DNA from: Candidatus Omnitrophota bacterium
Lineage (GTDB): Bacteria; Omnitrophota; Gorgyraeia; Zapsychrales; Zapsychraceae
Reading direction: 5' to 3'
NCBI GenBank assembly: GCA_029261055.1
Contig: JAJDCA010000065.1
Coordinates: forward strand, 9,581-73,580
DNA length: 64,000 nt
The notes under the pieces: generated by a model
Seen by the model: only the letters and a program-made list of their open reading frames with translations
Databases searched by the model: none
What the model was told of the DNA's origin: nothing
Program-made: the position numbers and the translations under genes
In this document: one piece after another, positions 1 to 64,000 of the stretch
How the letters are laid out: every line of letters begins with the position of its first letter
Position numbering within the stretch: position 1 is the stretch's first letter

Positions 1-1018
1 TAATTTCTACCCCTTCTTCAATCCGCACATTTTGGGATAAAACAGAATGCTCCACATGACCACCTTCAATTACACACCCTCCGGCAATCATAGAATTCAC
101 AATAGAACCTTTTTGTGAAGACGTACTCACCATTTTAATCGGTGGATACTGTTCATGATAGGTTCTAACCGGCCAAGATTTATCATATAAATTAAATTCA
201 CAATCAGCCTTTAACAAATCCATATTCGCTTCATAATACGCATCCCTTGTCCCGATATCTCGCCAATATTTCGGTTGCCCCTTTTCATCAACAAAATTAT
301 ATACATACACTTTTTTCTGATTACGCAGCATTTGCGGAATCACATTTTTTCCAAAATCATGGGCCGAGCTGATGGAAGCATCCTCTCCAAGCTCCTTTAG
401 AAGCGCATCACGCTTAAACAAATAAATACCCATGGAAGCTGAAATTTCACCCGGACTTTCCGGAATCGTTTTAGGCTCTGCCGGTTTTTCTTGAAAACCT
501 AATACATGATGATCCGCATCCATTTCAATAACACCAAAGTGAGGCGATGTTTCTTTAGGCATAGGAACACAAGCCACCGTAACATCCGCATCTTTTTCTT
601 GATGAAAGGCAATCATTTCCTGATAATCCATTTTATAAATATGGTCACCGGCTAAAATCAAAACAAGTTCAGGATCACAATCTTCAATGGCATAAATATT
701 TTGATAAATAGCATCCGCCGTGCCTTTATACCAATCCGCACTGATCCTCTGTTGGGCTGGAATAATATCAATGAATTCTCCAAGCTGACTGGAAACAATA
801 TTCCATCCTGCTAAGAGATGTTTTTGCAGAGAAAATGACTTGTATTGTGTTAAGACATAAATACGCCGTAGGCCGGAATTGATGCAGTTACTCAATGTAA
901 AATCAACAATCCTGTAAATACCACCAAAAGGCACCGCGGGCTTGGTCCGATCCCGTGTCAAAGGATCCAATCGCTCGCCTCGTCCTCCCGCTAAAATGAA
1001 TGTTAATAATTCGCGCAT
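1..1018 (-). CDS. glgC: glucose-1-phosphate adenylyltransferase (ADP-glucose pyrophosphorylase), C-terminus runs off the window
   Basis: Reverse translation from the ATG at 1018 gives MRELLTFILAGGRGERLDPLTRDRTKPAVPFGGIYRIVDFTLSNCINSGLRRIYVLTQYKSF. These are the canonical GlgC N-terminal motifs (LAGGRGERL, PAVPFGG, IDFxLSNCINSG). The ORF is open to the window edge, so it is absent from the ORF track. Confidence 0.85.
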   Translation of the reverse strand, partial: MRELLTFILAGGRGERLDPLTRDRTKPAVPFGGIYRIVDFTLSNCINSGLRRIYVLTQYKSFSLQKHLLAGWNIVSSQLGEFIDIIPAQQRISADWYKGTADAIYQNIYAIEDCDPELVLILAGDHIYKMDYQEMIAFHQEKDADVTVACVPMPKETSPHFGVIEMDADHHVLGFQEKPAEPKTIPESPGEISASMGIYLFKRDALLKELGEDASISSAHDFGKNVIPQMLRNQKKVYVYNFVDEKGQPKYWRDIGTRDAYYEANMDLLKADCEFNLYDKSWPVRTYHEQYPPIKMVSTSSQKGSIVNSMIAGGCVIEGGHVEHSVLSQNVRIEEGVEI

Positions 1019-1085
1019 GATTGCCAATATTACCAAAAATTCAATTCAAAAACAATACAAATATAAAAGAAGTGTCTACAAAGAG

Positions 1086-1114
1086 TCGACAAATTCCATT
1101 TTAAATGCTATTAT
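1086..1114 (+). promoter_or_regulatory. candidate sigma70 promoter for the ZIP transporter gene (TCGACA-N17-TATTAT)
   Basis: -35-like TCGACA at 1086-1091 and -10-like TATTAT at 1109-1114, with 17-bp spacing. The ATG is at 1124, implying a very short leader. Confidence 0.35.
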
Positions 1115-1123
1115 CTGCCCACT

Positions 1124-1900
1124 ATGGATAAATCAGCTCTCATCTACTGGACAACTCTCACAGGCGTTATAAGTGCCTTAGCTACCGGCCTCGGGGCTAT
1201 TCCTGTACATTTTATCAAAAATAATTCCCCCAAATTAAGGGCCATGGCTTCAGCAGTGGCCGCTGGTATGATGATTTCGGCTTCCGTATTTTCCTTGGCT
1301 CAGGAAGGCATTGCCCTTCAAAGCAAATTTCCCTTGGCCCCATATATTGTCATTCTTGGACTTATCCTCGGAGCTACATTCTTTTATTATTCTGAAAAAA
1401 AAATCTCAGCCCTTAACATAGAAGGAAATCTTTTAACCCATGGATTAACTCAACGTGGATTTCTTATCTTTGCCGCCATGTTTGTTCACTCGATCCCTGA
1501 AGGCATTGCGATTGGCGTGGCCTTTGCCACCGGACATTTTCATTTTGGATTAGTTATGGCCTTAGCTATTGCCGTTCACAATATTCCCGAAGGCATCGCC
1601 ATATCGCTTCCACTTAAAGCAGATAATGTTTCTACAAGAAAATGCGCCGCTGTTTCCATCCTTACAAGCCTTCCTCAACCACTTATGGCAGCTCCTGCGG
1701 CTTTACTAGCCTGGTTTTTTGAACCGCTTCTACCTATTGGATTAGGTTTTGCCGGCGGAGCTATGATCTATTTGGTTGTCAGCGAATTAATTCCAGACGC
1801 TTTGGAAAATGGCGGAAAAAGTCTCACCGCATGGGGCGTTATGATGGGACTTTCAGGAATGCTATTGATTACAACTCTTCTTAATCAGATCCCGTATTAG
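1124..1900 (+). CDS. zupT: ZIP family metal (zinc) transporter
   Basis: 258 aa polytopic membrane protein with the two ZIP signature motifs HSIPEGIAIGVAF and HNIPEGIAI. Confidence 0.8.
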   Translation: MDKSALIYWTTLTGVISALATGLGAIPVHFIKNNSPKLRAMASAVAAGMMISASVFSLAQEGIALQSKFPLAPYIVILGLILGATFFYYSEKKISALNIEGNLLTHGLTQRGFLIFAAMFVHSIPEGIAIGVAFATGHFHFGLVMALAIAVHNIPEGIAISLPLKADNVSTRKCAAVSILTSLPQPLMAAPAALLAWFFEPLLPIGLGFAGGAMIYLVVSELIPDALENGGKSLTAWGVMMGLSGMLLITTLLNQIPY

Positions 1901-4900
1901 GAGTTGTCCAAATTGTTTTTGGACAATCTCTTAATTTGCCTTTCCTTTATCCAAGCATACAATACCGGCACTAAAATTAAATTAGCCAATGTTGCCGTGA
2001 CGAGTCCACCTACCGTTGGGGCCGCCATAGGTTTCATAATTTCAGAACCACTCCCCGTAGAAAACATAACCGGCAGCAAAGCAATGATGGTGGTCATGGT
2101 CGTCATCATAGCAGGCCTGACTCTTAATAATCCAGCCTCGATAACGGTTTGGCGCACATCAGTAATTGTTTTTGGCATTTTTTCTTTAAATAATTGTTCA
2201 AGGGTAGATAAAAGAACCACCGCATTATCAGTGGCAACACCGAACAGAGCGATAAACCCTACCCACACCGCTGTGGAAAAACGAAAATCTAATAAAAACA
2301 AAAGAATAACCCCACCCATTAATGATAACGGAAGTACGCCAGCTAATATGGCCAACACACTAAAATTTTTAAAAGCTATGTAAAGTAAAATAAGAATAAC
2401 CGCCAAGGCTATGATAATGGATGGCAACAACTTTTTACGAGATTCCATCTCCGCCTCAAACTGACCGGACCATGTAATGAAATACCCCGGTGGAATTTGA
2501 ACATTACCTTTTTGAATTTCCTCCTGAACAACTTTTTGCGCATCCGCAACAAAATCTACAAGACCTATTTTACTCTGATCTACACTGACAAAAACACGAC
2601 CATACGGCATAGTATTCTCGGATAAAATCATCGCCGGTCCCGGCACTTTTTTAAACTCTACCAATTGAGCCAAAGGTATCTGCGCTGGCCCCGGACTATT
2701 ACGCCACATCCATCTCGTCGGAACAAATATGCGTTTTAAATCTTCAGGGTTATCCCTTAACTCACGCATGTACCGTACTCTCACAGGATATCGCTCCCGC
2801 CCCTCGACCGTTGTCGTCACATTCATGCCACCAATCCCTGTCATAATTAAATCCTGAATATCCTGCACATGAATACCATAACGCGCGGCTTGTTTACGAT
2901 TAATGTCCATCTCAAAATACGATCGCCCTCCGATACGTTCAGCATACGGTGACACGGCGCCCTCTACCTTGCTCACAATCTTTTCTAACTGAATACCAAT
3001 CTTTTCAATTTCTTTTAAATCCGGCCCGAAAACTTTAATGCCTACCGGCGTCTGAATACCTGTAGCTAACATATCAATACGATTACGAATCGGTTGGGTC
3101 ATAATAGGGCTGACACCAGGCATCTTTGTCTTTTCCTGAATTTCTTCAATGAGCTTGGCCCGTGTCATACCAGGACGCCAATGTTTTTTATCTTTAAGAC
3201 TCACAATGGTTTCAATCATGGCTACTGGCGCAGGGTCAGTTGATGTCTCAGCTCTCCCCAACTTACCAACAACACGTTCCACCTCGGGAAATTCATTTTT
3301 GATAATAATATCTTGTTTCTGCATGATTTCCATCACTTGTGTCAATGAGGCTCCCGGAAGCAAAACCGGCATAAACAAAAGATCCCCTTCATCTAAAGGC
3401 GGCATAAATTCTTGTTTCATAACCGAACCTAATCCCAAACCAAGAACAAAAACACATACAGAAATAATAATAATGATTTTTTTGCATTTCAAAGCCCATT
3501 GAAGAAATGGCCTATAACCTTGATGCAAAAGTTTTGCCATTTTATTATCTTCAATACGAAGCAACCTTCCTCGTAATAAAATATAACACAGCGTCGGTAA
3601 AAGCGTTAAAGCAATGATGGCTGCTCCGATCATGGCAAAAGTCTTTGTAAACGCTAACGGACTAAATAATTTTCCAGCCTGACCTGTTAAAACAAAAACA
3701 GGAACAAAACTCACAATCGTTGTCAGTAAAGCAAACAATACCGGTCGGCCTACTTCTTGAGCAGCCTGAACACATACATCCAAACGCTCTGCGCGCGTTA
3801 AGGTCTGACCTTTTTTTTCTACACTCTTCAAAGCCAATTTTCTGTAAATATTTTCCACCATCACACACCCCGAATCCACCATCACACCAATGGCAATTGC
3901 AATGCCACCCAGAGACATAATATTGGCATCCACACCGAACTGTTTCATTAAAATAAAAGCGATTAAAATTCCAATAGGAAGGACGATAGAAATAATCACA
4001 CTGCCCCAAAAATGAAGAAGAAAAATAAGAATAACAACTACAGTGATTAAAATTTCCTGTGTCAAAGCGGAAGTTAATGTATGAACCGAATCCAAAATCA
4101 ATCTTGTCCTATCATAAAAAGGAACAATTTTTACGCCCTCTGGTAACCCCACAGAAATTTCTTCAATCTTTTCTTTGATCCGCTTAATCACCTCCAAAGG
4201 ATTTTCGCCAAAACGCATTAAGACAACGCCACCCGTCGCTTCGCGCCCTTCTTTATCCAAAGCGCCACGTCGGAAATCAGCCCCCAAGGCAACACCACCA
4301 ATATCTTTAATGCTAATCGGTGTTCCTTCATGCACACCAATCACAATATCTTCAATGTCTTCAATACTCTTAATAAACCCCAAACCACGCACCACATATT
4401 CCAGTCCGCCCTCTTCAAATACCTTTGCCCCTACATCAATGTTAGACATCTTGATCGCCTGTATGACATGAAGTAGACTTACGTTGTAAGCTAATAATTT
4501 ATTTGGATCGACATCAACTTGATATTGTTTGACATACCCTCCAACAGAAGCAACTTCCGATACCCCTTCGACACTTGTTAACTGAAACCGGACATACCAA
4601 TCTTGAATTGAACGAAGTTCATCTAATCCATAATCCTCACCCTCCACGGTATACCAAAATATCTGTCCTAAAGCGGTGGCATCCGGCCCCAAGGTAACCA
4701 CCGCATCCGCGGGCATATCCTTCTTCGCAAAATCCAACCGCTCAAGCACGCGCGTCCGCGCCCAATAATAATCTGTGCCATCCTCAAAGATCATATTAAC
4801 CAGGCCAAACCCAAAAGCCGCAGAGGAACGGACAACCTTAACTTTCGGCGTCCCCATCAAGCCCGTCGTCAAAGGATAAATCACCTGATCTTCTACATCC

Positions 4901-5076
4901 TGCGGACTCCGCCCCGGCCACTCTGCATACACAATCACCTGGAGCTCCCCAATATCAGGAATCGCATCAATCGGCGTCTGCCGCATAGCAGAGAAACCAA
5001 AGACAACAAGAAGCGCAAATGTCGTCAGCACCAAGAACCTGTTTTTAAGACAGCTTTTTATAATTGTGTTGATCAT
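1897..5076 (-). CDS. cusA: heavy-metal efflux RND pump, CusA/CzcA family
   Basis: 1059 aa. The N-terminus MINTIIKSCLKNRFLVLTTFALLVVFG plus twelve-TM RND architecture is typical of the HME-RND family. It is the last gene of the csoR-tolC-cusB operon. Confidence 0.9.
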   Translation of the reverse strand: MINTIIKSCLKNRFLVLTTFALLVVFGFSAMRQTPIDAIPDIGELQVIVYAEWPGRSPQDVEDQVIYPLTTGLMGTPKVKVVRSSAAFGFGLVNMIFEDGTDYYWARTRVLERLDFAKKDMPADAVVTLGPDATALGQIFWYTVEGEDYGLDELRSIQDWYVRFQLTSVEGVSEVASVGGYVKQYQVDVDPNKLLAYNVSLLHVIQAIKMSNIDVGAKVFEEGGLEYVVRGLGFIKSIEDIEDIVIGVHEGTPISIKDIGGVALGADFRRGALDKEGREATGGVVLMRFGENPLEVIKRIKEKIEEISVGLPEGVKIVPFYDRTRLILDSVHTLTSALTQEILITVVVILIFLLHFWGSVIISIVLPIGILIAFILMKQFGVDANIMSLGGIAIAIGVMVDSGCVMVENIYRKLALKSVEKKGQTLTRAERLDVCVQAAQEVGRPVLFALLTTIVSFVPVFVLTGQAGKLFSPLAFTKTFAMIGAAIIALTLLPTLCYILLRGRLLRIEDNKMAKLLHQGYRPFLQWALKCKKIIIIISVCVFVLGLGLGSVMKQEFMPPLDEGDLLFMPVLLPGASLTQVMEIMQKQDIIIKNEFPEVERVVGKLGRAETSTDPAPVAMIETIVSLKDKKHWRPGMTRAKLIEEIQEKTKMPGVSPIMTQPIRNRIDMLATGIQTPVGIKVFGPDLKEIEKIGIQLEKIVSKVEGAVSPYAERIGGRSYFEMDINRKQAARYGIHVQDIQDLIMTGIGGMNVTTTVEGRERYPVRVRYMRELRDNPEDLKRIFVPTRWMWRNSPGPAQIPLAQLVEFKKVPGPAMILSENTMPYGRVFVSVDQSKIGLVDFVADAQKVVQEEIQKGNVQIPPGYFITWSGQFEAEMESRKKLLPSIIIALAVILILLYIAFKNFSVLAILAGVLPLSLMGGVILLFLLDFRFSTAVWVGFIALFGVATDNAVVLLSTLEQLFKEKMPKTITDVRQTVIEAGLLRVRPAMMTTMTTIIALLPVMFSTGSGSEIMKPMAAPTVGGLVTATLANLILVPVLYAWIKERQIKRLSKNNLDNS

Positions 5077-5093
5077 TCTGCATCCTTATTTCA

Positions 5094-5250
5094 AAGAAGT
5101 AGAGAGGTAAAGGTGCAAGAAGCAGAGAAAAATAAAAAAAAACTTCATACAAACTTCTACTTTCTTGCCTCTTACATCTCTACTTCTCTGCTTCTCTGCT
5201 TCTTACTTCTCTACCTCTTGCTTCTTACACCTCTGCCTCTTACTTCCCCA
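5094..5250. repeat. CT-rich degenerate octamer tandem-repeat element (copy A). A purine-rich head (AAGAAGTAGAGAGGTAAAGGTGCAAGAAGCAGAGAAAAA) and A-tract are followed by about 12 units of CTTCTCTG/CTTCTTAC
   Basis: Direct reading of the cusB-cusA intergenic region. The purine head is largely the reverse complement of repeat units, giving long hairpin potential. The same architecture recurs at 46745-46903 and partially at 7701-7733. Confidence 0.5.
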
Positions 5251-6414
5251 TCAATGCTTATGCCCCGAGCCTTTCATCGATCCCTTTGGTTCAGCGGGCT
5301 CCAACGCTCCCCCATAAGACGAGGACACAACACCTGTAATCTGACTCTGCGAATCAATAAGAAAATTTCCTTTTGTCACGACATGCTCACCTTCTTTTAA
5401 ACCTTTCAAAACCGGATAATATTTTAATAGCTGATCCGCATGACTGATCGATTCAGGCCCAATCTCCACAAGCCTTCCTTCAAATTTCTCTTTTCCCTTG
5501 ACCACCCATACAATCCTTCTCCGCCCGGTATCTAACAAAGCGCTTTTAGGAATGGAAAGCACATCTTCATTGCCGTCGGGATCAGTGTATTGACTCATGA
5601 TTTCAACATCCACATACATTTCCGGCTTAAGTTTTTCATCAGGATTTTCCACAAGAGCACGAAATCGTACAGAACGCGTTAAAGGATCTACAACAGGATT
5701 GATGGATACTACCTTACCAAAGAACTCTTCTCCCGCGAAGCTGAGTGGACGCACTTTTACATAAGAATCTTTCTTGACCCAATTCAACTCATACTCAAAA
5801 ACATTTCCATAAATCCACATTCTTTTACCAGGAAGGATTAAACTTTCTTCGACTTCCTGAGTTTGCTCCAATACATTAATTTGATCTTCATTTAAACCCA
5901 GCAACAACAATTTACGCTTCGAAGAACTAATCATTGAAGCTGCCCGGTCAATAATTTCGACAATTTCACCCTGCGTAGCCTTGTAATAGGCCTTAACCGC
6001 AGAGATAAATTCATCCTGTGCAATAGCGAGTTGTGGATCATACGCCACACGTCCTACCGCACGAATTTCTTTAAAAAGATGACGTTTAACAACTTGTTCC
6101 GTTTTAATACCTGCCAATTTTAATTCTCTCGCCTTAATTTCAACCTTACTAATAACATTTGCATCAAATTTCTCTTCTACCATTCCCCCCTTTTTAACCG
6201 GAGTTAACGGCATAAAACAAATCGGACATTTGGTATCACCCTTTGCATAATTTTCCGGTGTTACTTTAACGCTAGGGTGCATACCACAGGTATAGTGGGA
6301 CACTTCTTCCACATGCTCAGGCTGATGACTTTCTTGAGAAGATACTTGCGCAAATCCATCTACTGCAAAAGGTCCCATCAACAAAATGACCATCATAAAA
6401 TTTACTAATTTCAT
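5251..6414 (-). CDS. cusB: RND efflux membrane fusion protein (CusB-like) with an N-terminal heavy-metal-binding motif
   Basis: A signal peptide starts at the internal Met (MKLVNFMMVILLMGPFAVDGFA), with RBS GGGAGG upstream. The HYTCGMHP motif matches the metal-binding YHYTCPMHP-type motif. It also has a His-rich region and a GSGHKH C-terminus. Biotin-lipoyl-like and beta-barrel MFP regions are present. The ORF track extends the start to 6486. Confidence 0.85.
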   Translation of the reverse strand: MKLVNFMMVILLMGPFAVDGFAQVSSQESHQPEHVEEVSHYTCGMHPSVKVTPENYAKGDTKCPICFMPLTPVKKGGMVEEKFDANVISKVEIKARELKLAGIKTEQVVKRHLFKEIRAVGRVAYDPQLAIAQDEFISAVKAYYKATQGEIVEIIDRAASMISSSKRKLLLLGLNEDQINVLEQTQEVEESLILPGKRMWIYGNVFEYELNWVKKDSYVKVRPLSFAGEEFFGKVVSINPVVDPLTRSVRFRALVENPDEKLKPEMYVDVEIMSQYTDPDGNEDVLSIPKSALLDTGRRRIVWVVKGKEKFEGRLVEIGPESISHADQLLKYYPVLKGLKEGEHVVTKGNFLIDSQSQITGVVSSSYGGALEPAEPKGSMKGSGHKH

Positions 6415-6427
6415 TTTATCCTCCCTA

Positions 6428-7714
6428 TCATAATTTCTCTCCAACAATTCTTTCCAAATACGCGATGGACTTATGATAATCCACAACCGCCTTGTAATAC
6501 GCTAGGCGTGTCTGTAAATACGTCCTTTCCGTATCCAACCAATCTAAAAAACTAATATTTCCCGTTTCAAATCCCGTTTGCGAAGAGTCAAACGCCTGCT
6601 GAGCCTGAGGCATCAAAGCTGTTTCATAAAGAGAAATAATATCGCGGTAAGTCGTAATTTTAAAATACATATCTTGCGCCTCAAAGGTAATCTGATTCCT
6701 AACACCCTTTTGACTTTCCTGTGCTGCTTTTAAAGATGATGTTTTTTCATTAAACAAGGCCTTTAATTTGCCAAACCATATTGGCACATTAACCGAAACT
6801 TTGGCTAGCCAAGCATCCTGGCCGTCATCAATAGAGGTCGTTGTCCCTCCGCCAATTTCAATAAATTCTGCCCCCAAAGTGAAATCTGGAAAATAATTCA
6901 TACGTGCTAAAGATTTTTCATATACAGCCCTTTCAACAAAAAAGTCCGCCGCCATCAACTCTTGTCGGGAATTCTGAGCTTTATTAACAACATCCTCCAT
7001 GGTATAAATAAAATCCTGATATTCTGCCTCTGTGATCTTTGCGATAATGACATTTGGTTTCCGGTTAAGCAGACTATTCATCCTCGCGGCTAGACTTTGC
7101 CTATTTTGTTTAAATAAAAATAATTTCCGGATAATATTAGAAAGCTCGACCTGCGCCTTGATCACGTCTTGCTGCGGAACAAGATTGGATTCATATTTTC
7201 GCTGGGCTACTTTTTCCAGCTTCTCCAAAATCGCCTTTTCTTCTTCATTAATCTCTACCGCCTTATCCACCCAGAACAAATCATAATACACAAACTTTAT
7301 ATCCTTAATGATTTCATTCTTAACTGCTTCGTATTGCTCCTTAAATATTTGCGCCTGCTTCGACTGCACTTTACCTTTCAGCCTTCGTTTCCCAGGAAAT
7401 GGGATTTTTTGCGCAAGGCCATATTTTTGCTTCTGCGGACCAACCCTTGTCTGCACCTCTTCCCCAAAATACCCATAACTGGCAACAGGGTCATCCAGAC
7501 TTTTCGCACTTTTAATTTTATATTCAGCCGTTTTCCATTTATGGTAGGCCTGTTGGATATTAGGATTATGATCAACAGCTTTCTCAATATAGGAATGAAG
7601 ACTTTCTTGCGCGGCCACTGAGATAGGCAAACACAAAAGAATAAAAACAAAAACAACCCATCTAAAACTTTGCTTATTAATTTTTAAAATTTGTTTGTAT
7701 CTTGTTTCTTGCAT
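6428..7714 (-). CDS. TolC-family outer membrane efflux protein (CusC-like)
   Basis: About 428 aa from the Met at 7714 (MQETRYKQ...) with signal peptide VVFVFILLCLPISVAAQ, preceded by RBS GAGGT. The body has the two-repeat OEP architecture. An alternative upstream start is at 7756. Confidence 0.8.
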   Translation of the reverse strand: MQETRYKQILKINKQSFRWVVFVFILLCLPISVAAQESLHSYIEKAVDHNPNIQQAYHKWKTAEYKIKSAKSLDDPVASYGYFGEEVQTRVGPQKQKYGLAQKIPFPGKRRLKGKVQSKQAQIFKEQYEAVKNEIIKDIKFVYYDLFWVDKAVEINEEEKAILEKLEKVAQRKYESNLVPQQDVIKAQVELSNIIRKLFLFKQNRQSLAARMNSLLNRKPNVIIAKITEAEYQDFIYTMEDVVNKAQNSRQELMAADFFVERAVYEKSLARMNYFPDFTLGAEFIEIGGGTTTSIDDGQDAWLAKVSVNVPIWFGKLKALFNEKTSSLKAAQESQKGVRNQITFEAQDMYFKITTYRDIISLYETALMPQAQQAFDSSQTGFETGNISFLDWLDTERTYLQTRLAYYKAVVDYHKSIAYLERIVGEKL

Positions 7715-7748
7715 CTTGCACCTTACCTCTTTTTTAAAGAATACCTTA

Positions 7749-8036
7749 TTACCCACTCTTTCTAAACGTCTTTAACAATTTTAATACTTCTTCTATTTTC
7801 TTTTTTTTCTCAGGTTCTGATTTTCCTTCAAAAGCCGTCTTAACGCAAGTATCCAAATGCTTTTCTAAAATATCACTCTGTACCCTTCCGACAGCACTGG
7901 ACACAGCGCTCAACTGCGTTAAAATATCCACACAATAACGCTTATCCTCGATCATTTTCTGAATGCCACGCACTTGCCCTTCAATACGTCTTAAAGCATC
8001 CAACTTCATTTTATGACTCGGTGACTTTTTCATCAC
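7749..8036 (-). CDS. csoR: CsoR/RcnR-family metal-sensing transcriptional repressor
   Basis: 95 aa protein with the DUF156/CsoR signature [13 protein letters not shown] and conserved Cys/His positions. It is the first gene of the cus-type efflux operon. Confidence 0.85.
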
Positions 8037-8048
8037 CCAAAGGATAAC

Positions 8049-8065
8049 ATACCCTATGGGGGTAT
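8049..8065. promoter_or_regulatory. CsoR operator ATACCCTATGGGGGTAT (GC-rich pseudo-palindrome)
   Basis: A near-perfect inverted repeat lies 13 bp upstream of the csoR start codon. It closely resembles the characterised Bacillus CsoR box (TACCC-N-GGGGGTA type). Confidence 0.6.
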
Positions 8066-8156
8066 GTCAATTTTTTTTGCCTTAATTTAATCTCGACAGA
8101 ATAGTGTGCAAATGCTATGATTTTTTTAAATCATAAAAATAACGAAAGGAACCCTG

Positions 8157-8390
8157 ATGAAAAAACGATCTATGCCCTATTTAGCTGTGGCCGGTGCCGT
8201 TATTGCCCTTCTATTACTATTAAATGTTAACGGTAATGCCTATAAAAAAGAATCCGCAACAGAAGATTTAAGCCAAACATTTGTTACCGACAAAAGTGAT
8301 CGTACACTTTTAAAAGAAATTCTTGTTTCTCAAAAAGAAACCGCTAAACTTTTAAAAGAAATTAAAATGCTTCTTGAAGAAAAAAAATAA
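8157..8390 (+). CDS. small secreted hypothetical protein with a K/E-rich C-terminus
   Basis: 77 aa with signal peptide MKKRSMPYLAVAGAVIALLLLLNVNG and a charged helical tail. Confidence 0.4.
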   Translation: MKKRSMPYLAVAGAVIALLLLLNVNGNAYKKESATEDLSQTFVTDKSDRTLLKEILVSQKETAKLLKEIKMLLEEKK

Positions 8391-8407
8391 GCATACTCAA
8401 AAAAAAT

Positions 8408-9340
8408 ATGAAATACGCCTTCATTGCCCTTTTCTTCTTCACGACAATTATTTCTACTGCCCTCGGACAAGAACAAAGAACAGACGGTTTGTATGAAGAA
8501 TTTTATGAATCTGGAGAGCTCCGACGCCTCGTCACATATGCCAATGGAAAACCGAATGGGCATTTTAATATCTTTGACAAAAATCGCAAACTCATAGGCG
8601 AAGGACTCTATATTGACGGCATATTGGATGACAAAGCCATTAGCTATTATCCTAACGGCTTGCCCAAACTAGAATTATTTTATACAAATGGAGCTCTCCA
8701 CGGAGTTTCCAAATCATTCTACGAAGATGGCACACTCAAAAGCGAATCACGCTATGAAAATAATCAACTCAACGGTCCCTCCAGAGAATACCGGGACAAT
8801 GGGGTCTTACATTATGAACGAAATTACAAAAATGATAAAGAACACGGCCTCGCTAAAGAATATTCAGACAACGGACTCCTTAAACGATCAACACAATTTG
8901 CAGATGGCGTTCAAAAAGGCATCATTCGGGAATACAGCAAACAAGGCCGACTATCACGAGCCTTTGAAGCACACAATGGGATCCCAAATGGTACCATAAA
9001 ACAATATTACCCTACTGGTGAACTACGCAGCGAGGGACCACTTACGCCTAAAGGAAAATTAGGTACCGGGCTCATTAAAGAATTTTATAAAAATGGGGCA
9101 TTATGGCGAGAAATTGATATTAAAAGTGGCAAACGTCATGGGCTCTTTCGTGAATTCCATAAAAACGGAACTATCAAAAGTACTGGCCATTTTAAAAACA
9201 GTAAACGTGAAGGCTTATTTGTGACTTACCGAGAAAACGGCATCTTAAAAAATAAGAAAACTTTCGAAACCAATAAAAAAATTCTAAGCAAAAATTATGA
9301 TGAATATGGAAATCTATTGCTTGGAGATGAAGAAGGATAA
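8408..9340 (+). CDS. secreted MORN-repeat (YwqK-like) protein
   Basis: Signal peptide followed by repeated G-x-Y-x-x-Y-x-N-G-x-L motifs typical of the MORN variant repeat. Confidence 0.6.
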   Translation: MKYAFIALFFFTTIISTALGQEQRTDGLYEEFYESGELRRLVTYANGKPNGHFNIFDKNRKLIGEGLYIDGILDDKAISYYPNGLPKLELFYTNGALHGVSKSFYEDGTLKSESRYENNQLNGPSREYRDNGVLHYERNYKNDKEHGLAKEYSDNGLLKRSTQFADGVQKGIIREYSKQGRLSRAFEAHNGIPNGTIKQYYPTGELRSEGPLTPKGKLGTGLIKEFYKNGALWREIDIKSGKRHGLFREFHKNGTIKSTGHFKNSKREGLFVTYRENGILKNKKTFETNKKILSKNYDEYGNLLLGDEEG

Positions 9341-9343
9341 AAT

Positions 9344-10018
9344 ATGACCTGGATACTCATCATCGTCGGAATTCTCCTATTAACAGGAGCCATTTTGTTA
9401 TCAAAACAATCGCCCTTTAAAGAAGTTACTCGAAATGACTTTCTTTTATCCCTGGCTAAAACCACCGATGGAACGCTTGAACCCTTACATACAAATGAGA
9501 ATTCTTTTAAAATTGATTTCACCTTTGAGAAGAAAAATTTCATCTATGAAGATATCGAGTATCCGGGCTTCCATGGAGAAGTATACAAATCATTTTTAAA
9601 AATTAAAACATCCAGCAAGCTATCTTTAAGTTTCCACGAAAAAAAGCGAACTAAAATCTTAGGATCAAAAATGCTTCTGGCCTCTGAAATACCTAACGAA
9701 GTGCCGGAGAGAGAAATAAAAATAAAATTACCTAAAGGTCTCAGTGGTCTTCATGTCAACACCTCTGACCGCCGACATGCAAATGCTTTATTAAATGATT
9801 CAAGAGCTTCACAAATTTTCACAGAATATAAATACTCTGATCGGGACGGCCTCCCCTATTCATCCTTGAGAATTCATAATGGCTCCATAACCCTGGAATT
9901 TCAGTCTGTCTCCACCCACAAACCCCGCCCATTATCTGAACACAATAACATCAATCAATTGGAAAATTATTTAGATAAATTGATAATTCTAGCAAAAAAG
10001 GTAGAACAGTATAAATAA
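9344..10018 (+). CDS. hypothetical single-pass membrane protein
   Basis: 224 aa with an N-terminal TM helix (ILIIVGILLLTGAILL) and no recognisable domain. The ATG lies 4 nt after the upstream stop. Confidence 0.45.
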   Translation: MTWILIIVGILLLTGAILLSKQSPFKEVTRNDFLLSLAKTTDGTLEPLHTNENSFKIDFTFEKKNFIYEDIEYPGFHGEVYKSFLKIKTSSKLSLSFHEKKRTKILGSKMLLASEIPNEVPEREIKIKLPKGLSGLHVNTSDRRHANALLNDSRASQIFTEYKYSDRDGLPYSSLRIHNGSITLEFQSVSTHKPRPLSEHNNINQLENYLDKLIILAKKVEQYK

Positions 10019-10023
10019 CGACC

Positions 10024-11658
10024 TTATTGTACGACAGGCTCCTCAGAATATAACTCTTTCCGCTGTTTCTTAACGTCTTCATTCATCAAATATTCATCAA
10101 GAGTTGTATCCGGCTTGTCAATAATGCCGTTAGGGGTGAGTTCAATAATGCGGTTGGCAATGGTTTGAACGAACTGGTGATCATGAGAGGAAAAGAATAC
10201 TGTACCACGAAATTTTTCAAGGCCTTCATTTAAAGCCGTAATAGACTCTAAATCCAAATGATTGGTCGGCTCATCCAAAATGAGAACATTAGCTTCCGTA
10301 TTCATCATCTTAGATAACATACAGCGTACTTTTTCACCACCGGAAAGAACGCCAACCTTCTTAAGCGTTTCTTCTCCTGAAAAAAGCATGCGCCCTAAAA
10401 AACCTCGCACAAAATTCTCATCAGAATCTTTAGAATACTGTCGCAACCAATCAATAAGATTTAAATCTTTTTCAAAATATTTTTTATTATCTTTTGGGAA
10501 ATAAGATCGTGTGGTTGTAATACCCCACTTTAAATTCCCTGTATCCGGGGCCAACTCCTCAGCAAGAATTTGAAAAAGCGTTGTTTTAGCCAAATCATTA
10601 CGCCCCATAAAGGCAATTTTGTCCCCACGATGAACCGTTAAATTTAAATTTTGAAACATATCAATATCGTTAACGGTCTTGCCCAACTTATTAAGTTCCA
10701 AAAGATCATTACCGGCGTCTCTTGCAGGTGTAAACATAATATGCGGATATTTCCTTGAGGAAGGTTTAATATCGTCCAGCGTCAATTTTTCTAAAACTTT
10801 TTTACGGGCAGTTGCCTGGCGAGACTTTGATGCATTCGCGCTAAAACGTGCGACAAAATTTTGCAATTCTTTTCTTTTATCTTCAACCTTTTTATTCGCA
10901 TCAGACCTTTGGCGCTGGGCTAACTGGCTTGATGCGGACCAAAAAGAATAATTCCCAGGGAACAACTGAATTTTCCCGAAATCAATATCGGCAATATGCG
11001 TACATACTTTGTCAAGGAAATGCCTATCATGCGAAACCACAATAGCCGTGTTTTCAAAATTATAGAGAAATTCTTCAAGCCACATCGACGTTTCCATATC
11101 CAAATGATTTGTGGGCTCATCTAAAAGAAGAATATCCGGATTACCAAACAAGGCCTGCGCCAACAGAACACGCACTTTTTGGCTGGCTTCAAGCTGCTTC
11201 ATATTGACCTGATGTAAATCTTCGCTAATTCCCAAATCACTCAATAATTTCCCCGCATCAGACTCTGCGTTCCACCCATCCATTTCAGCAAATTCCCCTT
11301 CAAGCTCAGAAACACGAATACCGTCTTCATCCGAAAAATCCGGCTTGGCATACAAGGCATCCCGGTCATTCATTACCTGATAAAGCCTCTCATACCCCAT
11401 AAAAACCGTCATTAATACCGGATGCTCATCATACGCAAATTGATCCTGCTTCAACATAGAAAGACGCTCCCCCTTACTCACAGAAACCGAACCTGCGGTT
11501 GGATCAATTTCGCCGGAAAGAATTTTCAAGAAAGTTGATTTACCGGAACCGTTGGCCCCAATAAGCCCATAACAGTTCCCCTTTGAAAAGACAATATTTG
11601 CCTCTTCAAAAAGCCGCCGTTTACCGTATTGTAAAGTTACATTATTTGCTGAAATCAT
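10024..11658 (-). CDS. ABC-F family ATPase (tandem ABC domains, no TM domain)
   Basis: NBD1 has Walker A GANGSGKST, an LSGGE signature and Walker B LLLDEPTNHLD. NBD2 has a second LSGGEKVR and ILDEPTNHLD, but a degenerate P-loop GRNDLAKTT. The start is set at the ATG at 11658, which has RBS AAAGGAG; the ORF track extends it to 11748. Confidence 0.85.
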   Translation of the reverse strand: MISANNVTLQYGKRRLFEEANIVFSKGNCYGLIGANGSGKSTFLKILSGEIDPTAGSVSVSKGERLSMLKQDQFAYDEHPVLMTVFMGYERLYQVMNDRDALYAKPDFSDEDGIRVSELEGEFAEMDGWNAESDAGKLLSDLGISEDLHQVNMKQLEASQKVRVLLAQALFGNPDILLLDEPTNHLDMETSMWLEEFLYNFENTAIVVSHDRHFLDKVCTHIADIDFGKIQLFPGNYSFWSASSQLAQRQRSDANKKVEDKRKELQNFVARFSANASKSRQATARKKVLEKLTLDDIKPSSRKYPHIMFTPARDAGNDLLELNKLGKTVNDIDMFQNLNLTVHRGDKIAFMGRNDLAKTTLFQILAEELAPDTGNLKWGITTTRSYFPKDNKKYFEKDLNLIDWLRQYSKDSDENFVRGFLGRMLFSGEETLKKVGVLSGGEKVRCMLSKMMNTEANVLILDEPTNHLDLESITALNEGLEKFRGTVFFSSHDHQFVQTIANRIIELTPNGIIDKPDTTLDEYLMNEDVKKQRKELYSEEPVVQ

Positions 11659-11797
11659 ATTTTTAAATATCTCCTTTAAAGAGCGCGGATTATAACACAA
11701 ATTCAACAAGACGGAAAAAATATTTTTATACCCAGAAATTCTATCCATAAACTCTTCATCTTGACATGCGGATAAGCCTCTGCTAAATTACGTCACC

Positions 11798-12601
11798 ATG
11801 CCAATCATATCTGACTATCACATGCATACCCCCCTTTGCGGACACGCCGAAGGAGCCCCTTTTGAATACGCTGAACATGCTATTAAGATGGGACTTGAAG
11901 AAATTGGATTTTCTGATCATGCACCTTTTGTCGTTCGCGAATTACCAGGCATTACAATGAAACATGAAGAACTCCCTGATTATTATCGTATGATTGAAGA
12001 GGTTCGCGCGAAATATCAAAATCAATTACGCATTAAAATCGCTATTGAAGCTGATTTTGTCCCCGGATATGAAGATAAAACTAAAGCCCTCTTAGACGAC
12101 TACCCTTATGATTATGTCATTGGATCTGTGCATTACATCAAAAATTGGGGATTTGATAATCCGGATGAACGGAATAAATGGGATGATCAAAGTATCAATG
12201 CAGTGTATTGTGACTACTATGAACTTCTACGCCAAAGCGCTGAGTCTGGACTTTATGATATTATTGCACACCCTGACCTCGTCAAGAAATTTGGACATCG
12301 TGCTACAGAAGATATTTTAGAAGAAATTGAAAAAACAGCCAACACCTTTAAACAATGCGGTGTGGCCATTGAAATTAACACTTCAGGTCTGCGTAAACCC
12401 GTCAAAGAAATGTACCCTGCCCTCTCTAATCTTAAGATTTATGCAAAAGCCGGCGTCCCTCTAACTTTCGGTTCAGACTCACACCAACCCACGGATGTTG
12501 GCTGCGATTTTGATAAAGCCCTTGCCTTGGCTAAAGAAGCCGGTTACACAGAGTATGTCTTATTTAAAAACCGCAAAATCGAACGCACGATAAAATTATA
12601 A
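11798..12601 (+). CDS. hisK: PHP-family histidinol-phosphatase
   Basis: N-terminal DYHMHTPLCGHA PHP motif, with further His/Asp metal-ligand motifs (SDHAP, HPDL, GSDSH). Confidence 0.75.
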   Translation: MPIISDYHMHTPLCGHAEGAPFEYAEHAIKMGLEEIGFSDHAPFVVRELPGITMKHEELPDYYRMIEEVRAKYQNQLRIKIAIEADFVPGYEDKTKALLDDYPYDYVIGSVHYIKNWGFDNPDERNKWDDQSINAVYCDYYELLRQSAESGLYDIIAHPDLVKKFGHRATEDILEEIEKTANTFKQCGVAIEINTSGLRKPVKEMYPALSNLKIYAKAGVPLTFGSDSHQPTDVGCDFDKALALAKEAGYTEYVLFKNRKIERTIKL

Positions 12602-12615
12602 AAAAGGATATTTCC

Positions 12616-13089
12616 ATGTCTAAAATCAAAGTTGGCAACAAAGCTCCAGATATCAACTTACCTGCCAGTAACGGCAAAAATGTTTCTCTCAAAGATTTTA
12701 AAGGTAAAACCAATGTGGTCTTGTATTTTTATCCTAAAGATGACACGCCTGGATGCACAACCCAAGCCTGCGCCTTCCGTGATAGCATCAAAGACATCGC
12801 CAAAAAAGAAACTGTCGTCTTAGGTGTCAGCCCTGACCCTGTCGACAAACACAATAAATTCATCGAAAAGTTCCAACTCCCCTTTATTCTTCTAAGTGAT
12901 ACAGAAAAGAAAACCTGCCAAAATTATGGCGTATGGGTTGAAAAAAGCATGTACGGCCGAAAATACATGGGCGTGGCGAGAACAACATTTGTGATTGATC
13001 AAGAAGGCACGCTCGTCAAAATATTTGAAAAAGTCAAACCCAAAGGGCATAACGAAGAAGTACTTGAATGTCTCAATACGCTTACTTAA
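12616..13089 (+). CDS. bcp: thiol peroxidase / peroxiredoxin Bcp
   Basis: 157 aa with the peroxiredoxin active-site motif YFYPKDDTPGCTTQACAFRD. Confidence 0.85.
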   Translation: MSKIKVGNKAPDINLPASNGKNVSLKDFKGKTNVVLYFYPKDDTPGCTTQACAFRDSIKDIAKKETVVLGVSPDPVDKHNKFIEKFQLPFILLSDTEKKTCQNYGVWVEKSMYGRKYMGVARTTFVIDQEGTLVKIFEKVKPKGHNEEVLECLNTLT

Positions 13090-14854
13090 AACGCGCCTCT
13101 AAATTTCTTATATAATTTTGGTCTATGGAATACCCTAACGATTTTGCATGTAAAGCATCTTCCAAAGCCTTTTGATAAGCACCGCTAGATTTATAAACAA
13201 CCGACCGATAAGAATAAACTTTTGCAAATCGTGAGTTAATACGCAAAGCAGAAGTAAAATCTTTCAAGGCTAGATCATATTGCTTAAGTATGTAAAAGAC
13301 AATCCCTCTATTGACATAAGTTTTCGCAAGCATTGGGTTCATTTTCAAAGCCTGAGTGTAATCCTTAATAGCTAAAGAATACTTGCCAGCAGCTTTGTAC
13401 AAATTCCCCCTATTATTTAAAATAAAATAATTCTCCTCTAAGGCTAACCCGCTATTGTAATCTTTAAGCGCCAGATCGTATTTCTTAAGATTCGCATAAA
13501 CGCCGCCCCTATTCGCATAAATTCTAGCACGCGTTGGATCTATCCTTAATGAAGCCGTAAAATCATCGATGGCAAGATTGTATTGTTTCTCCTTTACGAA
13601 ATAATTCCCACGATTATTGTAAGCTATACTCAAATTTGGATACTTTGCGAGAACATCATTCCATAACGTTAAACTATTTTTCCAAACGCCACACCTTTGA
13701 AAAGTTAAAAAAGAAAAAAAAGATACTACACAAATTAAAAATACAATTGCTGCATATTTCAATTGAGGTTTTTTATTGATCAATACGTTGTACCCTTGAC
13801 CAATAATAATAAACAATCCTAAAAAAGGAACATACGTAAATCGATCGGCTACAACAAATTTAATAGACGGCACAATCAAAACAATAAAGATTGTAGAAAT
13901 ATAAAAAAGAAACCCAAAAAGAATTTCTTTCGAAGTTTTACCTAATTTAACTATGAGATAAATGACAAAAAAAGAAATGAGCGGCGCAATGTAGATCTCC
14001 AGGGAAAATGAATTATTTATTTTCTGCGGATAAGGATAAAAACAAGAAAGATTAAATGGGAAAAAAAGCTTATAAATATACGTGTTAAACGCATAAGCAC
14101 TAAGTAGGATTTTTTCTAAGAAAAAATCTACCATGTTCATCTGCCATTTTCCGGCTAAACCTTGCGCCAATTGAAAAAACCCGAAAGAAAGCGAAATAAC
14201 AAAAAATGGAATTTTCTCAAATATAATTCTCGAACAAAATTTTCTTTTTAAGCAAAAATCAATATACAAAAGTATTACAGGAAGCGTTACCGCCATTACT
14301 TTAGAAAATACCGCGAGTAAAAATAATAGAAATGAGATTACAAAATATCTTTTTCTTAATTTTTCCCCGCTGCAATATAAGATGTAACTAATCAAAGAAC
14401 TAAAATAAAAAAAGGCATACAAAACATCTTTACGTTCTGAAATCCAGGCAACTGATTCAACATGCATGGGATGCACTCCAAACAAAATCGATGCAATCAA
14501 TGCGATGTCTAGTTTTTTGAATAGCAAAAAAATAAAAATGAATGCGAGTATTGTATTGAAAAGATGAAGAATTAGGTTATTGAGGTGAAATATCTTAGGA
14601 TTCAAACCGAAAAAATGATGCTCGAATGCGAATGAAGTTAATGTGAGCGGCATATAACCAGGTTTTTTAAGGCTTATTCCGCTAAAAAAGCTTTTTAGAT
14701 TATTTACAGATAAGCTTTTTATAGAATCATTTTGTGTGACATACGCAGGATCGTCAAAATTAGTAAAATCATTATTAATGGAAGGAAGGAACGCAACGGT
14801 TGTAAGGATTGTAATAAGCAGCAGTGAAGTTAGTATTTTCTTTATTTCAAACAA
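13082..14854 (-). CDS. polytopic membrane protein with C-terminal TPR repeats (PMT_2/GT39-like family)
   Basis: 590 aa. The N-terminal NDFTNFDDPAYVTQN motif and about 10 TM helices are followed by 6-7 TPR units (AYNNRGNYF..., IYANRGGVY...). Its 3' end overlaps bcp convergently by 8 nt. Confidence 0.7.
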   Translation of the reverse strand: MFEIKKILTSLLLITILTTVAFLPSINNDFTNFDDPAYVTQNDSIKSLSVNNLKSFFSGISLKKPGYMPLTLTSFAFEHHFFGLNPKIFHLNNLILHLFNTILAFIFIFLLFKKLDIALIASILFGVHPMHVESVAWISERKDVLYAFFYFSSLISYILYCSGEKLRKRYFVISFLLFLLAVFSKVMAVTLPVILLYIDFCLKRKFCSRIIFEKIPFFVISLSFGFFQLAQGLAGKWQMNMVDFFLEKILLSAYAFNTYIYKLFFPFNLSCFYPYPQKINNSFSLEIYIAPLISFFVIYLIVKLGKTSKEILFGFLFYISTIFIVLIVPSIKFVVADRFTYVPFLGLFIIIGQGYNVLINKKPQLKYAAIVFLICVVSFFSFLTFQRCGVWKNSLTLWNDVLAKYPNLSIAYNNRGNYFVKEKQYNLAIDDFTASLRIDPTRARIYANRGGVYANLKKYDLALKDYNSGLALEENYFILNNRGNLYKAAGKYSLAIKDYTQALKMNPMLAKTYVNRGIVFYILKQYDLALKDFTSALRINSRFAKVYSYRSVVYKSSGAYQKALEDALHAKSLGYSIDQNYIRNLEARFK

Positions 14855-14893
14855 TTATTATTCCCAATTCCTGCCGTTCCTACACATAAAAGA

Positions 14894-16111
14894 TCATTGT
14901 GAATATCTTTTTTGAATATATTCTTCTAAAATATTCGTAAATTCTTCTTTGATCTTTTTCCCTTTAAGTGTGATCATTTGATGACCGTCGGCATAGACAG
15001 GGGCAATGGGTTGTTCGGAGGTTCCAGGCAGGCTGATGCCGATGTCGGCGTGGCGACTTTCACCAGGGCCATTAACTACGCAACCCATGACGGCAACTTT
15101 TAATTTTTCCACACCGGGGTACTGCTTTTTCCATATCGGCATATTTTGTTGAATATATGTAGTGATATCTTGTGCAAGCTCTTGGAAGTAAGTGCTACTG
15201 GTTCGTCCACAGCCAGGACAGCTGGTGACACTGGGAGCAAAATAACGTAGCCCCAGGGATTGTAGTAAAGCCTTACAAACTTCGACTTCACGTGCACGTT
15301 TGACGTTGGGTTGCGGTGTGAGTGAAACACGAATGGTATCGCCTATACCCTGCTGCAATAAAATAGCTAACGCCGCAGAACTAGCAGAAACCCCCTGAAT
15401 GTCACCTCCCGCTTCCGTCAATCCCAAATGAAGAGCATAATCACACTGTTGCGCAAGTCGCGCATAAACAGTCACCATATCCTGTAATACAGACATCTTA
15501 ACACTCAGAACAATTTTATCTTTTTTAAGTCCGATTTTCTCCGCACAGGCTGCGCTGGTCAAAGCACTTTGAATCATAACTGCATACATCACTTCCTGCA
15601 ATTCTTTAGGTTCATTGTGTTGCGCATTTTGATCCATCAATTCGGCTAAAAGCTCCTGGTCCAAAGATCCCCAATTCACGCCAATACGTACGGCCTTATC
15701 ATGCTCAATCGCTATTTTGATAATCTGCGCAAAATTATTATCATGCCGCTCTCCCTTACCAACATTGCCAGGATTAATACGATATTTGTCCAAGGCCTTA
15801 GCGCACGCTTCATTTTTCCCTAATAAAATATGGCCATTAAAATGAAAATCCCCTATGATCGGTGTCGCATATCCCGCAGCCCTCAGGCGCCCGATAATTT
15901 CCGGGGCAGCAGATGCAGCCTTATCATCATTGATCGTCCAGCGTACCATCTCACTGCCAGCTTCAATTAACTCAACCGTCTGCTGATAGGTAGCCTCTTG
16001 ATCAGCCGTTGGTGTATTGGTCATAGATTGCACTACCACCGGATGCCCCTGCCCCATGCTGACGGAGCCAATTTTTACTGCAGGTGTTTTTCTTCGTATT
16101 TTCATATTCAA
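14894..16111 (-). CDS. ispG: 4-hydroxy-3-methylbut-2-en-1-yl diphosphate synthase
   Basis: 405 aa. N-terminus MNMKIRRKTPAVKIGSVSMGQGHPVVVQSMTNT, and a C-terminal Cys cluster CPGCGR. Confidence 0.9.
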   Translation of the reverse strand: MNMKIRRKTPAVKIGSVSMGQGHPVVVQSMTNTPTADQEATYQQTVELIEAGSEMVRWTINDDKAASAAPEIIGRLRAAGYATPIIGDFHFNGHILLGKNEACAKALDKYRINPGNVGKGERHDNNFAQIIKIAIEHDKAVRIGVNWGSLDQELLAELMDQNAQHNEPKELQEVMYAVMIQSALTSAACAEKIGLKKDKIVLSVKMSVLQDMVTVYARLAQQCDYALHLGLTEAGGDIQGVSASSAALAILLQQGIGDTIRVSLTPQPNVKRAREVEVCKALLQSLGLRYFAPSVTSCPGCGRTSSTYFQELAQDITTYIQQNMPIWKKQYPGVEKLKVAVMGCVVNGPGESRHADIGISLPGTSEQPIAPVYADGHQMITLKGKKIKEEFTNILEEYIQKRYSQ

Positions 16112-16186
16112 CTTTTATAATTTACTATTGAAAAAATCATGTTATAATTACGCCCGATTATAGGGTATAGGTTTTAATATTGCAAT

Positions 16187-17107
16187 ATGGAAATATATCT
16201 CGCTAAAACTCAGGGCTTTTGTGCCGGCGTTTCTTTTGCCGTGGACATCGTTGAAAAAACGCTTGAAAAATACGGCGCCCCCCTTTATGTGTATCACGAA
16301 ATTGTTCACAACACCTGCGTTGTCGAAAGTTTTAAAAAACGTGGCGCTGTTTTTGTTGAACATATCACAGATATTCCCGAAGGAGAACGCATTATCTTAA
16401 GTGCCCATGGCGTCCCCCCTTCTGTTATCCGTAAAGCTGCCGAAAAACATTTAAAAGTTATCGATGCCACCTGCCCTTTAGTAACCAAAGTTCACAATGA
16501 AGCTGTAAAATTCTCTGAACTTAATTATCAAATTATCCTCATCGGGCACAAAGGACATCAAGAGCTCATCGGCACGGCTGGTTATGTTAACCCAGACCTT
16601 TTACATATCGTTGAAAAAGAAGAAGACATCGAAAACCTCAACATTGATCTCAAAGCACAGGTTGCTTACATCACACAGACTACCCTTTCGGTCGACGACA
16701 CAACAGCCATGATTGAAAAACTTAAAAACAAATTTCCTAATCTGATTGCCCCTCCTCGCTCTGATCTCTGTTACGCAACTCAAAACCGACAAGATGCGGT
16801 TAAAGATCTGGCGACAGTTTGCGATGTGATTATTGTCTGCGGCTCCCCAAATAGTTCGAATAGTAACCGCCTCAGAGAGACGGGTGAAAAATCAGGGATC
16901 CCAAGTTATATTATTGATAATGTTGATCAACTGGATATGAGCATCCTAAAAGGTAAAAAGAAAATTGGCATAAGTTCTGGAGCTTCTGTACCACGAATTA
17001 TTGTGGAAAAATTAGTTGAACGCATTCAAAAAGAATTCTCAAATACAGATGTCCATAATTTTGACAACCCGGAAAAAAATATTGTCTTTGCTTTACCAGA
17101 AATTTGA
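16187..17107 (+). CDS. ispH: 4-hydroxy-3-methylbut-2-enyl diphosphate reductase
   Basis: 306 aa. N-terminus MEIYLAKTQGFCAGV, with conserved Cys and His motifs of LytB. Confidence 0.9.
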   Translation: MEIYLAKTQGFCAGVSFAVDIVEKTLEKYGAPLYVYHEIVHNTCVVESFKKRGAVFVEHITDIPEGERIILSAHGVPPSVIRKAAEKHLKVIDATCPLVTKVHNEAVKFSELNYQIILIGHKGHQELIGTAGYVNPDLLHIVEKEEDIENLNIDLKAQVAYITQTTLSVDDTTAMIEKLKNKFPNLIAPPRSDLCYATQNRQDAVKDLATVCDVIIVCGSPNSSNSNRLRETGEKSGIPSYIIDNVDQLDMSILKGKKKIGISSGASVPRIIVEKLVERIQKEFSNTDVHNFDNPEKNIVFALPEI

Positions 17108-17370
17108 TACATGCCATGGCAAAATTACTTATAAATAATTCAGAACACGAAATTCCAGACGGCGCACGTATTGATGAAACATGCGAAAATGCTGGCATAC
17201 CTTTTAGTTGTAACACTGGCGTTTGCGCAACCTGTCAAATCCTAATCCTTGAAGGCCACGACAATCTCGGCGAACTTACCGAGGAGGAAGTCGATTTAGA
17301 CATGGACCGCGATACACGCTTAGCCTGCCAATGCATCATTAAAAGCGGCACGGTTAAAGTGAGCTACTAA
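17104..17370 (+). CDS. small 2Fe-2S ferredoxin (beta-grasp), translationally coupled to ispH and moaE
   Basis: Cys pattern C-x4-C-x2-C ... C-x-C (SCNTGVCATC ... LACQC). Its start overlaps the ispH stop (ATGA), and its stop overlaps the moaE start (TAATG). Confidence 0.7.
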   Translation: MIHAMAKLLINNSEHEIPDGARIDETCENAGIPFSCNTGVCATCQILILEGHDNLGELTEEEVDLDMDRDTRLACQCIIKSGTVKVSY

Positions 17371-17828
17371 TGTTTGCCATTTCCTCAACACCTCTAGAAG
17401 ATATTCATCTCAAAGAAGGCCTTATCTCAGACCGCGCCGGTGCCCTCAGCATCTTTGAAGGACTTGTGCGTAATCACAATGAAGGAAAAGAAGTCCATGC
17501 CCTCGAATATGAGGCAGCCACATCCCTTTGCGAAAAAGAAGCTCAAAAAGTATTAACCGAAGTTACAGAAAAGTTTGATATCCTCCATACGAAATGCATC
17601 CACCGCGTTGGTAAATTAGCGATTGGTGAAATGGCTGTTTGGGTAGGCGTAACAGCCGCCCATCGCGATGAAGCTTTTTTAGCCTGCCGTTACATCATTG
17701 ATGAAATCAAAATCCGATTACCTATTTGGAAAAAAGAATATTACGTCGATGGAAATGCAGAATGGGTTAATTGCCAGGCCTGCGCAAACCATAAACATGA
17801 AAAACACCAAGATAGCCCCTCTGTGTAA
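17370..17828 (+). CDS. moaE: molybdopterin synthase catalytic subunit
   Basis: It aligns along its length with E. coli MoaE: VRNHN, HRVGKL..GE..V.VGVTAAHR, PIWKKE. Confidence 0.8.
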   Translation: MFAISSTPLEDIHLKEGLISDRAGALSIFEGLVRNHNEGKEVHALEYEAATSLCEKEAQKVLTEVTEKFDILHTKCIHRVGKLAIGEMAVWVGVTAAHRDEAFLACRYIIDEIKIRLPIWKKEYYVDGNAEWVNCQACANHKHEKHQDSPSV

Positions 17829-18753
17829 AATACAGGATAATGCACGCCTATCCTCTTTCACAACTTTCCAACTAGGCGGTCCTTGCCGTGGGCTAATAAC
17901 TTGCCAAACACCAGAACAGCTGCAACAATCCGTCCTTAATATGATCAATCAAAATCATCCATTTATTCTCATCGGAGGAGGATCCAACATTGTTGTTTCA
18001 GATAAAGGATTAAATTGTTACGTTATTCGTTACCTCACCGACATCCCTATTATCGAACATCATGGCAATGAACTCATTGTCTCAGGAAGTACAAAGTTGG
18101 ATACCTTAGCTGAACATGCGGCTGAAGCTGGACTCGAAGGACTTAATTACACAAGTGGCATTCCGGGAACCGTTGGTGGCGCTATTGCAGGAAATGCCGG
18201 AGCCTTTGGACAACAAATCGGCGATGTTGTTACCTCTGCTGATTTAATTTCTTTACATGGTAAAAATAACACCGTCCCAGGGTCATCTTTACAATTTTCT
18301 TATCGCCACTCCTGCCTTAAAGAAACCAATGATATCGTATCTTCTGTTTGTTTAAACTTAAAATCCGGTCATAAAAAGACCTTACAAAAAGAACGTATTG
18401 ACATCCTAAAACTTCGCCACGAAAAACACCCTGACCTTTTTACCCAACCATGCGCCGGAAGTTTTTTCCGCAATATTGAACCCTCTTCTAAAGCTGAAAA
18501 ACGACAGGCTGCTGGTTGGTTTTTAGAGCAAACCGGTGTCAAAACATTCGCATGTGGTGGTGCCAAAATTTTTGAAAAACATGCTAACATTATCATCAAA
18601 AATGACAACGGCACAGCTCAAAATGTATTTGATCTTTCCCAAAAAATGGCTCAAGCCGTTAGAAATCAATTTAATATTGATCTCATCCGTGAAGTCCGCT
18701 TTGCAGGCCCCTTTGACAACATGCCACCCAATATTCACAATATCCTATGGTAG
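17797..18753 (+). CDS. murB: UDP-N-acetylenolpyruvoylglucosamine reductase
   Basis: FAD-binding FQLGGP...LIGGGSNIV motif and a C-terminal MurB domain. The start is placed at the Met at 17797, overlapping the end of moaE; the ORF track start of 17698 lies inside moaE. Confidence 0.8.
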   Translation: MKNTKIAPLCKIQDNARLSSFTTFQLGGPCRGLITCQTPEQLQQSVLNMINQNHPFILIGGGSNIVVSDKGLNCYVIRYLTDIPIIEHHGNELIVSGSTKLDTLAEHAAEAGLEGLNYTSGIPGTVGGAIAGNAGAFGQQIGDVVTSADLISLHGKNNTVPGSSLQFSYRHSCLKETNDIVSSVCLNLKSGHKKTLQKERIDILKLRHEKHPDLFTQPCAGSFFRNIEPSSKAEKRQAAGWFLEQTGVKTFACGGAKIFEKHANIIIKNDNGTAQNVFDLSQKMAQAVRNQFNIDLIREVRFAGPFDNMPPNIHNILW

Positions 18754-18826
18754 ATAAGTGGCACGATCTTAAAAAATATTGTATACTTCAAATGTACTCA
18801 AATTAATCTATTAAAGGAGTTTAATA

Positions 18827-19342
18827 ATGAAAAAATTAATCCTAGCCCTAATTGTGGCCATAGCCACAGGATTCACATCCCTATCCTATGCCCAAGAAAC
18901 CAAAACTATTACACTGACAGACGGCTCAAATCTCAAAGGCCAAGTCGTTTCATTTGAAAATGATGTTTATACAATTGAAACGCCCCATTTGGGTGAAATT
19001 GAAATTGATGACGCCGATATCCTCAGCATAAATGCCGGAAATGCTCTGCCGACACAAAACACGCCTAACAATGACCCATCATCCTCAAGAGATGCGCAGT
19101 TAAAAAATCAAGTCATGCAAATCCAAAGCAGTGTAATGTCCGACCCTTCCCTAATGGAAGATATTGAAGGGTTATTGGAAGATGAAGGTATTCGATCTAT
19201 TCTTGCTGATCAAAATTTTGTCAATGATGTCATGAGCTATGACATGAACAAAATCGAGCAAAATTCCAATACACAAGAGTTAATGCAAAATCCCTCGATC
19301 CAGGCATTAATGGAAAAAATCAATCAGAAAGTGGCCCCGTAA
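18827..19342 (+). CDS. secreted hypothetical protein
   Basis: Signal peptide MKKLILALIVAIATGFTSLSYA, then an N-terminal ITLTDGSNLKGQVV...YTIET module, then an acidic Q/N/M-rich tail. Confidence 0.5.
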   Translation: MKKLILALIVAIATGFTSLSYAQETKTITLTDGSNLKGQVVSFENDVYTIETPHLGEIEIDDADILSINAGNALPTQNTPNNDPSSSRDAQLKNQVMQIQSSVMSDPSLMEDIEGLLEDEGIRSILADQNFVNDVMSYDMNKIEQNSNTQELMQNPSIQALMEKINQKVAP

Positions 19343-19357
19343 GAAATTAAGTAGAAA

Positions 19358-20392
19358 TTACTTTTTCTTAATTCGTAACTGCCCGCAAGCGGCAGCAATG
19401 TCTTGTCCACGAGGACTGCGGATAGTGGCATGAATTCCAAAACTTTTTAACTGATCACGAAATTTAAACATATCTTGACGTGATGGCGTTTTATGATTGA
19501 ACTCTAAGACGGGATTATAAGGTATAAGGTTCATCTTACAAATCAACCCTTTGAATGCTTTTTTTAAAGCTTTAATTGCTTTTTCTGAGCACGTCACACC
19601 TTTAATAAGGATATATTCAAATGTAATCTGTCTACGATAATTCCTTTGATAATCTTTACAGGCTTGAATCAAATCATCGAAGGGATACTTCTTGTTAACT
19701 GGCATAAGGACATCTCTAGATTCATTATCATATCCGTGCAAAGAAATGGCTAATTCAATCTGAAGTCCTTCTCTTCCCAATTGTAAAATGTTTGGAATAA
19801 CCCCGCATGTAGAAACTGTTATCCTTCGCGCCCCGATGTTAATGCCTTTTTTATGATTAATAATCCGAATTGCTTTCATCAAATTTGAAAAATTATCCAG
19901 CGGCTCTCCCACCCCCATAAAAACAATATGCGACAATGGATTATCATGTTTTTGAGCCTCTTCTTTGACGTACAATACTTGATTCATTATTTCAGCGACC
20001 GAAAGATTTCTCTTCCAACCACCAATACCACTGGCACAGAATTTACAACCAAACTTACACCCTGCCTGAGTCGAAATACATACCGTTGTCCTACTTTTAA
20101 CGGGAATAAGCACTGTCTCAATTTTCTCATTATCATTAAGATCAAATAAAATTTTCGTTGTACCATCAGAAGAAATTTGCTTTTCTCCTACTTTTGGCTC
20201 AAAAAATACAAAATCTGATTGTAATCGCTTTTGGAGATGAGAAGAAAGATTGGTCATCTGAGAAAAATGTTTAACCTGCTTCTGATAAATCCATTCAAAT
20301 ATCTGACCTGCCCGAAACGCAGATTCCCCGATGGATTTCATGTACGCCAATAATTCTTCATAGGAAAAATTTCTAATATCAGGGAGGGACAT
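19358..20392 (-). CDS. rlmN: 23S rRNA / tRNA m2A methyltransferase, radical SAM
   Basis: Radical SAM motif CKFGCKFCASG and a C-terminal Cys. The start is set at MSLPDIRNF; the ORF track extends it to 20455, overlapping accA. Confidence 0.85.
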   Translation of the reverse strand: MSLPDIRNFSYEELLAYMKSIGESAFRAGQIFEWIYQKQVKHFSQMTNLSSHLQKRLQSDFVFFEPKVGEKQISSDGTTKILFDLNDNEKIETVLIPVKSRTTVCISTQAGCKFGCKFCASGIGGWKRNLSVAEIMNQVLYVKEEAQKHDNPLSHIVFMGVGEPLDNFSNLMKAIRIINHKKGINIGARRITVSTCGVIPNILQLGREGLQIELAISLHGYDNESRDVLMPVNKKYPFDDLIQACKDYQRNYRRQITFEYILIKGVTCSEKAIKALKKAFKGLICKMNLIPYNPVLEFNHKTPSRQDMFKFRDQLKSFGIHATIRSPRGQDIAAACGQLRIKKK

Positions 20393-20393
20393 C

Positions 20394-21347
20394 TTACTCT
20401 TCTGTGTATTCGCCAATATTACGAAAACGATTGTAACGATGATCAAGGAGCTCATCTTTGGAAAGGGCAGATAAATCTCGAATATAATCTAGAAGAACTT
20501 TTTTAAGGTGAGTTACCACCATATCCGGGTCTTTATGCACACCACCGAGAGGTTCTGGGATAATTTCATCAATAATACCAAATTTTTTAAGATATTCCCC
20601 TGTGAATTTTAATGCGGCTGCTGCCTCTGGAGCCTTCACGCTATTACGCCATAAAATAGAAGCACAACCTTCCGGGGAAATTACAGAATAATATGAATGT
20701 TGCAAAATACAAACACGATCAGCCACACCAATACCTAAAGCCCCACCGCTACCACCTTCACCAATAACTGTCATAATAATCGGGACCGTTATTCCAACCA
20801 TGTCACGTAAGTTTTCCGCAATGGCCTGAGCCTGACCTCTCTCCTCAGCCCCAACGCCGGGATACGCGCCTGGTGTGTCGACAAAAATAATAATAGGCAA
20901 TTGAAATTTCTCAGCCATTAACATTAAACGCCTCGCCTTACGATACCCTTCAGGATGTGCACATCCAAAATTCCGCATAATATTTTCTTTAGTATCTCGA
21001 CCTTTTTGATGCCCCATAACCATCACTTTTTGCCCGTTTAACTCTGCAAAACCTGCCACCAGGGCCAAATCATCGACAAACTGCCGATCACCATGCAATT
21101 CAACAAAATTAGACATCATCATACGAATATAATCAAACGTATACGGTCGGTCAGGATGTCTGGCGATTTGAACCCTCTGCCAGGCTGTAAGGTTACTGTA
21201 AATTTTGGATTTCATATGTTCCAATTTCTCAGTAAGCTTTTCCACTTCCGGCTCAATAGCAATATTTTTGTCAGAACCAAAACTTCTTAGCTCTTCAATT
21301 TTTGCTTCTAACTCTACAATAGGTTTTTCAAAATCTAGAATGGCCAT
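20394..21347 (-). CDS. accA: acetyl-CoA carboxylase carboxyltransferase alpha subunit
   Basis: 317 aa with colinear AccA motifs throughout (PGAYPGVGAEERGQAQAIA). Confidence 0.9.
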   Translation of the reverse strand: MAILDFEKPIVELEAKIEELRSFGSDKNIAIEPEVEKLTEKLEHMKSKIYSNLTAWQRVQIARHPDRPYTFDYIRMMMSNFVELHGDRQFVDDLALVAGFAELNGQKVMVMGHQKGRDTKENIMRNFGCAHPEGYRKARRLMLMAEKFQLPIIIFVDTPGAYPGVGAEERGQAQAIAENLRDMVGITVPIIMTVIGEGGSGGALGIGVADRVCILQHSYYSVISPEGCASILWRNSVKAPEAAAALKFTGEYLKKFGIIDEIIPEPLGGVHKDPDMVVTHLKKVLLDYIRDLSALSKDELLDHRYNRFRNIGEYTEE

Positions 21348-21349
21348 AA

Positions 21350-22168
21350 TTAATCCACAATTACCACTTCTGTTCCCATAGGAACTAAACTGTACAACTC
21401 TTCTACCTGTTCATTATGCATACGCACACAGCCAGCCGTAACCTGCTGACCTATCGTTTCCGGCTCAACGGTTCCATGAATACCATATCCAGGTATGTTA
21501 AATCCAAGCCAGCGGCTTCCCAACACATTACTGGGACTTTCCGGCGGCACAACGATTCCCCTATTAAACCAAACAGGATCTTTTAATTTAGTTGAAACCT
21601 TAAATGTCCCGACAGGCGTAATATTATTTTCCCCCGTTGAAACATTATATACTTTAACAACCTCTTCACCGTCTTTCAAAATAAGAATATTCTGAGATTT
21701 ATCGACATAAATATTAAACGTACCCGTCCAAATACGAAGTTTTCGGCCGATACGAATAATATTATTTTTAAGGTTATTGTTAATTTTAATAAGTTCAATG
21801 GTGGTATTATATTTCTTTGCTAGCTTTCCCAGAGTATCGCCACTCACAACATCATGCATCACAGTTTGCGACGTTGGGGTATTGGAAAAAATAATTTTAA
21901 GATTAAGTGCTTCCAGCTCTTTTTGAACAGACTCGACATGCTCATAATCAGAATATTCTGTAAGGATTTTCTGATACGCTTCTTTCGTTTTCACCACATC
22001 TCCATCCTCAATCAAAGCGGCAGCTTGAGTGTAAAGCTCTTGGGCTGTAACTTCCTGTTCCGGCGTAACCTCAACGGCTTCTTGAGTTTTTCGTCCTGAT
22101 AACCCTACCCAAATAAAAACACCTAAAAGTACGACAGCTCCACCAATCAAAATTTTTCTATTATTCAT
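21350..22168 (-). CDS. LysM domain L,D-transpeptidase (YkuD family)
   Basis: N-terminal TM/signal, a LysM motif (VVSGDTLGKLAKKYNTTIELIKINN), and the catalytic HGT...GCVRM motif. Confidence 0.8.
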   Translation of the reverse strand: MNNRKILIGGAVVLLGVFIWVGLSGRKTQEAVEVTPEQEVTAQELYTQAAALIEDGDVVKTKEAYQKILTEYSDYEHVESVQKELEALNLKIIFSNTPTSQTVMHDVVSGDTLGKLAKKYNTTIELIKINNNLKNNIIRIGRKLRIWTGTFNIYVDKSQNILILKDGEEVVKVYNVSTGENNITPVGTFKVSTKLKDPVWFNRGIVVPPESPSNVLGSRWLGFNIPGYGIHGTVEPETIGQQVTAGCVRMHNEQVEELYSLVPMGTEVVIVD

Positions 22169-22275
22169 GAACTAATCTCCTAAATTTAGAATTTCCAGCC
22201 GTATAGGAAAGTATAAAACTTTCCTATCAGCACCAAAAATCGCCTCAAGTTATCGTTGTAGGCGATTTTCTTGCC

Positions 22276-22719
22276 TCACCAAGCTCGATAAAAAATCCAT
22301 GCCAAGCCAATCCCTAAAAAACCACCGATAATAACCTGCAAAGGGGAATGCCCTATAAGCTCCATAAGACGATCTCCTTCAAGCTTTCCTTTCCAATAAA
22401 TGTCATCCAATACCTGATTAAGGATAGCCGCCTGTTGACCAGCACACCGTCGAACTCCTTGAGCATCAAACATCGTTACAATCGCAAAAACCGTAGCCAA
22501 AGCAAACACGACAGATTGAAAACCTTCCTGCAAACCGCAGCTGGTAGCCAAAGCCGTAGCTCCGGCGGCATGACTGGATGGCATCCCTCCAGTTCCAATA
22601 AACCACTTAAAATTGAATCGCTTCTCACGAAAAACCCCTAAAACAACCTTCAATCCCTGAGCAATCGCCCAAACGGACATCGTAATAAGCAATATTTTAT
22701 TCTGAAAAATCGCGTTCAT
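22276..22719 (-). CDS. divergent PAP2-family membrane protein (DUF212)
   Basis: 147 aa with TM helices and a PSSHAA phosphatase-like motif. Confidence 0.7.
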   Translation of the reverse strand: MNAIFQNKILLITMSVWAIAQGLKVVLGVFREKRFNFKWFIGTGGMPSSHAAGATALATSCGLQEGFQSVVFALATVFAIVTMFDAQGVRRCAGQQAAILNQVLDDIYWKGKLEGDRLMELIGHSPLQVIIGGFLGIGLAWIFYRAW

Positions 22720-22853
22720 TGCCCACCATTATAATCGGCGACTTTGAAAATGCAAGGGGTTTTGAAGGTAGGTATTCCATAAATTTTAATATTATATTTC
22801 GAAAAAGAATAGATCACATTTATGTGTCATTGATAAAAACCCCCCTCAGAAAT

Positions 22854-23375
22854 TTATCTAGCATGAAATCCAATAGATCCTTTAGATTTCGTAGGTGGCT
22901 CTAGCAGGCGCTTGATCGCTTCGAAAACAATTTGGAATTGGTGATCATATTTTTTCTCCATCTTTTCAATCTTCTCACGCAAGTCGCGGTGCTCGATCAT
23001 CAGTTCACGGAGTTTTGCGAAGGTGCGCATGATTTGAATATTGACCTGAATAGCTCGCTTACTGTTGAGTACACTGGAAAGCATGAGAATACCATACTCT
23101 GTAAAGGCATAGGGTAATTTGCGTGGGCCTCCCCAACTTGAAGTGCCAAAATGGCACTTCAAGTTTGCAACCTCTTGTTGTGTAAGGGGTAATAAGAAAT
23201 CTACTGGAAACCGATCTTTATTACGGCGTACCTGTCGTGTTAAATGTTTTGTTTCCACACCATAAAGCTCTGCCAAATCTTTATCTAACATGACCTTCCT
23301 CCCACGAATCAACAAAATTTTGTTTTGGATGATTTCTTCGGGAACTATTTTGGTTATTATTTTCTTTGTTGTCAT
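22854..23375 (-). CDS. ORF6N-domain (KilA-N-related) protein, paralog A
   Basis: N-terminal LIRGRKVMLDKDLAELYGVETKHLTRQVRRNKDRFPVDF matches the ORF6N domain, with a C-terminal coiled coil. It contains a perfect 13+3+13 palindrome at 23136-23164. Confidence 0.7.
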   Translation of the reverse strand: MTTKKIITKIVPEEIIQNKILLIRGRKVMLDKDLAELYGVETKHLTRQVRRNKDRFPVDFLLPLTQQEVANLKCHFGTSSWGGPRKLPYAFTEYGILMLSSVLNSKRAIQVNIQIMRTFAKLRELMIEHRDLREKIEKMEKKYDHQFQIVFEAIKRLLEPPTKSKGSIGFHAR

Positions 23376-23408
23376 TTTTTAATCCTTTCATAAATTATTT
23401 AGCATCAC

Positions 23409-24968
23409 TCACCGCCCCCAGCTTCGATCCAGACTCCGATACTGTATCGCCTCGGCGATGTGGTCGGGTTGGATGCTTGATTGACCGTCCAAATCGGCAA
23501 TCGTGCGGGCGACTTTGAGGATTTTGTCGTGGGCACGGGCGGAAAGGGTGAGTTCATCAATAGCTCTCCTGAGCAAATCTTTGCCTTCATCAGTCAAGGC
23601 ACAATGTGTCCGAATTCTTTTTTGATTTAAATGGGCATTTGTAAATATTTTCTCTGGTGGTGCCAAAAGATTAATTTCGTCTTGAGATCTTTTTTGCTGA
23701 ACCTCACGCGCCGCAACAGTTCTCTTTTTGATAGCTGCCGAAGCCTCTCCTCTATTACCGACAGTCATTAATTCCACAGACTTCAGCGAAGGTACTTCTA
23801 AATGAATATCAATACGATCAAGCAAAGGGCCGGATATTTTGGACATATAGCGTTGAATTTGATTAGGATTGCAATGACACTCTTTCGCTGGATCTGAATA
23901 CCAACCACACGGACAAGGATTCATCGTCGCAATCAGCATAAAACGTGAAGGAAAACGAACGGTTTGGCTGGCACGAGAAATAGTTACCTGATGATCTTCT
24001 AAAGGCTGCCGTAAAGATTCCAATACATTGCGGCTAAACTCAGGCAATTCATCCAAAAACAAAATCCCATTATGCGCCAACGTCACTTCACCCGGCCGGG
24101 GCATTGACCCGCCGCCAACCAAAGCCACATCGGAACTTGTATGATGCGGTGAACGAAAAGGACGCTGATGAATAATCCCACGATTAGCCTGTACCAATCC
24201 CACCACTGAATGAATTTTAGTAGTTTCCAGAGCCTCATCGAGTATCATATCAGGCAATATCGTCAACATCCGTCTGGCAAGCATGGTCTTACCGCTTCCC
24301 GGAGGGCCTATCAAAAGAACATTGTGTCCTCCAGCCGCTGCAATTTCCAAACCCCGTTTAACATGCGCCTGCCCTTTAACCTCGGAAAAATCTGTATCGT
24401 AAAAATTAACCTTATTCCACAAAGATTCCATATTAACTTTAAAAGGCTCAATAATCGTAGGGTTTTGAAAAAAATACACGACTTCGTTGAGCGTCTTCGC
24501 CGGATAAACGGAAACATTCTTAGTCACAGCCGCCTCTGCAGCATTAGCCAATGGAAGAATCATTCCTTGAAATTGATCTGTTTCAAGAGACATGGTAATA
24601 GGCAAAACCCCTTTTATGGGTTGAATACGTCCATCTAAAGAAAGCTCACCCAATAGGACATAATTTTTCAAAGGCGTAATATCAATTTGTTCACTGGCTG
24701 CAAGAATCCCCAAAGCGATCGCTAAATCAAAAGAAGGCCCTTCCTTTTTAACATCCGCCGGAGAAAGGTTCACCGTAATCCGTCCCATTGGAAAATCGTA
24801 ACCACTATTCTTAATCGCCGAACGTACCCTCTCCTTACTTTCCCGCACCGCACTGTCTGGCAAACCTACAATATGCACACATGGCAATCCCCGCGACACA
24901 TGCACCTCAATAATAATCGGATAGGCATCCAATCCGGCAATACTATAACTACATACTTTGGCTAACAT
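23409..24968 (-). CDS. comM: YifB/ComM-family Mg-chelatase-like AAA+ ATPase
   Basis: 519 aa with an N-terminal Lon-like domain, Walker A GPPGSGKT, sensor motifs, a Cys cluster CPCGWYSD..CHC and a C-terminal Mg_chelatase_C region. Confidence 0.9.
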   Translation of the reverse strand: MLAKVCSYSIAGLDAYPIIIEVHVSRGLPCVHIVGLPDSAVRESKERVRSAIKNSGYDFPMGRITVNLSPADVKKEGPSFDLAIALGILAASEQIDITPLKNYVLLGELSLDGRIQPIKGVLPITMSLETDQFQGMILPLANAAEAAVTKNVSVYPAKTLNEVVYFFQNPTIIEPFKVNMESLWNKVNFYDTDFSEVKGQAHVKRGLEIAAAGGHNVLLIGPPGSGKTMLARRMLTILPDMILDEALETTKIHSVVGLVQANRGIIHQRPFRSPHHTSSDVALVGGGSMPRPGEVTLAHNGILFLDELPEFSRNVLESLRQPLEDHQVTISRASQTVRFPSRFMLIATMNPCPCGWYSDPAKECHCNPNQIQRYMSKISGPLLDRIDIHLEVPSLKSVELMTVGNRGEASAAIKKRTVAAREVQQKRSQDEINLLAPPEKIFTNAHLNQKRIRTHCALTDEGKDLLRRAIDELTLSARAHDKILKVARTIADLDGQSSIQPDHIAEAIQYRSLDRSWGR

Positions 24969-25522
24969 TATTTGCTCTCCTTTTTAGTCCTCGGGGGATG
25001 AAATCCAATAAGTTTCTTACGCTTTACCGGGGGATCGATTAAGCATTTGATTGCATCAAAAACTACTTTGAATTGATAATCATATTTTTCCTCCATCACT
25101 TCGATCTTTCGCTTCAAATCTTTATGAGTTACCATCAACTCTCTAAACTTTACGAATGTTTTCATGATTTGAATATTGACCTGAATAGCTCGCTTGCTAT
25201 TTAAAACACTTGAACGCATCAGGATGCCGTGTTCCGTGAAGGCAGATGGAAGTTTACGCGTACCTCCCCAACTTGAAGTCACAAATTGTGACTTCAAGTT
25301 TGAAACCTCTTCCCTTGTAAGAAGAAACATAAATTCGACTGGAAACCGACCCTGATTACGTTTTACAGCTTGATTAAGTACTTTTGTATCAACACCATAA
25401 AGTATTGCTAAATCTTTATCCAACATGACTTTCTGCCCTCTTATGAATAGAATCTTAATTTCTATCATGTCTTGAGCAACAACACTTGCAAAAGTATTTT
25501 TCTCTTTAACCATACAGATCAT
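24968..25522 (-). CDS. ORF6N-domain (KilA-N-related) protein, paralog B
   Basis: FIRGQKVMLDKDLAILYGVDTKVLNQAVKRNQGRFPVEF. It shares identical 30-nt blocks with paralog A at the DNA level and contains the equivalent palindrome at 25268-25296. Confidence 0.7.
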   Translation of the reverse strand: MICMVKEKNTFASVVAQDMIEIKILFIRGQKVMLDKDLAILYGVDTKVLNQAVKRNQGRFPVEFMFLLTREEVSNLKSQFVTSSWGGTRKLPSAFTEHGILMRSSVLNSKRAIQVNIQIMKTFVKFRELMVTHKDLKRKIEVMEEKYDYQFKVVFDAIKCLIDPPVKRKKLIGFHPPRTKKESK

Positions 25523-25667
25523 TCCTTTCTCTAAATTATTGGGGAAATCAAAAAATCAGTGGGGATGTATTCTTGGGGAATTGTGCTGCTTATTGGGGAA
25601 TGTTGATGCTTAACTTATCATACTCGATAATGCGCGTCAACCTGTTCGACAATCTCAAGGTTTACTC

Positions 25668-27293
25668 TTAGTCCAAAGGCAATTCGATAATTACTTCTGT
25701 TCCGGAACCCTCTTCACTTTTCACACTGATTTTACCACGATGATTTTCCATAATTCCTTGTGCAATGGACAAACCCAACCCCGTATGCCCTTCTTTTAAA
25801 CTAAAAAAAGGATCAAATATTTTAAGAAGTTCTTTCGCATCTATACCACAGCCTGTATCTTTGAATATGATTTGAAAAAAACCACCACCTTCTTTAACTT
25901 CAATCCAAAGCTTTTCATTATGCTCCATTGCCTCAACAGAATTCATAATAATATTCAAAAAAGCCTGCCGTATCTGATTAGAATCAATATGCAGGATAAT
26001 GTTCTTATTCATTTCAAAATTCTTAGAAATTTGAATATTTCGTTCAAAAAAATTACTTTTTAACAAATCAATAGTATCATTCAATAATTTAAGAACATCT
26101 GTATCATCCATAGAAGGCGGCGCCGGATGACTGTAATCTTTAAGAAGTTCAATCAAATTATTAATTTTACTCACTTCGCTTTCATGAATTTTGGCAAATT
26201 TCTTTAAAAATTCTTTATCATCTAATTTATTGGGTAAATGATATCCATAGGCTTTCAATGATGTAAGAGGATTTTTTATACCCTCAACAATATTGGCAAT
26301 TAAAGTAGCTAATGTTTTATACCGATCCGTCTGGGACACTTCTTGAAGAAGAAGCTCATTTTCTTCGGCAATCTCAGATTGCGTGCCTTTGTAAAATAGT
26401 TTATCAACAAAATGCTGAATCCGATTCCTTACCGGAATAATCATCATTCCGATGATAAGAGCCGCTCCGATAGAACCCAATATGGTCGTGTAACCTAAAA
26501 CACCTTGCGATAGCCGTTCGAAAAAAATAACCAAAACCAAAAGCGTTAAATAGATACAGCTAATTAATAATGAATACCCAAGACTTTTTTTAACAATAAT
26601 ACTCATATTAAACAGACGATGACGAACCATCGCATATCCCATAATCACTGGATAAAACCCTATTAAGAAATTAGACCATGGATAAATATTTCCGCCAAAA
26701 TAAATAAAAAAGTTACCCTGCCCACCAATCCATCCCACAATAGAAGCAGTAATAAAATATCGCATTTGTTGATGTCTTAACCCCGTAGATTGTTGTAAAT
26801 ACTTCAACATCAAATAAAATGCATACAAAAAAAGCAGTCCATAAAATCCAACAAAAAAAGTCAACCAAAGTGGGCTTTTATGCACCGGCCAATCAACCAC
26901 ATAAAATTGACCAAATGCAAATCTGAGATCGCCTAAAAATAATTCTCTGGCAAAAAAATTGTAAAAAAGAAAAACCCCACCTAAGGTATACAAAATGGCC
27001 AACACATAATCTTTTTTTATTTGTAAAAATGAAAAAACAAAATGAACATACAGTGGTGGAATAAATATTTTGGCAATATACGCAATTTGATACCAAAAGA
27101 AGGCCTTTTCTTTAACGTTTGTTGTCGCAATTTGATACCCACAAAAACCCCAAAGAGCTACCAATAAACTAATCCAACCAAAAATCGTTGTGACCCTTTT
27201 CCCGCTACCTTTTAAAAAAACAAATATCGTCATGATTAAAGTAGAAATCAAAACACATAATGACGATATGGCAAATGGATTGAGTTGTGACAT
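25668..27293 (-). CDS. orphan sensor histidine-kinase-like protein with a 7TM-type N-terminal domain and a degenerate H-box
   Basis: About 9 N-terminal TM helices and a central coiled coil. The HisKA-like box reads VEGIKNPL where AHEIKNPL is expected. The HATPase_c N, G1, F and G2 boxes are intact (NIIMNSVEAM, DTGCGI, FDPFFS, GLGLSIAQ). No response regulator lies nearby. Confidence 0.75.
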   Translation of the reverse strand: MSQLNPFAISSLCVLISTLIMTIFVFLKGSGKRVTTIFGWISLLVALWGFCGYQIATTNVKEKAFFWYQIAYIAKIFIPPLYVHFVFSFLQIKKDYVLAILYTLGGVFLFYNFFARELFLGDLRFAFGQFYVVDWPVHKSPLWLTFFVGFYGLLFLYAFYLMLKYLQQSTGLRHQQMRYFITASIVGWIGGQGNFFIYFGGNIYPWSNFLIGFYPVIMGYAMVRHRLFNMSIIVKKSLGYSLLISCIYLTLLVLVIFFERLSQGVLGYTTILGSIGAALIIGMMIIPVRNRIQHFVDKLFYKGTQSEIAEENELLLQEVSQTDRYKTLATLIANIVEGIKNPLTSLKAYGYHLPNKLDDKEFLKKFAKIHESEVSKINNLIELLKDYSHPAPPSMDDTDVLKLLNDTIDLLKSNFFERNIQISKNFEMNKNIILHIDSNQIRQAFLNIIMNSVEAMEHNEKLWIEVKEGGGFFQIIFKDTGCGIDAKELLKIFDPFFSLKEGHTGLGLSIAQGIMENHRGKISVKSEEGSGTEVIIELPLD

Positions 27294-27381
27294 ACGTAAA
27301 TATCCCTTATTTTTAATAATACCTATTACTTCAAGTATAACATTTTATCTTCTTATTGAGTAGGGAGCGCAAAAACAAAAA

Positions 27382-27420
27382 AATAACGGCCACTTTATTT
27401 TAAAAAAAGTGGCCGTTATT
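27382..27420 (-). terminator. rho-independent terminator (12-bp stem AATAACGGCCAC / GTGGCCGTTATT) downstream of the repeat-protein gene
   Basis: A perfect 12-bp stem with a 15-nt loop. On the minus-strand transcript it is followed by a U-run (plus-strand AAAAACAAAAAAA at 27371-27381). It probably also insulates the kinase gene. Confidence 0.6.
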
Positions 27421-27454
27421 TCTTTACTGTATGTAGATCTACCCATCACCTAAT

Positions 27455-28291
27455 TTATTTATTTTTTCTCGCACGATGCTTCGCCTTCAACCCCTTCCGC
27501 TGGTGATTAACATTTTTACGTATTTGTTGCTTAGCCTCCCGCTGAGATGAACCAGGATTATTCGCCCGATATTTATCCGCGCCACTTTTAAACTTTTCTC
27601 GCTTTCCCTGACGATTATCTCGGCGATCTTGACGTTTTTCTTGACGATTTTCACGATTCTCGCTCCGATTTCCCTGACGATCATCTCGCCGATCTTGACG
27701 TCTTTCCTGACGACCTTCTCGATTTTCACTCCGATTTCCCTGACGATTATCTTGGCGATCTTGACGTCTTTCCTGACGGCCTTCTCGATTTTCACTCCGA
27801 TTCCCCTGACGATCATCTCGGCGATCTTGACGTCTTTCCTGACGACCTTCTCGATTTTCACTCCGATTCCCCTGACGATCATCTCGGCGATCTTGACGTC
27901 TTTCCTGACGGCCTTCTCGATTTTCACTCCGATTTCCCTGACGATCATCTCGACGATCTTGACGTCTTTCCTGACGGTCATCTCGATGTTCTTGCCTTTT
28001 TTCCTGACGGTCTTCCTTATTACCTTGTTTATGCTCTTTAGCCTCTTCTTTAAAACCTTTCATCTTTTCACGAATTTCTTCAGGGGACAACCCTTGATCT
28101 TTATACTCTTCAATGGATGATTTCCTTCTGGATTGAAAATCACTCCACCACTGCTTATTTTCTTCTTGTTCCTGATCTCTATACTCTCTAAATTCTGATC
28201 TCGAATCTACCTCACCCGTAGAATCTTCTTGCGCCCAAACAGCAGGTACTAATACGATACTTAGAAGTACTACTAGTGTTAGCTTATTCAT
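27455..28291 (-). CDS. secreted highly charged tandem-repeat protein (about five 22-aa REGRQERRQDRRDDRQGNRSEN units)
   Basis: Signal peptide MNKLTLVVLLSIVLVPAVWAQ, followed by an R/Q/D/E/N-rich low-complexity body. The repeats are encoded by a 66-bp tandem array. Confidence 0.6.
   Translation of the reverse strand: MNKLTLVVLLSIVLVPAVWAQEDSTGEVDSRSEFREYRDQEQEENKQWWSDFQSRRKSSIEEYKDQGLSPEEIREKMKGFKEEAKEHKQGNKEDRQEKRQEHRDDRQERRQDRRDDRQGNRSENREGRQERRQDRRDDRQGNRSENREGRQERRQDRRDDRQGNRSENREGRQERRQDRQDNRQGNRSENREGRQERRQDRRDDRQGNRSENRENRQEKRQDRRDNRQGKREKFKSGADKYRANNPGSSQREAKQQIRKNVNHQRKGLKAKHRARKNK
27597..27990. repeat. 66-bp tandem DNA repeat, about 6 copies, inside the repeat-protein CDS
   Basis: The unit start CTCGATTTTCAC recurs at 27717, 27783, 27849 and 27915 with an exact 66-bp period. 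It generates the spurious overlapping ORFs 27487..27981(-) and 27629..28120(+). Confidence 0.8.
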
Positions 28292-28394
28292 AATTTGGCT
28301 CCTTTTTTTAAATTGCTTCTCTCATTCTTGTTTTCCCATGGGTCCTACTATATTAAACACCCGATGCTCCAAAAAGTTTCGGTAAAAAATGCCC

Positions 28395-28991
28395 TTATCT
28401 TTTTTTCCTATGCTCTCGCTGTAATTTCTTATGCGTTCTCTTTTTTTGCTTCACATCTTTTTTCCGTTCTGCTGATGATTTTTTTAACCGATTATGCTTT
28501 TGCCGAAGTTGCTGCTTTTGTTCCGGAGAAAATTTTTGCCATTTTTCCTTTTTTTGTTTTAACCTATGCCTTTCATCTGGCTTGGTTTGACGAAAACGTT
28601 TATGTTCTTTAATAATACGCTGACGCTCTTCCGGTGTTGTTTTTTTCCACCGTTCAAACTTTTTCTCAACCATCTTACGCCGATGCTTCGGCAAATCATT
28701 ATGTTTTTTCCAATTCTTTTGAATACGAGACTTCTCTTCTTTAGAAAAATTTTTAAACCGGTCATAATTCTTACGTATTTTAGATTTTTCTTCAGAACTA
28801 AGATTTTTCCATTCTTTCCATCGTTGTCGTAATGCTTCTTTTTGTTCCGGCGCTAAATTACGCCATTTCTTCTGCGCAGCCTCTTCAGAGCTCATTTCCT
28901 GGGCTTGAACTTCTAAAACAATACCCACACCCAATAAATTTGCCGTTAGTAAACAGCTTAAAATAATTACCAAATATTTCTTATTATTCAT
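28395..28991 (-). CDS. secreted, extremely basic repeat protein, DUF3106-like
   Basis: A signal/TM peptide, then repeated W-x-x-L-(S/A)-P-E-(Q/E)-K-x-x-(L/I)-R-x-(R/K/N)-(W/Y) units rich in K and R. An 8-nt overlap with the upstream gene indicates translational coupling within the sigma operon. Confidence 0.55.
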   Translation of the reverse strand: MNNKKYLVIILSCLLTANLLGVGIVLEVQAQEMSSEEAAQKKWRNLAPEQKEALRQRWKEWKNLSSEEKSKIRKNYDRFKNFSKEEKSRIQKNWKKHNDLPKHRRKMVEKKFERWKKTTPEERQRIIKEHKRFRQTKPDERHRLKQKKEKWQKFSPEQKQQLRQKHNRLKKSSAERKKDVKQKKRTHKKLQREHRKKR

Positions 28992-29217
28992 CTTTATCGT
29001 CCTCTCTCATTTCATCTAAAACTTCGTATTCTTCTAAAAAAGATAAATCTTGTTCAAGCATATCTATGTTCTCTAAAAAATCTAAATTACCAATGATCTC
29101 TAAATCTTCCTCCGACATTTCTTTTTCAACAACTTCGTCTGCACGACCTGCCTGCCCACTCACAATGGGAAATATTTGAATCAAACATAAAATAAACAAA
29201 ACATAATATTTCCTCAC
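28984..29217 (-). CDS. small secreted acidic protein, related to the periplasmic tail of the adjacent anti-sigma factor
   Basis: 77 aa with signal peptide MRKYYVLFILCLIQIFPIVSG. EIIGNLDFLENIDMLEQDLSFLEE resembles EIIEDIDFLVDLEVIENLDVLE in the anti-sigma C-terminus. Confidence 0.5.
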   Translation of the reverse strand: MRKYYVLFILCLIQIFPIVSGQAGRADEVVEKEMSEEDLEIIGNLDFLENIDMLEQDLSFLEEYEVLDEMREDDKDE

Positions 29218-29723
29218 GCTTCGCCCTCCAAAACATCCAAATTCTCAATAACTTCTAAATCCACCAAGAAATCAATATCTTCAATAATTTCATAATGCTC
29301 AATCAATTCCATATTTGCCACCATTTCAAAATACCCTTCATTCAAATGGGCCAAACCTTCATCAGATAACCGCCCATTAAAATAATTTTGTATACTCAAA
29401 AACCCAACAATAATCATAATACAGGTTGTTGCTAAAACAGGTACAAGCGGCCTTTTAGACAATCCAGCGCTTAAATTCTTTAAAATAGCTTCATGCCACG
29501 GTGTCCGTAACGAAAGTTCTGTCCAAAAACGGGACACATAATCCGGTGCCGGCTCAATATCGGCTATTTCATCCAACATATCCCAAGATCGCTCAAAGGC
29601 TGAAATCTCCTTTTGACACAGCAAACAAGAAGCCAGATGATCTTTAACCTCTTTACTTTCTTGAGGTTGCAGCTCACCTTCCAAATAAATCGGCATTAAT
29701 TTTTTTATACTCTCACAGTTCAT
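29214..29723 (-). CDS. zf-HC2 anti-sigma factor, single-pass membrane protein
   Basis: N-terminal C..GEL....H..C..C zinc-finger (CESIKKLMPIYLEGEL...HLASCLLCQ), a central TM helix, and an acidic periplasmic tail. It lies immediately downstream of the ECF sigma gene. Confidence 0.7.
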   Translation of the reverse strand: MNCESIKKLMPIYLEGELQPQESKEVKDHLASCLLCQKEISAFERSWDMLDEIADIEPAPDYVSRFWTELSLRTPWHEAILKNLSAGLSKRPLVPVLATTCIMIIVGFLSIQNYFNGRLSDEGLAHLNEGYFEMVANMELIEHYEIIEDIDFLVDLEVIENLDVLEGEA

Positions 29724-29778
29724 TTTCTTATGCCTCCATTACTTCTAACACCAAACAAGCCAAAAAGTTCCGATGTTT

Positions 29779-30387
29779 TTATACCCATTTCACTAATTTA
29801 GTCCTCAAATTCTCTTTAGCTCTATTCAATAATGACTTCACAGCTTTTTCCGACGTCCCCATAGTTTGCGCAATTTGCTCATAAGAAAATTTGTCATACC
29901 TCCGCAAAAGAACCGCCAGACGCTGATTTTCCGGTAAACTGTTGATCGCTTTGCGAATAGCCGTCACCTTTTCCTTCTGCACCATAGCCTGATCAGGACC
30001 CAAAGTTTCCGTATCCGCCATTTGCCTTTGCATCTCATTTTTGCCTGTATCAAATGGTGCATCCAATGAAACCATACCTTTTCGATTTCGTCTCAATTCA
30101 TTCAAACTCATATTTTTTGCAATAGTGTACACCCACGTCTGAAATTTTGATTGAGGCTGATAATAGGATCCGCTTTTGTATACTTTAATAAAGACTTCCT
30201 GCGTGATGTCTTCCGCAATCTCACGGGTACCCACAAAACGATAAATAAAATTCAGTAAGCGAGGAAAATATTTACGCAACAAGGCCTCAAAAGCCGCCTT
30301 ATCGCCTTGTTGAAAAGATAACATCAATTGAACATCTGGGTCGGAAAGATAGGGATTTAAATTATCGTTCGGATTAAACACGGTCAT
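29779..30387 (-). CDS. ECF (group IV sigma-70) RNA polymerase sigma factor
   Basis: 202 aa with a sigma-70 region 2 (FIYRFVGTREIAEDITQEVFIKVY) and a region 4 helix-turn-helix (LPENQRLAVLLRRYDKFSYEQIAQTMG). Confidence 0.85.
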   Translation of the reverse strand: MTVFNPNDNLNPYLSDPDVQLMLSFQQGDKAAFEALLRKYFPRLLNFIYRFVGTREIAEDITQEVFIKVYKSGSYYQPQSKFQTWVYTIAKNMSLNELRRNRKGMVSLDAPFDTGKNEMQRQMADTETLGPDQAMVQKEKVTAIRKAINSLPENQRLAVLLRRYDKFSYEQIAQTMGTSEKAVKSLLNRAKENLRTKLVKWV

Positions 30388-30983
30388 GCGGATAAAAACG
30401 CTAATTCCTCGGGGGTTGAAACACGATTAAGAACCTTATTCCGGTGCGGAAAACGCTGAAATCTTTTAACCGTTTCACAATGATTTTTCGCATAATTAAG
30501 ATTGGCTTCGTAATACGACAGATTAGCCGGATTTACTTTTTTAACTAATTCCATCAACCCGGTAAAACATGCTACAGAAAATTCTTGCACCTCTATATCT
30601 TCAGCATGCATAAATGGCAAATAAACAAATTTACGTTCAATCAAGGATAAATCTTCATCCATTGTATCCCGCACCATCTCTTGGCTTAACGCGAGGGCTT
30701 TGGGATCACTCGCATACATCTTTACTGTATTGCGATACATATTCCTGGAAAATTGATCAAACAAAATGATCAAAGCCAATCGGCCGCGGGCCGTTTTTTC
30801 CCATTCGCGATACTGGCCATCATAAGCCTTATTCCAATCATCTTCAAATAATTCACGAATTTTTTCATCAAAGCGCCTGTTAGAAGCAAACCACCGGCTA
30901 AACGGAGGATTCTTTTTCTTAATTAAAACCTGATCATTGGCCCCTTCCAGCCAAAAATCTAATATTGCCGTGTAATCACGCAT
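30384..30983 (-). CDS. DUF924 family protein
   Basis: LILFDQFSRNMYRNT and YLPFMHAED match the conserved DUF924 motifs. Confidence 0.7.
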   Translation of the reverse strand: MRDYTAILDFWLEGANDQVLIKKKNPPFSRWFASNRRFDEKIRELFEDDWNKAYDGQYREWEKTARGRLALIILFDQFSRNMYRNTVKMYASDPKALALSQEMVRDTMDEDLSLIERKFVYLPFMHAEDIEVQEFSVACFTGLMELVKKVNPANLSYYEANLNYAKNHCETVKRFQRFPHRNKVLNRVSTPEELAFLSA

Positions 30984-31716
30984 GGGATACAGTCTCTAAA
31001 AGATAATTTTGTCGAATATTTTGAAGACTACGAAAAATATTTTTAACCATCGCTGGATTATGCCGCTCCATGTCACGGATCATAGATTTAATAATCATGC
31101 GATGCGAGGTGTCCTCATTCGCACATTTGGACTGTCCCATTGATGCGATTCCTAACTCTTTAGCAAGAGCCTGCATATTGTATTCTCGCTCGTAAGCAAG
31201 AGGACGGATGATTGTGACCTTTCCACCGAAAAGCTCTTGTTTAGGTTTCATCGCCCCAATCTCACCGCGATAAAATTGATTCAAAAGAATCGTCTCTACA
31301 ATATCATCCAAATGATGCCCAAACGCTATTTTCGTAAAACCTTTACGGTCCGCCAATTGAAAAAGTGCTTTACGCCGTGCGCGTGACCAAACAAAACAGT
31401 CAATCCCTTCGTATTGCTCTTCTTTTAATGAATCCACCTTTTCTAGAAAATATGGAAACTCCGCTTTTTGAAAATAATCAATAAGGTCCTGTGGATCAAA
31501 ATCCGGAAATCCAAAATCAACATGTACCGCACAAAATTCAAATTTTACCGGACTGATCCGCAAGCGATCCCTCAACACATGCAAAAGCGACAAGCTATCC
31601 TTGCCGCCGGATACCGCCACAGCAATCCTGTCGCCTTCTTCAATCATGCCGAAATCCATAATCGCCTGACCGGCCAAACGTGAGACTTTAATTAATTGAG
31701 TGGGTTCATTTTTCAT
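30976..31716 (-). CDS. PP-loop ATPase, TtcA-like tRNA 2-thiocytidine synthase family
   Basis: PP-loop AVAVSGGKDSLSLL, plus AFGHHLDDIVETILLNQFYRG matching the TtcA GHH(R)DD region. Confidence 0.75.
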   Translation of the reverse strand: MKNEPTQLIKVSRLAGQAIMDFGMIEEGDRIAVAVSGGKDSLSLLHVLRDRLRISPVKFEFCAVHVDFGFPDFDPQDLIDYFQKAEFPYFLEKVDSLKEEQYEGIDCFVWSRARRKALFQLADRKGFTKIAFGHHLDDIVETILLNQFYRGEIGAMKPKQELFGGKVTIIRPLAYEREYNMQALAKELGIASMGQSKCANEDTSHRMIIKSMIRDMERHNPAMVKNIFRSLQNIRQNYLLETVSHA

Positions 31717-31739
31717 AGATGTCTAACTTCTCACTACCT

Positions 31740-32591
31740 TTAATCAAACACAACGGTTTTATTCCCATACCGAAGAATTTTGTGGTGGAGGTGTAAGCGG
31801 AGGGCACGATTGAGGACAAGTTTTTCTAGATCTTCGCCTTTAAGGATGAGGTCTTGCAGTGAATCACGATGACTGATGTGTACCGTGTCTTGTGCAATGA
31901 TGGGGCCCTCGTCTAATTGGGCGGTCACGTAATGGCTAGTGGCACCAATAATTTTGACGCCTTTTTGATAGGCCTGCGCATAAGGACTTTTACCGGCAAA
32001 AGCAGGTAAAAAAGAATGATGGATATTAATAATCCGATCGACATAATTTTGAATAAATGATTCTGTCAAAATTTGATGATATCTAGCTAAAATAATCCCA
32101 TCAATATTTTCTTTCTGTAATAAATTTATTTGCTGTTTTTCCTGATCCATTTTATTTTCTTGCGTAATCGGAAATTCTGCAAACGTAATACCAAATTCAT
32201 TCGCAATAACCTCAGCATCAGCATGATTGCTTACGATCAACGGAATTTCACAGGCCAGCTGCCCGGCCTTGTATCGCAAAAGTACATCATAAAGACAATG
32301 CGTATGCCTAGAAACGAATAAGGCCATACGCGGCAAAATATCTGTAAAATACACATTCCATTGCATGGAAAATTGTTGTGCAATGGCTGAAAACTGTTCC
32401 GCAATCGCTTGTTTTTCAATGGAAAATCCTTCAAGCTCCCATTCAATACGCATAAAAAACGTATTACTCTGCTCATCAATATGCTGATCAGCGTGCACAA
32501 TATTACCCTTATTTTGATAAACAAAATTGGTAACTGTAGCGGTAATACCTTTTTGGTCGGGACAGGATATAAGAAGAATAGCGTGGGACAT
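31740..32591 (-). CDS. purU: formyltetrahydrofolate deformylase
   Basis: N-terminal ACT domain (ILLISCPDQKGITATVTNFV) plus a formyltransferase core (HHSFLPAF, IIGATSHYVT). Confidence 0.85.
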   Translation of the reverse strand: MSHAILLISCPDQKGITATVTNFVYQNKGNIVHADQHIDEQSNTFFMRIEWELEGFSIEKQAIAEQFSAIAQQFSMQWNVYFTDILPRMALFVSRHTHCLYDVLLRYKAGQLACEIPLIVSNHADAEVIANEFGITFAEFPITQENKMDQEKQQINLLQKENIDGIILARYHQILTESFIQNYVDRIINIHHSFLPAFAGKSPYAQAYQKGVKIIGATSHYVTAQLDEGPIIAQDTVHISHRDSLQDLILKGEDLEKLVLNRALRLHLHHKILRYGNKTVVFD

Positions 32592-32595
32592 TTTA

Positions 32596-33735
32596 TTATT
32601 TCTCTAAAGCATTATCTAAATCAGCAATCAAATCTTTAACCTCTTCAATGCCGACAGAAACCCGAATAGTCTCTGGAGTAATACCAGACGCTTTAAGACC
32701 ATCCTCACCCATGGAGGCATGACTCATATGCCAAGGCGACTCAATGAGAGATTCTATCCCGCCTAAAGATTCGGCAAGATTGAAATATTGCAACTTGGCA
32801 AAGAATTGATCAAGGGACACTTTGCTCGTATCTAACTCAAATGAAAGCATACCGCCAAAACCTTTCATTTGCTTTTTAATAAGATCCTGCTGAGGATGAC
32901 TGGCCAAACCAGGATAATACACTTTTTTGACATGCGCATGCTGTTCTAAATGTTGCGCAATCGCCAAGGCATTAGCCTGATGTGCTTCCATGCGATGGGC
33001 CAAAGTTTTGACGCCACGTAAAACTAACCACGCATCAAACGGCGCCTCAGATACTCCTAAAGCATTTACCAAATAACGAATACGATCTTCCATCTCTTCG
33101 CTATTAAAAATAATCGCTCCACCCACCACATCACTATGCCCATTAATGTATTTTGTCGTTGAATGCATGACAATATCCGCACCCAACTCGAGAGGATTTT
33201 GAAAATAAGGTGACATAAACGTATTATCTACCGCCGTCACAATACCTCGCTCTTTAGCCAGCGCAATCATAGCTTCTAAATCGACAATATTTAATAAAGG
33301 ATTAGATGGCGTTTCAATCCACATCATTTTTGTTTTATCCGTCATGGCACTCTTGACTTCATCCACGTTGCGCATATTCACAAAAGAAAATGTCAAACCC
33401 ATCTGCGACATAACTTGATTAAACAATCGATAAACCCCACCGTAAATATCATTACCCGTTACCACATGATCTCCGGGCTTAAGAAGAAACATCAATGCCG
33501 TCACGGCGGCCATACCTGTGGCTGTCACACAACACCCCCTACCACCTTCGAGGGATGCTAAATTTTCCTCCAAGGCTGTGCGTGTAGGATTACCGCTGCG
33601 CGTGTAATCGTATCCTTTATTTTTACCGATCGCATCATAATAAAACGTTGAGGTAGGATAAATAGGTGTGGTAACGGAGTTGTAACTTTTATCTTTGTAA
33701 ACACCCGTATGGACAGAGTTGGTTTTAATATTCAT
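32596..33735 (-). CDS. Cys/Met-metabolism PLP-dependent enzyme (cystathionine gamma-synthase/lyase or methionine gamma-lyase family)
   Basis: 379 aa with YTRSGNPTR and a PLP-binding STTKYINGHSD lysine motif. Confidence 0.8.
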   Translation of the reverse strand: MNIKTNSVHTGVYKDKSYNSVTTPIYPTSTFYYDAIGKNKGYDYTRSGNPTRTALEENLASLEGGRGCCVTATGMAAVTALMFLLKPGDHVVTGNDIYGGVYRLFNQVMSQMGLTFSFVNMRNVDEVKSAMTDKTKMMWIETPSNPLLNIVDLEAMIALAKERGIVTAVDNTFMSPYFQNPLELGADIVMHSTTKYINGHSDVVGGAIIFNSEEMEDRIRYLVNALGVSEAPFDAWLVLRGVKTLAHRMEAHQANALAIAQHLEQHAHVKKVYYPGLASHPQQDLIKKQMKGFGGMLSFELDTSKVSLDQFFAKLQYFNLAESLGGIESLIESPWHMSHASMGEDGLKASGITPETIRVSVGIEEVKDLIADLDNALEK

Positions 33736-33753
33736 AAAATTATGATACCTTTA

Positions 33754-34680
33754 TCAAAACGCATAGTCAATGGAGGAAATTAGGCGAAAATCATTCTTTT
33801 CGGCACTGCCGGAAGGTTTTGAATTATAATCGTCAATAAAACTCAAACGCCATTCGATATGCTCACTGAGAGGATTTATTAAAGATGTCTCGGAATGCAA
33901 ACGGAATTGCTCAAATTCTTCCAAAGAAGGATACATAGTAATATCTTGAGATACTTTTAAATCGTCAAATAATACCTTTTCAAAGAAAGCTCGCGGTACG
34001 AAAACGACTTGATTTTCATTCTCTGTTCCATCCCGGTAATTTGTATGTTCAAAACCGAGAGCCCCTTCAATCATAGCCTTCCATTCTTCTTCATCGGAAA
34101 ACCAATACCCCACACCCGCAGAGGGAATCAAACGATAATTTACATTAGCAAAACGATCTTGATTCCCTTCAAATTTGTAAAAATTGTACCATTTGTACTC
34201 CTGACCGAAACTAAAGGCATATCGCAACATACCGTTAAATTTTTTGGCATCCATTTTTTCATTCGCTGAAGAAATGTAACTATGCAATTTCCCTGACCAT
34301 TCTGCATGATCTAACTTCCGACTGATATCAAATTTACCTGAAAACTGACTCGCTTCCGTATTCCCGCTGGCTTGGCTGTATCCCAAAGAAATTTTACGAC
34401 TCCATTTACTTTTTTCATCTTGTGGAACTTTTTCCGTTTCTAAAAAAATATCTTCTACAATCGCTTCGACATCATCTGTTAAGCCATAATCAACAAATTC
34501 TTTATCTACAGAAACTTTCCCAAAAGCTTGTGTTTGCACAATAATCTTTTTTTTGGTTTCTTTGACAATTTCACCTGTCACCTTATCGCCATTTTTAAGA
34601 AAAATTTCTTTAGCGTGAAGCTGCGAGGAAGTTAAAAAAATAGCTGCCAGTATCAGCAGCAAAATTGAAGGATGTTTCAT
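33754..34680 (-). CDS. DUF481 (YdiY-like) outer-membrane beta-barrel protein
   Basis: A signal peptide, then the N-terminal IFLKNGDKVTGEIV module, then a GNT-containing beta-strand region with an aromatic C-terminus (DYAF). Confidence 0.65.
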   Translation of the reverse strand: MKHPSILLLILAAIFLTSSQLHAKEIFLKNGDKVTGEIVKETKKKIIVQTQAFGKVSVDKEFVDYGLTDDVEAIVEDIFLETEKVPQDEKSKWSRKISLGYSQASGNTEASQFSGKFDISRKLDHAEWSGKLHSYISSANEKMDAKKFNGMLRYAFSFGQEYKWYNFYKFEGNQDRFANVNYRLIPSAGVGYWFSDEEEWKAMIEGALGFEHTNYRDGTENENQVVFVPRAFFEKVLFDDLKVSQDITMYPSLEEFEQFRLHSETSLINPLSEHIEWRLSFIDDYNSKPSGSAEKNDFRLISSIDYAF

Positions 34681-34686
34681 AATGAG

Positions 34687-35307
34687 TTAAAATAAACTTG
34701 CTTGTTCGACAGGAACAATTTTAAAATTTGGTTTATCGACGCCAAAACTTTCATAAATTTGCATGAAAGTTTCAAGTCTTTGGTCTTGAGCCACTTCCAA
34801 AAGTCGCGTAAACATTGTGTAGGTTAACTCTACGTCAGCGAGGGCCCTGTGCGTTGCCCCCACCGGCACCCCTAAATATTGAGCCACACTGGCTAATTTG
34901 TGATTACTCAAATGCGGCAAAAGGTTCTTAGCCATTTTTAACGTATCTACGGCAGGTGTTTCTTTCTTCAATTTACGACCAATTTTGGATAACCCATGAC
35001 ACAAAAAGCCTAAATCAAATTTTACATTATGTCCGACTAAACATGCCCCGCCAATAAAATCAGTAAACTTAGGTAAAACTTCATTTGCCAGTGGCGCTGT
35101 CGCAACCATTTCTTCAGTAATCTTATTGACCTGTTGCGCTCCAAGCGGAAGTGATCGCTGAGGATTAATTAAAGATTCAAAGGTATCAATTGTTTCCCCT
35201 CTTTTCACCTTTACCGCCGCAATTTCAATAATACAGTCGCCCCCTACGGGAGACAAGCCTGTTGTTTCGACGTCAAATACTACATATTCTGTATCTTTTG
35301 CAATCAT
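34687..35307 (-). CDS. DnaQ-like 3'-5' exonuclease (DEDDh family)
   Basis: Exo I VVFDVETTG, plus Exo II and Exo III (HRALADVELT) motifs. The start is set at the Met preceded by AAAGGAG; the ORF track start is 35328. Confidence 0.75.
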   Translation of the reverse strand: MIAKDTEYVVFDVETTGLSPVGGDCIIEIAAVKVKRGETIDTFESLINPQRSLPLGAQQVNKITEEMVATAPLANEVLPKFTDFIGGACLVGHNVKFDLGFLCHGLSKIGRKLKKETPAVDTLKMAKNLLPHLSNHKLASVAQYLGVPVGATHRALADVELTYTMFTRLLEVAQDQRLETFMQIYESFGVDKPNFKIVPVEQASLF

Positions 35308-35325
35308 TCTGTCTCCTTTAAAGAA

Positions 35326-35384
35326 CATGATAAATCATGCCCCTACAAATCAACATTCCCGTACGGGCATGATAAATCATGCCC
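35326..35384. promoter_or_regulatory. pair of palindromic sites (CATGATAAATCATGCCC; the second copy is the perfect palindrome GGGCATGATAAATCATGCCC) in the sufU-exonuclease intergenic region
   Basis: Direct reading: copy 1 is at 35326-35343. Copy 2 is at 35365-35384, a perfect palindrome with 8-bp arms and a 4-bp centre. The copies are 39 bp apart, start to start. Confidence 0.35.
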
Positions 35385-35393
35385 TTGACTTAA

Positions 35394-35849
35394 TTATTCC
35401 GTCGTAATACTTTCTTTATTTTCCAAAGCTCCATTCATCGTATGCCAACAGAGACTGGCGCATTTAACGCGGGAAGGAAAATGCCATATGCCGGAAAAAA
35501 TAGCTAACTTACCTAAAATGTGGGCGTCTTTTTCTGGATTAAGTTCACCGATAACCAGCTGATGAAATTGTCGAAAAAGCTCTTTAGCTTCTTCAACATT
35601 TTTTCCTTTGAGCGCTTCTGTCATCATGGATGCGGAAGCTTTTGAAATCGCACAACCTTCGCCCTCAAAAGAAACGTCTTCAATAATGTCACCTGTGACA
35701 TGAAGATAAACACTCAAATGATCTCCACACAAAGGATTATAACCTTCGGCATCATGCGTGGCTAGTTCTATTTTGTGGAAATTACGCGGTTTTTTATTAT
35801 GTTCGAGAATTACCTGCTGATAAAGTTCTGCGCGGCTGTCCATGCTCAT
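35394..35849 (-). CDS. sufU: SUF-system Fe-S scaffold/sulfur acceptor SufU (NifU/IscU-like)
   Basis: NPLCGD, GEGCAISKASASMM and a C-terminal Cys motif. Confidence 0.85.
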   Translation of the reverse strand: MSMDSRAELYQQVILEHNKKPRNFHKIELATHDAEGYNPLCGDHLSVYLHVTGDIIEDVSFEGEGCAISKASASMMTEALKGKNVEEAKELFRQFHQLVIGELNPEKDAHILGKLAIFSGIWHFPSRVKCASLCWHTMNGALENKESITTE

Positions 35850-37081
35850 TTAAAAACGTCTTTCACTTTTTCAATCGCCTTGACCAAGGCATCTAATTCT
35901 TCTTTTGTATTGTAAAATGTTAATGAAGCACGTGACGTTGCAGGAACTTTGAAATGCTTCATGACCGGTTGTGTACAATGATGTCCTGTACGAATAGCCA
36001 CCCCTTCGTCGCTAACAATAGTTCCAATGTCATGCGGATGAATTCCTTCCAAGACAAAAGATAACACGGAAGTTTTTTCTTTAGCGGTCCCAATAAGCCT
36101 AAGCCCAGGGACAGCCTGAAGAACCTGTGTTCCGTAATCCAAAAGATCTTTTTTGTATTCACCGATGGCATCAAACCCGATGGATTTTACATAATCCACC
36201 GCTGCGCCCAATCCAATCACTCCGGCCACATGCGGCGTGCCAGCTTCAAATTTGTACGGCAACACATTGTATGTCGTTTTCTCAAATGTCACCGAAGCAA
36301 TCATATCGCCCCCGCCTTGAACAGGTGGCATTTTTTCTAACAAATCTGTTTTACCATACAACACACCAATTCCCGTCGGGCCAAATAATTTGTGACCGGA
36401 AAATGCTAAGAAATCACAATCCAACGCCTGCACATCAATAGGGGCATGGCTAATAGATTGGGCGGCATCCACCAAAACAGGCACATCATATTGACGGGCC
36501 GCCTTGATAATTTTTGCAATAGGATTAATCGTGCCTAACGAATTTGAGATATGTACCACAGAAACAAATTTTGTTTTAGGCCCCAGCACCTTTTCAAATT
36601 CTTCCCAAATCAATTCAGCGTCTTCATTAAAAGGAACAACCTTTAGCGCACATCCTTTTTCTTCACACAACATTTGCCAAGGAACAATATTGGAATGATG
36701 TTCCATTTCCGTAATAATAATTTCATCGCCTTCTTTTAAAAAGGCCCGACCATAACTTTGAACCACCAAATTAATCGATTCGGTTGTGCCGCGGGTAAAT
36801 ATGATTTCCGACGGATGCTTTGCATGAATAAAATTCTGAACCTTACGACGAGCGCCCTCAAAATCTTCCGTAGCTTTTTCACTCAAATAATGCACCCCAC
36901 GATGCACGTTGGACGCCCCTTGACTGTAATGCTGTTCCACTGCATCCACCACACATTGAGGTTTAAAGGTCGTGGCCGCATTATCCAAATACACCAAGGG
37001 TTTGCCATGAACGGTTACATCTAAGTTTGGAAAATCTTTGCGTATTTTTTTAATATCAAGCATGGGCGTTGTCGTTATCAT
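35846..37081 (-). CDS. sufS: cysteine desulfurase SufS
   Basis: 411 aa class-V aminotransferase with SGHKLFGPTGIGVLYGK (PLP lysine) and catalytic RTGHHCTQP. Confidence 0.9.
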   Translation of the reverse strand: MITTTPMLDIKKIRKDFPNLDVTVHGKPLVYLDNAATTFKPQCVVDAVEQHYSQGASNVHRGVHYLSEKATEDFEGARRKVQNFIHAKHPSEIIFTRGTTESINLVVQSYGRAFLKEGDEIIITEMEHHSNIVPWQMLCEEKGCALKVVPFNEDAELIWEEFEKVLGPKTKFVSVVHISNSLGTINPIAKIIKAARQYDVPVLVDAAQSISHAPIDVQALDCDFLAFSGHKLFGPTGIGVLYGKTDLLEKMPPVQGGGDMIASVTFEKTTYNVLPYKFEAGTPHVAGVIGLGAAVDYVKSIGFDAIGEYKKDLLDYGTQVLQAVPGLRLIGTAKEKTSVLSFVLEGIHPHDIGTIVSDEGVAIRTGHHCTQPVMKHFKVPATSRASLTFYNTKEELDALVKAIEKVKDVFK

Positions 37082-37127
37082 AAATCATAACTTCCTTTGG
37101 AATTTCTTTAAAGCTAGAAATTCCTAA

Positions 37128-38384
37128 TTAACTCTTTGTACAAAAAGCCGGTTGAAGCAAGCTGTTTAATTTTTGATGCACATGATCATTTTTAATCATA
37201 TCCAAAACATCTTCCACAAAAGCACGGTACAACATCTTAACCGCATCTCGTTGGGAAACACCGCGTGTCTGCATGTAAAACATTTCGTCTTTATTCAGCT
37301 GTCCAATAGTAGCTCCATGAGTACACTTAACGTCGTCGGCAAAAATTTCTAACTGTGGTTTGGTATCCACCCGACAACCATCTCCCAAAAGAAGATTTTT
37401 ATTCAACTGATATGAATTTGTCTTTTGAGCTGGCGGCCGCACAAAAATCTTTCCATTAAATACCGCTCGCGCTGAATCATTAAGAACCCCTTTGTACAAT
37501 TGATGACTCCCACAATTGGCTACTTTATGTTCAACAGACGTATGATTATCCACATGCTGATCTTCCCAAGCCGTGTACAAACCATTAATGATGGTTTCCG
37601 CCCCTTCGCCATTTACAATAGCATCTAAATCATTACGTACAATTTTACCGCCGGCACTCAATGAAAACCCATCGAAACAACTATTCCCTTCCTGAAAAAC
37701 CCGTGTTTGCCCGACGTGAAATGCCTGAAGACTTTCTTTCACAGCCTTAATGTATTGCAACCGTGCATTTTCTTGAAGATAAATATCTGTTTGGGCGCAT
37801 GAAAAATAAATATTCTTATCATTAAAACAGACATGTGTTTCTAAAACATTAGCTTCGCTGGACTTACCTAAAAGTACACACGTACGTGGTGCGGTTAATA
37901 AATTTTCTTCCGTAAGACTCGTCACATGAACGATATGAATCAATGTCTTTGAAATCGCATTATCGTTGACCTCAATAAACACCCCATCTTCAGCTAAATC
38001 TTTATTGACCGAAGTAAACGGAGTGGCCTTGGGCCACGCACATTTTTCTTCAAACTTTTGCAAACAGGATGAATCCTGTGCAAGAGCGTCTTTGATCGTT
38101 AATAATTTTACACCTTCGGGCATTTTCTCTAAATTTGAAAATTTCGAAGAAAACACACCATTCACAAAAACCAAATTAATATCTTGCGACTCACAATATT
38201 CCCTCAAAACTTCCTCTTCATGCATAACTTGAGGGACATCAGTGACGTACGTATATTTTCTTATGGCCGAAAGATTTGTGTATTTCCAATCTTCTTGTTT
38301 TATGCTCGGAAAACCCGATTGCTCACAACCTTCACTGAAATTTAAATTGTCATTTATTTTTGTTATCATTTTGCTATCAACCAA
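37128..38384 (-). CDS. sufD: Fe-S cluster assembly protein SufD
   Basis: 418 aa SufB/SufD-family beta-helix protein lacking the SufB Cys motifs. It sits between sufC and sufS. Confidence 0.8.
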   Translation of the reverse strand: MVDSKMITKINDNLNFSEGCEQSGFPSIKQEDWKYTNLSAIRKYTYVTDVPQVMHEEEVLREYCESQDINLVFVNGVFSSKFSNLEKMPEGVKLLTIKDALAQDSSCLQKFEEKCAWPKATPFTSVNKDLAEDGVFIEVNDNAISKTLIHIVHVTSLTEENLLTAPRTCVLLGKSSEANVLETHVCFNDKNIYFSCAQTDIYLQENARLQYIKAVKESLQAFHVGQTRVFQEGNSCFDGFSLSAGGKIVRNDLDAIVNGEGAETIINGLYTAWEDQHVDNHTSVEHKVANCGSHQLYKGVLNDSARAVFNGKIFVRPPAQKTNSYQLNKNLLLGDGCRVDTKPQLEIFADDVKCTHGATIGQLNKDEMFYMQTRGVSQRDAVKMLYRAFVEDVLDMIKNDHVHQKLNSLLQPAFCTKS

Positions 38385-39121
38385 TCGTAACCTTTTTCTT
38401 CAACTTCTAAGGCTAAACTCTTATCACTGGATTTAATAATTCTCCCATCGTACAAAATATGAACAACATCCGGGACAATGTAATTGAGAAGCCGTTGGTA
38501 ATGAGTAATCACAAGCGAAGCATTTTCTTTCGTCTTAAGTTTGTTTACCCCGTCAGCCACAATACGCATGGAATCGATATCCAAACCGGAATCTGTTTCA
38601 TCAAGAACAGACATCTTAGGATTAAGGATGGCCATCTGAAGAATTTCATTCCGCTTTTTCTCTCCACCGGAGAAATCAACATTAACCGCACGATTAATAT
38701 ATTTATCATCCATTTCTAAAATTTTCATTTTAGAACGCAAATATTCATCAAAATCCAGAGGATCCATTTCCGATATTCCCTGTTGTTTACAGACTTCATT
38801 GAATGCGGCCCTTAAAAACGTCGCCATATTCACACCTGGAATCTCCACAGGGTATTGAAAGGCCAAAAACAACCCAATACGAGCGCGCTCTTCCGGTTCC
38901 ATCTCTAAAATATTTCTTTTCTTAAAATCAATCTCATAAATGATTTCCCCAGTCGTCACTTCATAGTCCGGATGACCGGCAATCACTTTCGATAAAGTAC
39001 TTTTGCCAGAACCATTTGGTCCCATAATCGCATGCACTTCACCTGCATTTATTTTTAGATCAATCCCTTTTAAAATTGGTATTCCGTCGATACCGGCATG
39101 TAAATTATTTATTTCTAGCAT
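38366..39121 (-). CDS. sufC: Fe-S cluster assembly ATPase SufC
   Basis: Walker A GPNGSGKST, FSGGEKKRNEILQ and Walker B LDETDSGLD. Confidence 0.9.
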   Translation of the reverse strand: MLEINNLHAGIDGIPILKGIDLKINAGEVHAIMGPNGSGKSTLSKVIAGHPDYEVTTGEIIYEIDFKKRNILEMEPEERARIGLFLAFQYPVEIPGVNMATFLRAAFNEVCKQQGISEMDPLDFDEYLRSKMKILEMDDKYINRAVNVDFSGGEKKRNEILQMAILNPKMSVLDETDSGLDIDSMRIVADGVNKLKTKENASLVITHYQRLLNYIVPDVVHILYDGRIIKSSDKSLALEVEEKGYDWLIAK

Positions 39122-40617
39122 TATCCAACACTCCCTTCTAATTTCATTTCCAAAAGCCTCACTGCCTCGACGGCAAATTCCATGGGAAGCTCCTTAAAAA
39201 CTTCTTTACAAAATCCATTAATAATCAATGAAATCGCGCCTTCCATATCTAGACCACGCGACATCAGATAAAAAATTTGTTCAGCATTAATTTTTGAAGT
39301 CGATGCCTCATGCTCTAATGTGGCTGTTCTATTATTGACTTCAATGTACGGAAACGTATTCGCGCTACAATTATTACCCACTAACATTGAATCACATTGA
39401 GAATAATTCCGTGCGCCATCAGCAGAAGGAAGAATTTTGACCATCCCGCGGTAACTATTATTAGAATAATCCGTCGAGATACCTTTGGAAATAATCGTAC
39501 TGCTGGTATTCTTTCCAATATGGATCATCTTGGTCCCTGTGTCCGCTTCCATACGATGATTCGTGAGGGCTACAGAATAGAATTCACCTATGGAATTATC
39601 CCCTTTTAAAATCACACTGGGATACTTCCACGTAATCGCTGCACCAGCCTCAACCTGCGTCCAGGAAATCTTAGAACTTACACCGGCACATTTACCCCGC
39701 TTAGTCACAAAATTGTAAATACCGCCTTTACCGTCTTTATCACCGGCATACCAATTTTGAACGGTAGAATATTTTACCTCTGCTCGATCCAAAGCCACAA
39801 TTTCAACCACCGCGGCATGCAATTGATTCTCATCACGCATCGGTGCTGTACACCCTTCCAAATAACTCACATAACTATCATCTTCCGCTACAATCAATGT
39901 CCGCTCAAACTGACCGGACTCGGCGGCATTAATACGAAAATACGTCGACAATTCCAAAGGACTTCTCACTCCTTTAGGAATGTAACAAAAAGAACCGTCG
40001 CTAAAAACCGCCGCATTCAATGCCGCAAAATAATTATCTCCATAAGGAACCACAGAACCCAAATATTTTTTCACCAAATCCGGGTGATTTTTAATCGCTT
40101 CAGAAATAGAACAAAAAATAATCCCGACTTTCGCTAATTCATCTTTATGTGTTGTCCCGACGGATACACTGTCAAAAACCGCATCCACGGCCACACCGGA
40201 AAGACGCTTTTGTTCTGTCAAAGGAATGCCTAATTTATCAAAGGTCTTAACCAACTCCGGATCAACCTCATCCATACTTTTAGGGCCATCTTTTTTGACC
40301 TTCGGCGCATTGTAATAGCTGATTGCCTGATAATCGATCGGGCCATATTCAAAATTTGGCCAATGAGGTTCTTTCAATGTTTGCCAATGCCGAAATGCCT
40401 TAAGCCGCCAATTTAACATCCATTCCGGCTCTTGTTTCTTCTCAGAAATAAGTCTTACCGTATCTTCATTGAGGCCTTTGGCAATACGGTCCGTTTCGAC
40501 ATCCGACACAAAACCGTATTTATATTCCCGGCTGGATAGCGTATTTTCTTCAATGGTTTTCTCGTTTAATAATTTTTCTTCAACTGTTTTAGACATATCT
40601 TTATCTTTCTTCGTCAT
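39121..40617 (-). CDS. sufB: Fe-S cluster assembly protein SufB
   Basis: 498 aa, colinear with SufB, with conserved Cys residues in the N-terminal region. Confidence 0.9.
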
Positions 40618-41081
40618 TTTACGGCAGCCGATTCTTTGGCTTGCTTTTTACGAATGCCCTTTTCCCCTTGATGTTTAGCTGCAATCAAGTCGGTCACCGT
40701 AATTGTGTGAAACAAAGAATTAATACGTTCATTTAAATTCAGCATCGGGGCAATAATATGACAATTCGTCGATATTTCACAATGCGAATAATCTCCATGA
40801 AAACAATTTACAATCTCAATTGGCCCGATGAGCATATCCGAAAGCTCTTTCATCGTCACCTTTTCCAAACTCTTAACAATCTGGTACCCTCCATGAGCGC
40901 CTTGTTCAGCTTGTAATATTCCGTGCTGCGTCATAATTTGTAAAACACGCGAAGTCGGATCAAAAGGCGTTTGATAAATATCACAAATTTCCTTGGCCGA
41001 AGTCAATTGCCCCGGTATCTTTGCGCTCATATGTTTGAGAGCAATTAATGCATATTCGATTTTTCGATTAACCTTAAACAT
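40614..41081 (-). CDS. Rrf2-family transcriptional regulator (IscR/SufR-like)
   Basis: An N-terminal winged HTH ([13 protein letters not shown]...[24 protein letters not shown]). Cys and His residues downstream are candidate cluster ligands. Confidence 0.8.
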
Positions 41082-41082
41082 A

Positions 41083-41439
41083 CTACTCCTTTAACTCAAC
41101 AGGTATTTCATTAATCTTAGCCGCAACAATAAAATCATTCTTAGATAAACCACCGATAGCATGCGTACTCAAATCAATACGCAAGCGTCGGTATCCTTCC
41201 AGATGAATATCCGGATGATGGTTTTCTGATGCCGCAATTTTGGCAATTTGATTAACACAATTTACCGCAGTCACAAAATCTTTCATAAAATACGTACGCG
41301 AAATCATTTTTGCCTGTTCATCTATTTGCCATCCGGGGACATTGCGGAGAAATTCCTCAACCTCTGTTGAACTTAAAGGTTGTGTCGTCCCCTCACAGGG
41401 CTCACACTTATGCTGGCTTAATGAACTGACCTTGCTCAT
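41083..41439 (-). CDS. pterin-4a-carbinolamine dehydratase (PCD/DCoH family)
   Basis: 118 aa with the catalytic HHPD motif (ENHHPDIHLEGYRRLRIDLSTH). Confidence 0.75.
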   Translation of the reverse strand: MSKVSSLSQHKCEPCEGTTQPLSSTEVEEFLRNVPGWQIDEQAKMISRTYFMKDFVTAVNCVNQIAKIAASENHHPDIHLEGYRRLRIDLSTHAIGGLSKNDFIVAAKINEIPVELKE

Positions 41440-41455
41440 AACTCTCTCCCCTAGC

Positions 41456-42031
41456 CTATTCTGGAATAGGATCTCCTAATTCCACCGTGACATCCGGATT
41501 AAACTGCTCTTTTAAAATATTCTCAATCGCGTACATCGTGCCCATCGTCGAACTTGGACAAGTTCCACAGGCGCCTTGGTAAAAAATCTTCACCTTATTA
41601 TCCTGATATTCCAATACCTGCACATCTCCACCGTCCATCTGAAGGGCCGGACGGATCGTCTGATCCAACACGGTATTAATCTTGTCTAAATCCGGGCTGG
41701 ACGCAACCGCAGGTTTCTTGGCTTGATCCGTAACAGGAAGGGTAAAATCCGGATTATGTGCGTCGATTTTGTCTAAAATAACAGCCCGGGTATTTTGTTC
41801 CAGTTCATCCCAATCACCGCTACCATCCTGCGTAACTGTAATGTAATTGTCAAAAAAATACACCTCACTCACAAAGGCCCCAATCTCAAATACCGCCTTC
41901 GCCAAAGCATTTTCCTCACATTCCTCCGCTGACTTGTAAGTAACATTCCCTTCTGTCTTAACCGATTTATTTAAGACAAATTTCAACGCATTTGGGTTGG
42001 GTGTACTCTGAATCATTAATTGTGTATCCAT
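41456..42031 (-). CDS. NFU1-like Fe-S scaffold (Nfu_N domain plus a C-terminal NifU CxxC domain)
   Basis: An N-terminal PNPNALKF Nfu_N motif and a C-terminal GACGTCPSS motif. Confidence 0.75.
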   Translation of the reverse strand: MDTQLMIQSTPNPNALKFVLNKSVKTEGNVTYKSAEECEENALAKAVFEIGAFVSEVYFFDNYITVTQDGSGDWDELEQNTRAVILDKIDAHNPDFTLPVTDQAKKPAVASSPDLDKINTVLDQTIRPALQMDGGDVQVLEYQDNKVKIFYQGACGTCPSSTMGTMYAIENILKEQFNPDVTVELGDPIPE

Positions 42032-42142
42032 ATTATTTCTCCTCTTAAAACGTTATCACAATAAGTCTCTCTACTTCAAGTATACTACACAAAGCTTAAT
42101 AAATGTCAACAAATACTTCATAAAATAACTTATTTAAAAACC

Positions 42143-42595
42143 TTAATCTAAAAAGGCTGCGAGAGATTTACGGAAAAGCTTGAGACCATCACCGGGAACA
42201 ACAATAGGAAAAGAAACTAAATTTTTAATACCTGTTTTCATAAAATCCCTGGTATTCCATGTGACAAAAGCATCACTATTAGAAAGGTGGGCTGAACATA
42301 AAATAGCAGCATCTGCGAAAGGAAGAATTTTCTTAAAACGCTTTACTTGTGCCTGCGTTGGTTCGGAAGCAATTTCAGGTGCAATATTTTTCCAAAGCTT
42401 ACGACTTTCTTCAACAATATCAGGAAACTTACGACTTAAAACATTATCAGACTCAATAATCACTCTTTCAGAAACAACCATTTGAATACTGCCGTATTCT
42501 GCTAGTTGAATTAATTCTCCTGCTGCTCCTTTGGGTGACAATAAAGCCGCAACATACACGCTTGTATCAAAAAACATTCGGTATCGAGCAACCAT
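42143..42595 (-). CDS. PIN-domain protein (VapC-type toxin candidate)
   Basis: Conserved acidic residues appear in the FFDTSVYVAAL, SERVIIE, FADAAIL and WNTRDF contexts. It is paired with the upstream antitoxin-like gene. Confidence 0.65.
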   Translation of the reverse strand: MVARYRMFFDTSVYVAALLSPKGAAGELIQLAEYGSIQMVVSERVIIESDNVLSRKFPDIVEESRKLWKNIAPEIASEPTQAQVKRFKKILPFADAAILCSAHLSNSDAFVTWNTRDFMKTGIKNLVSFPIVVPGDGLKLFRKSLAAFLD

Positions 42596-42599
42596 AAAA

Positions 42600-42836
42600 T
42601 TATTGCTTTCGAATTTCTTTTAGATCTTTTAGAAGACTCTTCAAACTAATAGAATCTTTTTGAGCTTGTTTGGAAAATTTACCCGAAACCGACTCAAATA
42701 AGGATTTTTTTGATGTCAAAATAATAGAGTCCCCGACTTTAGCAACAGACAGCACAGAATCTTTTGAAATATGCAATGCCTCCCGAATACTCGAGGGAAT
42801 TGTAATTTGTCCTTTATCACGAACGCGCGTTAGCAT
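42600..42836 (-). CDS. AbrB/SpoVT-fold antitoxin-like protein
   Basis: 78 aa with ITIPSSIREALHI...GDSIILT swapped-hairpin motifs. It lies 4 nt upstream of the PIN gene. Confidence 0.6.
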   Translation of the reverse strand: MLTRVRDKGQITIPSSIREALHISKDSVLSVAKVGDSIILTSKKSLFESVSGKFSKQAQKDSISLKSLLKDLKEIRKQ

Positions 42837-42919
42837 AAAAACCCTCCTTTTCCTATTTTCCTACTATTTCCTATTTTCCAACTTAATAATAACATGAAAA
42901 TACAGTTGTTGCAAATTTT

Positions 42920-44740
42920 TCATTTCATAACACAGCTTGTGTTAAACGTTTTCATCATGAGTTCTGTAGTTTCCGGCTGATCTTTCAAATATTGAATGAT
43001 GGCATTCACTCCTACCCGACGGTGATAAACCCCCATGCTTTCATTATTTTGTGCATTGGTTTTGTAATATTTAAACAGGGCATCGATGACTATCGGCACT
43101 TTGTCGCGTTCCACCGATCGTAAATACATTAACTGACCATCGGTAGAAATAAGCGGTTGGCCCTGGTGACGACCGGATTCATCACCCATCAACTTAAACT
43201 GGTAGCGATTGAGGCCTGAACCGACGAGTCCGATAGTCTTGGTGGCTGGACGGAAACATTGTCGTTCACAGCCTGTGACACCGATAGATTCTGCCATGTC
43301 GCCCCAACCCATTTTCTCAAGCTCATCCATTAGGTAGGGCTCATATTTTTCTGAATCTGTGTATGCCAGCCGGCAAGTATCCCGCCCCACACACGCTCCA
43401 GAAGACAAACGCAAGGCCGAATAATCTTTACCATTTCTCTGGCCATATCCAAAATTTTTGACATCCGCTTCAAACACATCCTTAACATCAGCAGGAATAT
43501 TTGTAAAAAGAATATCTTGATTCGGTGTAACCATAAGCTCAACCGAATATTTTTTCATCATTGCACGAATCATCGTCTTTAGCTGACCGTTGGGACTATT
43601 ATCCGTGATACGGCCATTTTCAATAAAAACGCCGTACACCCAAAGGCCATTACTTAGCTGAACATGCCATCCAAAATGCAGGTGACGTTGTCCATAATCG
43701 TGATTTAATTCTGGCTGCCCCAGCTCAAAACCTACAATCTCTTGAACCTGTTCACGACACCACTCAATACCCTTACTTTTTATCAAATATTTAAATCGCG
43801 CCCAATGACGATTCTGTCGATCACCCCACCCCTGTTGCACCTGGACAACCGCATCCAAAATTTTCAAAATCTGCTCTTCAGACACCATGGCCAACGGTTG
43901 ACCTAACGTAGCCATAGCGGGCTTACCGTTGCGCTCCCCTTGTCCTCCACCGACATAAATTTGAAACCACTCAACTTTATCATTTTCAATAACAGGGGCG
44001 ACAGACAAATCATGCGTTAAAAGTTCAACACAATTATCCGGTATTAATTTACCGGTTTGCGGATCACGATGAACACTTGAAAAAGCGATCTTAAATTTTC
44101 GGTTCAATAAATTCGGCCCATATGAAAAAGACTCCTCTGGCTTACGCACATGATTTGGATCAATCGCAAAAATTTGAATGTACGGTTCTACAGGAAGCTG
44201 AAAATAATCGGTCACCTTTTGTGCCCACGCATGCGTATTAAAAACATCAGAATGCCGGGACAAAGGACACGTCATCACGTTACGCGTATTGTCGCCGCAA
44301 CCATTGATACTGTAAAAACCGGCTTCCGCCAACGCTCTTACGATCTTAAGCACGTCTGGCTTTTGGACCCAATGAAACTGAATCGTCTGTCGCGTTGTCA
44401 AACGTAGCGATGAATGCCCTTGCGGATCAATAGCAAACTGTTCCGACAACTCATCAAAAACCAACCACTGCTCTCTGGTAATCGGTCCACCGCCAGGATT
44501 ACAAATACGCAACAAATACACCCACTCTTTTTCCGTACCTGTCGGAGCCCGATTAAATTCCAGATAAATACCGTACGATTTGGCCAATTGCTCCGATTCC
44601 CAGGCAATATCCGACTTTTGCAAATCCTGCCAATCCCCAGCCAAATTACCCCGAATCCCGTTGGAATTTAACTTATTTATTTCTTCCTTGCAATAATCTG
44701 CCTGAGGTGTTTTGAAATTAGGTGTGAATGGCTTTTTCAT
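42920..44740 (-). CDS. nitrite/sulfite reductase hemoprotein (siroheme-4Fe-4S, CysI/NirA-like)
   Basis: 606 aa with duplicated NiR/SiR ferredoxin-like halves and a cluster motif C-x5-C...C-x3-C (CVGRDTCRL...GCERQC). Confidence 0.8.
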   Translation of the reverse strand: MKKPFTPNFKTPQADYCKEEINKLNSNGIRGNLAGDWQDLQKSDIAWESEQLAKSYGIYLEFNRAPTGTEKEWVYLLRICNPGGGPITREQWLVFDELSEQFAIDPQGHSSLRLTTRQTIQFHWVQKPDVLKIVRALAEAGFYSINGCGDNTRNVMTCPLSRHSDVFNTHAWAQKVTDYFQLPVEPYIQIFAIDPNHVRKPEESFSYGPNLLNRKFKIAFSSVHRDPQTGKLIPDNCVELLTHDLSVAPVIENDKVEWFQIYVGGGQGERNGKPAMATLGQPLAMVSEEQILKILDAVVQVQQGWGDRQNRHWARFKYLIKSKGIEWCREQVQEIVGFELGQPELNHDYGQRHLHFGWHVQLSNGLWVYGVFIENGRITDNSPNGQLKTMIRAMMKKYSVELMVTPNQDILFTNIPADVKDVFEADVKNFGYGQRNGKDYSALRLSSGACVGRDTCRLAYTDSEKYEPYLMDELEKMGWGDMAESIGVTGCERQCFRPATKTIGLVGSGLNRYQFKLMGDESGRHQGQPLISTDGQLMYLRSVERDKVPIVIDALFKYYKTNAQNNESMGVYHRRVGVNAIIQYLKDQPETTELMMKTFNTSCVMK

Positions 44741-44815
44741 TTTTTTAATACCTTACTTTACATAAATTCGACATATGTATTACCCTTGCGCCATTCAAAT
44801 ATGTACTGCTCAACG

Positions 44816-46015
44816 TTAAACGTCAAGATATTTTTTAGCCACATACTCTGCAAAGGGAAAAGAGCAGGTAAAGGCGGGGGAAACGGCGTTGAGGATGTGG
44901 ATGCTGGTGGCATCGCCTTCGACTACAAAGTCTTGGACGAGTTTCATGTGTTTTTTGTCTAATAATTGGGCGCGAATGCCGGGCCTCGTAAATTCTGTAA
45001 ATCCTTGAGGATCAATATGCCGAACCATTTTTTGCGCCAGGCCGACAAAATAGGCCTTGCGGTATTTTTTCATTTCTTCAATAGCTAAATTGCGAAAGCC
45101 AAAGGCATTGGTTAAAAATAATTTGGCTTCTTGCCATACAATCTGCGTCAATTCGTCAACCTTAAAATTATCTAACCCCTCATAATTTTCCCGCCAAAAA
45201 GCCGGGATGGCGGTTGGGCCAATTTTAATATCCCCATGAACGGTCTTTGTAAAATGCACACCCAAAAAAGGATTTTTCAAATTTGGCACGGGATAAATAT
45301 TAATTTTCACATCTGTTTTATTTTTGGTATATTTCAAATACAAGCCTTTAAACGGAATGATCGTGTAACGCTGGCCAAAACCAAAATCATTGGCAATTTT
45401 TTCAGCATAAAGCCCGGAACAATTAATAATTTTATCCGCCTGAAAATCACCGGTCGTCGTTTGAATCCCGTGAGAGCCACATCGATGCAGATACTTTGAA
45501 TCAAATTGAAACGCTACCCCGGCCTGTATCAAATCTTCCTTCAGGGCGCGGCAGACTTCCACCGGATCCACACTAGCGGTGTCCGGAGAATAAAGGGCTT
45601 TTTTGTAAGTCTTAACATTAGGATCTATTTCACAAGCCTGAGCTTCGCTCATCATCTCTACATTCGACCCATTGCGTCGCCCACGCTTCTCCAATTCGTA
45701 CAGCCCAGCTAACTCTTCCTCATCATTCGCCACAACTAACTTACCGCAGGCATTCACCGAAATATTCTTTTCTTTACAATATTGTTTTAAAGCCTTGTTT
45801 CCCTCAACCGTAAACTGCGCCTTAAAACTATCCGCCGCGTAATAAAATCCGGCATGTAAAACACCACTATTACGCCCCGAAGCATGCGCCGCTTCTTTTT
45901 TTTCTTTATCAATAATCAAAATCTTTGCATTGGGCTGCGTCTTTTTGAGCTCACGCGCGATCGCCAAACCGATGATACCAGATCCAATAATGATGTATTG
46001 ATATTTAGAAGTCAT
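44816..46015 (-). CDS. lhgO: FAD-dependent L-2-hydroxyglutarate oxidase/dehydrogenase
   Basis: An N-terminal GxGxxG Rossmann motif (IIGSGIIGLAIA) with RNSGVLHAG. Confidence 0.8.
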   Translation of the reverse strand: MTSKYQYIIIGSGIIGLAIARELKKTQPNAKILIIDKEKKEAAHASGRNSGVLHAGFYYAADSFKAQFTVEGNKALKQYCKEKNISVNACGKLVVANDEEELAGLYELEKRGRRNGSNVEMMSEAQACEIDPNVKTYKKALYSPDTASVDPVEVCRALKEDLIQAGVAFQFDSKYLHRCGSHGIQTTTGDFQADKIINCSGLYAEKIANDFGFGQRYTIIPFKGLYLKYTKNKTDVKINIYPVPNLKNPFLGVHFTKTVHGDIKIGPTAIPAFWRENYEGLDNFKVDELTQIVWQEAKLFLTNAFGFRNLAIEEMKKYRKAYFVGLAQKMVRHIDPQGFTEFTRPGIRAQLLDKKHMKLVQDFVVEGDATSIHILNAVSPAFTCSFPFAEYVAKKYLDV

Positions 46016-46066
46016 TTTGCTATTATTGTTTTTTTAACAAACCTGTAACCATTGAAGGAGGTTTTT

Positions 46067-46291
46067 ATGAGTGACAATAATCACCCTTATGTTCAAGAAA
46101 TGGAACCCGGTAAATATGCCTGGTGTTCCTGTGGTAAATCACAAAACGAACCATTTTGTGACGGCGCCCACAAAGGGTCTGACTTAGCCCCTATCGTCGT
46201 TGAAATAACCGAAAAACAAAAAGTTGCCTGGTGCGGATGCAAAAAAAGTAAGAATGCGCCTTACTGCGATGGAAGCCATAGTCAACTTTAA
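46067..46291 (+). CDS. CDGSH iron-sulfur domain protein (two CDGSH motifs)
   Basis: CSCGKSQNEPFCDGAHK and CGCKKSKNAPYCDGSH. The start is at the ATG with RBS AAGGAGG; the ORF track uses an upstream TTG. Confidence 0.75.
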   Translation: MSDNNHPYVQEMEPGKYAWCSCGKSQNEPFCDGAHKGSDLAPIVVEITEKQKVAWCGCKKSKNAPYCDGSHSQL

Positions 46292-46293
46292 AA

Positions 46294-46542
46294 ATGTCCA
46301 AAAAAAAATTTCCACACGCTCAAAATGCCCCGTTTGTCCTGGAAATGAAACCCGGACGATATGCCTGGTGCTCCTGTGGCGAATCTCAAAAACAACCTTT
46401 TTGCGACGGTCGCCACGGGGAAACCGGCATGTACCCTGTCATTGAAGAAATCACTGAAACAAAAACCATTACCTGGTGCGGATGCAAATGTAGCGAAAAA
46501 GGCGCCTTTTGTGATGGATCGCATGTAAAAAGAGGTACGTGA
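46294..46542 (+). CDS. CDGSH iron-sulfur domain protein, tandem paralog
   Basis: CSCGESQKQPFCDGRHG and CGCKCSEKGAFCDGSH. It is about 50% identical to the upstream paralog. Confidence 0.75.
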   Translation: MSKKKFPHAQNAPFVLEMKPGRYAWCSCGESQKQPFCDGRHGETGMYPVIEEITETKTITWCGCKCSEKGAFCDGSHVKRGT

Positions 46543-46547
46543 TCCGT

Positions 46548-46726
46548 TATTTAAAAAACTTATCCCCCACCGCCCAATTCTCCCCGGAAACTTCATCAAT
46601 CACCAAATACGTATGCTCTTTAGGTTTATTCGCAACGTTTAAAAGCGTATCGGAAAATTGTTTAGCGATTTCATCCTTCTGTTCGCTGGTAAGCGTCCCC
46701 ACAAGTTTCAAATTAATGTATGGCAT
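46548..46726 (-). CDS. 4-oxalocrotonate tautomerase family protein (59 aa; not in the ORF track)
   Basis: Minus-strand translation gives MPYINLKLVGTLTSEQKDEIAKQFSDTLLNVANKPKEHTYLVIDEVSGENWAVGDKFFK. It has the Pro-1 tautomerase fold signature, and an RBS GGAG lies 5 nt upstream of the ATG. Confidence 0.65.
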
Positions 46727-46744
46727 TCATGTCTCCTTTATTTA

Positions 46745-46903
46745 AAGAAGCAGAGGTGCAAGAGACAAGATGCAGAGAAAAAAACAAAAAATTAATTAAT
46801 TTTTTTACTTCTCTACCTCTTACTTCTCTGCTTCTTACCTCTCTACTTCTTGCCTCTCTGCATCTTGCATCTCTACTTCTTTACCCCCTACTTCCCCCTC
46901 TCC
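46745..46903. repeat. CT-rich degenerate octamer tandem-repeat element (copy C), overlapping the metW stop codon
   Basis: A purine head AAGAAGCAGAGGTGCAAGAGACAAGATGCAGAGAAAAAAA, then an A/T tract, then about 12 CTTCTCTAC/CTTCTTACC-type units. The architecture matches 5094-5250. Confidence 0.5.
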
Positions 46904-47472
46904 AACAAATACACGCCTGCATTAGCAAATAAATTTGGCCTGACTAAAACTTTTTTATTCCCCACAATACCGATTTCTTGCAAAATTTTTATGCTATTGT
47001 CCCGGCAAAAATAACGAAAATCTTTTAGACTTAAAAATCGCAAGTTAGGCGTATCGTACCATTGGTAAGGCAGTTCTTTGGTAATCGGCACACGACCGCG
47101 AAAGAAAATTTGAAACCGGGCACGAATGTGGGTGAAATTCGGAATAACAACAATAACCTTTTTCCCGACACGAAACGATTCTAGAATTACTCTCCGTGGA
47201 TTAAGCACCTGCTGAAGACTTTCACTTAAAATAACGTAATCAAACCGTTTATTCGAATAATCCGCCAACCCTGAATCAATATTTTCATGGGATACCGTCA
47301 AGCCTTTGGCAATACATTCGTAAATGGCTTTTTCATCCAATTCAATACCTGTACCGGTACAACTTTTCTCTTTAATAAGCAGCGCCAACAGACTTCCGTC
47401 TCCGCAGCCAAGATCAAGCAGTTTGGACTGTGGCTTAACAAAATCTAAAATAATTTTATGATCTAATCTCAC
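46888..47472 (-). CDS. metW: methionine biosynthesis protein MetW
   Basis: 194 aa with a SAM-MTase-like LDLGCGDGSLL motif. It lies immediately downstream of metX, overlapping it by 1 nt. Confidence 0.85.
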   Translation of the reverse strand: MRLDHKIILDFVKPQSKLLDLGCGDGSLLALLIKEKSCTGTGIELDEKAIYECIAKGLTVSHENIDSGLADYSNKRFDYVILSESLQQVLNPRRVILESFRVGKKVIVVIPNFTHIRARFQIFFRGRVPITKELPYQWYDTPNLRFLSLKDFRYFCRDNSIKILQEIGIVGNKKVLVRPNLFANAGVYLLERGK

Positions 47473-48596
47473 TAAATTTTAGCTCTCTTTAAAAAAGGTC
47501 GAACAAGCTTGGTTAACCCTTCGGCTTCAACCAAAAAAGCATCGTGCCCATAATCACTATTAATGACGATGTCCGAAACATCCAAATCATTTACTTTTAA
47601 AGCCTTAACCATTTGTTTGGATTGATACGTCGGATACAGCCAATCTGATGTAAATGATACAATCAAAAACTTTGCCTTGGCTCTGGAAAATGATTTGGAT
47701 AAACTCCCATCTTCTGCCATGTCAAAATAATCCAAGGCCTTGGAAAGATACAAATAAGAATTTGCGTCAAAACGCTGCACAAAGGTATCACTTCTGTACT
47801 TCAAATAACTTTCTACCTGAAAATCTTGGTTAAAATCATACCCAAGCCGCTCTTTACTAATAAGTTTACGACCAAACTTTTCTTCCATGGATTTATCGCT
47901 CATGTACGTGATGTGACCGACCATACGCGAAAGGGCCAAACCACGTGCTGGAATAGACTTGCCGTAGTAATCGCCATTGTGCCAATCCGGATCCCCCATA
48001 ATGGCCTGACGCGCCACTTCATGCAAAGCAATTTGCTGAGCGGTGTGCCGTGTGTTGGCCGCAATGACAATAACCGAAGCCGTTGTCTCCGGATACATCA
48101 CCGACCATTTCAGGGCTTGTAAACCACCCATGGAACCACCGGCTGTACACACTAATTTTTTAATACCCATATGGTCGATCAATAATTTCTGCGCACTGAC
48201 CATATCGCCAATCGTCACAAACGGAAAACTTAACCCATAAGGTTTACCTGTTTTAGGATCAATAGAGGCTGGACCGGTACTTCCCTTACACCCACCAATC
48301 ACATTGACGCTAATAAGAAAATATTTATCCGTATCAAAGGCCTTTCCCGGCCCGATCATCTTGTCCCACCAGCCAGGTTTTTTATCGCCTTCATGAAATC
48401 CCGCGGCATGCGCATCGCTGGTTAAAGTATGAAAAATAAGAATGGCATTAGATTTATTTTGATTAAGTTCGCCGTAGGTTTCATAGGCGAGGGTGATAGG
48501 CCCCAACTTTTCGCCGCTCTCTAAACGCAACTCATTAGGCTGTTCACAAAACGTGATGGTCTGGGTTGTAATAATATCTTGATTGTTAAAAGGCAT
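47472..48596 (-). CDS. metX: homoserine O-acetyltransferase
   Basis: 374 aa alpha/beta hydrolase with the nucleophile motif GGSMGG, colinear with MetX. Confidence 0.9.
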   Translation of the reverse strand: MPFNNQDIITTQTITFCEQPNELRLESGEKLGPITLAYETYGELNQNKSNAILIFHTLTSDAHAAGFHEGDKKPGWWDKMIGPGKAFDTDKYFLISVNVIGGCKGSTGPASIDPKTGKPYGLSFPFVTIGDMVSAQKLLIDHMGIKKLVCTAGGSMGGLQALKWSVMYPETTASVIVIAANTRHTAQQIALHEVARQAIMGDPDWHNGDYYGKSIPARGLALSRMVGHITYMSDKSMEEKFGRKLISKERLGYDFNQDFQVESYLKYRSDTFVQRFDANSYLYLSKALDYFDMAEDGSLSKSFSRAKAKFLIVSFTSDWLYPTYQSKQMVKALKVNDLDVSDIVINSDYGHDAFLVEAEGLTKLVRPFLKRAKI

Positions 48597-48598
48597 AA

Positions 48599-49627
48599 TT
48601 AAGCACTAAATTCAAACATCGCTTCAATACATTTTTTAGCTCTTTGAACGACTTCTTTATCAATAACAACCCGATCTCTCGGGGTAGGATTCGTTAAAAC
48701 ACGACGGATGTCTTCTAAGGTATTCGATTTCATGTAACGGCACAACGTACAGGTGCCCACCAAATGCTTGTCCGGAAATTCCTTCTGCAACCGTGCGGAC
48801 AAACCGCACTCGGTTAACATCAAAAATTGATGCGCATCCGTTGTTTCCATGTATTGTAACATCTGGGAAGTGCTGCCGACAAAATCCGATTGATCACAAA
48901 CTTCAGGTTTACATTCCGGATGGCTGACGACTTTGGCTTGAGGATATTCTGTACGAATCTTAAAAATTTGCTCCGTATCATATTCTTCATGCACGTAACA
49001 TTTCCCCTCAAAATAACGCACATCTTTGGCCACACCGCGTTTGGCCATTTCCTTAACAAGATTCTGCCCCATCAATTCATCCGGCAAAAAATAAATTTTA
49101 TCATTCGGAATTTTTTCGACAATGTCATACACATTAGCTGATGTCACACACACATCACACTCGGCTTTAACAGCTGCGGTGGTATTGATGTAACAGACAA
49201 AGGTGTACTCAGAAAATTCCTGCCGCAATGCACGAACACGTTCCGCGGTAATCGCATCGGCCAGACTACAACCGTCTTCTAAACCAGGAATCAGCACTTC
49301 TTTTTCAGGATTGAGTATCTGGGCTGTTTCTCCCATAAATCGAACCGCCGCAAAGACAATCGTATCGGCCGTGGTTTCCATCGCATTTTTACTTAAGCCG
49401 TAAGAGTCTCCAACATAATCACCTACACCATAAATAATTTCGGGGTTCACGTAAGAATGGACAAGAATAACCGCGTTCTTTTTTTCCTTAAGATCACGAA
49501 TTTCATTAATCAAAGGCGTCATTTCCTCACATTTGCGCAAGGAATACTGGCACACGCTCCCCGTGACCTTGATATTCTTCAAAGTTTCGTAAAGCTCTTC
49601 AGCTGTTGTGTGATTAGTTGTAATCAT
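48599..49627 (-). CDS. nadA: quinolinate synthase
   Basis: 342 aa with the NadA triple-repeat architecture and conserved Cys ligands. Confidence 0.85.
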   Translation of the reverse strand: MITTNHTTAEELYETLKNIKVTGSVCQYSLRKCEEMTPLINEIRDLKEKKNAVILVHSYVNPEIIYGVGDYVGDSYGLSKNAMETTADTIVFAAVRFMGETAQILNPEKEVLIPGLEDGCSLADAITAERVRALRQEFSEYTFVCYINTTAAVKAECDVCVTSANVYDIVEKIPNDKIYFLPDELMGQNLVKEMAKRGVAKDVRYFEGKCYVHEEYDTEQIFKIRTEYPQAKVVSHPECKPEVCDQSDFVGSTSQMLQYMETTDAHQFLMLTECGLSARLQKEFPDKHLVGTCTLCRYMKSNTLEDIRRVLTNPTPRDRVVIDKEVVQRAKKCIEAMFEFSA

Positions 49628-49681
49628 AGTAACGCATTTTACCTAATTGCGAGGATAACGCAACTAAAATATCTGATGGAG

Positions 49682-50038
49682 TTACACCTTACTAATAAAT
49701 AACAGCAGCCAACCAGCTAGAAAACTAAGACCACCAATGGGTGTAATCGGGCCAAAGATTTTCATCTGTGTTGTGGCCAAAAGATACAAAGATCCGGAAA
49801 AAAACACAATCCCTACCGTAAAACACCACCCTGCCATATTGATTTTCGGATCAACTCCTTGCGTGGCTAGCCAGGCAACCACAAACAAAGCTAAAGCATG
49901 AATAAAATGGTAAAAAATACCGGTTTGAAACACATCAAAATAATGCTCAGACAATTTTGACCGCAACATATGCGACCCAAATGCCCCCAAAGCCACCGCA
50001 CAAAACATCATCAAACTTCCCATTTTAATCCAAATCAT
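49682..50038 (-). CDS. DUF423 family small membrane protein
   Basis: 118 aa with 4 TM helices and the N-terminal AVALGAFGSHML motif. Confidence 0.7.
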   Translation of the reverse strand: MIWIKMGSLMMFCAVALGAFGSHMLRSKLSEHYFDVFQTGIFYHFIHALALFVVAWLATQGVDPKINMAGWCFTVGIVFFSGSLYLLATTQMKIFGPITPIGGLSFLAGWLLLFISKV

Positions 50039-50193
50039 TTTATTTTCCTCTTTCTAATTTTGTCTTATGTATTTTCACAACTTCTCTAAATTAGCGACAC
50101 GTGCATGTCAACCCGGCTATTGGAGATTCTGTTAAAGCCTTCCAGCTCAGAGGAGATCTCCTTCTGGTCGAGAAAGCATCCATGATCTATTTT

Positions 50194-50303
50194 AATAAAA
50201 ATTTTGCATGTTTAAGGTGAAGGGGTATCCTTGAATGGGAGGATCCACACTGGGCGGAGGGGCCCAGTCAAGGATACCCCTTCATCTATGCAAAATTTTT
50301 ATT
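50194..50303. repeat. GC-rich nested palindromic element: 16-bp core stem GAAGGGGTATCCTTGA / TCAAGGATACCCCTTC around an inner hairpin CTGGGC-GGAGGG-GCCCAG, flanked by an outer inverted repeat AAAATTTTGCAT / ATGCAAAATTTT
   Basis: Direct reading: core arms at 50219-50234 and 50268-50283, outer arms at 50194-50209 and 50288-50303. A further 10-bp palindrome GGAGATCTCC lies about 60 bp to the left (approximately 50141-50150). It sits between the miaB stop and the DUF423 start. Confidence 0.5.
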
Positions 50304-51635
50304 TCACTCGTAGAAATATTCCCCTTTTAACAAATGTGGGGTGGCCTCTTGTATTTTAACTTTCACAAAATCACCGCGGCCATACGCTCCGGCCGGTACG
50401 ATGACACGTTTATTCCCATCAGTCCGACCTTGAAATTTATCGGTCGACCGTGTTAACTCTGTTTCTTCAATCATGACATTGCAAACATCACCAATATGAG
50501 CTTCATTCCTTTTTAACGAAATATCTTTTTGCATATCAACGAGTTGGACAATGCGTGCCGTCTTTTTTTCCTCCGGTACATCATCCGGAAACTTACGTTC
50601 GGCAATCGTGCCTTTACGCTCAGAATATTTAAAAATAAACGCCGCATCAAATTCAACCGCCTGCATGACCTTTGCCGTATCTGAAAATTCTTCATCTGTT
50701 TCCGAAGAAAACCCTACAATAATGTCACTGGTCAACGCCATCTGAGGGTAATACCCGCGAATTTTATCCACCAAATCTAAAAATTCTTTTTGTGTGTAAA
50801 ACCGATCCATCAATTTCAGCATACGATCATTACCGGATTGTAATGGCAGATGAATGTGCTTACAAACCTTAGGATTATTCGCCATCACCTCGAGCAAATC
50901 ATCTGGAAAATCTTTCGGATTCGGCGACGTAAATCGAATACGTTCAATGCCGTTGACCTTGGAGGTAGCCTCTAATAACGCCGCAAAATCTCCACCTTCC
51001 CCCGAATACGAATTCACATTCTGCCCGAGAAACGTGACCTGCTTAAACCCTTCCCCAGCCAACCGCTTAACCTCTTCCACCACATTCGCCACCGACCGGC
51101 TACGTTCCCGTCCGCGCGTGTACGGCACCACACAAAACGTACAAAAATTATTACATCCCCGCATCACCGCCACCCACGCATTCACCCCTTGCACCCGCGA
51201 AGGATACACATCACTGTAAGTCTCAAACTCCGACAATGTCGTATCAAATGCTTTAGCCCCGATCCCAGCCGCCTCACGAATCAATCCAGGCAAACGCTTG
51301 TAACTATCCGGCCCCGCAATAAAATCAATCTTCAACGCCTTATCCTCAAGCAAATCCTTACGCAAATTCGTCGCCATACACCCCAGCACCCCAATCATCA
51401 ACGAATCACCATCCCCATTAGAACGCTGCTTGTATTTATGCCGAATCTTATGAATCCTCCCAAACACCTTCCGATGCGCATGCTCCCTGATCGCACAAGT
51501 ATTAAGAAGCACAATATCCGCCGCCGTCTCCTCCTGCACAAACACATACCCATCCTTCGTCAGAATCCCCCGCACGAGTTCCGAATCATATTCGTTCATT
51601 TGGCAACCATACGTTTCAAGAAAAATTTTCTTCAT
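50304..51635 (-). CDS. miaB: tRNA-i6A37 methylthiotransferase
   Basis: 443 aa with an N-terminal MTTase Cys triad (YGCQMN), radical SAM CNNFCTFC and a C-terminal TRAM domain. Confidence 0.9.
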   Translation of the reverse strand: MKKIFLETYGCQMNEYDSELVRGILTKDGYVFVQEETAADIVLLNTCAIREHAHRKVFGRIHKIRHKYKQRSNGDGDSLMIGVLGCMATNLRKDLLEDKALKIDFIAGPDSYKRLPGLIREAAGIGAKAFDTTLSEFETYSDVYPSRVQGVNAWVAVMRGCNNFCTFCVVPYTRGRERSRSVANVVEEVKRLAGEGFKQVTFLGQNVNSYSGEGGDFAALLEATSKVNGIERIRFTSPNPKDFPDDLLEVMANNPKVCKHIHLPLQSGNDRMLKLMDRFYTQKEFLDLVDKIRGYYPQMALTSDIIVGFSSETDEEFSDTAKVMQAVEFDAAFIFKYSERKGTIAERKFPDDVPEEKKTARIVQLVDMQKDISLKRNEAHIGDVCNVMIEETELTRSTDKFQGRTDGNKRVIVPAGAYGRGDFVKVKIQEATPHLLKGEYFYE

Positions 51636-51881
51636 TTGACCCCCAAAATTTTTCTTAAAACGTTACGAGGTGTTGCGATGCTTCTACGCAACACCGACAA
51701 AAACGCAACACCACCCATTTCAACAATTATTTTCTTCACATCTTTTCCCATACCTAATCCCCACTAATTTGATTCTTCTCTTTAAATTCTCTTTTAAAAT
51801 TTGCAAGGGAGGTGGCAATTTGCCTCCACCCTTTTAATAATTTATTTTTATTGTCCATCTTTAATTACCCCTATTTACACC

Positions 51882-52403
51882 CTACTCAACAACCCTCTTC
51901 AAATCCCCCAACCCCTCCTCAAACTGCGCCCCCACCATCTTGTCACAATCCATCACCAAACTCATCGCCTTCATCATAAAATTCTTTAAACCAAACATCG
52001 CCCATGTCACAACAGCTTGATTACCTTGAGGCTGAAACATAAATTCATAAGTACTAGTAGATTTAAACGGTTTTATCCAATCACTTTTGATCTGTATTAA
52101 TTCAGCGGGGCGGCTAACGACAATGCTGTTGCTTCCTTGCCCTATGTCTTTGTTTCCATTCCAACTGAAAATGGACCCTACTCCTTTGGGAGATCCTGCA
52201 TATTCGTATTGGGCATTTGGATCAAGCTTAACCCATGGCGACCATTTTTGCCAATGATGAAAATTATTAACTTGCTCAAATATTTTTTCCGCAGGAGCTG
52301 TGATGGCTAAACTACGCGTTACCCGCAGCTCATTTGACTGCACGTTAACATAAAAACCCAAGCTAATTAATACTACAAAAATGACCAACCCAATTTTTTT
52401 CAT
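51882..52403 (-). CDS. secreted SRPBCC-superfamily protein
   Basis: 173 aa with a signal peptide and an AHSA1/polyketide-cyclase-like fold signature (W..W motifs). Confidence 0.5.
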   Translation of the reverse strand: MKKIGLVIFVVLISLGFYVNVQSNELRVTRSLAITAPAEKIFEQVNNFHHWQKWSPWVKLDPNAQYEYAGSPKGVGSIFSWNGNKDIGQGSNSIVVSRPAELIQIKSDWIKPFKSTSTYEFMFQPQGNQAVVTWAMFGLKNFMMKAMSLVMDCDKMVGAQFEEGLGDLKRVVE

Positions 52404-52677
52404 CAGCGTATCCCTCTCCCTTATTAAAGCCTTTCCAATAATCCGTCAACTTATTACGGGTTTCCTGGCCCATCATGCGTTGCTGGATCCATTTTTTGCT
52501 TCTGCCCTGCTTCTGCCAATATTCACGAGAACGATTAAGAGCTTTTTCAGAATCAGTCATTTCCTGCATACGCTCGTATCCAACCTTTGCCAGCCACAAT
52601 TTAATAAATTCTGCTTTTGGGCTTGGAACGGATTGAATAATACGTAATAAAGTTTCAGGACTGGCGGCGCCTGTCAA
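52363..52677 (-). CDS. hypothetical protein (overlaps the SRPBCC start by 41 nt; may be a gene fragment)
   Basis: 104 aa ORF rich in W/K/R/Q (LWLAKVGYERMQEMTDSEKALNRSREYWQKQGRSKKWIQQR). I do not recognise the family with confidence. Confidence 0.3.
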   Translation of the reverse strand: MTGAASPETLLRIIQSVPSPKAEFIKLWLAKVGYERMQEMTDSEKALNRSREYWQKQGRSKKWIQQRMMGQETRNKLTDYWKGFNKGEGYADEKNWVGHFCSIN

Positions 52678-52745
52678 ATATCTCTTTCCATCAGCCGCCT
52701 ATTTTACGTCTTTACCTTTATTTGTCAAAAAATTAATATTTCCGT

Positions 52746-52829
52746 GCCAGCCCCTGGCTAATTAGAAGGGGTCAGATCCTGAATTATCATATTTTGATAG
52801 AAATATCATCTTTCAAGACCTGACCCCGC
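52746..52829. repeat. second member of the GC-rich palindromic element family (GAAGGGGTCAGATCCTGAA ... TTCAAGACCTGACCCCGC), preceded by the small hairpin GCCAGCCCCTGGC
   Basis: Direct reading: arms at 52765-52783 and 52812-52829, small hairpin at 52746-52758. The arm sequence is similar to the 50219-50234 core. It lies just downstream of cydB. Confidence 0.45.
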
Positions 52830-52877
52830 ATATTTATTCATTGCCGTTTAACTTTATATTTTTTTGCAAATTACATA

Positions 52878-53912
52878 TCAATAACTATCTTTTGTAATCT
52901 GTACCTTCCCCCTAAAAATCCAATAAATTGCAATCGTGTAGGACAATACAAATGGAATACCAATAACGGCAATATTTAACATATAATTAAGTGATTTCAC
53001 CGATGAGGAAGCATTATAAATAGTCAAACTATATTCAGGATTAGGGGTGGATAGAACAAAGTTTGGGAAAATACCTCCACCAAAAATAAAAATTAACGTT
53101 ACCATCGCAACGCAAGATGATAAAAAAGCATTTAAACTTCGATTATGATAAATTTCGCGGGGAATATTAGCGATGGCAAGCATATTAATTAAGGGCACAA
53201 TAAACAAAATTGGAAATTGTCTGAGTTTGTCCGCCATATGCGGCAGATAAACCAATGTTGCCAACGTTGTCGTCGCATAACAAATAATAAAGAAAATAAT
53301 GCAATTATTAATCCAACCACGGGCTTTCTTGTGAAACTCCCCTTCTGTTTTTAAAAGAACATAAATTGAGCCGTGCATCATAAAAAGCGCCACTGTAGTT
53401 AGTCCTACAAGCAACGCATAGGGATTGAAGAGATTCCAGAATCCGCCCATATATTCTTTATCTGCGCCAAGAGGTATACCCCAAATAATATTCCCAAGAG
53501 CAACACCTAAAACAAAACTTGCGAGTATACTGGAAAGACTAAAAGCGATATCCCAAGATTGACGCCAACGTGGATTTTCTACTTTGCTTCTAAATTCAAT
53601 AGCGACAGCCCGAAAAATTAACGATAACAAAAGTAACATGACCGCTAAATAAAATCCGGATGTAAGTGTGGCATACACATCAGGAAATGCTGCAAACAGG
53701 GCTCCGCCTCCAGTAACCAACCATACTTCATTCCCATCCCACACAGGACCGATGGAATTAATCATGATTCGTCGTTCTTTATCTGTCTTGGTTAACAAGT
53801 GCAAGGCGCCAACGCCCAAGTCAAATCCATCCAGAATGGCGTACCCACTAAATAAAAGACCAAGCAGAACAAACCAAATAAGATTTAAATCTAAATGTGT
53901 AAAATCAAACAT
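52878..53912 (-). CDS. cydB: cytochrome bd ubiquinol oxidase subunit II
   Basis: 344 aa. N-terminus MFDFTHLDLNLIWFVLLGLLFSGYAILDGFDLGVGAL is typical of CydB. Confidence 0.9.
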   Translation of the reverse strand: MFDFTHLDLNLIWFVLLGLLFSGYAILDGFDLGVGALHLLTKTDKERRIMINSIGPVWDGNEVWLVTGGGALFAAFPDVYATLTSGFYLAVMLLLLSLIFRAVAIEFRSKVENPRWRQSWDIAFSLSSILASFVLGVALGNIIWGIPLGADKEYMGGFWNLFNPYALLVGLTTVALFMMHGSIYVLLKTEGEFHKKARGWINNCIIFFIICYATTTLATLVYLPHMADKLRQFPILFIVPLINMLAIANIPREIYHNRSLNAFLSSCVAMVTLIFIFGGGIFPNFVLSTPNPEYSLTIYNASSSVKSLNYMLNIAVIGIPFVLSYTIAIYWIFRGKVQITKDSY

Positions 53913-53915
53913 AAT

Positions 53916-55259
53916 TTAAGCTATCTGTCCTTTGGGTAAATCAGTTGTATCTTCTGGACCAATTTTTATTTTCCGGTTAAGTAAGAAAATAAATAATACA
54001 AAAAGCAGCGTATACACAATTGTAAACATAATTAAACTAGTCACAACCATATTGGCTGTTACCGCTTTAGACAACCCCTGAGATGTTCTTAACAGTCCAT
54101 ACACAATCCAGGGTTGACGCCCCACTTCAGTTGTTATCCAACCAATTTGATTGGCTATCTGCGGGCCTAACACCGAACCTACAAATCCCCACAACAACCA
54201 GCGTGTTGTAAACAACTTTCCTTTAAACAAATAAATAACACCCATAATATTTAATGCAATTAATAACATACCAATCAAAACCATTAAATGAAATGATTGA
54301 AAAACAATTTGTACAGGAGGTCTGTCTTCTTTTTTAAATTCGTTTAACCCCGTCACAGGCGTTTGGAAATCATTATGGACAAGAAAACTTAACATATTCG
54401 GTAACTTGATACCCTTAACGGTTTCATTTTCCTCATCAACCCATCCGAATAAATATAAATCGGCAGGTGCGGTTTCATAATGCCCTTCCATCGCCGCTAG
54501 CTTAGCTGGCTGATACTCACCTGCAAGCTTTGCACTACTATGACCGGAAATAAGCTGCGCAATGGAAGCAAAAATAGCTAAACCTAAAGCGATCTTCATG
54601 GAAGCTTTAGCAAATTCTTGATGGCGATTACGCAATAGATAATACGCACTGACACTTAAAACCAAAGTAGCTCCAGCCTGCCAACAACCAAGAATGACGT
54701 GAACAAGCCGATCCATGCTGGACGGGTTAAATACCATGGCCCAAAAATCTACAATTTCAGCTCGCGCTTCCATTCCTTCTCCAACAATATGATAACCTGC
54801 TGGTGTCTGCATCCAACTTCCAGCAACAGTAATCCACACCGATGAAAAATGCGCGCCTAGACAAACCATCATGGCTGAAAAGAAATGCACCCATGGTTTA
54901 ACTTTATTCCAGCCAAATAATAAAATGGCTAAAAAACCAGATTCTAGAAAAAAGGCAAAAATTCCTTCGGCGGCCAATGCACTACCAAAAATATCCCCCA
55001 CATATCTGGAGTATGTAGCCCAATTCGTTCCAAATTCAAATTCCATGACAATACCCGTCGCTACCCCAATCGCAAATGTCAATCCAAAAATCTTAACCCA
55101 AAAACGCGTCATATTATGATAAAGAGGATTCTTAGTCTTTAGGTACATTCCCTCCATAATTACCAAAAGAAGTCCGAGTCCAATAGAAAGTGGAGGGTAA
55201 ATGTAATGAAAAGCAATTGTTACAGCGAATTGTATTCTTGAGAGTAATAATACATCCAT
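53916..55259 (-). CDS. cydA: cytochrome bd ubiquinol oxidase subunit I
   Basis: 447 aa with conserved haem-ligand His/Met positions and a Q-loop region, colinear with CydA. Confidence 0.9.
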   Translation of the reverse strand: MDVLLLSRIQFAVTIAFHYIYPPLSIGLGLLLVIMEGMYLKTKNPLYHNMTRFWVKIFGLTFAIGVATGIVMEFEFGTNWATYSRYVGDIFGSALAAEGIFAFFLESGFLAILLFGWNKVKPWVHFFSAMMVCLGAHFSSVWITVAGSWMQTPAGYHIVGEGMEARAEIVDFWAMVFNPSSMDRLVHVILGCWQAGATLVLSVSAYYLLRNRHQEFAKASMKIALGLAIFASIAQLISGHSSAKLAGEYQPAKLAAMEGHYETAPADLYLFGWVDEENETVKGIKLPNMLSFLVHNDFQTPVTGLNEFKKEDRPPVQIVFQSFHLMVLIGMLLIALNIMGVIYLFKGKLFTTRWLLWGFVGSVLGPQIANQIGWITTEVGRQPWIVYGLLRTSQGLSKAVTANMVVTSLIMFTIVYTLLFVLFIFLLNRKIKIGPEDTTDLPKGQIA

Positions 55260-55380
55260 AATTTTTCCTAAATTATTTAATTAAAAAAATAACACATGTG
55301 CTTTGCATGAAAATTTATACCATTGTGCCATACAATAATCCAAATTTTTAATCATTTCAACAAATGTATTCTTAGTCAAT

Positions 55381-56271
55381 TCAAAGCCCTCTGCCCGTAA
55401 TCATTTGAAGAGCCTGGAGATATTTTTCGGTGGTTTTATTGACGATTTCCTTTGGTAGCTCTGGTGCAGGCGCTGTTTTATCCCAGTCAAGTGTTTCTAG
55501 ATAATCCCGAACAAATTGCTTATCAAAGCTTGGCTGCTCCTTTCCAGGTTCATATTTATCTTTAGGCCAAAAACGAGATGAGTCAGGCGTAAGCGCCTCA
55601 TCAATAAGGATAATGTCATCATCAATTTTCCCAAATTCAAATTTTGTATCAGCAATAATAATGCCACAACCTTCTGCAAATCGAGTAGCCTTATTATAGA
55701 GCGCCATACTAATCTCTTTTAGTTTCTCGGTAACGTCCGATCCTATTTCTTTGGCCATGTATTCCTGACTTACATTAATATCATGACCTTCCTCTGCCTT
55801 TATTGCCGGAGTAAATATAGGTTCTTGTAATTTGTCTGACTCTTTTAATCCTTTCGGCAACTTAATTCCACACACCGTTTGATTTTTTACATATTCCTTC
55901 CACCCTGATCCAGACAAATAACCGCGCACGACACATTCGAATGGGAAAACTTGTGCTTTTTTCACGAGCATTGAGCGCCCTTTTAAAGTGTCCGAATATT
56001 TTCTTAACTCTTCTGGAAAATCTTCCACATTCGGCGTAATTAAATGATTGAGTACGATGTCCTTCGTAAATTCAAACCAAAAGACTGAGAATTGCGTCAG
56101 AATATGGCCTTTGTTCGGTATGCAGGTGGGAAGGATAACATCAAAACAAGAGATTCTATCTGTCGCGATAACTAACAGCTTGTCATCAAGGTCATAGACA
56201 TCTCGAACTTTGCCTTTCTTAAAAAGTTTAAGTTCTTTTAACTTTACGGATGATAAAGATTGTAAACCCAT
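55381..56271 (-). CDS. purC: phosphoribosylaminoimidazole-succinocarboxamide synthase (long form)
   Basis: 296 aa with the ATP-grasp-like SAICAR synthetase motifs GKVRDVYDL and [10 protein letters not shown]. Confidence 0.85.
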
Positions 56272-56318
56272 AGTATTTTCTTAGCCTTTCATTAATGATA
56301 GTTTTTTATGAAAATAAA

Positions 56319-58202
56319 TTATTTATCCTTTAAAGAAACACGTTTTCTTTTGCCTAACAAAATCGCGTCGCGTAAACCTTGATCATTCTTAGCACGTAAC
56401 CATATTTGACTAAAGAGAGCATTACTTACAATCTGAGCAATAGCAGACAAAGCCCTTAAATGATAAGCACGTTCGTCCTTGCTTCCGTAAAGGATAAAAA
56501 CAGCATTAATTTCCTGATACTCTTCATCGAAAACAATACCCTCTCGACAACGGACTAAAACAATTCCGAATAATTTTGTTCCATCAACAATGACATGAGG
56601 GATGGCAACATCGTGATTAATAACTGTCGCCCCCTCTCTTTCCCTTTTTAAAAGAGCAAGTTCAACAACTTCCTTCGGACATGATGATTTTTGTGCAATC
56701 TTATCGGATACAGTTTCAAACAATTGATCAACCGTTATTTTTTTATCAATATCAATAACATCACAATCTTCAATCATATGATCGAAACGATCTTTGATAA
56801 TTTCATCTCTTTCTTGAATAATGCCCTTTAATTCTTCTTCAAGGCCTCCTGTAACTAATTCTTTTGCCGTCAATCGTGCAATAATATGAAGCACAGCAGA
56901 CTTCTGTTTAGTTCTTAGCCTCCCATAAAACCAGTAAATGATAAACGCAACCGCAATCAGTACAATTTTTATAAAAAAGACCTGTGTACTCATCTCAAAA
57001 AGAATAAAGAGAAACAACACTGTGCCGATAATTTGAACCCACGGGTACATCGGTGATCGAAATGTTGGTTGATAATTTTGTATTTTACTTTCACGCATAA
57101 TTATGACGGACAAATGAGAGAAGAGAAATGTAAGAATAAGGACAGATGAAGCAAGTTCAACGAGCATATCTAATTTTAAAAATAGACATAATACAAGGAC
57201 TACCCCGGATAAAAGAATGGATACAACTGGAGTTTGATACTTAGGATGAAGCCTGCTTAAAAACTTTGGTAGTAGTTTATCTCGACTTAAAGCCAATGGA
57301 TATCTTGATGCCGCCATAATACCGGCATTAGCCGTTGTGATAAAAGAAGCGATCGCGGCCAAACTCAACAGTATTACGCCCCACTTCCCCATTGACACTT
57401 GTGCACCAATAGACAACGGCGTCAAAGAACCATCCAACTGTTCACTTCCTAGAATACCCGTCGTAACAAAGACAACAAGAGAATAAAACAATGTAACAAC
57501 AATCAGTGACGCAATCATTGCCTGCGGAACAACCTTCTCTGCTTGTTTGACCTCTTCAGCGACACTGGCAACCTTTAATAACCCCCCATAGGATACAAAA
57601 ATAAATCCAGCTATTACAAAAATAGATTCAAACCCATAAGGCGTAAATGGGGTAAAATTCTCAACTTCAATAAATTTAACTCCATTGAATATGTAAATGA
57701 GCAAAGCTCCTATGAGAAAAAATACAAGATACACCTGTGCTCGACCAGCTTTCTTAGCTCCCTTCAAATTGAGAAAAGTAAAAAACAAACCTAAAAGCAT
57801 ACCAACCCAAGGAATAACAGACATGGATGCCGCTAATTGCGGAAGGATTAGTTGAACAAAAGCCGCAATACCAACTAAAGCAAATGCGGCCTTTAAAAGA
57901 AGTGAAAACCATGTAAGCAAACCTTGAATAGTGCCGACCGCAGGCCCTAAACTTCGTGTTACAAAAAAGTAGGCCCCTCCTGATTTAGGCATAGCTGAAA
58001 CAAGCTCCGCCTGACTGAAAACCCCCGTCAAAGCCAAAAGACCCGCAAAGAAATATGCAATAAATAGCGCTGGCCCTACTTTTGCATGGGCAATTCCAGG
58101 CAAAATAAATAATCCAGAACTAATCATAGCGCCAGTTGCTAGACAAAACACATCAAGAAATGTCAGCTCTTTTTTTAGTCTTTTCTCATGCTTCATCGTC
58201 AA
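56319..58202 (-). CDS. APC-family amino-acid permease fused to a C-terminal PTS EIIA(Ntr)-like (EIIA-2) domain
   Basis: About 12 TM helices with APC motifs, then a cytoplasmic tail. LLKREREGATVINHDVAIPH and AVFILYGSKDERAYHLRALSAIAQIV match the two PtsN signature regions. Confidence 0.75.
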   Translation of the reverse strand: MTMKHEKRLKKELTFLDVFCLATGAMISSGLFILPGIAHAKVGPALFIAYFFAGLLALTGVFSQAELVSAMPKSGGAYFFVTRSLGPAVGTIQGLLTWFSLLLKAAFALVGIAAFVQLILPQLAASMSVIPWVGMLLGLFFTFLNLKGAKKAGRAQVYLVFFLIGALLIYIFNGVKFIEVENFTPFTPYGFESIFVIAGFIFVSYGGLLKVASVAEEVKQAEKVVPQAMIASLIVVTLFYSLVVFVTTGILGSEQLDGSLTPLSIGAQVSMGKWGVILLSLAAIASFITTANAGIMAASRYPLALSRDKLLPKFLSRLHPKYQTPVVSILLSGVVLVLCLFLKLDMLVELASSVLILTFLFSHLSVIIMRESKIQNYQPTFRSPMYPWVQIIGTVLFLFILFEMSTQVFFIKIVLIAVAFIIYWFYGRLRTKQKSAVLHIIARLTAKELVTGGLEEELKGIIQERDEIIKDRFDHMIEDCDVIDIDKKITVDQLFETVSDKIAQKSSCPKEVVELALLKREREGATVINHDVAIPHVIVDGTKLFGIVLVRCREGIVFDEEYQEINAVFILYGSKDERAYHLRALSAIAQIVSNALFSQIWLRAKNDQGLRDAILLGKRKRVSLKDK

Positions 58203-58210
58203 CCTCCCTT

Positions 58211-59119
58211 CTATTTGATTGGAGAAATAAATCCATCAGGTTTAACAGTTAAAACCGAACAATTCACCTGTTGCAATACACTTTCAGCTGTATTTCCAAT
58301 AAGGATTCCGACCAAACCACTACGAGAAACCGTTCCCATAACGATCAAATCAATATTAAGATCTTTTACCATCTTCGGAATAACAGATATTGATTCTCCT
58401 TTAACAACATGGATTTTTGTTGTAGATTTATTCAAATTATAACTCTTAAGAAGCTTCTTCATTTTTATCTTAAGTTCTTGCTTCGTCTCTTTCTCAAGGC
58501 TTCGCAATTCATCCCATGATACATGATTCAGATAAGATTCACCGTATAAATGCCATGCACAAATAATGTGCAGATTACTTTTATCCCAATCAGCTAGGGA
58601 AGTAGCTAAATCCATAATTTTCACATTTAAAGAGTTATCAGAATTCTTATACTCACTAAGTTTTACAGCAGAAAGAATTCGAAAATACTTCTTTCGCCTT
58701 GCAGGTTTGACAACCCATACAGGACATGGGCATTTACGCATGAGATGCATAGATGTACTGCCAAAAATATGTTCTTTAAAACGTGTTTTCCCTTCCGCTT
58801 GTATAATAACTAAATCATGATTATCCTGTAGAACTTTACGAATAATTTCGACAAATGGCCGGCCTCTTAACACGTGACAAGTAACATTTGGTAATTGACC
58901 CTGTACTGAAGAAATATCCTGCTCCATTTTCTTTTGTTTTTCTCTGAGAACATCCTCTTGTATTTTTTCTAAAGATTTGGGCAGATCATTTAGAAAATCT
59001 ACAATTGTCAAGTCCGCTTGATTTCGTTCTGCTAAAGCTAAAGCCCTTTCTAAAGCAGCACGTCCTGTGGGTTTTAAGTCAGAAACCAAAAGAATATCTT
59101 TAAAACGTTTCATAGCCAA
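58211..59119 (-). CDS. tandem universal stress protein (UspA family, two USP domains)
   Basis: 302 aa with two alpha/beta USP modules, each carrying the ATP-binding-type G-x2-G-x9-G(S/T) region (GTVSRSGLVGILIGNTAE). Confidence 0.8.
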   Translation of the reverse strand: MAMKRFKDILLVSDLKPTGRAALERALALAERNQADLTIVDFLNDLPKSLEKIQEDVLREKQKKMEQDISSVQGQLPNVTCHVLRGRPFVEIIRKVLQDNHDLVIIQAEGKTRFKEHIFGSTSMHLMRKCPCPVWVVKPARRKKYFRILSAVKLSEYKNSDNSLNVKIMDLATSLADWDKSNLHIICAWHLYGESYLNHVSWDELRSLEKETKQELKIKMKKLLKSYNLNKSTTKIHVVKGESISVIPKMVKDLNIDLIVMGTVSRSGLVGILIGNTAESVLQQVNCSVLTVKPDGFISPIK

Positions 59120-59133
59120 TCCCTCCTTCCAGG

Positions 59134-60900
59134 TTAATTAAACGGCAATAACAAAAAAAATGTTATAAATAATGTCAAGAACATTACTCCAAAAACTTTC
59201 CAACTTCCAAAATTTTGCGCAAAATGATCAATGTGCTTCGATTGAGACGTTATCCTATGCCGCAACTCAATAAGGGACGTCGACAATTCTTCTTTTCTCT
59301 CATTGATAAACCGGACAAAGACCAAAATAGCAGATTGGCATAAGGTCAACACTCTTGTATAAACAGTTAACACATCGCCTTCCGGAATACAAAAAGAATT
59401 TTTCCATCGTCTTGTAAGTGCAACCCATGTTATGACACCTCCAACAACCAATGGCCAAAGAGCGCTCCACTTTAAAAAGGTGAACGTTTCTTTTCCCGGA
59501 AGCTTGATAAATTCCTGAACTTGCGTCAAAACAGGTAATAATCCAACCATGCCAAGCATTAAACCCCAAGATAAGTAAACTCCCAATTTGACTGAAACCT
59601 CTTTCTCCTTTTCAATCTTTTTTGGCCATACCAGCCAAAGAAAACGTGCCATGATAAATGTTGTTCCAATGGCCGCACCACTGATCAGCCATTTAACTAA
59701 ATAAGCCCACTGATAGTGATAACTCACACTACTCATAACATATTTTAACGATCCCTTAGCTAATGCTCCGCTAGTAAAGGGTGCTCCGATGATCGCAAGA
59801 GCTGGTAGAAGCAGACCAAAATTCCGTAAATACCTTAATAATGGGACAGAAATCTTTGTTGCAGCCGTACCGACACTCAAAAATAAAGCCCCTTTAGCCA
59901 AAGCATGATGGGCCGCATAGACCATTAAAACAGCCCAACAACCGGGCCATAAATCCGGCACTAGCAATCCTAATCCAACAATGATTGTCATCATTCCCAT
60001 TTGACTGATCGATGAATAAGCTAATACCGTCTTAGCATTGCTCTGCGTAAGTCCGACAAACACCCCGTAGAAAGCCGCCAACAAACCTAAGCCGATAACA
60101 AGAATTCCCCATTGAGGAAAAGCCGATTCTCCCAAAGGTAAAATACGTAACCAACCCAATAATCCCGCATTGATCATGGAACCACTTAAAATCGCACTGG
60201 CTGGAGTCGGCGCCACAGGATGTGCAAGCGGTAACCAAACATGAAACGGTAACGCGCCGGCCTTGATTCCAAAACCCAGCAAAGCCAGACCAATGATTAT
60301 GTCTCTCATCGGTGAGCCTACAATACTTGCGGGTAAATGCGAAAGATAAATATTTCCTGTTAAATGAACGGCCATAACCAAACTAGAAAAAATAAAGGCT
60401 TCTCCAAGAATAACTAAACAGATGTAAACCTTACCCGCATGATGAGCAGACTTTGTTTTAGAATGAACCACCAGCCCATAGGAGGCAAAACTCATTAACG
60501 CAAAAAAGAAATAAAAACTAATCACATCTTGCGCCAAAATCAATCCAATATTTCCACACATGGCAAACAAGTAATAGACAAAGAATCGGGACTTCTTATC
60601 TTTATCCGACAAATAAAAAACAGCGTACACGCCTGCTATTAACCAGATAAGTGCTGTAAAAAAAAGAAATACTTTAGCTGTAGCATCCATCCCAAACTGA
60701 GCATCCAGTAATAACCATGGAATACGAATCGAGCTGCCAGACTTGACGAATACAGCCATAAGAAACGCCGGCAATGCCATCCATGGAGCCAACAGCGTCA
60801 ATCCAGGGCGCCATCGTGGAACTAAAAAGGCACAAGCAACTAGTAAAGGAGCAAATACTAGGATAAGCCAAAATAATTTATTTGATAATAAAAATATCAT
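59134..60900 (-). CDS. proton-conducting membrane transporter, NuoL/NuoM/MrpD (complex I antiporter-like) family, paralog 3
   Basis: 588 aa polytopic protein with conserved W..HA..KA and PF00361-type TM motifs (HVWLPLAHPVAPTPASAILSG). Confidence 0.7.
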   Translation of the reverse strand: MIFLLSNKLFWLILVFAPLLVACAFLVPRWRPGLTLLAPWMALPAFLMAVFVKSGSSIRIPWLLLDAQFGMDATAKVFLFFTALIWLIAGVYAVFYLSDKDKKSRFFVYYLFAMCGNIGLILAQDVISFYFFFALMSFASYGLVVHSKTKSAHHAGKVYICLVILGEAFIFSSLVMAVHLTGNIYLSHLPASIVGSPMRDIIIGLALLGFGIKAGALPFHVWLPLAHPVAPTPASAILSGSMINAGLLGWLRILPLGESAFPQWGILVIGLGLLAAFYGVFVGLTQSNAKTVLAYSSISQMGMMTIIVGLGLLVPDLWPGCWAVLMVYAAHHALAKGALFLSVGTAATKISVPLLRYLRNFGLLLPALAIIGAPFTSGALAKGSLKYVMSSVSYHYQWAYLVKWLISGAAIGTTFIMARFLWLVWPKKIEKEKEVSVKLGVYLSWGLMLGMVGLLPVLTQVQEFIKLPGKETFTFLKWSALWPLVVGGVITWVALTRRWKNSFCIPEGDVLTVYTRVLTLCQSAILVFVRFINERKEELSTSLIELRHRITSQSKHIDHFAQNFGSWKVFGVMFLTLFITFFLLLPFN

Positions 60901-60921
60901 TTAAGATTCCTAAAAAATAAA

Positions 60922-62418
60922 TTAATGTCCATATTCTCGTAATGTAATCAATTTTACCCAACCCAAAGGACTAAAAGGCAACCCAGCAAATATACCCATT
61001 AATAACGTCAGCCCTGCTGTTACAAGAGGAGGATATAAAAGGTACCGACGATTCTGTGTCCATTTCGTGGTTAATCCTTGAAAACTTACCTCCTTTGAAT
61101 CTTTAAACCATGCCGCATAAATAATGGGCAAAAAATAAGCGGCATTGAGTAGGCTACTTAGTAAAAGGACAAGCACAATCCATAACTGACTCGATTGCAA
61201 CGCACCCATTCCCAAATACCATTTACTGATAAATCCTGCCATCGGCGGAACCCCAATCATTCCCAGGGCTGCTATTGTGAAAGCGCCCATCGTCCACGGC
61301 ATATGCCGCCCCACACCATTCATTTCACTTATGCGGCTAATGTTCATCCCTTCTGCCAAATTACCTGCGCAGAAAAACAATGTAATTTTCATAATCCCCT
61401 GATGCACAAGATGAACAATTCCACCGATGGTCGCTATGGGACCGATCGCGGCCACACCAAGGATGATATAAGAAACCTGGCTTACCGTGGAGTACGCTAA
61501 ACGCCGTTTTAAATCGTCTTGAAACAAAGCACGGATAGATCCGTAAATAATTGTAATAGCGGCCATTATGGCCAGCCCTTGTAAAATTTTTAATTGCTGA
61601 CAAAATTCAATACCATAAAGATCATATACAACGCGAATAATGCCGAAGGCACCCGCTTTAACCACGGCGACAGCATGAAGTAAAGCACTAACCGGAGCAG
61701 GCGCAACCATTGCTTTTGGCAGCCATCCATGTAACGGTACAAGGGCTGCCTTAACTCCAAACCCCAATATCAAAAGAAAAAAGATAATAATAATTTGTGG
61801 ATGATATTCGGTTGCCACACTCGAAAGAATGCCGCGCTCAGTAAAGTCTGCTGGACCTGCTAAAGAGCTTAACCAAACCATGGCAAAAAATAATACCGCA
61901 CCGCCCAATAATGTATACATCAGATACACTCGCCCGGCTTTTACAGCCTCTTTTGTTCCTTTATGAACAACCAGTGGATATGTTGTTAAAGTTAAAAATT
62001 CATAAAACACCAAAAGAGTAAATAAATTACCTGCTAACGCTATCCCGGTCGTGGCGCTAACACATAAACTGAAAAACCCAAAAAAACGACTTTGATTAGA
62101 AGTCCCTTTGAGATAACCAATGGCATAAATAGTCGTAAGTAACCACAGAATCGCTGAAAGACAAACAAATAATAAAGAAAGAGAATCGGCATTAAGAACA
62201 ATGTCAAACCCCAAAAATAACGGAAAACGGAATTCATAAACATGACCGTTAAAAACCCCCCACATAAGCAGACCTACCAAGAATATCTTCAAGACAGCAT
62301 TAAATATATTTAAAAAAGAACGTGTGGAATGATTTTCCTCACGAAGAAAGAAAATCGCAATACCTGTCAAAAAGGATGTCATCAAAATAAATAAGGGTAA
62401 CCAATTCGACATAATCAT
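60922..62418 (-). CDS. proton-conducting membrane transporter, NuoM/NuoN/MrpD family, paralog 2
   Basis: 498 aa with LHGWLPKAMVAPAPVSALLHA. Confidence 0.7.
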   Translation of the reverse strand: MIMSNWLPLFILMTSFLTGIAIFFLREENHSTRSFLNIFNAVLKIFLVGLLMWGVFNGHVYEFRFPLFLGFDIVLNADSLSLLFVCLSAILWLLTTIYAIGYLKGTSNQSRFFGFFSLCVSATTGIALAGNLFTLLVFYEFLTLTTYPLVVHKGTKEAVKAGRVYLMYTLLGGAVLFFAMVWLSSLAGPADFTERGILSSVATEYHPQIIIIFFLLILGFGVKAALVPLHGWLPKAMVAPAPVSALLHAVAVVKAGAFGIIRVVYDLYGIEFCQQLKILQGLAIMAAITIIYGSIRALFQDDLKRRLAYSTVSQVSYIILGVAAIGPIATIGGIVHLVHQGIMKITLFFCAGNLAEGMNISRISEMNGVGRHMPWTMGAFTIAALGMIGVPPMAGFISKWYLGMGALQSSQLWIVLVLLLSSLLNAAYFLPIIYAAWFKDSKEVSFQGLTTKWTQNRRYLLYPPLVTAGLTLLMGIFAGLPFSPLGWVKLITLREYGH

Positions 62419-63935
62419 TTAATAAAACCCTCCATAGACTGAAAAAACACCGGACTATCAATCTTTAATATTTCTAGGGGTATCGTCGCTGCTAAACCAA
62501 GTAATATCGCAAAAAAAGACATTGCCAAGGACGAAAGCTGCATTCGTAATGGAATGTGTAAGGCTTTTTCACCCGGATTGGCTGCCTTTAAAGTAATTTC
62601 CAAAACACGAAAAATGTAACATGCGGCTAATATACTCCCGGCAACAATCAAAAGAGCGTACCACCATTGTCCCGTTAACATAGCGGCTTTAAGAAGCATC
62701 CATTTCCCAATAAATCCTCCACTTGGCGGCAATCCCATCAGACTCATGCCCGCAAGAGCAAAAGCAAATACCCCTATTGGAAAACGCTGTGCCAACCCAC
62801 GAAAATCCTTAATGCGATCATGGCCCAATGCATACATGATTGATCCCGCCACCATAAAAGCTGCAGCCTTGGCGCAAGCATGGGAGATTGAAAAGTAAAT
62901 GCCTCCACCCCAGGCAAATCCCTGTCCAATTGAATTCCCAGCTAACAAAGGAAACAATAAAAACATGTAACCAATTTGAGCAACCGTGGAATAAGCCAGC
63001 ATCATTTTTAACCGCGATTGCCTAAGAGCCTGTAGGGCTCCCCCCAAAATGGCTATGGCTCCTAATACGCCTAATAACTGTCCAGCTACAGGCATAATGA
63101 CACCCGTAAAAGTCTCAAACCAAAGGCGGACAAGTAAATAAAAAGATCCCATGACAACTAAGCCTGAAAGTATTGCGCTTACCGGAGCAGGAGCATTGGC
63201 ATGGGCCGGGGGTAACCAAAAATGTATCGGAAAAAGAGCTGTTTTGATAATGAGTCCCAAAGTCATAAGTGTTATTGCAACAGTAGAAATCATTCCCGGA
63301 CGAATCACTGTTTCCAGTAATCCTAAATCCAGTACACCATAAGCACTGTACAAAAAACCTACGCCAAACAAATAAACCAGCGAACCTAAAAGTGTCAGAA
63401 AAAAGTATCGTGTCGCCGACAAAAGAGCATCAACCGACCCCTTGAGTGCAACTAAAGCAATCGCCGAAAAGCTCACGATTTCCAAGGCAACATAAATGTT
63501 AAAAATATCCGATGACAAAAACAGAACATTTAGCCCTCCCCAAGCAAAAAACCATAATGGCCAAAAATAAGTTCCCATTTTGGCATAATGTTTATTTTTT
63601 TCTTTTTTCAAACCTTTTCGATCTTTAAAATATCCAAAAGCATACATACTGATGCATGTCCCTACAATAGCCGTGAATCCCAGCATAAGGACACTCAACC
63701 CGTCAAGATGAATATCAATGCCTAATGGGCTAGACCACCCTCCTATGGCATATCGAGACGGCCCCGACTGAAATACGCTTACTCCCAAATTCAATGTTAA
63801 GATTGTTAAAATAAATGCCGTCACAACACCAATTAATGTCCCTATCCGGCGTCCCGCCATAAAACACAAAACACCGGATAAAAAAGGAAGCATAATGGTC
63901 CACACGCTCGCATGAGAGGCAATAATTTGTGTCAT
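62415..63935 (-). CDS. proton-conducting membrane transporter, NuoM/NuoN/MrpD family, paralog 1
   Basis: 506 aa with HFWLPPAHANAPAPVSAILSG. RBS AGAGGTG lies upstream, and an upstream gene end is visible at about 63955. Confidence 0.7.
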   Translation of the reverse strand: MTQIIASHASVWTIMLPFLSGVLCFMAGRRIGTLIGVVTAFILTILTLNLGVSVFQSGPSRYAIGGWSSPLGIDIHLDGLSVLMLGFTAIVGTCISMYAFGYFKDRKGLKKEKNKHYAKMGTYFWPLWFFAWGGLNVLFLSSDIFNIYVALEIVSFSAIALVALKGSVDALLSATRYFFLTLLGSLVYLFGVGFLYSAYGVLDLGLLETVIRPGMISTVAITLMTLGLIIKTALFPIHFWLPPAHANAPAPVSAILSGLVVMGSFYLLVRLWFETFTGVIMPVAGQLLGVLGAIAILGGALQALRQSRLKMMLAYSTVAQIGYMFLLFPLLAGNSIGQGFAWGGGIYFSISHACAKAAAFMVAGSIMYALGHDRIKDFRGLAQRFPIGVFAFALAGMSLMGLPPSGGFIGKWMLLKAAMLTGQWWYALLIVAGSILAACYIFRVLEITLKAANPGEKALHIPLRMQLSSLAMSFFAILLGLAATIPLEILKIDSPVFFQSMEGFIK

Positions 63936-64000
63936 AGTTTCGCACCTCTATCATCATTATGAATTGCTTCAAAACTAGTATGCCCTGTTGCCGCATGTAA

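Follow-up and report, generated by a model that had tools for sequence, protein, structure and literature searches.

An uncultured Omnitrophota bacterium carries, within its operons, STRR-like and intervening-sequence-like hairpins that are built of inverted arrays of short repeats and have no gene between their arms. We recovered two full copies in a window of 64 kb (the whole stretch of DNA analyzed here), one (copy A) in the spacer between a cusB-like and a cusA-like gene and the other (copy B) between metW and a gene of the tautomerase family. Comparisons with related genomes showed that both were inserted in this Omnitrophota lineage between formerly abutting genes, such that the upstream gene now ends in a stop codon supplied by the element while the downstream gene keeps the old TAA and SD sequence. 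We give a slight preference to the reading of these copies as gene-less, noncoding solo stems of the PF05635/TIGR02436 (S23p) cassette class, akin to the hairpins of cyanobacterial STRR arrays. The locus alone is of modest interest: its cusB-cusA spacer is an insertion that replaced a tight abutment or overlap and is not a conserved copper-regulatory device. The wider value of the finding lies in the fact that the repeat units, inverted layout, and operon-junction context seen in the window also flank PF05635 genes in Omnitrophota and other environmental bacteria.

Architecture and predicted folding of the repeat arrays

The cus region comprises csoR-like, tolC-like, cusB, and cusA genes, all on the minus strand (Table 1), and the top named relatives of both CusB and MetW are found in Candidatus Omnitrophota/Omnitrophica (68 to 80% identity). 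The 174-nt cusB-cusA spacer is structured, with a GA array, a T-rich loop, a CU-rich arm, and the cusA SD sequence and ATG following one another in the gene sense. Copy A occupies positions 5091 to 5249 of the minus strand, which is the gene sense; viewed on the plus strand, it consists of a purine-rich head (5094 to 5132), which is the 3' arm of the gene-sense view, an A-tract with a short spacer (5130 to 5153), and a CT-rich array (5154 to 5249). The element measures about 160 to 170 nt, and its repeat units are 7 and 8 nt long. In the array of copy A, 8-mers of the form YAGAGARG alternate with 7-mers of the form YAAGARG, giving a 15-nt super-period; TRF recovered periods of 8, 15, and 31 (5162 to 5243), and the units are degenerate rather than perfect heptamers. 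The array is about 85% purine across 96 nt, with a pyrimidine interruption every 7 to 8 nt, and the stretch GAAATAAGGATGCAGA lies between the CU-rich arm and the cusA ATG. The layout and coordinates given in the initial annotation agree with ours, except that we counted 13 mixed 7- and 8-mers where it had about 12 octamers. It had also described a GA-rich RNA tract followed by a complementary pyrimidine run just before the cusA ribosome-binding site, and this we likewise saw in the sequence, with a hairpin predicted from it.

Copy B (46744 to 46898) has the orientation and layout of copy A, again with 13 units, and the first units of its array encode the last three codons of metW and its stop (TAG, 46888 to 46890); the TRF periods here are 15 and 30 (46805 to 46894). 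Besides orientation and unit number, the two copies have in common a T-rich loop or T-tract, the terminal unit GGGGAAGTA, and an irregular 9-mer, GGTGCAAGA, in the short arm. Their mean column identity of 84% is inflated by low complexity; the gapless array matches range from 64 to 83%, and the order of the units differs. A search with a 23-nt degenerate pattern of 8-7-8 units, with up to 2 mismatches allowed, returned 5 matches in the window, all of them in copies A and B (0 expected from 100 shuffles). Two Logan assemblies, made independently from the same sample, agree base for base on both full copies.

A shorter GA-rich array (site C) follows the csoR stop and precedes the tolC-like gene; it supplies AAGAGGTAAGG (a likely SD sequence), an ATG at 7714, and the codons for MQETRYKQ. 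The 9-mer GGTGCAAGA occurs 4 times in the window against 0.43 expected and is found in site C and in the heads (short arms) of both full copies; moreover, site C can be aligned with the short arm and loop of copy B, including the AAAAATTAAT tail. This similarity makes it plausible that site C is a partial copy that came to serve as the initiation region of the tolC-like gene. The initial annotation had proposed that the head motif supplies this start: the motif is indeed present, together with the likely SD sequence and ATG, while its status as a partial copy is plausible rather than proven. The region of the tolC-like protein that precedes its hydrophobic segment is longer than in the orthologs. 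The gene caller places the start of the tolC-like gene at GTG 7756, and with that start the site C motif would be coding. Two full copies and one partial site are visible in the 64 kb, which is the basis for speaking of a dispersed family; a search of a further 8 kb revealed no additional copy.

Table 1. Features of the cus and metW regions in the window
Feature	Position	Strand	Remarks
csoR-like repressor gene	7749-8009	-	
tolC-like outer-membrane factor gene	6428-7714 or 7756	-	
Site C, short GA-rich array	7695..7733	-	4-5 units: AAGAGG TAAGGTG CAAGATG CAAGAAA CAAGATA CAAAC
cusB-like membrane-fusion protein gene	5251..6393	-	PF25954; closest named relatives, Omnitrophota Cu(I)/Ag(I) efflux adaptors
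Present cusB stop codon	5251..5253	-	TGA; in relatives, TAA overlapping the SD sequence
Copy A, 5' arm	5154..5249	-	GA-rich, 13 units, beginning 1 nt past the cusB stop; unit order GGGGAAG TAAGAGG CAGAGGTG TAAGAAG CAAGAGG TAGAGAAG TAAGAAG CAGAGAAG CAGAGAAG TAGAGATG TAAGAGG CAAGAAAG TAGAAG
Copy A, loop	5130..5153	-	24 nt; TTTGTATGAAG, then T-tract TTTTTTTTTATTT
Copy A, 3' arm	5091..5129	-	~5 CU-rich units (TTCTCTG CTTCTTG CACCTTTA CCTCTCTA CTTCTTTG), complementary to the array
cusA SD sequence and ATG	5074..5087	-	SD sequence AAGGA, 5083-5087; ATG, 5074-5076
cusA-like RND pump gene	1897..5076	-	PF00873
metW	46888..47472	-	PF07021; upstream of copy B
Copy B, 5' arm	46807..46898	-	GA-rich, 13 units
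Copy B, loop	46780..46806	-	AAAAAAATTAATTAATTTTTTGTTTTT
Copy B, 3' arm	46744..46779	-	~5 CU-rich units (TTCTCTG CATCTTG TCTCTTG CACCTCTG CTTCTTT)
Junction and ATG of tautomerase gene	46724..46743	-	AAATAAAGGAGACATGA + ATG
Tautomerase-family gene	46547..46726	-	59 aa; PF01361; downstream of copy B

A repeat search identified the arms of copy A as a 27-nt inverted repeat with an 85% match, and a scoring-neutral alignment of them gave 30 matches in 36 columns; for the two copies together, the core complementarity of the arms is 27 to 36 nt at about 85%, and more when G-U pairs are counted. The predicted folds of the gene-sense RNA have energies of -58.4 kcal/mol (z = -3.1) for copy A and -66.9 kcal/mol (z = -6.5) for copy B, and those of single-stranded DNA have energies of -20.6 kcal/mol (z = -3.2) and -24.3 kcal/mol (z = -5.6), respectively. 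A hairpin is accordingly predicted in both DNA and RNA, as the initial annotation held, but the length of 40+ bp that it gave applies to RNA only, because there G-U pairs and the U-tract, which in copy A can pair with the GA array, extend the predicted stem. Copy A has many competing pairing registers (MFE frequency, 0.0003). The cusA SD sequence and AUG lie outside the main stem, which ends 5 nt before the SD sequence, and are unpaired in the folds; hence, a modulation of cusA translation through their occlusion is not predicted. The sense RNA is more stable than the antisense RNA (-54 versus -41 kcal/mol), with 15 G-U pairs in the sense MFE folds versus 2 in the antisense ones, and we considered whether the mismatches favor G-U pairs through selection on the RNA. 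We rejected this idea, as the mismatch types in the neutral alignment are symmetric (2 versus 2 and 2 versus 1): it is the U-tract, rather than any bias among the mismatches of the core arms, that accounts for the difference in stability, which is therefore no proof of selection for RNA structure. Scans at both copies found no intrinsic terminator or sigma-70-type promoter, and an Rfam search of the whole window at the gathering threshold returned no family match and no rRNA.

Insertion at old stop/SD junctions

All five orthologous cus operons that we compared (L009/L010, L011, L012/L013, and L014) lack the element, and in these cusB runs 10 nt into cusA or ends 11 to 21 nt before it. Two of the four junctions displayed (L011 and L012) have the form CAT TAA GGAG N6-11 ATG, in which the stop codon overlaps the SD sequence. 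The corresponding junction of the window reads ...CAT TGA T[GGGGAAG...CTTCTTTGAAA]TAAGGATGCAGAATG, with the element in brackets. The TAAGGA that precedes cusA in it matches CAT-TAAGGAG, the ancestral stop+SD junction of the relatives, and copy A separates the last sense codon of cusB from this old TAA+SD and contributes a new stop. At the second locus, the gene order nadA-metX-metW-tautomerase-DAO is conserved, and the metW-tautomerase gap in the relatives (L041 to L043) is 11 nt, GAAAAATAAAGGAGAGCGCGATG. The window has ...GGAGA[GGGGGAAGTAG...CTTCTTTA]AATAAAGGAGACATGAATG at this place, and the AAATAAAGGAG at the 3' edge of copy B is the ancestral metW stop+SD junction of the relatives. A TAA(A)GGA motif survives in both window junctions, where it adjoins the 3' edge of the hairpin, and the empty-site junctions of the cus and metW loci range overall from -10 to +21 nt. 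Their absence from the orthologous junctions marks copies A and B as lineage-specific insertions, and each lies precisely where the old stop codon and SD sequence joined the two genes. Comparison with the empty sites showed no target-site duplication at copy A or copy B, a feature for which the initial annotation had suggested that the flanks be inspected.

The same metW junction in a sister lineage (L038 to L040) is occupied by a 105-nt hairpin made from a different unit family (TTCGTAT/ATACGAA); this junction has therefore been colonized at least twice by hairpins of one kind. The suggestion of the initial annotation that the element is mobile or expansion prone is supported insofar as both copies are insertions that orthologous junctions lack and an array of the same unit family varies in 15-nt steps between samples (see below).

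Related arrays around PF05635 genes and elsewhere

The GA unit pattern is rare, occurring at 7 loci among species-representative genomes that total 596 Gb and at 22 loci of a metagenome collection; we left out the pattern matches L020, L023/L031, and L036, which, judged by sequence alone, are apparently coding or otherwise unrelated. At three environmental loci, namely L027, L034, and L002 (the last from an Omnitrophota MAG), a gene has a GA array on its 5' side and an inverted CT array on its 3' side, and the whole is placed between co-directional genes. The product of the gene matches PF05635, "23S rRNA-intervening sequence protein" (E = 1e-32 to 1e-36); a second family that it matches is TIGR02436, "four helix bundle protein," and its similarity to Avd is weaker. 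The arms of these cassettes are TAGAGAAG/TAAGAAG-type arrays with their complement on the 3' side, that is, the unit family of the window, and the 15-mer TAGAGAAGTAAGAAG is common to copy A and to cassette arms of this type. Their contexts include nifU-like/iscS-like genes (L027) and cheA/cheC (L034 and L064 to L072). In the predicted fold of L027, the first GA array and the distal CT array form an outer stem that encloses the ORF, and the second GA array and the proximal CT array form an inner hairpin that resembles the window copies.

Inverted short-unit arms are present in 12 of the 14 distinct PF05635 cassettes that we inspected. A protein query against a plasmid collection retrieved 48 records, mostly from Nostocales, and we inspected ten loci. 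Seven of nine cyanobacterial plasmid loci have a purine-rich short-unit array upstream of the PF05635 gene and its complement downstream, with units such as GCAGGGA, GCAGAGGA, ACAGGTG, and GGGTGTA; in two plasmid cassettes (L046 and L052), the arrays are direct and not inverted, and two cassettes of the plasmid collection lie between cas6 and cas4. Other units are seen in a moxR/DUF58 cassette (GAAGTCN-type inverted arms) and in an Azospirillum locus (L051), the tenth of the loci inspected, that is a true 23S rRNA intervening sequence (Rfam LSU, E = 3e-179) with GGACAGA-type inverted arms. The cheA/fhb/cheC cassette was recovered in nine contigs from different samples, with an identical protein and, wherever the contig reaches it, an identical CT arm. 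Its GA array exists in three alleles, which differ by 15-nt super-units or in unit composition, and these differences alter the C-terminal tail of CheA. The alleles are direct evidence that arrays of the window's unit family grow and shrink in natural populations.

The window copies have no ORF between their arms, which are joined by loops of 24 to 27 nt, and a tblastn search with the L002 protein detected no PF05635 gene or remnant of one in the window. We hence label them solo stems related to the cassette rather than cassettes, and a descent from cassettes is suggested only by the units, the layout, and the context that the two have in common. Because the units are of low complexity, likeness between arrays could be convergent. 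The literature that we searched contained no account of repeats in Omnitrophota, of four-helix-bundle genes with flanking arrays, or of mRNA elements that resemble intervening sequences, nor did we find a paper that describes the link between PF05635 cassettes and repeat hairpins, which does not by itself prove novelty.

Several further loci look like the window copies. The closest (L018) has the same layout, with a long GA array, a short loop, a short CT arm, and an SD sequence and ATG, and an IS200/RAYT-like gene lies 400 nt downstream of it. Another (L024/L033) is a GC-richer perfect hairpin that starts with GGGGAAG right after a stop codon, and at some loci (L006, L007/L016, L028, and L032) several different arrays of 7- to 8-nt units are found side by side. 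Where the flanking frames could be read, the GA-rich strand usually matches the upstream gene in sense and begins no more than ~30 nt from the stop of that gene; the heptamer repeats of Xanthomonas and Nostoc are likewise close to the upstream stop (PMC4692102).

Origin, possible action, and relation to known systems

On the slightly favored reading, as solo stems of the cassette class, the gene-less form could derive from a full cassette whose direct GA arrays recombined; in L027, such an event between its two direct GA arrays would leave exactly a gene-less hairpin. Alternatively, the basic unit might be the hairpin itself, with the gene as its passenger. In polycistronic mRNA, the arms would pair as a long imperfect duplex with a core of ~35 bp, which G-U pairs would extend. 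Judged by the analogy with 23S rRNA intervening sequences, the duplex may be a target of RNase III or a barrier to exonucleases and decay, and the stem in the mRNA is probably a site of one of these two kinds. The hairpin would then physically uncouple the cusB and cusA segments of the mRNA, replacing their ancestral close coupling and leaving the cusA SD sequence and AUG free. The length of the array would drift by replication slippage in steps of 7, 8, and 15 nt.

An unlikely alternative, though the best placed of the four that we weighed, is a simple-sequence repeat born in place, by slippage from the stop+SD heptamer (TAAGGAG to TAAGARG), that would be unrelated to the cassettes and functionally neutral. 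The ancestral junctions TAAGGAG and TAAAGGAG indeed differ little from the TAAGARG unit, the length of arrays in this unit family varies between samples, and heptamer simple-sequence repeats are overrepresented in the intergenic DNA of several bacteria, often less than 50 nt from the upstream stop (PMC4692102). However, slippage does not make an inverted CU-rich arm and a T-rich loop, and the two loci have irregular features in common (GGTGCAAGA, the terminal GGGGAAGTA, and the T-tract). Birth in place is further opposed by the occurrence of the same units around PF05635 genes elsewhere and by the hairpin of different units at the metW junction of the sister lineage.

We regard it as improbable that the element is a cis-regulatory RNA under selection in the cus operon, with a GA array that would serve as SD-like decoys or a ribosome standby site and would pair with the anti-SD-like CU arm, thereby tuning the CusB:CusA ratio or the copper response. 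The array does contain several GAGG/AAGAGG motifs, the stem ends very close to the cusA SD sequence, and the published stoichiometry of the tripartite Cus system requires more CusB than CusA. Nevertheless, the five related cus operons, with abutting or overlapping cusB and cusA, do without the element, which also occurs in the unrelated metW-tautomerase junction; both facts speak against a dedicated role in cus or copper regulation, as do the unpaired SD sequence and AUG in the predicted folds and the lack of a match to an Rfam family. Copy A is thus not a conserved cus regulator, and rather than having been selected to regulate cus, the element is more likely tolerated as a selfish or neutral passenger.

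We give just as little credence to a miniature element of the MITE or REP/REPIN type that an IS200/RAYT-like Y1 transposase, or a similar enzyme, would mobilize in trans. The size of ~160 nt, the terminal inverted symmetry, and the insertion relative to orthologs would all fit, as would the IS200/RAYT-like gene near L018. Against it are the lack of a target-site duplication at either copy, the failure of tblastn to find an IS200/RAYT-like transposase gene in the 64-kb window or at the other related loci, the divergence and differing unit order of the two copies, and the great rarity of the unit pattern in the genomes searched. With no duplication, no transposase gene found in the window or at the related loci, and diverged copies, the element is not a classic MITE and is probably not a REP. 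A role at the DNA level (triplex or cruciform, an iteron array bound by a protein, or a C-rich Rho-loading site on antisense transcripts) is very improbable: the purine-rich array, the significant folds of single-stranded DNA, and the C-rich, G-poor antisense RNA that it would yield are in its favor, but the purine strand is broken by pyrimidines every 7 to 8 nt, promoter- and terminator-like sites are absent, nothing links the arrays to a binding protein, and the arms of cassettes are laid out alike in rRNA, for which it is the stem in RNA form that is known to function (PMC4990558).

Beyond the solo-stem reading, we tentatively consider a broader one, which we hold to be possible but doubtful: PF05635 genes and inverted short-repeat arrays would constitute one widespread class of elements that invades operon stop/SD junctions and 23S rRNA loops from cyanobacteria to Omnitrophota and is excised by RNase III, with STRR arrays and gene-less hairpins as its arms or relics. 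Removal of the element from the host transcript by RNase III would explain why the insertions are tolerated. If true, this would connect the STRR heptamer arrays, the rRNA intervening sequences, and the large paralogous families of "four helix bundle proteins" and would give a common, testable answer to the 35-year-old questions of the origin of STRRs and intervening sequences.

Among known repeats, the REP/BIME/REPIN elements of enterobacteria and pseudomonads are also intercistronic imperfect palindromes that are dispersed, noncoding, and selfish looking, and they can act as barriers to mRNA decay and cause differential expression within operons, as the window hairpins may do. REPs are palindromes of 20 to 40 nt with a unique sequence, present in hundreds of near-identical copies and linked to RAYT (PMC3116915), whereas the window copies have tandem unit arrays as arms, are diverged, and have no RAYT gene that we could find in the window or at related loci. 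The GGGAATC (Xanthomonas) and GGGGAYT (Nostoc) heptamer arrays are intergenic, mostly between co-directional genes and near the upstream stop, are sometimes paired as inverted repeats, and differ in length between strains (PMC4692102). The window arrays resemble them in their intergenic position near the upstream stop and in their inverted pairing; however, those repeats form G-quadruplexes, and the GA units of the window have no G-runs except the terminal GGGG.

The stems of 23S rRNA intervening sequences are cut by RNase III, their origin being a standing question, and the termini of the Coxiella intervening sequence consist of GACAGAT heptamers (PMC4990558). As in the window copies, inverted complementary termini made of short degenerate repeats (GGACAGA in the Azospirillum case) form a long stem. 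The window copies differ in that they have no ORF in the loop and lie in the spacers of mRNA operons rather than in helix 25 or 45 of 23S rRNA, and excision by RNase III, which is known for the rRNA elements, is for them what we infer. Finally, the STRR hairpin between hupS and hupL of Nostoc/Anabaena is suspected of affecting transcript stability or translational coupling (PMC2670836). The STRR arrays and the window copies alike are tandem degenerate units of ~7 nt that are intergenic within operons, form hairpins, and start near the upstream stop. They differ in host, heterocystous cyanobacteria versus Omnitrophota, and the window copies stand apart in their alternating 7- and 8-nt GA-rich units, their 15-nt super-period, and their asymmetric arms of 13 versus 5 units.

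Hairpin at the metW-tautomerase junction

The junction that holds copy B in the window also carries a hairpin in a sister Omnitrophota lineage (loci L038, L039, and L040). Its units, TTCGTAT/AGCGTAT followed by ATACGAA, belong to a family different from that of the copy B units. Two A/G differences among samples both fall within one arm, and the start codon 3' of the hairpin also varies by sample, being either GTG or ATG. Just downstream of copy B in the window, we observed on the opposite strand two tandem paralogs encoding CDGSH-type zinc fingers of 79 and 82 aa, with 76% DNA identity over 93 nt.

Arrays at other gene starts in the window

If ATG 7714 is the start of the tolC-like gene, the N-terminal region preceding the hydrophobic segment of its product (about 18 residues) is longer than in the four orthologs, with the GA-rich motif supplying the additional codons. 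The start chosen by the gene caller, GTG 7756, would give an 8-nt overlap with csoR. We also noted a further short purine-rich unit array within a 5' leader (positions 42840 to 42884), immediately 5' of the Shine-Dalgarno sequence (GGAGGG) and ATG of its gene.

Positions of the arrays, repeats, and associated genes (L numbers denote related loci from genome, metagenome, or plasmid collections)
Feature	Location	Description
Sister-lineage junction hairpin	L038:4598-4705	105 nt
CDGSH-type genes	window 46052-46542
tolC-like gene	window 6428-7756
Leader array	window 42840-42884	4 TTTTCCTA-type units; gene on minus strand, gene-sense reading TAGGAAAA
Repeat	window 27603-28009	66-nt unit, about 6 copies, 92% matches; within 278-aa ORF, window 27455-28291
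Next gene	window 28395-28991	K/R/E-rich ORF
Paralogous segments	window 22863-25480	spaced 2135 nt
Ordinary palindrome	window 50215-50287
Ordinary palindrome	window 27377-27425
CACGTWY heptamer array and inverted partner	L018:100-420	upstream of GA/CT hairpin
Y1 transposase gene, IS200/RAYT-like	L018:1058-1759	400 nt downstream of GA/CT hairpin
Telomere-like arrays	L007:380-440 / L016:2890-2950; L032	in L032, final 60 nt of minus-strand view
Second GA-unit array	L034:5150-5260	minus strand; AAGAAGTAAAGAAGCAAAGAAGCAGAGAAG
Four-helix-bundle cassettes	L050:1-1136, L052:1-1157	between cas6 and cas4

Arrays and mobile-element genes in related loci

In L018, the heptamer array and its inverted partner enclose a palindrome containing CATTGCGAGCG...CGCAATGACG. 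Telomere-like arrays (GGCATAGGGCGTATGGC..., TTAGGGCTAGGG...) adjoin GA arrays both in one metagenome contig and in MAG contigs that carry a Planctomycetales label. The contig with a four-helix-bundle gene between cheA and cheC repeats the same GA units in a second short array, which follows a GGAGACC repeat and apparently lies where another gene has its 3' end. Plasmid-borne CRISPR-Cas operons in Anabaena sp. 90 and in Pseudanabaena galeata also contain four-helix-bundle genes with flanking short-unit arrays. A tyrosine recombinase/integrase gene adjoins the cassette in 3 of the 10 plasmid loci (L048, L049, and L053), which may reflect chance on plasmids or may be a clue to cassette movement.

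Coding repeats and ordinary palindromes in the window

The 66-nt repeat codes for RQERRQDRRDDRQGNRSENREG repeats in an ORF whose product begins with a hydrophobic, signal-peptide-like segment; the product of the neighboring gene, likewise K/R/E-rich, has a similar N terminus. The two adjacent paralogous segments, 71 to 75% identical over about 450 nt, probably represent a tandem gene duplication. One of the two ordinary palindromes (positions 50215 to 50287) has 25-nt arms (92%) and a 23-nt loop; the other (positions 27377 to 27425), a near-perfect 24-nt palindrome with A/T runs on its flanks, looks like a bidirectional terminator. This pair suggests that conventional hairpins are also present in the genome.

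Follow-up and report, generated by a model that had tools for sequence, protein, structure and literature searches.

A palindrome inside ORF6N genes that covaries with a predicted recognition helix: a candidate self-encoded operator

Two palindromes within paralogous ORF6N genes

Why would two paralogous genes keep a perfect palindrome within their reading frames while changing the amino acids that it encodes? The question is raised by two ORF6N genes in the 64-kb window (the whole stretch of DNA that was analysed), for which a first-pass annotation had described perfect 13+3+13 palindromes whose differences between the copies are exactly compensated. The relevant features are as follows.

23135-23165: palindrome A, 14+3+14; the + strand reads AACTTGAAGTGCCA-AAA-TGGCACTTCAAGTT; arms 100% complementary
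25270-25300: palindrome B, 15+1+15; AACTTGAAGTCACAA-A-TTGTGACTTCAAGTT
22854-23375, minus strand: ORF6N paralog A, 173 aa (Pfam PF10543, E 1.3e-31; PADLOC PDC-S05, E 5e-55; PHROG anti-repressor)
24968-25522, minus strand: ORF6N paralog B, 184 aa (Pfam PF10543, E 7.5e-33; PADLOC PDC-S05, E 1.5e-55)
23220-23252, minus strand: codons of the predicted recognition helix of copy A, TKHLTRQVRRN (translation; covariation with palindrome class)
25355-25387, minus strand: codons of the predicted recognition helix of copy B, TKVLNQAVKRN, residues 46-56 (translation; AlphaFold2 helix 46-55; covariation)
23409-24968, minus strand: yifB/comM-type Mg-chelatase-like AAA+ ATPase gene (Pfam Mg_chelatase, E 7.4e-98; TIGR00368, 656.7 bits)

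Both window proteins match the PF10543 domain over its full length, with scores of 109.2 and 113.1 bits against a cut-off of 27.8, and both match the PADLOC profile PDLC04856 for PDC-S05 (E 5.2e-55 and 1.5e-55). In paralog A the ORF6N domain is followed by long C-terminal helices. The yifB gene sits between the two ORF6N genes in the same orientation, and its start is overlapped by the stop codon of paralog B. This adjacency was seen in 15 of 163 homolog loci, and we treat yifB as context, not as a gene with a demonstrated part in the mechanism.

The palindromes are indeed perfect in both paralogs, and each extends past the 13+3+13 core, A by one pair and B to 15+1+15. For copy B the core lies at 25271-25299, about 3 nt above the 25268-25296 first assigned to it. 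On the sense strand both copies begin AAC TTG AAG and end ACT TCA AGT T; between these, A reads TGC CAT TTT GGC and B reads TCA CAA TTT GTG, with the translations NLKCHFGTSS(W) and NLKSQFVTSS(W), respectively. Apart from one centre base, the copies differ at arm positions 11-12 (GC vs CA) and, as an exact mirror, at positions 20-21 (GC vs TG), so the compensation described earlier was borne out. No other perfect close inverted repeats in the window are as long, the third-ranked having arms of 11 nt. The predicted hairpin energies of A and B are -15.4 and -14.1 kcal/mol as DNA and -21.8 and -20.3 kcal/mol as RNA, with z-scores of -5.8 to -6.9 and equally good folding in none of 200 shuffles. 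In terms of the family-wide classes defined below, palindrome A belongs to the R class (TGCCA..TGGCA) and palindrome B to the Q class (TCACA..TGTGA), the commonest of the ORF6N family.

The palindrome across the ORF6N family

A search of the family returned at least 8000 significant relatives, and the 31-nt palindrome was present inside nearly every ORF6N gene sampled. A set of 180 unique homologs drawn from many phyla is palindromic in this same register, with a mean of 12.85 of 15 possible pairs and at least 13 pairs in 69% of sequences, as compared to 6.18 +/- 1.84 pairs when synonymous codons were resampled with the amino acids kept (P(>=13) = 2e-4). A scan of registers along the coding sequence singled out this one alone (12.8 pairs vs 7.6 for the runner-up and a median of 3.8), and the collapse of synonymous entropy was limited to codons 75-84. 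Paired cells made up 89.9%; shuffles gave 75.0 +/- 0.5 and slid partners 23-42%. Changes on both sides were found at 12 of the 14 pairs. Parsimony on a neighbour-joining tree counted at least 228 switches between Watson-Crick pairs, a number that is indicative only because the tree is poorly resolved. In distant subfamilies of 33-50% identity, found on plasmids and viral contigs, these codons are palindromic too, with another sequence and another encoded peptide. Rather than varying at random among homologs or being absent from most of them, the palindrome is thus family-wide and changes in pairs, and the earlier claim of selection on the nucleic acid at the protein's cost gains clear support, synonymous sites included.

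Two further candidates were considered and set aside. In-frame insertion of a mobile palindrome was rejected, because homologs in which the palindrome is weak show the same length and motif at this place. A 33-nt run that is identical between the window paralogs (encoding KRAIQVNIQIM) was rejected as a second nucleotide-level element, its synonymous sites being free across the family.

The form of the palindrome bears on what kind of nucleic acid is under selection. Mismatches in coding copies showed no wobble enrichment (G.T 72 vs A.C 90). The centre triplets are strand-symmetric both in coding copies (ATT 58, AAT 56, with TTT and AAA both occurring) and in noncoding copies (AAT 21, ATT 20; GAT 3, ATC 3). 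In both settings the centre is a single odd base with fixed half-site spacing, and symmetry runs through the innermost pair, which is unable to form in a hairpin; this pair is A..T in 41 of 61 noncoding copies and T..A in none. Among the 57 perfect stems of at least 9 bp found upstream of ORF6N genes, 28 have a 1-nt centre and 12 a 3-nt centre (together 40), and just one even-centred stem is family-like. These features of the sequence point to a two-fold symmetric double-stranded DNA site over an RNA hairpin.

Noncoding copies number 61, spread over 35 of about 165 loci; most are found within the 100 nt that precede the match start, beside the ribosome-binding site, often in rows of two to four. 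Fifty-two of them fall within the same four dinucleotide classes as the coding copies; their variable positions covary, and specific positions are conserved. In many homologs they lie between a putative promoter and the ribosome-binding site and, for example, Sigma70-like promoters are predicted, from consensus matches only, directly upstream of the copies at loci L060 and L138. In distant subfamilies (loci L170, L166 and L222) an upstream or downstream copy has the gene's own unusual variant. Across loci the class of the upstream copy matched that of the downstream gene in 17 of 37 cases, against 14.4 +/- 2.4 by chance (P = 0.19), and whole-site similarity between upstream copy and gene was weakly elevated (P = 0.0055). 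Upstream-to-internal distances showed no consistent helical phasing: a helical repeat of 10.5 bp gave p = 0.73, and repeats of 10 and 11 bp each gave about 0.02. The 64-kb window itself lacks noncoding copies of the site.

Covariation between palindrome and predicted recognition helix

The variable positions of the palindrome covary, near-deterministically, with two residues, 48 and 51, of a helix that is predicted to be the recognition helix and is encoded outside the palindrome. At least four classes are distinguished: Q51 with TCACA, E51/R48 with TCGCA, R51 with TGCCA and K51 with TTCCA. Of a possible 2.05 bits, the corrected mutual information with the class at positions 11-12 reached 1.41 for residue 51 and 1.10 for residue 48, matching the values for residues 78 and 81, the two residues encoded by those very bases. 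Residues 52 (0.49) and 50 (0.40) came next; no other column reached 0.2, not even the highly variable stretch 57-72 that separates helix from palindrome. Q51 occurred with CA/TG in 73 of 79 sequences and E51 with CG/CG in 32 of 33, the K51 and R51 classes being looser (TC/GA in 17 of 21 and GC/GC in 28 of 44, respectively). The third pair follows the position equivalent to residue 55: arginine there goes with C:G in 195 of 196 sequences, and asparagine or histidine with A:T in 21 of 24. In all, residues 48, 51, 52 and 55 covary with the bases 3-5 from the centre. In the window, copy B has V48, Q51, A52 and R55, and copy A has H, R and Q at the positions that correspond to 48, 51 and 52 of copy B.

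This coupling is not phylogenetic inertia. The classes are not clades, identity in the rest of the protein being 0.608 within and 0.599 between classes, and the nearest neighbour was of the same class in just 70 of 161 cases. In pairs of homologs that are 82-89% identical elsewhere yet differ in class, helix and palindrome have switched in concert. Judging from the codons, neither is the coupling an intra-protein contact: in distant subfamilies Q51 still goes with CA (18 of 18) and E51/R48 with CG (7 of 7), where these bases encode VKNFD, VENFD, LRSKNLIA or VANCD, and the TCA/TCG difference at residue 78 that separates the Q and E classes in the window's own subfamily is synonymous. Amino acid-base preferences include arginine for G, glutamine or asparagine for A, and glutamate for C, and the observed class pairings agree with them. 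Among 23 pairs of co-resident paralogs, 3 shared a residue-51 class where 6.9 would be expected (P = 0.053).

An AlphaFold2 model places helix 46-55 after helix 35-42 in a helix-turn-helix-like arrangement (pLDDT 76-83 at residues 21-80), with long C-terminal helices across residues 110-162; its overall quality is mediocre (mean pLDDT 63.8). A Foldseek search of the PDB with this model gave weak winged-helix-like matches (Ski/Dachshund, MarR) at E > 0.1, which we did not use as evidence of fold, and a sequence search of solved structures gave no match. The label "recognition helix" for residues 46-56 therefore rests mainly on the covariation.

A candidate self-encoded operator and its alternatives

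Because the palindrome changes in step with the predicted DNA-reading helix, it is most likely the protein's own docking site. We consider it probable, on the sequence evidence, that the palindrome is the cognate two-fold symmetric duplex site of the very ORF6N protein whose gene contains it, and we infer physical binding, dimerisation and repression on this basis. An ORF6N dimer would form through the long C-terminal helices, and each subunit would insert its helix (copy B residues 46-56) into the major groove at one half-site, with residues 47, 48, 51, 52 and 55 reading bases 3-8 from the centre. The apparently compensated pattern would then arise because identical subunits read both half-sites, so that a change of specificity needs both arms to change; residues 78 and 81 would change with it because the site sits in codons 75-85. 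As the window copies belong to the Q and R classes, their compensated difference would therefore represent a specificity switch in both half-sites. Of the earlier claim that structure is selected, selection at the nucleic-acid level stands, and what is kept is most likely half-site identity rather than base pairing as such. The suggestion of a DNA-binding or autoregulatory site is supported by the covariation with residues 48 and 51 and by the noncoding copies upstream.

The role of the site is probably negative autoregulation. Bound protein may act as a roadblock at +223..+253 of its own reading frame, hitting downstream genes of the operon as well. In other genomes the extra copies between promoter and start codon may add to repression and may let paralogs cross-regulate. 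Intrastrand template switching is a possible mutational route by which both arms could change together in one step.

Several other explanations have to be weighed against this self-encoded operator. The palindrome might act as a DNA hairpin or cruciform, in single-stranded or supercoiled DNA, that serves as a structure-specific signal for replication, recombination or mobility of the ORF6N gene, with intrastrand pairing as the selected property. The perfect Watson-Crick stems, the AT-rich centre of 1-3 nt and DNA hairpin energies of -14 to -15 kcal/mol would suit such a signal, as would covariation of the variable positions in noncoding copies too and the very diverse contexts of ORF6N genes, which include tandem arrays of varying copy number. 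A few truncated gene fragments also have an end close to the palindrome (L072 stops at residue 76, L153 begins at residue 86, and decayed copies at L125 keep perfect palindromes), and of the 13 annotated plasmid loci retrieved, 5 have a tyrosine integrase beside ORF6N. These anecdotal fragments are what speaks for the recombination site once proposed; the palindrome as a rearrangement breakpoint, backed by this handful of fragments, was set aside. Intrastrand pairing leaves the coupling of stem bases to residues 48 and 51 unexplained, and the symmetry reaches the innermost pair, which no hairpin could form and which is sequence-specific (A..T, never T..A). Moreover, the loop length is essentially constant, noncoding copies included, the centre is shorter than the core sites of tyrosine recombinases need, and copies are restricted to ORF6N genes and their flanks. 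We therefore regard this reading as unlikely, with the reservation that the near-perfect arm symmetry over 13-15 bp exceeds that of many operators, so that a hairpin or cruciform, or homogenisation by template switching, may contribute. An RNA stem-loop in the ORF6N mRNA (reading frame and leaders), controlling translation, stability or processing, possibly as a protein-bound RNA operator, we think highly improbable. In its favour, RNA folding predicts a hairpin of high stability (-20 to -22 kcal/mol, z about -6), and noncoding copies located between putative promoters and the ribosome-binding site would be transcribed; in these copies G.T slightly but not significantly outnumbers A.C (29 vs 17; 19 vs 13 when the outermost pair is left out). 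The mismatch balance in coding copies runs the other way, loop triplets that are equal in both orientations are unexpected for a strand-specific RNA, and the coupled helix resembles the recognition helix of a helix-turn-helix, with preferences typical of duplex DNA. An Rfam scan of positions 22000-26500 (E <= 10) gave three chance-level matches, none of them at the palindromes. The RNA hairpin offered as an option by the first-pass annotation is thus disfavoured by the mismatch counts and the strand-symmetric centres.

It is also quite improbable, if slightly less so than the RNA stem-loop, that another factor, a host protein or a partner encoded elsewhere, binds the site and that the covariation reflects contacts of residues 48 and 51 with residues 78 and 81. 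The covarying bases encode residues 78 and 81, and therefore coupling at the protein level is formally possible in the window's subfamily; upstream copies matching the class of the downstream gene no better than chance would also fit a foreign binder. Distant subfamilies obey the same rules although their bases specify other residues and sit in another codon context, the two codons that the Q and E classes use at residue 78 are synonymous, and ORF6N itself is the sole gene common to all site-bearing loci across many phyla, with yifB and a few syntenic genes as the only recurrent neighbours. We find it hardest to believe that the palindrome is functionless, a by-product of template switching that homogenises the arms while the protein tolerates the substitutions. 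Template switching creates and maintains perfect stems with one-step "compensatory" changes (PMC8794818), and it alters coding sequences and inverts spacers (PMC8604942). The perfect arms, the centre found in both orientations, multi-nucleotide differences such as GC/GC vs CA/TG that fit a one-step conversion, and the perfect palindromes in the decayed L125 copies are all in keeping with such a process. It leaves unexplained why a single place in a single family is palindromic across phyla, even at 33% identity, why particular positions of noncoding copies are conserved, and why extra copies cluster right before start codons; the chief objection is that arm bases track residues 48, 51 and 55. 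Template switching is therefore best seen as a possible mutational route, not as the cause.

As a candidate operator read by the protein that it helps to encode, the palindrome can be compared with several known systems. Intragenic operators include lac O2 inside lacZ, gal OI inside galE and the purR operator inside purR. The ORF6N element resembles these in being a palindromic site, putatively for a dimeric regulator, within coding sequence downstream of a promoter, with further copies close to putative promoters in many homologs. It is unlike them in lying in the region that encodes the regulator's own domain, in being conserved family-wide across phyla, in constraining synonymous sites and dictating two amino acids, and in having at least four classes that switch together with the predicted reading helix; no phasing of the kind that looping would suggest was found, and binding is predicted from sequence. 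Another parallel is offered by parS, the site of ParB/Spo0J, of which one copy is located within spo0J itself; parS is 16 bp long and nearly invariant across bacteria. In both cases a helix-turn-helix-type protein has a conserved palindromic site in its own gene, so that gene and site travel together, but ORF6N is unrelated to ParB, and its candidate site is about 27-31 bp long, odd-centred and diversified into classes, with no sign of spreading or partition. Specificity classes of operator and repressor are also familiar from paralogous regulators such as those of lambdoid immunity regions and the LacI and TetR families. There, as here, recognition-helix residues and both half-sites change together and co-resident paralogs tend to differ; what sets ORF6N apart is that the operator would be written in the regulator's own codons, and therefore specificity and protein would be mechanically linked at residues 78 and 81.

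Mobile and mutational palindromes provide a further set of comparisons. REP elements accompany RAYT transposases, and integron attC sites carry strand-marking bulges or extrahelical bases. Like these, ORF6N palindromes are short and repeated in the flanks of one gene, sometimes in clusters, but they lack an accompanying Y1/HUH transposase or integron integrase, their stems are perfect, bulge-free and fixed in geometry, and they are limited to the gene and its immediate flanks, with one copy always in the reading frame. The core sites of recombinases have inverted arms round an asymmetric spacer of conserved sequence, 6-8 bp for tyrosine and 2 bp for serine enzymes; such a core site was rejected here, the centre being 1-3 nt, odd and found in both orientations, with arms that covary. 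Inverted repeats produced by template switching are known as a mutational process that affects coding sequence and dimeric transcription factor sites (PMC8794818, PMC8604942, PMC13100816). They share with the ORF6N palindrome the perfect arms, the multi-base "compensatory" changes and the spacers in both orientations, to which the ORF6N palindrome adds evidence of selection and of a candidate cognate reader.

If the operator reading is true, a simple code, residues 48, 51 and 55 against bases 3-5 of each half-site, would become available for a very large uncharacterised family. At present ORF6N relatives are annotated only as "ORF6N domain", "anti-repressor" or the defence candidate PDC-S05. 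A representative of PDC-S05 is reported to have given about 1000-fold protection against T7 and T5 (preprint 10.1101/2024.09.26.614923); it is described with a RhuM domain and differs from the window proteins, for which a part in defence is putative. Our search of the literature on ORF6N, KilA-N, Bro-N and PDC-S05 found no description of the palindrome. The case would also be one of extreme dual coding, in which a regulatory site within its reader's own coding sequence overrides synonymous and even amino-acid choice. It further suggests caution in calling structured RNAs, as covariation that resembles base-pair compensation can stem from two-fold recognition by a protein and not from folding. 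In addition, four naturally distinct pairs of small protein and operator could serve as orthogonal parts. With confidence that is evenly balanced, we extend the reading to ORF6N genes as "self-addressed" regulators: each would carry an operator of its own class in codons 75-85 of its own DNA-binding domain, at least four classes would be mixed in tandem arrays and cross-wired through noncoding copies, and evolution of the site would force replacements at residues 78 (S/C/F) and 81 (V/A/G). In this way a cis-element would shape the sequence of the trans-factor that reads it, in bacterial phyla, plasmids and phages alike, and perhaps as part of a phage-defence module (PDC-S05).

The stems were also compared with intrinsic (Rho-independent) terminators. 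This assignment was rejected for the window palindromes, as GGGGAGG or TGCAACC follows the stem and neither strand has a T-run, and no terminator-like match was found at the upstream noncoding copies. A separate palindrome at 51806-51832 of the window has a family-like centre and an imperfect GC-rich stem followed by T's; it lies between two genes, and we read it as a terminator.

The two ORF6N genes of the window and their internal palindromes

Two ORF6N paralogs flank a yifB/comM-type AAA+ gene in the window, and each carries an internal palindrome:

22854-23375, minus strand: ORF6N copy A, 173 aa, full-length Pfam ORF6N domain
23135-23165, inside copy A: palindrome A, AACTTGAAGTGCCA-AAA-TGGCACTTCAAGTT
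23409-24968, minus strand: yifB/comM-type AAA+ gene, in the orientation of both flanking ORF6N genes
24968-25522, minus strand: ORF6N copy B, 184 aa, full-length Pfam ORF6N domain
25270-25300, inside copy B: palindrome B, AACTTGAAGTCACAA-A-TTGTGACTTCAAGTT

Read along the minus strand, the order is copy B, yifB (its start overlapping the stop of B), 33 nt, and copy A. The palindromes are the longest two perfect close inverted repeats within the 64 kb, with predicted hairpin energies (A/B) of -15.4/-14.1 kcal/mol as DNA and -21.8/-20.3 kcal/mol as RNA, both strands being predicted to fold much more stably than shuffles. The first-pass annotation, which had described compensated palindromes in both paralogs, was confirmed as a whole: the mirrored GC/GC versus CA/TG difference between A and B is exact, the peptides are indeed NLKCHFGTSS (A) and NLKSQFVTSS (B), and the remaining description was also correct, apart from coordinates for palindrome B that lay about 3 nt too low. 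The paralogs are 68% identical overall and share an identical 33-nt run (23028-23060 and 25163-25195, AAGCGAGCTATTCAGGTCAATATTCAAATCATG) encoding KRAIQVNIQIM. This run was rejected as a second conserved element because synonymous sites there are free family-wide, and it is more suggestive of a local conversion event between the A and B genes.

Other repeats were noted in the window. Four direct repeats at 25539-25600 (three of TTGGGGAA and one of GTGGGGAT, starting at 25539, 25559, 25573 and 25593) lie immediately upstream of the copy B start, within the 145-nt gap between a histidine-kinase gene and copy B, and may be a promoter element or the binding site of another regulator. A minus-strand ORF (27455-28291), overlapped by repeat-derived ORFs on both strands, specifies a charged, highly repetitive protein containing numerous tandem units like RQERRQDRRDDRQGNRSENREG. 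At 51806-51832, in the space separating miaB from a small gene downstream, lies AAGGGAGGTGGCAATTTGCCTCCACCCTTTT, an imperfect, GC-rich palindrome centred on GCAATTTGC, with T's after it; these features and the intergenic position mark it as a probable ordinary bidirectional terminator, not an ORF6N site.

Conservation of the palindrome across the ORF6N family

The ORF6N family is very large, with at least 8000 significant relatives in protein and locus searches. Relatives with 53-77% identity are found in Omnitrophota, Nitrospirota, Planctomycetota, Bacteroidota, Chloroflexota and other phyla, and the closest to the window's two proteins, among the matches listed, are Omnitrophota entries. The homologous 11 codons (75-85 in copy B, whose residue numbers are used throughout) were taken from 180 unique homologs. 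In a fixed 31-nt register these averaged 12.85 Watson-Crick pairs out of 15 (31 homologs perfect, 37 with 14 pairs, 55 with 13), against 6.18 +/- 1.84 when synonymous codons were resampled with each amino-acid sequence kept; at least 13 pairs were present in 69% of homologs and in 0.02% of resampling trials. A register scan along the coding sequence gave 12.8 pairs at the palindrome, 7.6 at the next best position and a median of 3.8, and no second palindromic register stood out anywhere in it. The collapse of synonymous entropy is restricted to codons 75-84, with saturation elsewhere, and codon use within the palindrome departs sharply from the pooled usage (Leu TTG, 86% versus 22%; Val GTG, 94% versus 26%; Ser TCA, 88% versus 26%).

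Among 150 sequences, 89.9% of cells were paired, as compared to 75.0 +/- 0.5% after shuffling and 23-42% with slid partners, and changes on both sides occurred in 12 of 14 pairs (296 cells versus 92 expected). Some compensations have a purely synonymous partner (Lys AAG to Arg AGG, matched by Thr ACT to ACC), and others are costly (Leu TTG to Trp TGG, matched by Ser to Asn). The excess of pairs over resampled codons and the two-sided changes bear out the earlier proposal of selection at the nucleic-acid level, and the covariation that it had suggested seeking among homologs is seen family-wide, the palindrome being compensated and neither random nor absent. A palindrome also occupies the same codons in homologs just 33-50% identical, from plasmids of Legionella, Bacteroides, Segatella, Treponema and Butyrivibrio and from viral contigs, where sequence and peptide are quite different (for example GAGGTTATCAAAAAATTTGATAACCTC, encoding EVIKKFDNL, and GGTGGTCGCAAACTGCGACCACC, encoding EVVANCDHL).

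Some individual loci (L-numbers denote ORF6N homologs from other genomes) carry duplicated, decayed or truncated copies. The Bacteroides ovatus homolog L164 has a local motif duplication at about 2690-2760 (...CLRSQIATLEKGADDETNLRSQTVTSRWGG...) that places the palindrome region twice in one reading frame. Decayed or truncated copies were found in L125 (200-1250), L015 (2564-3007), L072 (5224-5310), L153 (910-1176) and L071 (4244-4501), and some truncated fragments begin or end near the palindrome. Two frameshifted copies in L125 still have perfect palindromes (12/12), whereas that of the intact gene has 10/12.

Coupling between the predicted recognition helix and the palindrome

Every protein column was scanned for a link to the dinucleotide class, defined by palindrome positions 11-12 (CA 78, GC 35, CG 32, TC 24). 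Residues 51 and 48 carried 1.41 and 1.10 bits of mutual information, respectively (bias-corrected; class entropy 2.05), scoring as high as residues 78 and 81, which are encoded by the class bases themselves. Residues 52 and 50 followed with 0.49 and 0.40 bits, and all other columns fell below 0.2, including the highly variable residues 57-72 between the helix region and the palindrome. The variants, named by residue 51, were as follows: Q51 (with V/A/T48 and A52) accompanies TCACA..TGTGA in 73/79, E51 (with R48 and Q52) TCGCA..TGCGA in 32/33, K51 (with N/D48) TTCCA..TGGAA in 17/21, and R51 (with Q/Y/H48 and Q52) TGCCA..TGGCA in 28/44, plus near variants. Residue 47, and to a lesser degree residue 90, covaries with palindrome positions 8-9, and the centre covaries with its own codons alone. 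Across subfamilies, Arg at the R55-equivalent goes with C:G at the third pair (195/196), and Asn or His with A:T (21/24). These pairings agree with the general preferences of Arg for G, Gln and Asn for A, and Glu for C. We regard this coupling between helix and palindrome as the decisive comparative evidence, pointing to a recognition code.

The classes are not clades: proteins of one class have an identity of 0.608 in their remaining sequence and proteins of different classes 0.599, the nearest neighbour is of the same class in just 70/161, and pairs 82-89% identical elsewhere can differ in class with helix and palindrome switched together (L156/L138, and co-resident paralogs of L061 and of L082). 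Nor, judging from the sequences, is the coupling of residues 48 and 51 an intraprotein contact. In distant subfamilies the class bases encode other residues (VKNFD, VENFD, LRSKNLIA, VANCD), with Q51 still matched to CA (18/18) and E51/R48 to CG (7/7), and TCA versus TCG, which separates the Q and E classes, is synonymous in the window's own subfamily. An AlphaFold2 model (mean pLDDT 63.8; 76-83 over residues 21-80) places helix 46-55 after helix 35-42, long helices at 110-162, and the palindrome-encoded residues 75-92 in a helix end and low-confidence loop.

Copy B belongs to the Q class (TKVLNQAVKRN; TCACA) and copy A to the R class (TKHLTRQVRRN; TGCCA), so the "compensated" two-base difference is best read as a putative specificity switch. 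Since identical subunits would read both half-sites, such a switch had to hit both, at an amino-acid cost of S78C, V81G and, at the centre, Q79H. Elsewhere, too, co-resident paralogs tend to be of different classes, with a class shared in 3 of 23 pairs against 6.9 expected (P = 0.053), and all 24 co-resident pairs had at least four arm-position differences. Given the order B, yifB, A on the minus strand, occupancy of the internal site could act on downstream genes too, and we infer negative autoregulation together with such downstream effects. The putative binding site proposed in the first-pass annotation has strong comparative support.

Noncoding copies, alternative readings and genomic setting

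Each locus was searched with its gene's own 23-nt core for copies outside genes (family consensus YTTGAnnTCnCAAnTTGnGAnnTCAAR). The 500 nt upstream hold 61 noncoding copies, spread over 35 of about 165 loci and peaking 0-100 nt ahead of the match start, beside the ribosome-binding site; they commonly occur 2-4 adjacent, with a few just past the stop codon or between tandem genes. No noncoding copy was found in the 64-kb window. Near-perfect palindromes of the same geometry numbered 246 in 838 kb (about 162 internal, 43 within 400 nt upstream and about 40 elsewhere, about half of these last again being ORF6N-family palindromes). Noncoding copies are 89% paired, with conserved and variable positions as in the coding copy, and are slightly closer to the downstream gene's internal site than permuted pairs (P = 0.0055); pairs of noncoding and internal sites that are identical or share rare variants occur in L060, L138 and L001 and, among distant subfamilies, in L170, L166 and L222. 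Arrays of 2-4 adjacent palindromes of differing classes precede single ORF6N genes (L060, 2917-2970; L143, 2843-2900 and 2955-2981; L138, 1130-1315; L079, 2850-2955), a layout that would suit paralogs of different classes regulating one another; the downstream gene's class is not over-represented in upstream arrays. Consensus matching alone predicts sigma70-like promoters immediately before the arrays of L060 and L138.

Several features suit a duplex site with two-fold symmetry better than an RNA or single-strand hairpin. Sense-strand mismatches in coding copies show no wobble preference (G.T 72, A.C 90), and central triplets are equal in both orientations, in genes (ATT 58/AAT 56) and in noncoding copies (AAT 21/ATT 20, GAT 3/ATC 3); TTT and AAA centres both occur, and in the protein QF, QI, HF and QN correspond to one DNA centre in flipped orientations. 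No hairpin could contain the innermost pair, but in noncoding copies this pair is A..T in 41/61 and T..A in none. The geometry is fixed as well: among 57 perfect upstream stems of at least 9 bp, the centre measures 1 nt in 28 and 3 nt in 12, even-centred stems include just one family-like copy, and the odd single-base centre is kept even without coding constraint. Rfam gave no match at either palindrome. An RNA stem-loop is thus disfavoured by strand symmetry and the lack of wobble.

A hairpin or cruciform acting in replication, recombination or mobility may be an additional property, in keeping with the perfect stems, AT-rich centre, varied gene contexts and copy number, and the few ORF6N fragments that break near the site, but it leaves the protein-base code unexplained. 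Pure template-switch homogenisation (PMC8794818, PMC8604942) cannot explain location, conservation or code, and template switching is plausible as a one-step route altering both arms. A different binding factor is unlikely because ORF6N is the sole gene common to all loci.

A search of the accessible literature found no description of an ORF6N-internal palindrome. The closest analogues of a site bound by ORF6N itself would be the intragenic operators lac O2, gal OI and purR, and parS inside spo0J; unlike these, the ORF6N site lies, throughout the family, in the part of the gene that encodes the regulator's own domain; it restricts both codon and amino-acid choice and has split into classes.

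Both copies match PDC-S05, a defence candidate of PADLOC, at E about 1e-55, as well as PHROG families labelled "anti-repressor", and one PDC-S05 representative is reported to protect against phage (preprint 10.1101/2024.09.26.614923). As in the window (22854-25522), ORF6N lies near a co-oriented yifB/comM in 15/163 loci (L001, L002, L006, L018, L024, L026, L057, L081, L082, L093, L107, L123, L127, L128 and L130), directly adjoining it in 12, with 0-3 copies upstream and 0-2 downstream, so the number of copies at this one position differs between loci. Distant homologs with notable neighbours include the plasmid loci L164, L171, L175, L176 and L178, and also L168; a tyrosine integrase adjoins ORF6N in 5 of 13 annotated plasmid loci examined. 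In Bacteroides and Parabacteroides ORF6N sits beside ArdA, in Bacteroides with JAB too, and in Treponema a type I restriction system has its methylase on one side of ORF6N and its specificity subunit on the other.

What the first reader, a model, noticed from the sequence alone, without database searches (positions are those of the whole stretch)
22854..25667. comM (YifB-type AAA+ ATPase) is flanked by two directly repeated ORF6N genes sharing identical nucleotide blocks
The 173-aa and 184-aa ORF6N-domain genes sit immediately 3' and 5' of comM, on the same strand. They share perfect 30-nt blocks (23037-23066 equals 25166-25195) and many shorter identical runs. So comM lies between about 0.5-kb direct repeats, which are a substrate for recombinational excision or gene conversion. 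comM is a known island-integration hotspot in other bacteria. ORF6N proteins are typically phage or mobile-element associated. This three-gene module may be a regulated or mobile unit rather than a housekeeping comM.
Basis: partly seen in the sequence, partly recalled or inferred. Interest (0 to 1): 0.6.

Follow-up and report, generated by a model that had tools for sequence, protein, structure and literature searches.

The report
comM bracketed by palindrome-bearing ORF6N genes
An ordinary, resident comM (DNA-recombination helicase) gene has picked up two old, divergent copies of a very widespread small DNA-binding gene. It is not a jumping unit, but every gene of that family turns out to carry a conserved DNA palindrome inside its coding sequence that seems not to have been described.

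Summary
The gene layout is real. ORF6N(184 aa)–comM(519 aa)–ORF6N(173 aa) lie on the minus strand, packed like an operon.

The "direct repeats" are old paralogs: 65% aa identity, about 69% nt, 50% at third codon positions. The quoted 30-nt equality is off by 6 nt. The true shared block is 33 nt (23028-23060 = 25163-25195).

comM is the native YifB/ComM ortholog. In 13 relatives it sits beside the same rlmN–accA–YkuD–DUF212 block. In 79 of 80 metagenomic comM relatives it has no ORF6N next to it.

ORF6N genes come and go at either end of comM. They are solitary chromosomal genes of a huge cross-phylum family (PADLOC candidate defence PDC-S05). comM was their only recurrent neighbour (7 of 80 loci).

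In this genome the block (about 22,760-25,645), including the ancestral comM promoter, is inverted relative to all relatives. No recombinase, flanking inverted repeats or near-identical repeats were found, so a mobile or excisable unit is not supported.

New observation: each ORF6N gene holds a 27-31-nt near-perfect palindrome (25270-25300; 23135-23165). It is conserved in about 95% of homologues, with strong covariation that even changes the encoded amino acids. Copies also occur just upstream of many family genes. It is most likely a DNA-level cis site for the family's own protein.

The parts
25612..25640 (-). Sigma-70-type promoter with -35 TTGACG (25635-25640), a 17-nt spacer and an extended -10 TGATAAGTT (25612-25620). 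It is the counterpart of the conserved comM promoter of relatives and now lies upstream of ORF6N-184.
   Evidence: The motif TTGACG-N17-TGnTAnnnT is conserved upstream of comM in L002, L083, L085, L086, L087 and L130, and aligns with this stretch. Promoter function is inferred.
25539..25600 (-). C-rich 5' leader with three TTCCCCAA repeats plus TCCCCAC. Similar C-rich leaders precede comM in relatives.
   Evidence: (family D6). Function unknown.
24968..25522 (-). ORF6N-184, a KilA-N-like DNA-binding domain followed by long C-terminal helices. It was inserted between the comM promoter and comM. Its stop overlaps the comM start (TAATG, 24966-24970). The real start is probably M4 (25513), giving 181 aa as in the public protein P0001.
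   Evidence: Pfam ORF6N E 7.5e-33. PADLOC PDC-S05 E 1.5e-55. AF2 model with pLDDT 70. BFVD matches to KilA-N/antirepressor proteins at E 3e-6. P0001 is 181 aa and 100% identical. Shine-Dalgarno at 25523-25530.
25270..25300 (.). Perfect 31-nt palindrome AACTTGAAGTCACAA-T-TTGTGACTTCAAGTT inside ORF6N-184 (codons N75-S84).
   Evidence: (I12). It folds as a 14-bp hairpin: -14.1 kcal/mol as DNA (z -6.5) and -19.5 as RNA.
23409..24968 (-). comM / yifB, an intact 519-aa AAA+ Mg-chelatase-like ATPase. It is the native ortholog.
   Evidence: TIGR00368 at 657 bits, Pfam and conserved synteny. The function as a branch-migration helicase of natural transformation is taken from PMC6158740 and inferred by homology.
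22854..23375 (-). ORF6N-173, the paralog downstream of comM. Its closest relatives are comM-linked copies in L002 (76% aa), L025 (73%) and L003.
23135..23165 (.). Palindrome AACTTGAAGTGCCA-TTT-TGGCACTTCAAGTT inside ORF6N-173, at the homologous codons. The inner arm differs from the copy in ORF6N-184 by compensating changes.
   Evidence: (I15).
23028..23060 (.). 33-nt block identical to 25163-25195 (codons KRAIQVNIQIM). It may be a short gene-conversion tract.
25163..25195 (.). Second copy of the 33-nt identical block.
22728..22755 (-). Promoter-like element for DUF212 (TTGCAT ... TATAAT). It is conserved in relatives and remains next to DUF212, marking the left edge of the inverted block.
   Evidence: Function inferred.
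22760..25645 (.). Block that is inverted relative to 13 related genomes. It contains the promoter, leader, ORF6N-184, comM, ORF6N-173 and about 95 nt of 3' tail. The edges are approximate.
   Evidence: Gene orientations and the split of the divergent promoter cassette.

Best explanation
SHOWN
- This is the resident comM operon of an Omnitrophota-like genome.
- It has acquired two ancient, divergent members of a very large, cross-phylum family of solitary ORF6N (KilA-N-like) genes.
- One copy sits between the comM promoter and comM and appears translationally coupled to comM: its stop overlaps the comM start (TAATG). The other sits just after comM.
- The promoter-to-tail block has undergone one local inversion relative to relatives.
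- The block is not a mobile or excisable element. The shared nucleotide runs reflect protein conservation, one nucleotide-level constraint (the palindrome) and possibly a 33-nt conversion tract.
- Every ORF6N gene carries, at the same codons, a 27-31-bp palindrome. Its two arms co-vary, and synonymous codon choice is extreme only at those codons. In three divergent paralogs the palindrome is read in another frame. Similar palindromes lie 6-170 nt upstream of many family genes.

INFERRED
- The palindrome is a DNA-level cis site recognised by ORF6N proteins, which have a DNA-binding N-domain and long C-terminal helices suited to dimerisation. It would give autogenous control, either as a duplex operator or as an extruded hairpin/cruciform.
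- In this operon two such sites bracket comM. The first lies in the transcribed path from the comM promoter, so ORF6N occupancy would also throttle comM expression.
- The proteins belong to PADLOC candidate defence family PDC-S05, so an anti-phage role is plausible but untested here.

CONFIDENCE
- About 0.85 for the shown part: native comM, accessory ORF6N paralogs, not mobile, and the palindrome is real and under constraint.
- About 0.4 for the inferred part: the palindrome is a cis site bound by the ORF6N protein.
For: Layout and families.

Family size and spread: at least 8000 hits at E<1e-10, with 55-74% identity across Omnitrophota, Nitrospirota, Planctomycetota, Clostridia, Bacteroidota, CPR and others.

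Neighbours: 206 Pfam families among 141 flanking genes, and only comM recurs (7).

comM context:
- comM has no adjacent ORF6N in 79 of 80 relatives.

Palindrome:
- 88 of 100 genes have at least 12 of 15 pairs at the aligned codons.
- 95 of 99 have at least 11 of 13 pairs, against 14 of 297 in codon-order shuffles.
- Cells paired are 91.8% against 73.5% in shuffles. Double-change cells number 235 against 65. The covariation score is 0.475 against 0.145 (0 of 500 shuffles), and slid controls reach at most 0.106.
- Codon skew is confined to codons 75-84: TTG 89%, CAA 98%, TTT 100%, GTG 93%.
- The palindrome centre is at codon position 1 in 90 genes and position 2 in 3.
- In 1.37 Mb, 97 copies are inside ORF6N coding sequence and 24 within 170 nt upstream, with about 0.7 expected by chance.
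- It is present in distant ORF6N genes of Bacteroides, Sulfuricurvum, Legionella and Butyrivibrio plasmids, and in 74 of 80 IMG/VR copies.
- Mismatches show no G·U bias: G·T 14, A·C 23, other 40.

Fold: KilA-N/antirepressor-like.

PDC-S05: a tested representative was active against T7, T5 and T4 (bioRxiv 10.1101/2024.09.26.614923).
Against: - No binding data exist.
- The window itself has no upstream palindromes.
- Arm positions ±4, 5, 7 and 8 vary freely yet stay complementary. Upstream and internal copies in one locus often differ there. That fits a hairpin, or mutational self-correction, better than a classical duplex operator.
- The palindrome-encoded residues fall in a helix end plus a low-confidence loop of the model.
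- The tested PDC-S05 representative was described as RhuM-domain, not this short architecture.
- Neighbours are housekeeping genes, not defence islands.
- The ORF6N-comM association rests on few phylogenetically independent events.
Confidence: 0.6

Rival explanations
1. One reading: the two ORF6N genes are 0.5-kb direct repeats that make comM an excisable or mobile three-gene unit.
For: - The copies are directly oriented, with one 33-nt and one 17-nt identical run.
- The block is inverted relative to relatives.
- A Logan contig spans exactly the inter-repeat segment, with a 27-nt terminal overlap.
Against: - Nucleotide identity is 69%, and 50% at third codon positions.
- From established knowledge, RecA recombination needs roughly 25 nt or more of identity and falls steeply with divergence.
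- Direct repeats give deletion, not inversion.
- comM is in conserved synteny.
- No recombinase or terminal repeats were found.
- The contig ends are where a k-mer assembler must break.
Confidence: 0.04
2. The palindrome acts as an RNA hairpin in the mRNA (5' UTR copies plus an internal copy), controlling stability, RNase III processing or translation.
For: - Stable hairpins of -19.5 and -21.4 kcal/mol.
- Complementarity is kept at positions whose sequence varies.
- Upstream copies abut the Shine-Dalgarno sequence in L002, L086 and L027.
Against: - No tolerance of G·U pairs: G·T 14 against A·C 23 of 77 mismatches, as expected for random damage.
- No Rfam match.
- The core CA...TG and several arm positions are sequence-conserved.
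Confidence: 0.12
3. The arm-to-arm covariation is mutational, not selected. Intrastrand template switching at a quasi-palindrome repeatedly copies one arm from the other, so a palindrome that once arose perpetuates itself. Only the core is functional, or nothing is.
For: - Symmetric double changes occur without G·T intermediates.
- The amino acids at the variable positions are permissive: S/C/F and V/A/G.
- Quasi-palindrome correction is an established mutational mechanism (own knowledge).
Against: - The palindrome is kept at the same place in about 95% of genes across many phyla, and in a different reading frame in three paralogs.
- Non-coding copies share the same core and sit upstream of family genes.
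- Extreme codon skew implies long-term constraint.
Confidence: 0.15
4. The ORF6N proteins are dedicated partners or regulators of ComM (for example targeting the helicase to hairpin or branched DNA), not independent defence or selfish genes.
For: - comM is the only recurrent neighbour (7 of 80 loci).
- The genes are tightly packed or overlapping with comM in several phyla.
- comM-linked copies partly cluster in a tree.
Against: - 79 of 80 comM relatives, including ones 64-65% identical and in the same synteny, lack ORF6N.
- More than 90% of ORF6N genes are next to unrelated housekeeping genes.
- Copy number and side vary.
Confidence: 0.15
5. The palindromes are crossover sites of a site-specific recombination system that shuffles, duplicates or inverts ORF6N cassettes and what lies between them.
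For: - Tandem arrays of 2-3 ORF6N genes are common.
- Some genes carry two tandem palindromes (L021, L074, L162).
- The outer arms are identical in the two window copies.
Against: - No recombinase is linked.
- A 1-3-nt centre is incompatible with the 6-8-bp crossover regions of tyrosine recombinases (own knowledge).
- The inversion breakpoints lie outside both ORF6N genes.
Confidence: 0.04

Closest known systems
PADLOC phage-defence candidate PDC-S05 (ORF6N / RhuM-like single-gene candidate)
   Same: Both window proteins match model PDLC04856 over its full length (E about 1e-55). They are single genes without partners.
   Different: The representative reported as protective against T7, T5 and T4 carried a Virulence_RhuM domain. 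The window proteins have only ORF6N plus a helical tail. Their neighbours are housekeeping genes rather than defence islands.
Phage KilA-N / antirepressor / Rha-type N-terminal DNA-binding domains
   Same: Pfam ORF6N, with a weak Phage_pRha match. The AF2 model matches BFVD KilA-N and antirepressor proteins (E 3e-6 to 1e-3).
   Different: This clade is almost absent from sequenced phages (4 of 50,697 records). It is chromosomal and lacks antirepressor C-domains.
Intragenic auxiliary operators (lac O2 inside lacZ, gal OI inside galE)
   Same: A palindromic site inside a coding sequence, with related sites near the promoter in many family members. Looping or roadblock logic would apply.
   Different: Here the site lies inside the putative regulator's own gene. 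It is conserved across phyla with arm covariation that dictates the amino acids. It is often the only copy. Binding is unproven.
comM-targeting genomic islands (AbaR/Tn6022-type in Acinetobacter)
   Same: Accessory DNA is associated with comM.
   Different: Those elements interrupt comM and carry transposition genes (PMC11441513). Here comM is intact and the additions are single 0.5-kb genes at its ends.
REP elements with RAYT genes; other folded-DNA sites (attC, IS200/IS605 ends)
   Same: Short hairpin-forming palindromes are associated with one particular gene family, sometimes in small arrays next to it (L047, L080).
   Different: There is no HUH or tyrosine enzyme. The palindromes are not dispersed through the genome: in the 64-kb window the family-type palindrome occurs only in the two ORF6N genes. 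The main copy is inside the coding sequence.

Membership tests
Pfam ORF6N (PF10543) | Significant match to the domain model above the gathering score | tested here: met
   109.2 and 113.1 bits against a cutoff of 27.8, covering positions 1-86 of the 86-position model.
YifB/ComM family (TIGR00368) | Full-length match above cutoff, with the N-terminal ChlI/Lon-like, AAA+ and C-terminal domains | tested here: met
   656.7 bits against a cutoff of 362.4, residues 6-511. Pfam ChlI, Mg_chelatase and Mg_chelatase_C all match.
YifB/ComM family (TIGR00368) | Branch-migration helicase activity in natural transformation | not testable with these tools
   Inferred from PMC6158740. Competence in this organism is unknown.
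PADLOC PDC-S05 | HMM match to a PDC-S05 model | tested here: met
   PDLC04856 at E 1.5e-55 and 5.2e-55 over the full length.
PADLOC PDC-S05 | Confers phage resistance | not testable with these tools
   Only a RhuM-type representative was tested, by others.
PADLOC PDC-S05 | Resides in defence islands or next to R-M genes | tested here: not met
   Window neighbours are comM, DUF212 and a histidine kinase. Across 80 loci the neighbours are mostly housekeeping genes, with ResIII in 2 and DUF1016 in 2.
Mobile element bounded by direct repeats (composite element or excisable island) | Near-identical terminal repeats | tested here: not met
   69% nucleotide identity; the longest exact run is 33 nt.
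Mobile element bounded by direct repeats (composite element or excisable island) | Linked integrase, transposase or recombinase | tested here: not met
   No such ORF lies between DUF212 and the histidine kinase.
Mobile element bounded by direct repeats (composite element or excisable island) | Cargo found at different chromosomal sites, or absent from the site in relatives | tested here: not met
   comM is at the same DUF212-proximal site in 13 relatives.
comM-targeting islands (AbaR-type) | Insertion interrupts the comM reading frame | tested here: not met
   The comM ORF is intact at 519 aa.
Site-specific invertible segment | Inverted repeats at both borders plus an invertase | tested here: not met
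   No inverted repeats pair 22,720-22,860 with 25,520-25,700. No recombinase gene is present.
Described structured RNA family (Rfam 15) | Covariance-model match | tested here: not met
   The only hit is a chance snoRNA match at E 1.3. Nothing matches at the palindromes.
Autoregulatory operator of a dimeric DNA-binding protein | Two-fold symmetric site with conserved half-site bases | tested here: met
   Positions ±2, 3, 6 and 9-12 are at least 85% conserved and symmetric.
Autoregulatory operator of a dimeric DNA-binding protein | Site located at the gene's own promoter or 5' region | tested here: inconclusive
   24 upstream copies in 16 of about 85 loci, but none upstream of either window gene.
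Autoregulatory operator of a dimeric DNA-binding protein | Specific binding by the gene product | not testable with these tools
   Needs EMSA, footprinting or ChIP.

The most novel reading that the evidence does not exclude
ORF6N-family genes are self-marked. A DNA hairpin or cruciform, formed by the very codons that encode part of the protein's DNA-binding domain, is the protein's own cis target. DNA symmetry therefore dictates the protein sequence (mirrored residue pairs S/V, S/A, C/G, F/G). Copies placed around a host gene, here comM, put that gene under ORF6N control. This would be a previously unrecognised class of self-recognising regulatory or defence module, spread across most bacterial phyla.
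Probability: 0.2. Interest if true: 0.8.

Novelty: new variant of a known kind. Interest (0 to 1): 0.55.

Why it matters
For the locus itself, the result is sobering. It is a native comM operon decorated with two accessory genes, not a mobile comM cassette.

The value lies in the family-wide by-product. A huge, uncharacterised gene family, which PADLOC annotates as candidate defence system PDC-S05, carries a nucleotide-level element inside its coding sequence. That element is conserved across phyla, overrides amino-acid identity, and recurs upstream of the genes.

This gives a concrete, cheap experimental handle (a 31-bp site) on what these proteins bind and how they are controlled. It is a clean natural example of DNA-structure constraints shaping a protein sequence. 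It also warns that such genes break short-read assemblies and can mimic circles.

Tried and rejected
- Rfam scan of 22,000-26,500 at E≤5 found nothing at the palindromes.
- Literature searches for ORF6N, KilA-N plus palindrome, and the palindrome sequence itself found no description. The single sequence hit is a false CRISPR repeat in a genome report.
- I looked for further copies of either palindrome elsewhere in the 64-kb window, as a possible regulon, and found none. The hit at 51,819 is a terminator.
- I looked for inverted repeats at the inversion borders and found none.
- By eye, I asked whether upstream and internal palindromes of one gene share the variable core. They match in roughly 40% of cases, which is not clearly above chance. 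I therefore did not claim paralog-specific operator codes.
- A G·U enrichment test for an RNA structure was negative.
- NCBIfam has no model for the ORF6N proteins.
- A phage origin of this clade is not supported by INPHARED, although 135 IMG/VR contigs carry relatives.
Full report
**Observation**

The minus strand carries three tightly packed ORFs:
- 25522..24968 (184 aa)
- 24968..23409 (519 aa)
- 23375..22854 (173 aa)

Both small proteins match Pfam ORF6N over the whole model (E 7.5e-33 and 1.3e-31). The middle one has the full ChlI / Mg_chelatase / Mg_chelatase_C architecture and matches TIGR00368 (YifB family) at 657 bits against a cutoff of 362.

The two ORF6N genes are collinear, with a register offset of 2135 nt. 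They are the only copies in the window.

The true perfect block is 33 nt, 23028-23060 = 25163-25195, followed by shared runs of 17, 13, 12, 12 and 11 nt.

The paralogs are old:
- 65% amino-acid identity
- 66 of 168 codons identical
- 69% nucleotide identity overall, 50% at third codon positions

The run of 11 identical codons is unlikely by chance (P about 0.002-0.007). Those codons are not constrained family-wide. A short conversion tract is therefore possible. It is the only hint of exchange between the copies.

**What the ORF6N genes are**

The family is enormous. At least 8000 database proteins match at E<1e-10. Many are 65-74% identical to p184 and come from other phyla. p184's own neighbour p173 is only 65% identical, so the two copies are not a recent duplication.

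A scan of one genome per species returned 577 relatives. The best 80 come from Omnitrophota, Nitrospirota, Planctomycetota, Thermodesulfobacteriota, Clostridia, Bacteroidota, Chloroflexota, Saccharibacteria, Verrucomicrobiota, Acidobacteriota, Gammaproteobacteria and others.

Their 141 immediate neighbours fall into 206 Pfam families, mostly housekeeping. Integrases appear twice.

The clade is rare on plasmids (25 of 72,556 records) and in sequenced phages (4 of 50,697). About 135 IMG/VR contigs carry relatives.

Both window proteins match PADLOC candidate defence family PDC-S05 over its full length (E about 1e-55). A cold-seep study reports that one PDC-S05 representative, described as RhuM-domain, lowered plating of T7 and T5 about 1000-fold in E. 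coli B (10.1101/2024.09.26.614923). RhuM-like genes were earlier noted in R-M/PrrC loci (PMC3710099).

An AlphaFold model (pLDDT 70) shows an α/β N-domain (residues 17-106) followed by long helices at 110-146 and 149-162. It matches phage KilA-N and antirepressor models in BFVD (E 3e-6 to 1e-3). Against solved structures it gives only weak winged-helix hits.

**Is comM special here?**

Thirteen related loci (L002, L007, L025, L058, L082-L087, L091, L130, L133) share the order rlmN(-) accA(-) YkuD(-) DUF212(-), followed by a divergently transcribed comM(+). So comM is the native gene at its conserved place.

Among the 80 closest comM relatives in metagenomes, only one (L086) has an ORF6N next to it. 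Loci with 64-65% identical comM and the same synteny have none.

Seen from the other side, comM is the only recurrent neighbour of ORF6N genes. It is adjacent in 7 of 80 loci:
- Downstream of comM in L002, L025, L027, L058 and L019
- Two or three tandem copies upstream of comM in L003 and L007

In a neighbour-joining tree, p173 clusters with the comM-linked copies of L002, L003 and L007, and p184 lies nearby. Other comM-linked copies are scattered.

So the linkage is partly inherited within this lineage and partly re-acquired. It is never obligatory.

**The rearrangement**

In the window, comM and both ORF6N genes are on the same strand as DUF212. This is the opposite of all 13 relatives.

Relatives carry a conserved promoter upstream of comM (TTGACG-N17-TGnTAnnnT), next to a second conserved element that reads as a TTGC(T/A)T...TATAAT promoter for DUF212. 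L086, whose DUF212 is the closest (79%), has these in the order DUF212-promoter then comM-promoter.

In the window the DUF212 element stays beside DUF212 (22728-22755). The comM-type promoter lies about 2.9 kb away, in reverse orientation, directly upstream of ORF6N-184 (25612-25640). A C-rich leader like those of relatives follows it.

The simplest reading is a single inversion of about 22,760-25,645. That block carries the promoter, leader, ORF6N-184, comM, ORF6N-173 and a short tail.

Several points argue that this was a one-off rearrangement and not the signature of a mobile element:
- The breakpoints lie outside both ORF6N genes.
- No inverted repeats or recombinase genes flank the block.
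- The right-hand neighbour, a histidine kinase, is not syntenic with any relative.

Direct repeats would in any case give deletion rather than inversion. At 69% identity they are poor substrates. The requirement for roughly 25 nt or more of identity and low divergence is from established knowledge of RecA-dependent recombination.

The only contig in public assemblies that encodes this exact comM (L001, Logan, 2162 nt) equals window 23031-25192. It ends inside the shared 33-nt block with a 27-nt terminal overlap. This is an assembly break that could be mistaken for a circle.

**An unexpected feature: the palindrome**

Each ORF6N gene contains a palindrome at the homologous codons:
- AACTTGAAGTCACAA-T-TTGTGACTTCAAGTT (25270-25300, perfect)
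- AACTTGAAGTGCCA-TTT-TGGCACTTCAAGTT (23135-23165)

Their inner arms differ by compensating changes.

These are the two strongest odd palindromes in the 64-kb window. They fold as 14-bp hairpins.

The feature is a hallmark of the family:
- 88 of 100 homologous genes have at least 12 of 15 Watson-Crick pairs at the aligned position.
- 95 of 99 have at least 11 of 13, a score reached by 14 of 297 codon-order shuffles, which mostly score 9-10.

On an ungapped alignment of 92 distinct sites:

| Measure | Observed | Shuffled |
|---|---|---|
| Cells paired | 91.8% | 73.5% |
| Cells with changes on both sides | 235 | 65 |
| Covariation score | 0.475 | 0.145 (0 of 500 shuffles reach the observed value) |

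Partner-slid controls score at most 0.106. Twelve of 15 pairs show double-sided changes.

The compensations change the protein in mirrored fashion: NLK..TSS, NWK..TSN, SLR..TLK, DVV..IPL, SMR..TAS, and inner pairs S/V, S/A, C/G and F/G.

Synonymous codon choice is extreme only in these ten codons: Leu TTG 89%, Gln CAA 98%, Phe TTT 100%, Val GTG 93%, Ser TCA 87%, Ser AGT 83%. Elsewhere the top codon reaches 25-60%.

In three divergent paralogs the same kind of palindrome is read in another frame and encodes E-L-V-A-I-C-N-R-F.

It is present in much more distant ORF6N genes, at 36-50% identity and including long RhuM-like architectures, on Bacteroides, Sulfuricurvum, Legionella and Butyrivibrio plasmids. 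It is also present in 74 of 80 viral-contig copies. Some genes carry two tandem copies (L021, L074, L162).

The peptide patterns used to fetch the loci lie outside the palindrome. The sample is therefore not biased towards it.

**Non-coding copies**

I scanned 1.37 Mb of fetched loci for the motif (13-nt arms with at least 11 pairs, core CA...TG). It found 133 sites against about 0.7 expected by chance:
- 97 inside ORF6N coding sequence
- 24 lying 6-170 nt upstream of an ORF6N start, in 16 loci
- 12 elsewhere

The upstream copies often come as two or three in a row (L047, L080, L010, L061, L074). Some abut the Shine-Dalgarno sequence at comM-ORF6N junctions (L002, L086, L027). Many IMG/VR copies have one at about -55.

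The window has none outside the two genes.

**What the palindrome is likely to be**

Mismatches show no preference for G·U: G·T 14, A·C 23 and other 40 of 1092 cells. This is what random damage predicts, and it argues against a sense-strand RNA structure. Rfam has no match.

Positions ±2, 3, 6 and 9-12 are conserved in sequence, as expected for a site read by a symmetric protein. Positions ±4, 5, 7 and 8 vary freely yet remain complementary, and they differ between sites within one locus. That is more typical of selection for intrastrand pairing (hairpin or cruciform), or of arm-to-arm correction by template switching.

My best-supported reading (inferred, not shown) is a DNA-level cis site recognised by ORF6N proteins themselves, giving autogenous control.

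In this operon the first site lies in the path from the comM promoter to comM. The two sites, 2135 bp apart, bracket comM. ORF6N occupancy would therefore be expected to modulate comM expression as well.

The closest precedents for operators inside coding sequence are lac O2 and gal OI (own knowledge). The differences are that this site sits in the putative regulator's own gene, is conserved across phyla, and dictates the amino acids.

**Verdict**

The layout is real. The coordinates of the identical block need correction.

The mobile or excisable reading is not supported. The 'regulated unit' reading is plausible. Variable ORF6N occupancy and a local inversion are real structural variants.

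The locus is a new instance of a known kind: a PDC-S05/ORF6N accessory gene beside a housekeeping gene.

The family-wide coding palindrome appears undescribed in the literature and libraries I could search. It is what lifts the interest of this finding.

Noticed in passing
L047:5870-6000; L080:5860-5965; L010:1078-1150; L061:5917-5970; L062:4139-4200 and 5929-5990: Small arrays of 2-3 family-type palindromes, spaced 27-82 nt apart, lie in the non-coding DNA just upstream of ORF6N genes. They include a second class with arms CTGGTC(A/G)CAA.
   Followed up: partly
L074:1886-2473; L021:6004-6579; L162:3989-4540: Some ORF6N genes contain two tandem copies of the palindrome-encoded segment (for example LLRSQFVISK ... 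ILKSQIVISS). One copy is often degenerate and the other perfect.
   Followed up: partly
L002:4255-4330 versus L086:780-860 (also L083, L085, L087, L130): The conserved comM-promoter element and the DUF212-promoter-like element occur in the order A-B in most relatives but B-A in L086 and, by inference, in the window's ancestor. The orientation of each element is the same, so this is a permutation and not an inversion. Unexplained.
   Followed up: partly
window 25539-25600: The operon leader holds three direct repeats of (A)TTCCCCAA(T/G)AA plus TCCCCAC. comM leaders of relatives are similarly rich in TCCCC words. This may be a conserved regulatory leader.
   Followed up: partly
window 25511-25530: The Shine-Dalgarno AGAAAGGA abuts the first ATG of the 184-aa ORF. 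The public protein P0001 starts at the second Met (181 aa), which has better spacing. The real product is probably 181 aa.
   Followed up: partly
L001 (= window 23031-25192): The only public contig encoding this exact comM is a 2162-nt Logan contig. Its ends fall inside the 33-nt shared block and overlap by 27 nt. It is a pseudo-circle produced by k-mer assembly.
   Followed up: yes
window 27455-28291 (-): A 278-aa secreted-looking protein is made of about 8 near-identical tandem repeats (RQERRQDRRDDRQGNRSENREG). Local GC rises to 0.48. All three reading frames on both strands are open across it.
   Followed up: no
window 28395-28991 (-): A 198-aa Lys/Arg/Glu-rich protein has a signal-like N-terminus and repeated W(K/R)..(S/T)PE(E/Q)(K/R) motifs. 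It is adjacent to the repeat protein above.
   Followed up: no
window 20394-20455: The mechanical ORFs for rlmN (19358-20455) and accA (20394-21347) overlap by 62 nt on the minus strand. The rlmN start is probably over-extended.
   Followed up: no
window 27388-27414 and 51806-51832: Strong hairpins (GGCCACTTT...AAAGTGGCC and GGGAGGTGGCAATTTGCCTCCACCC followed by TTTT) look like intrinsic terminators. They are unrelated to the ORF6N palindrome despite passing the loose scan.
   Followed up: partly
L025:6001-6519: The comM-linked ORF6N copy in this Omnitrophota contig has an in-frame stop (at about 6444) before the end of the tblastn match. It may be a pseudogene or a sequencing error.
   Followed up: no
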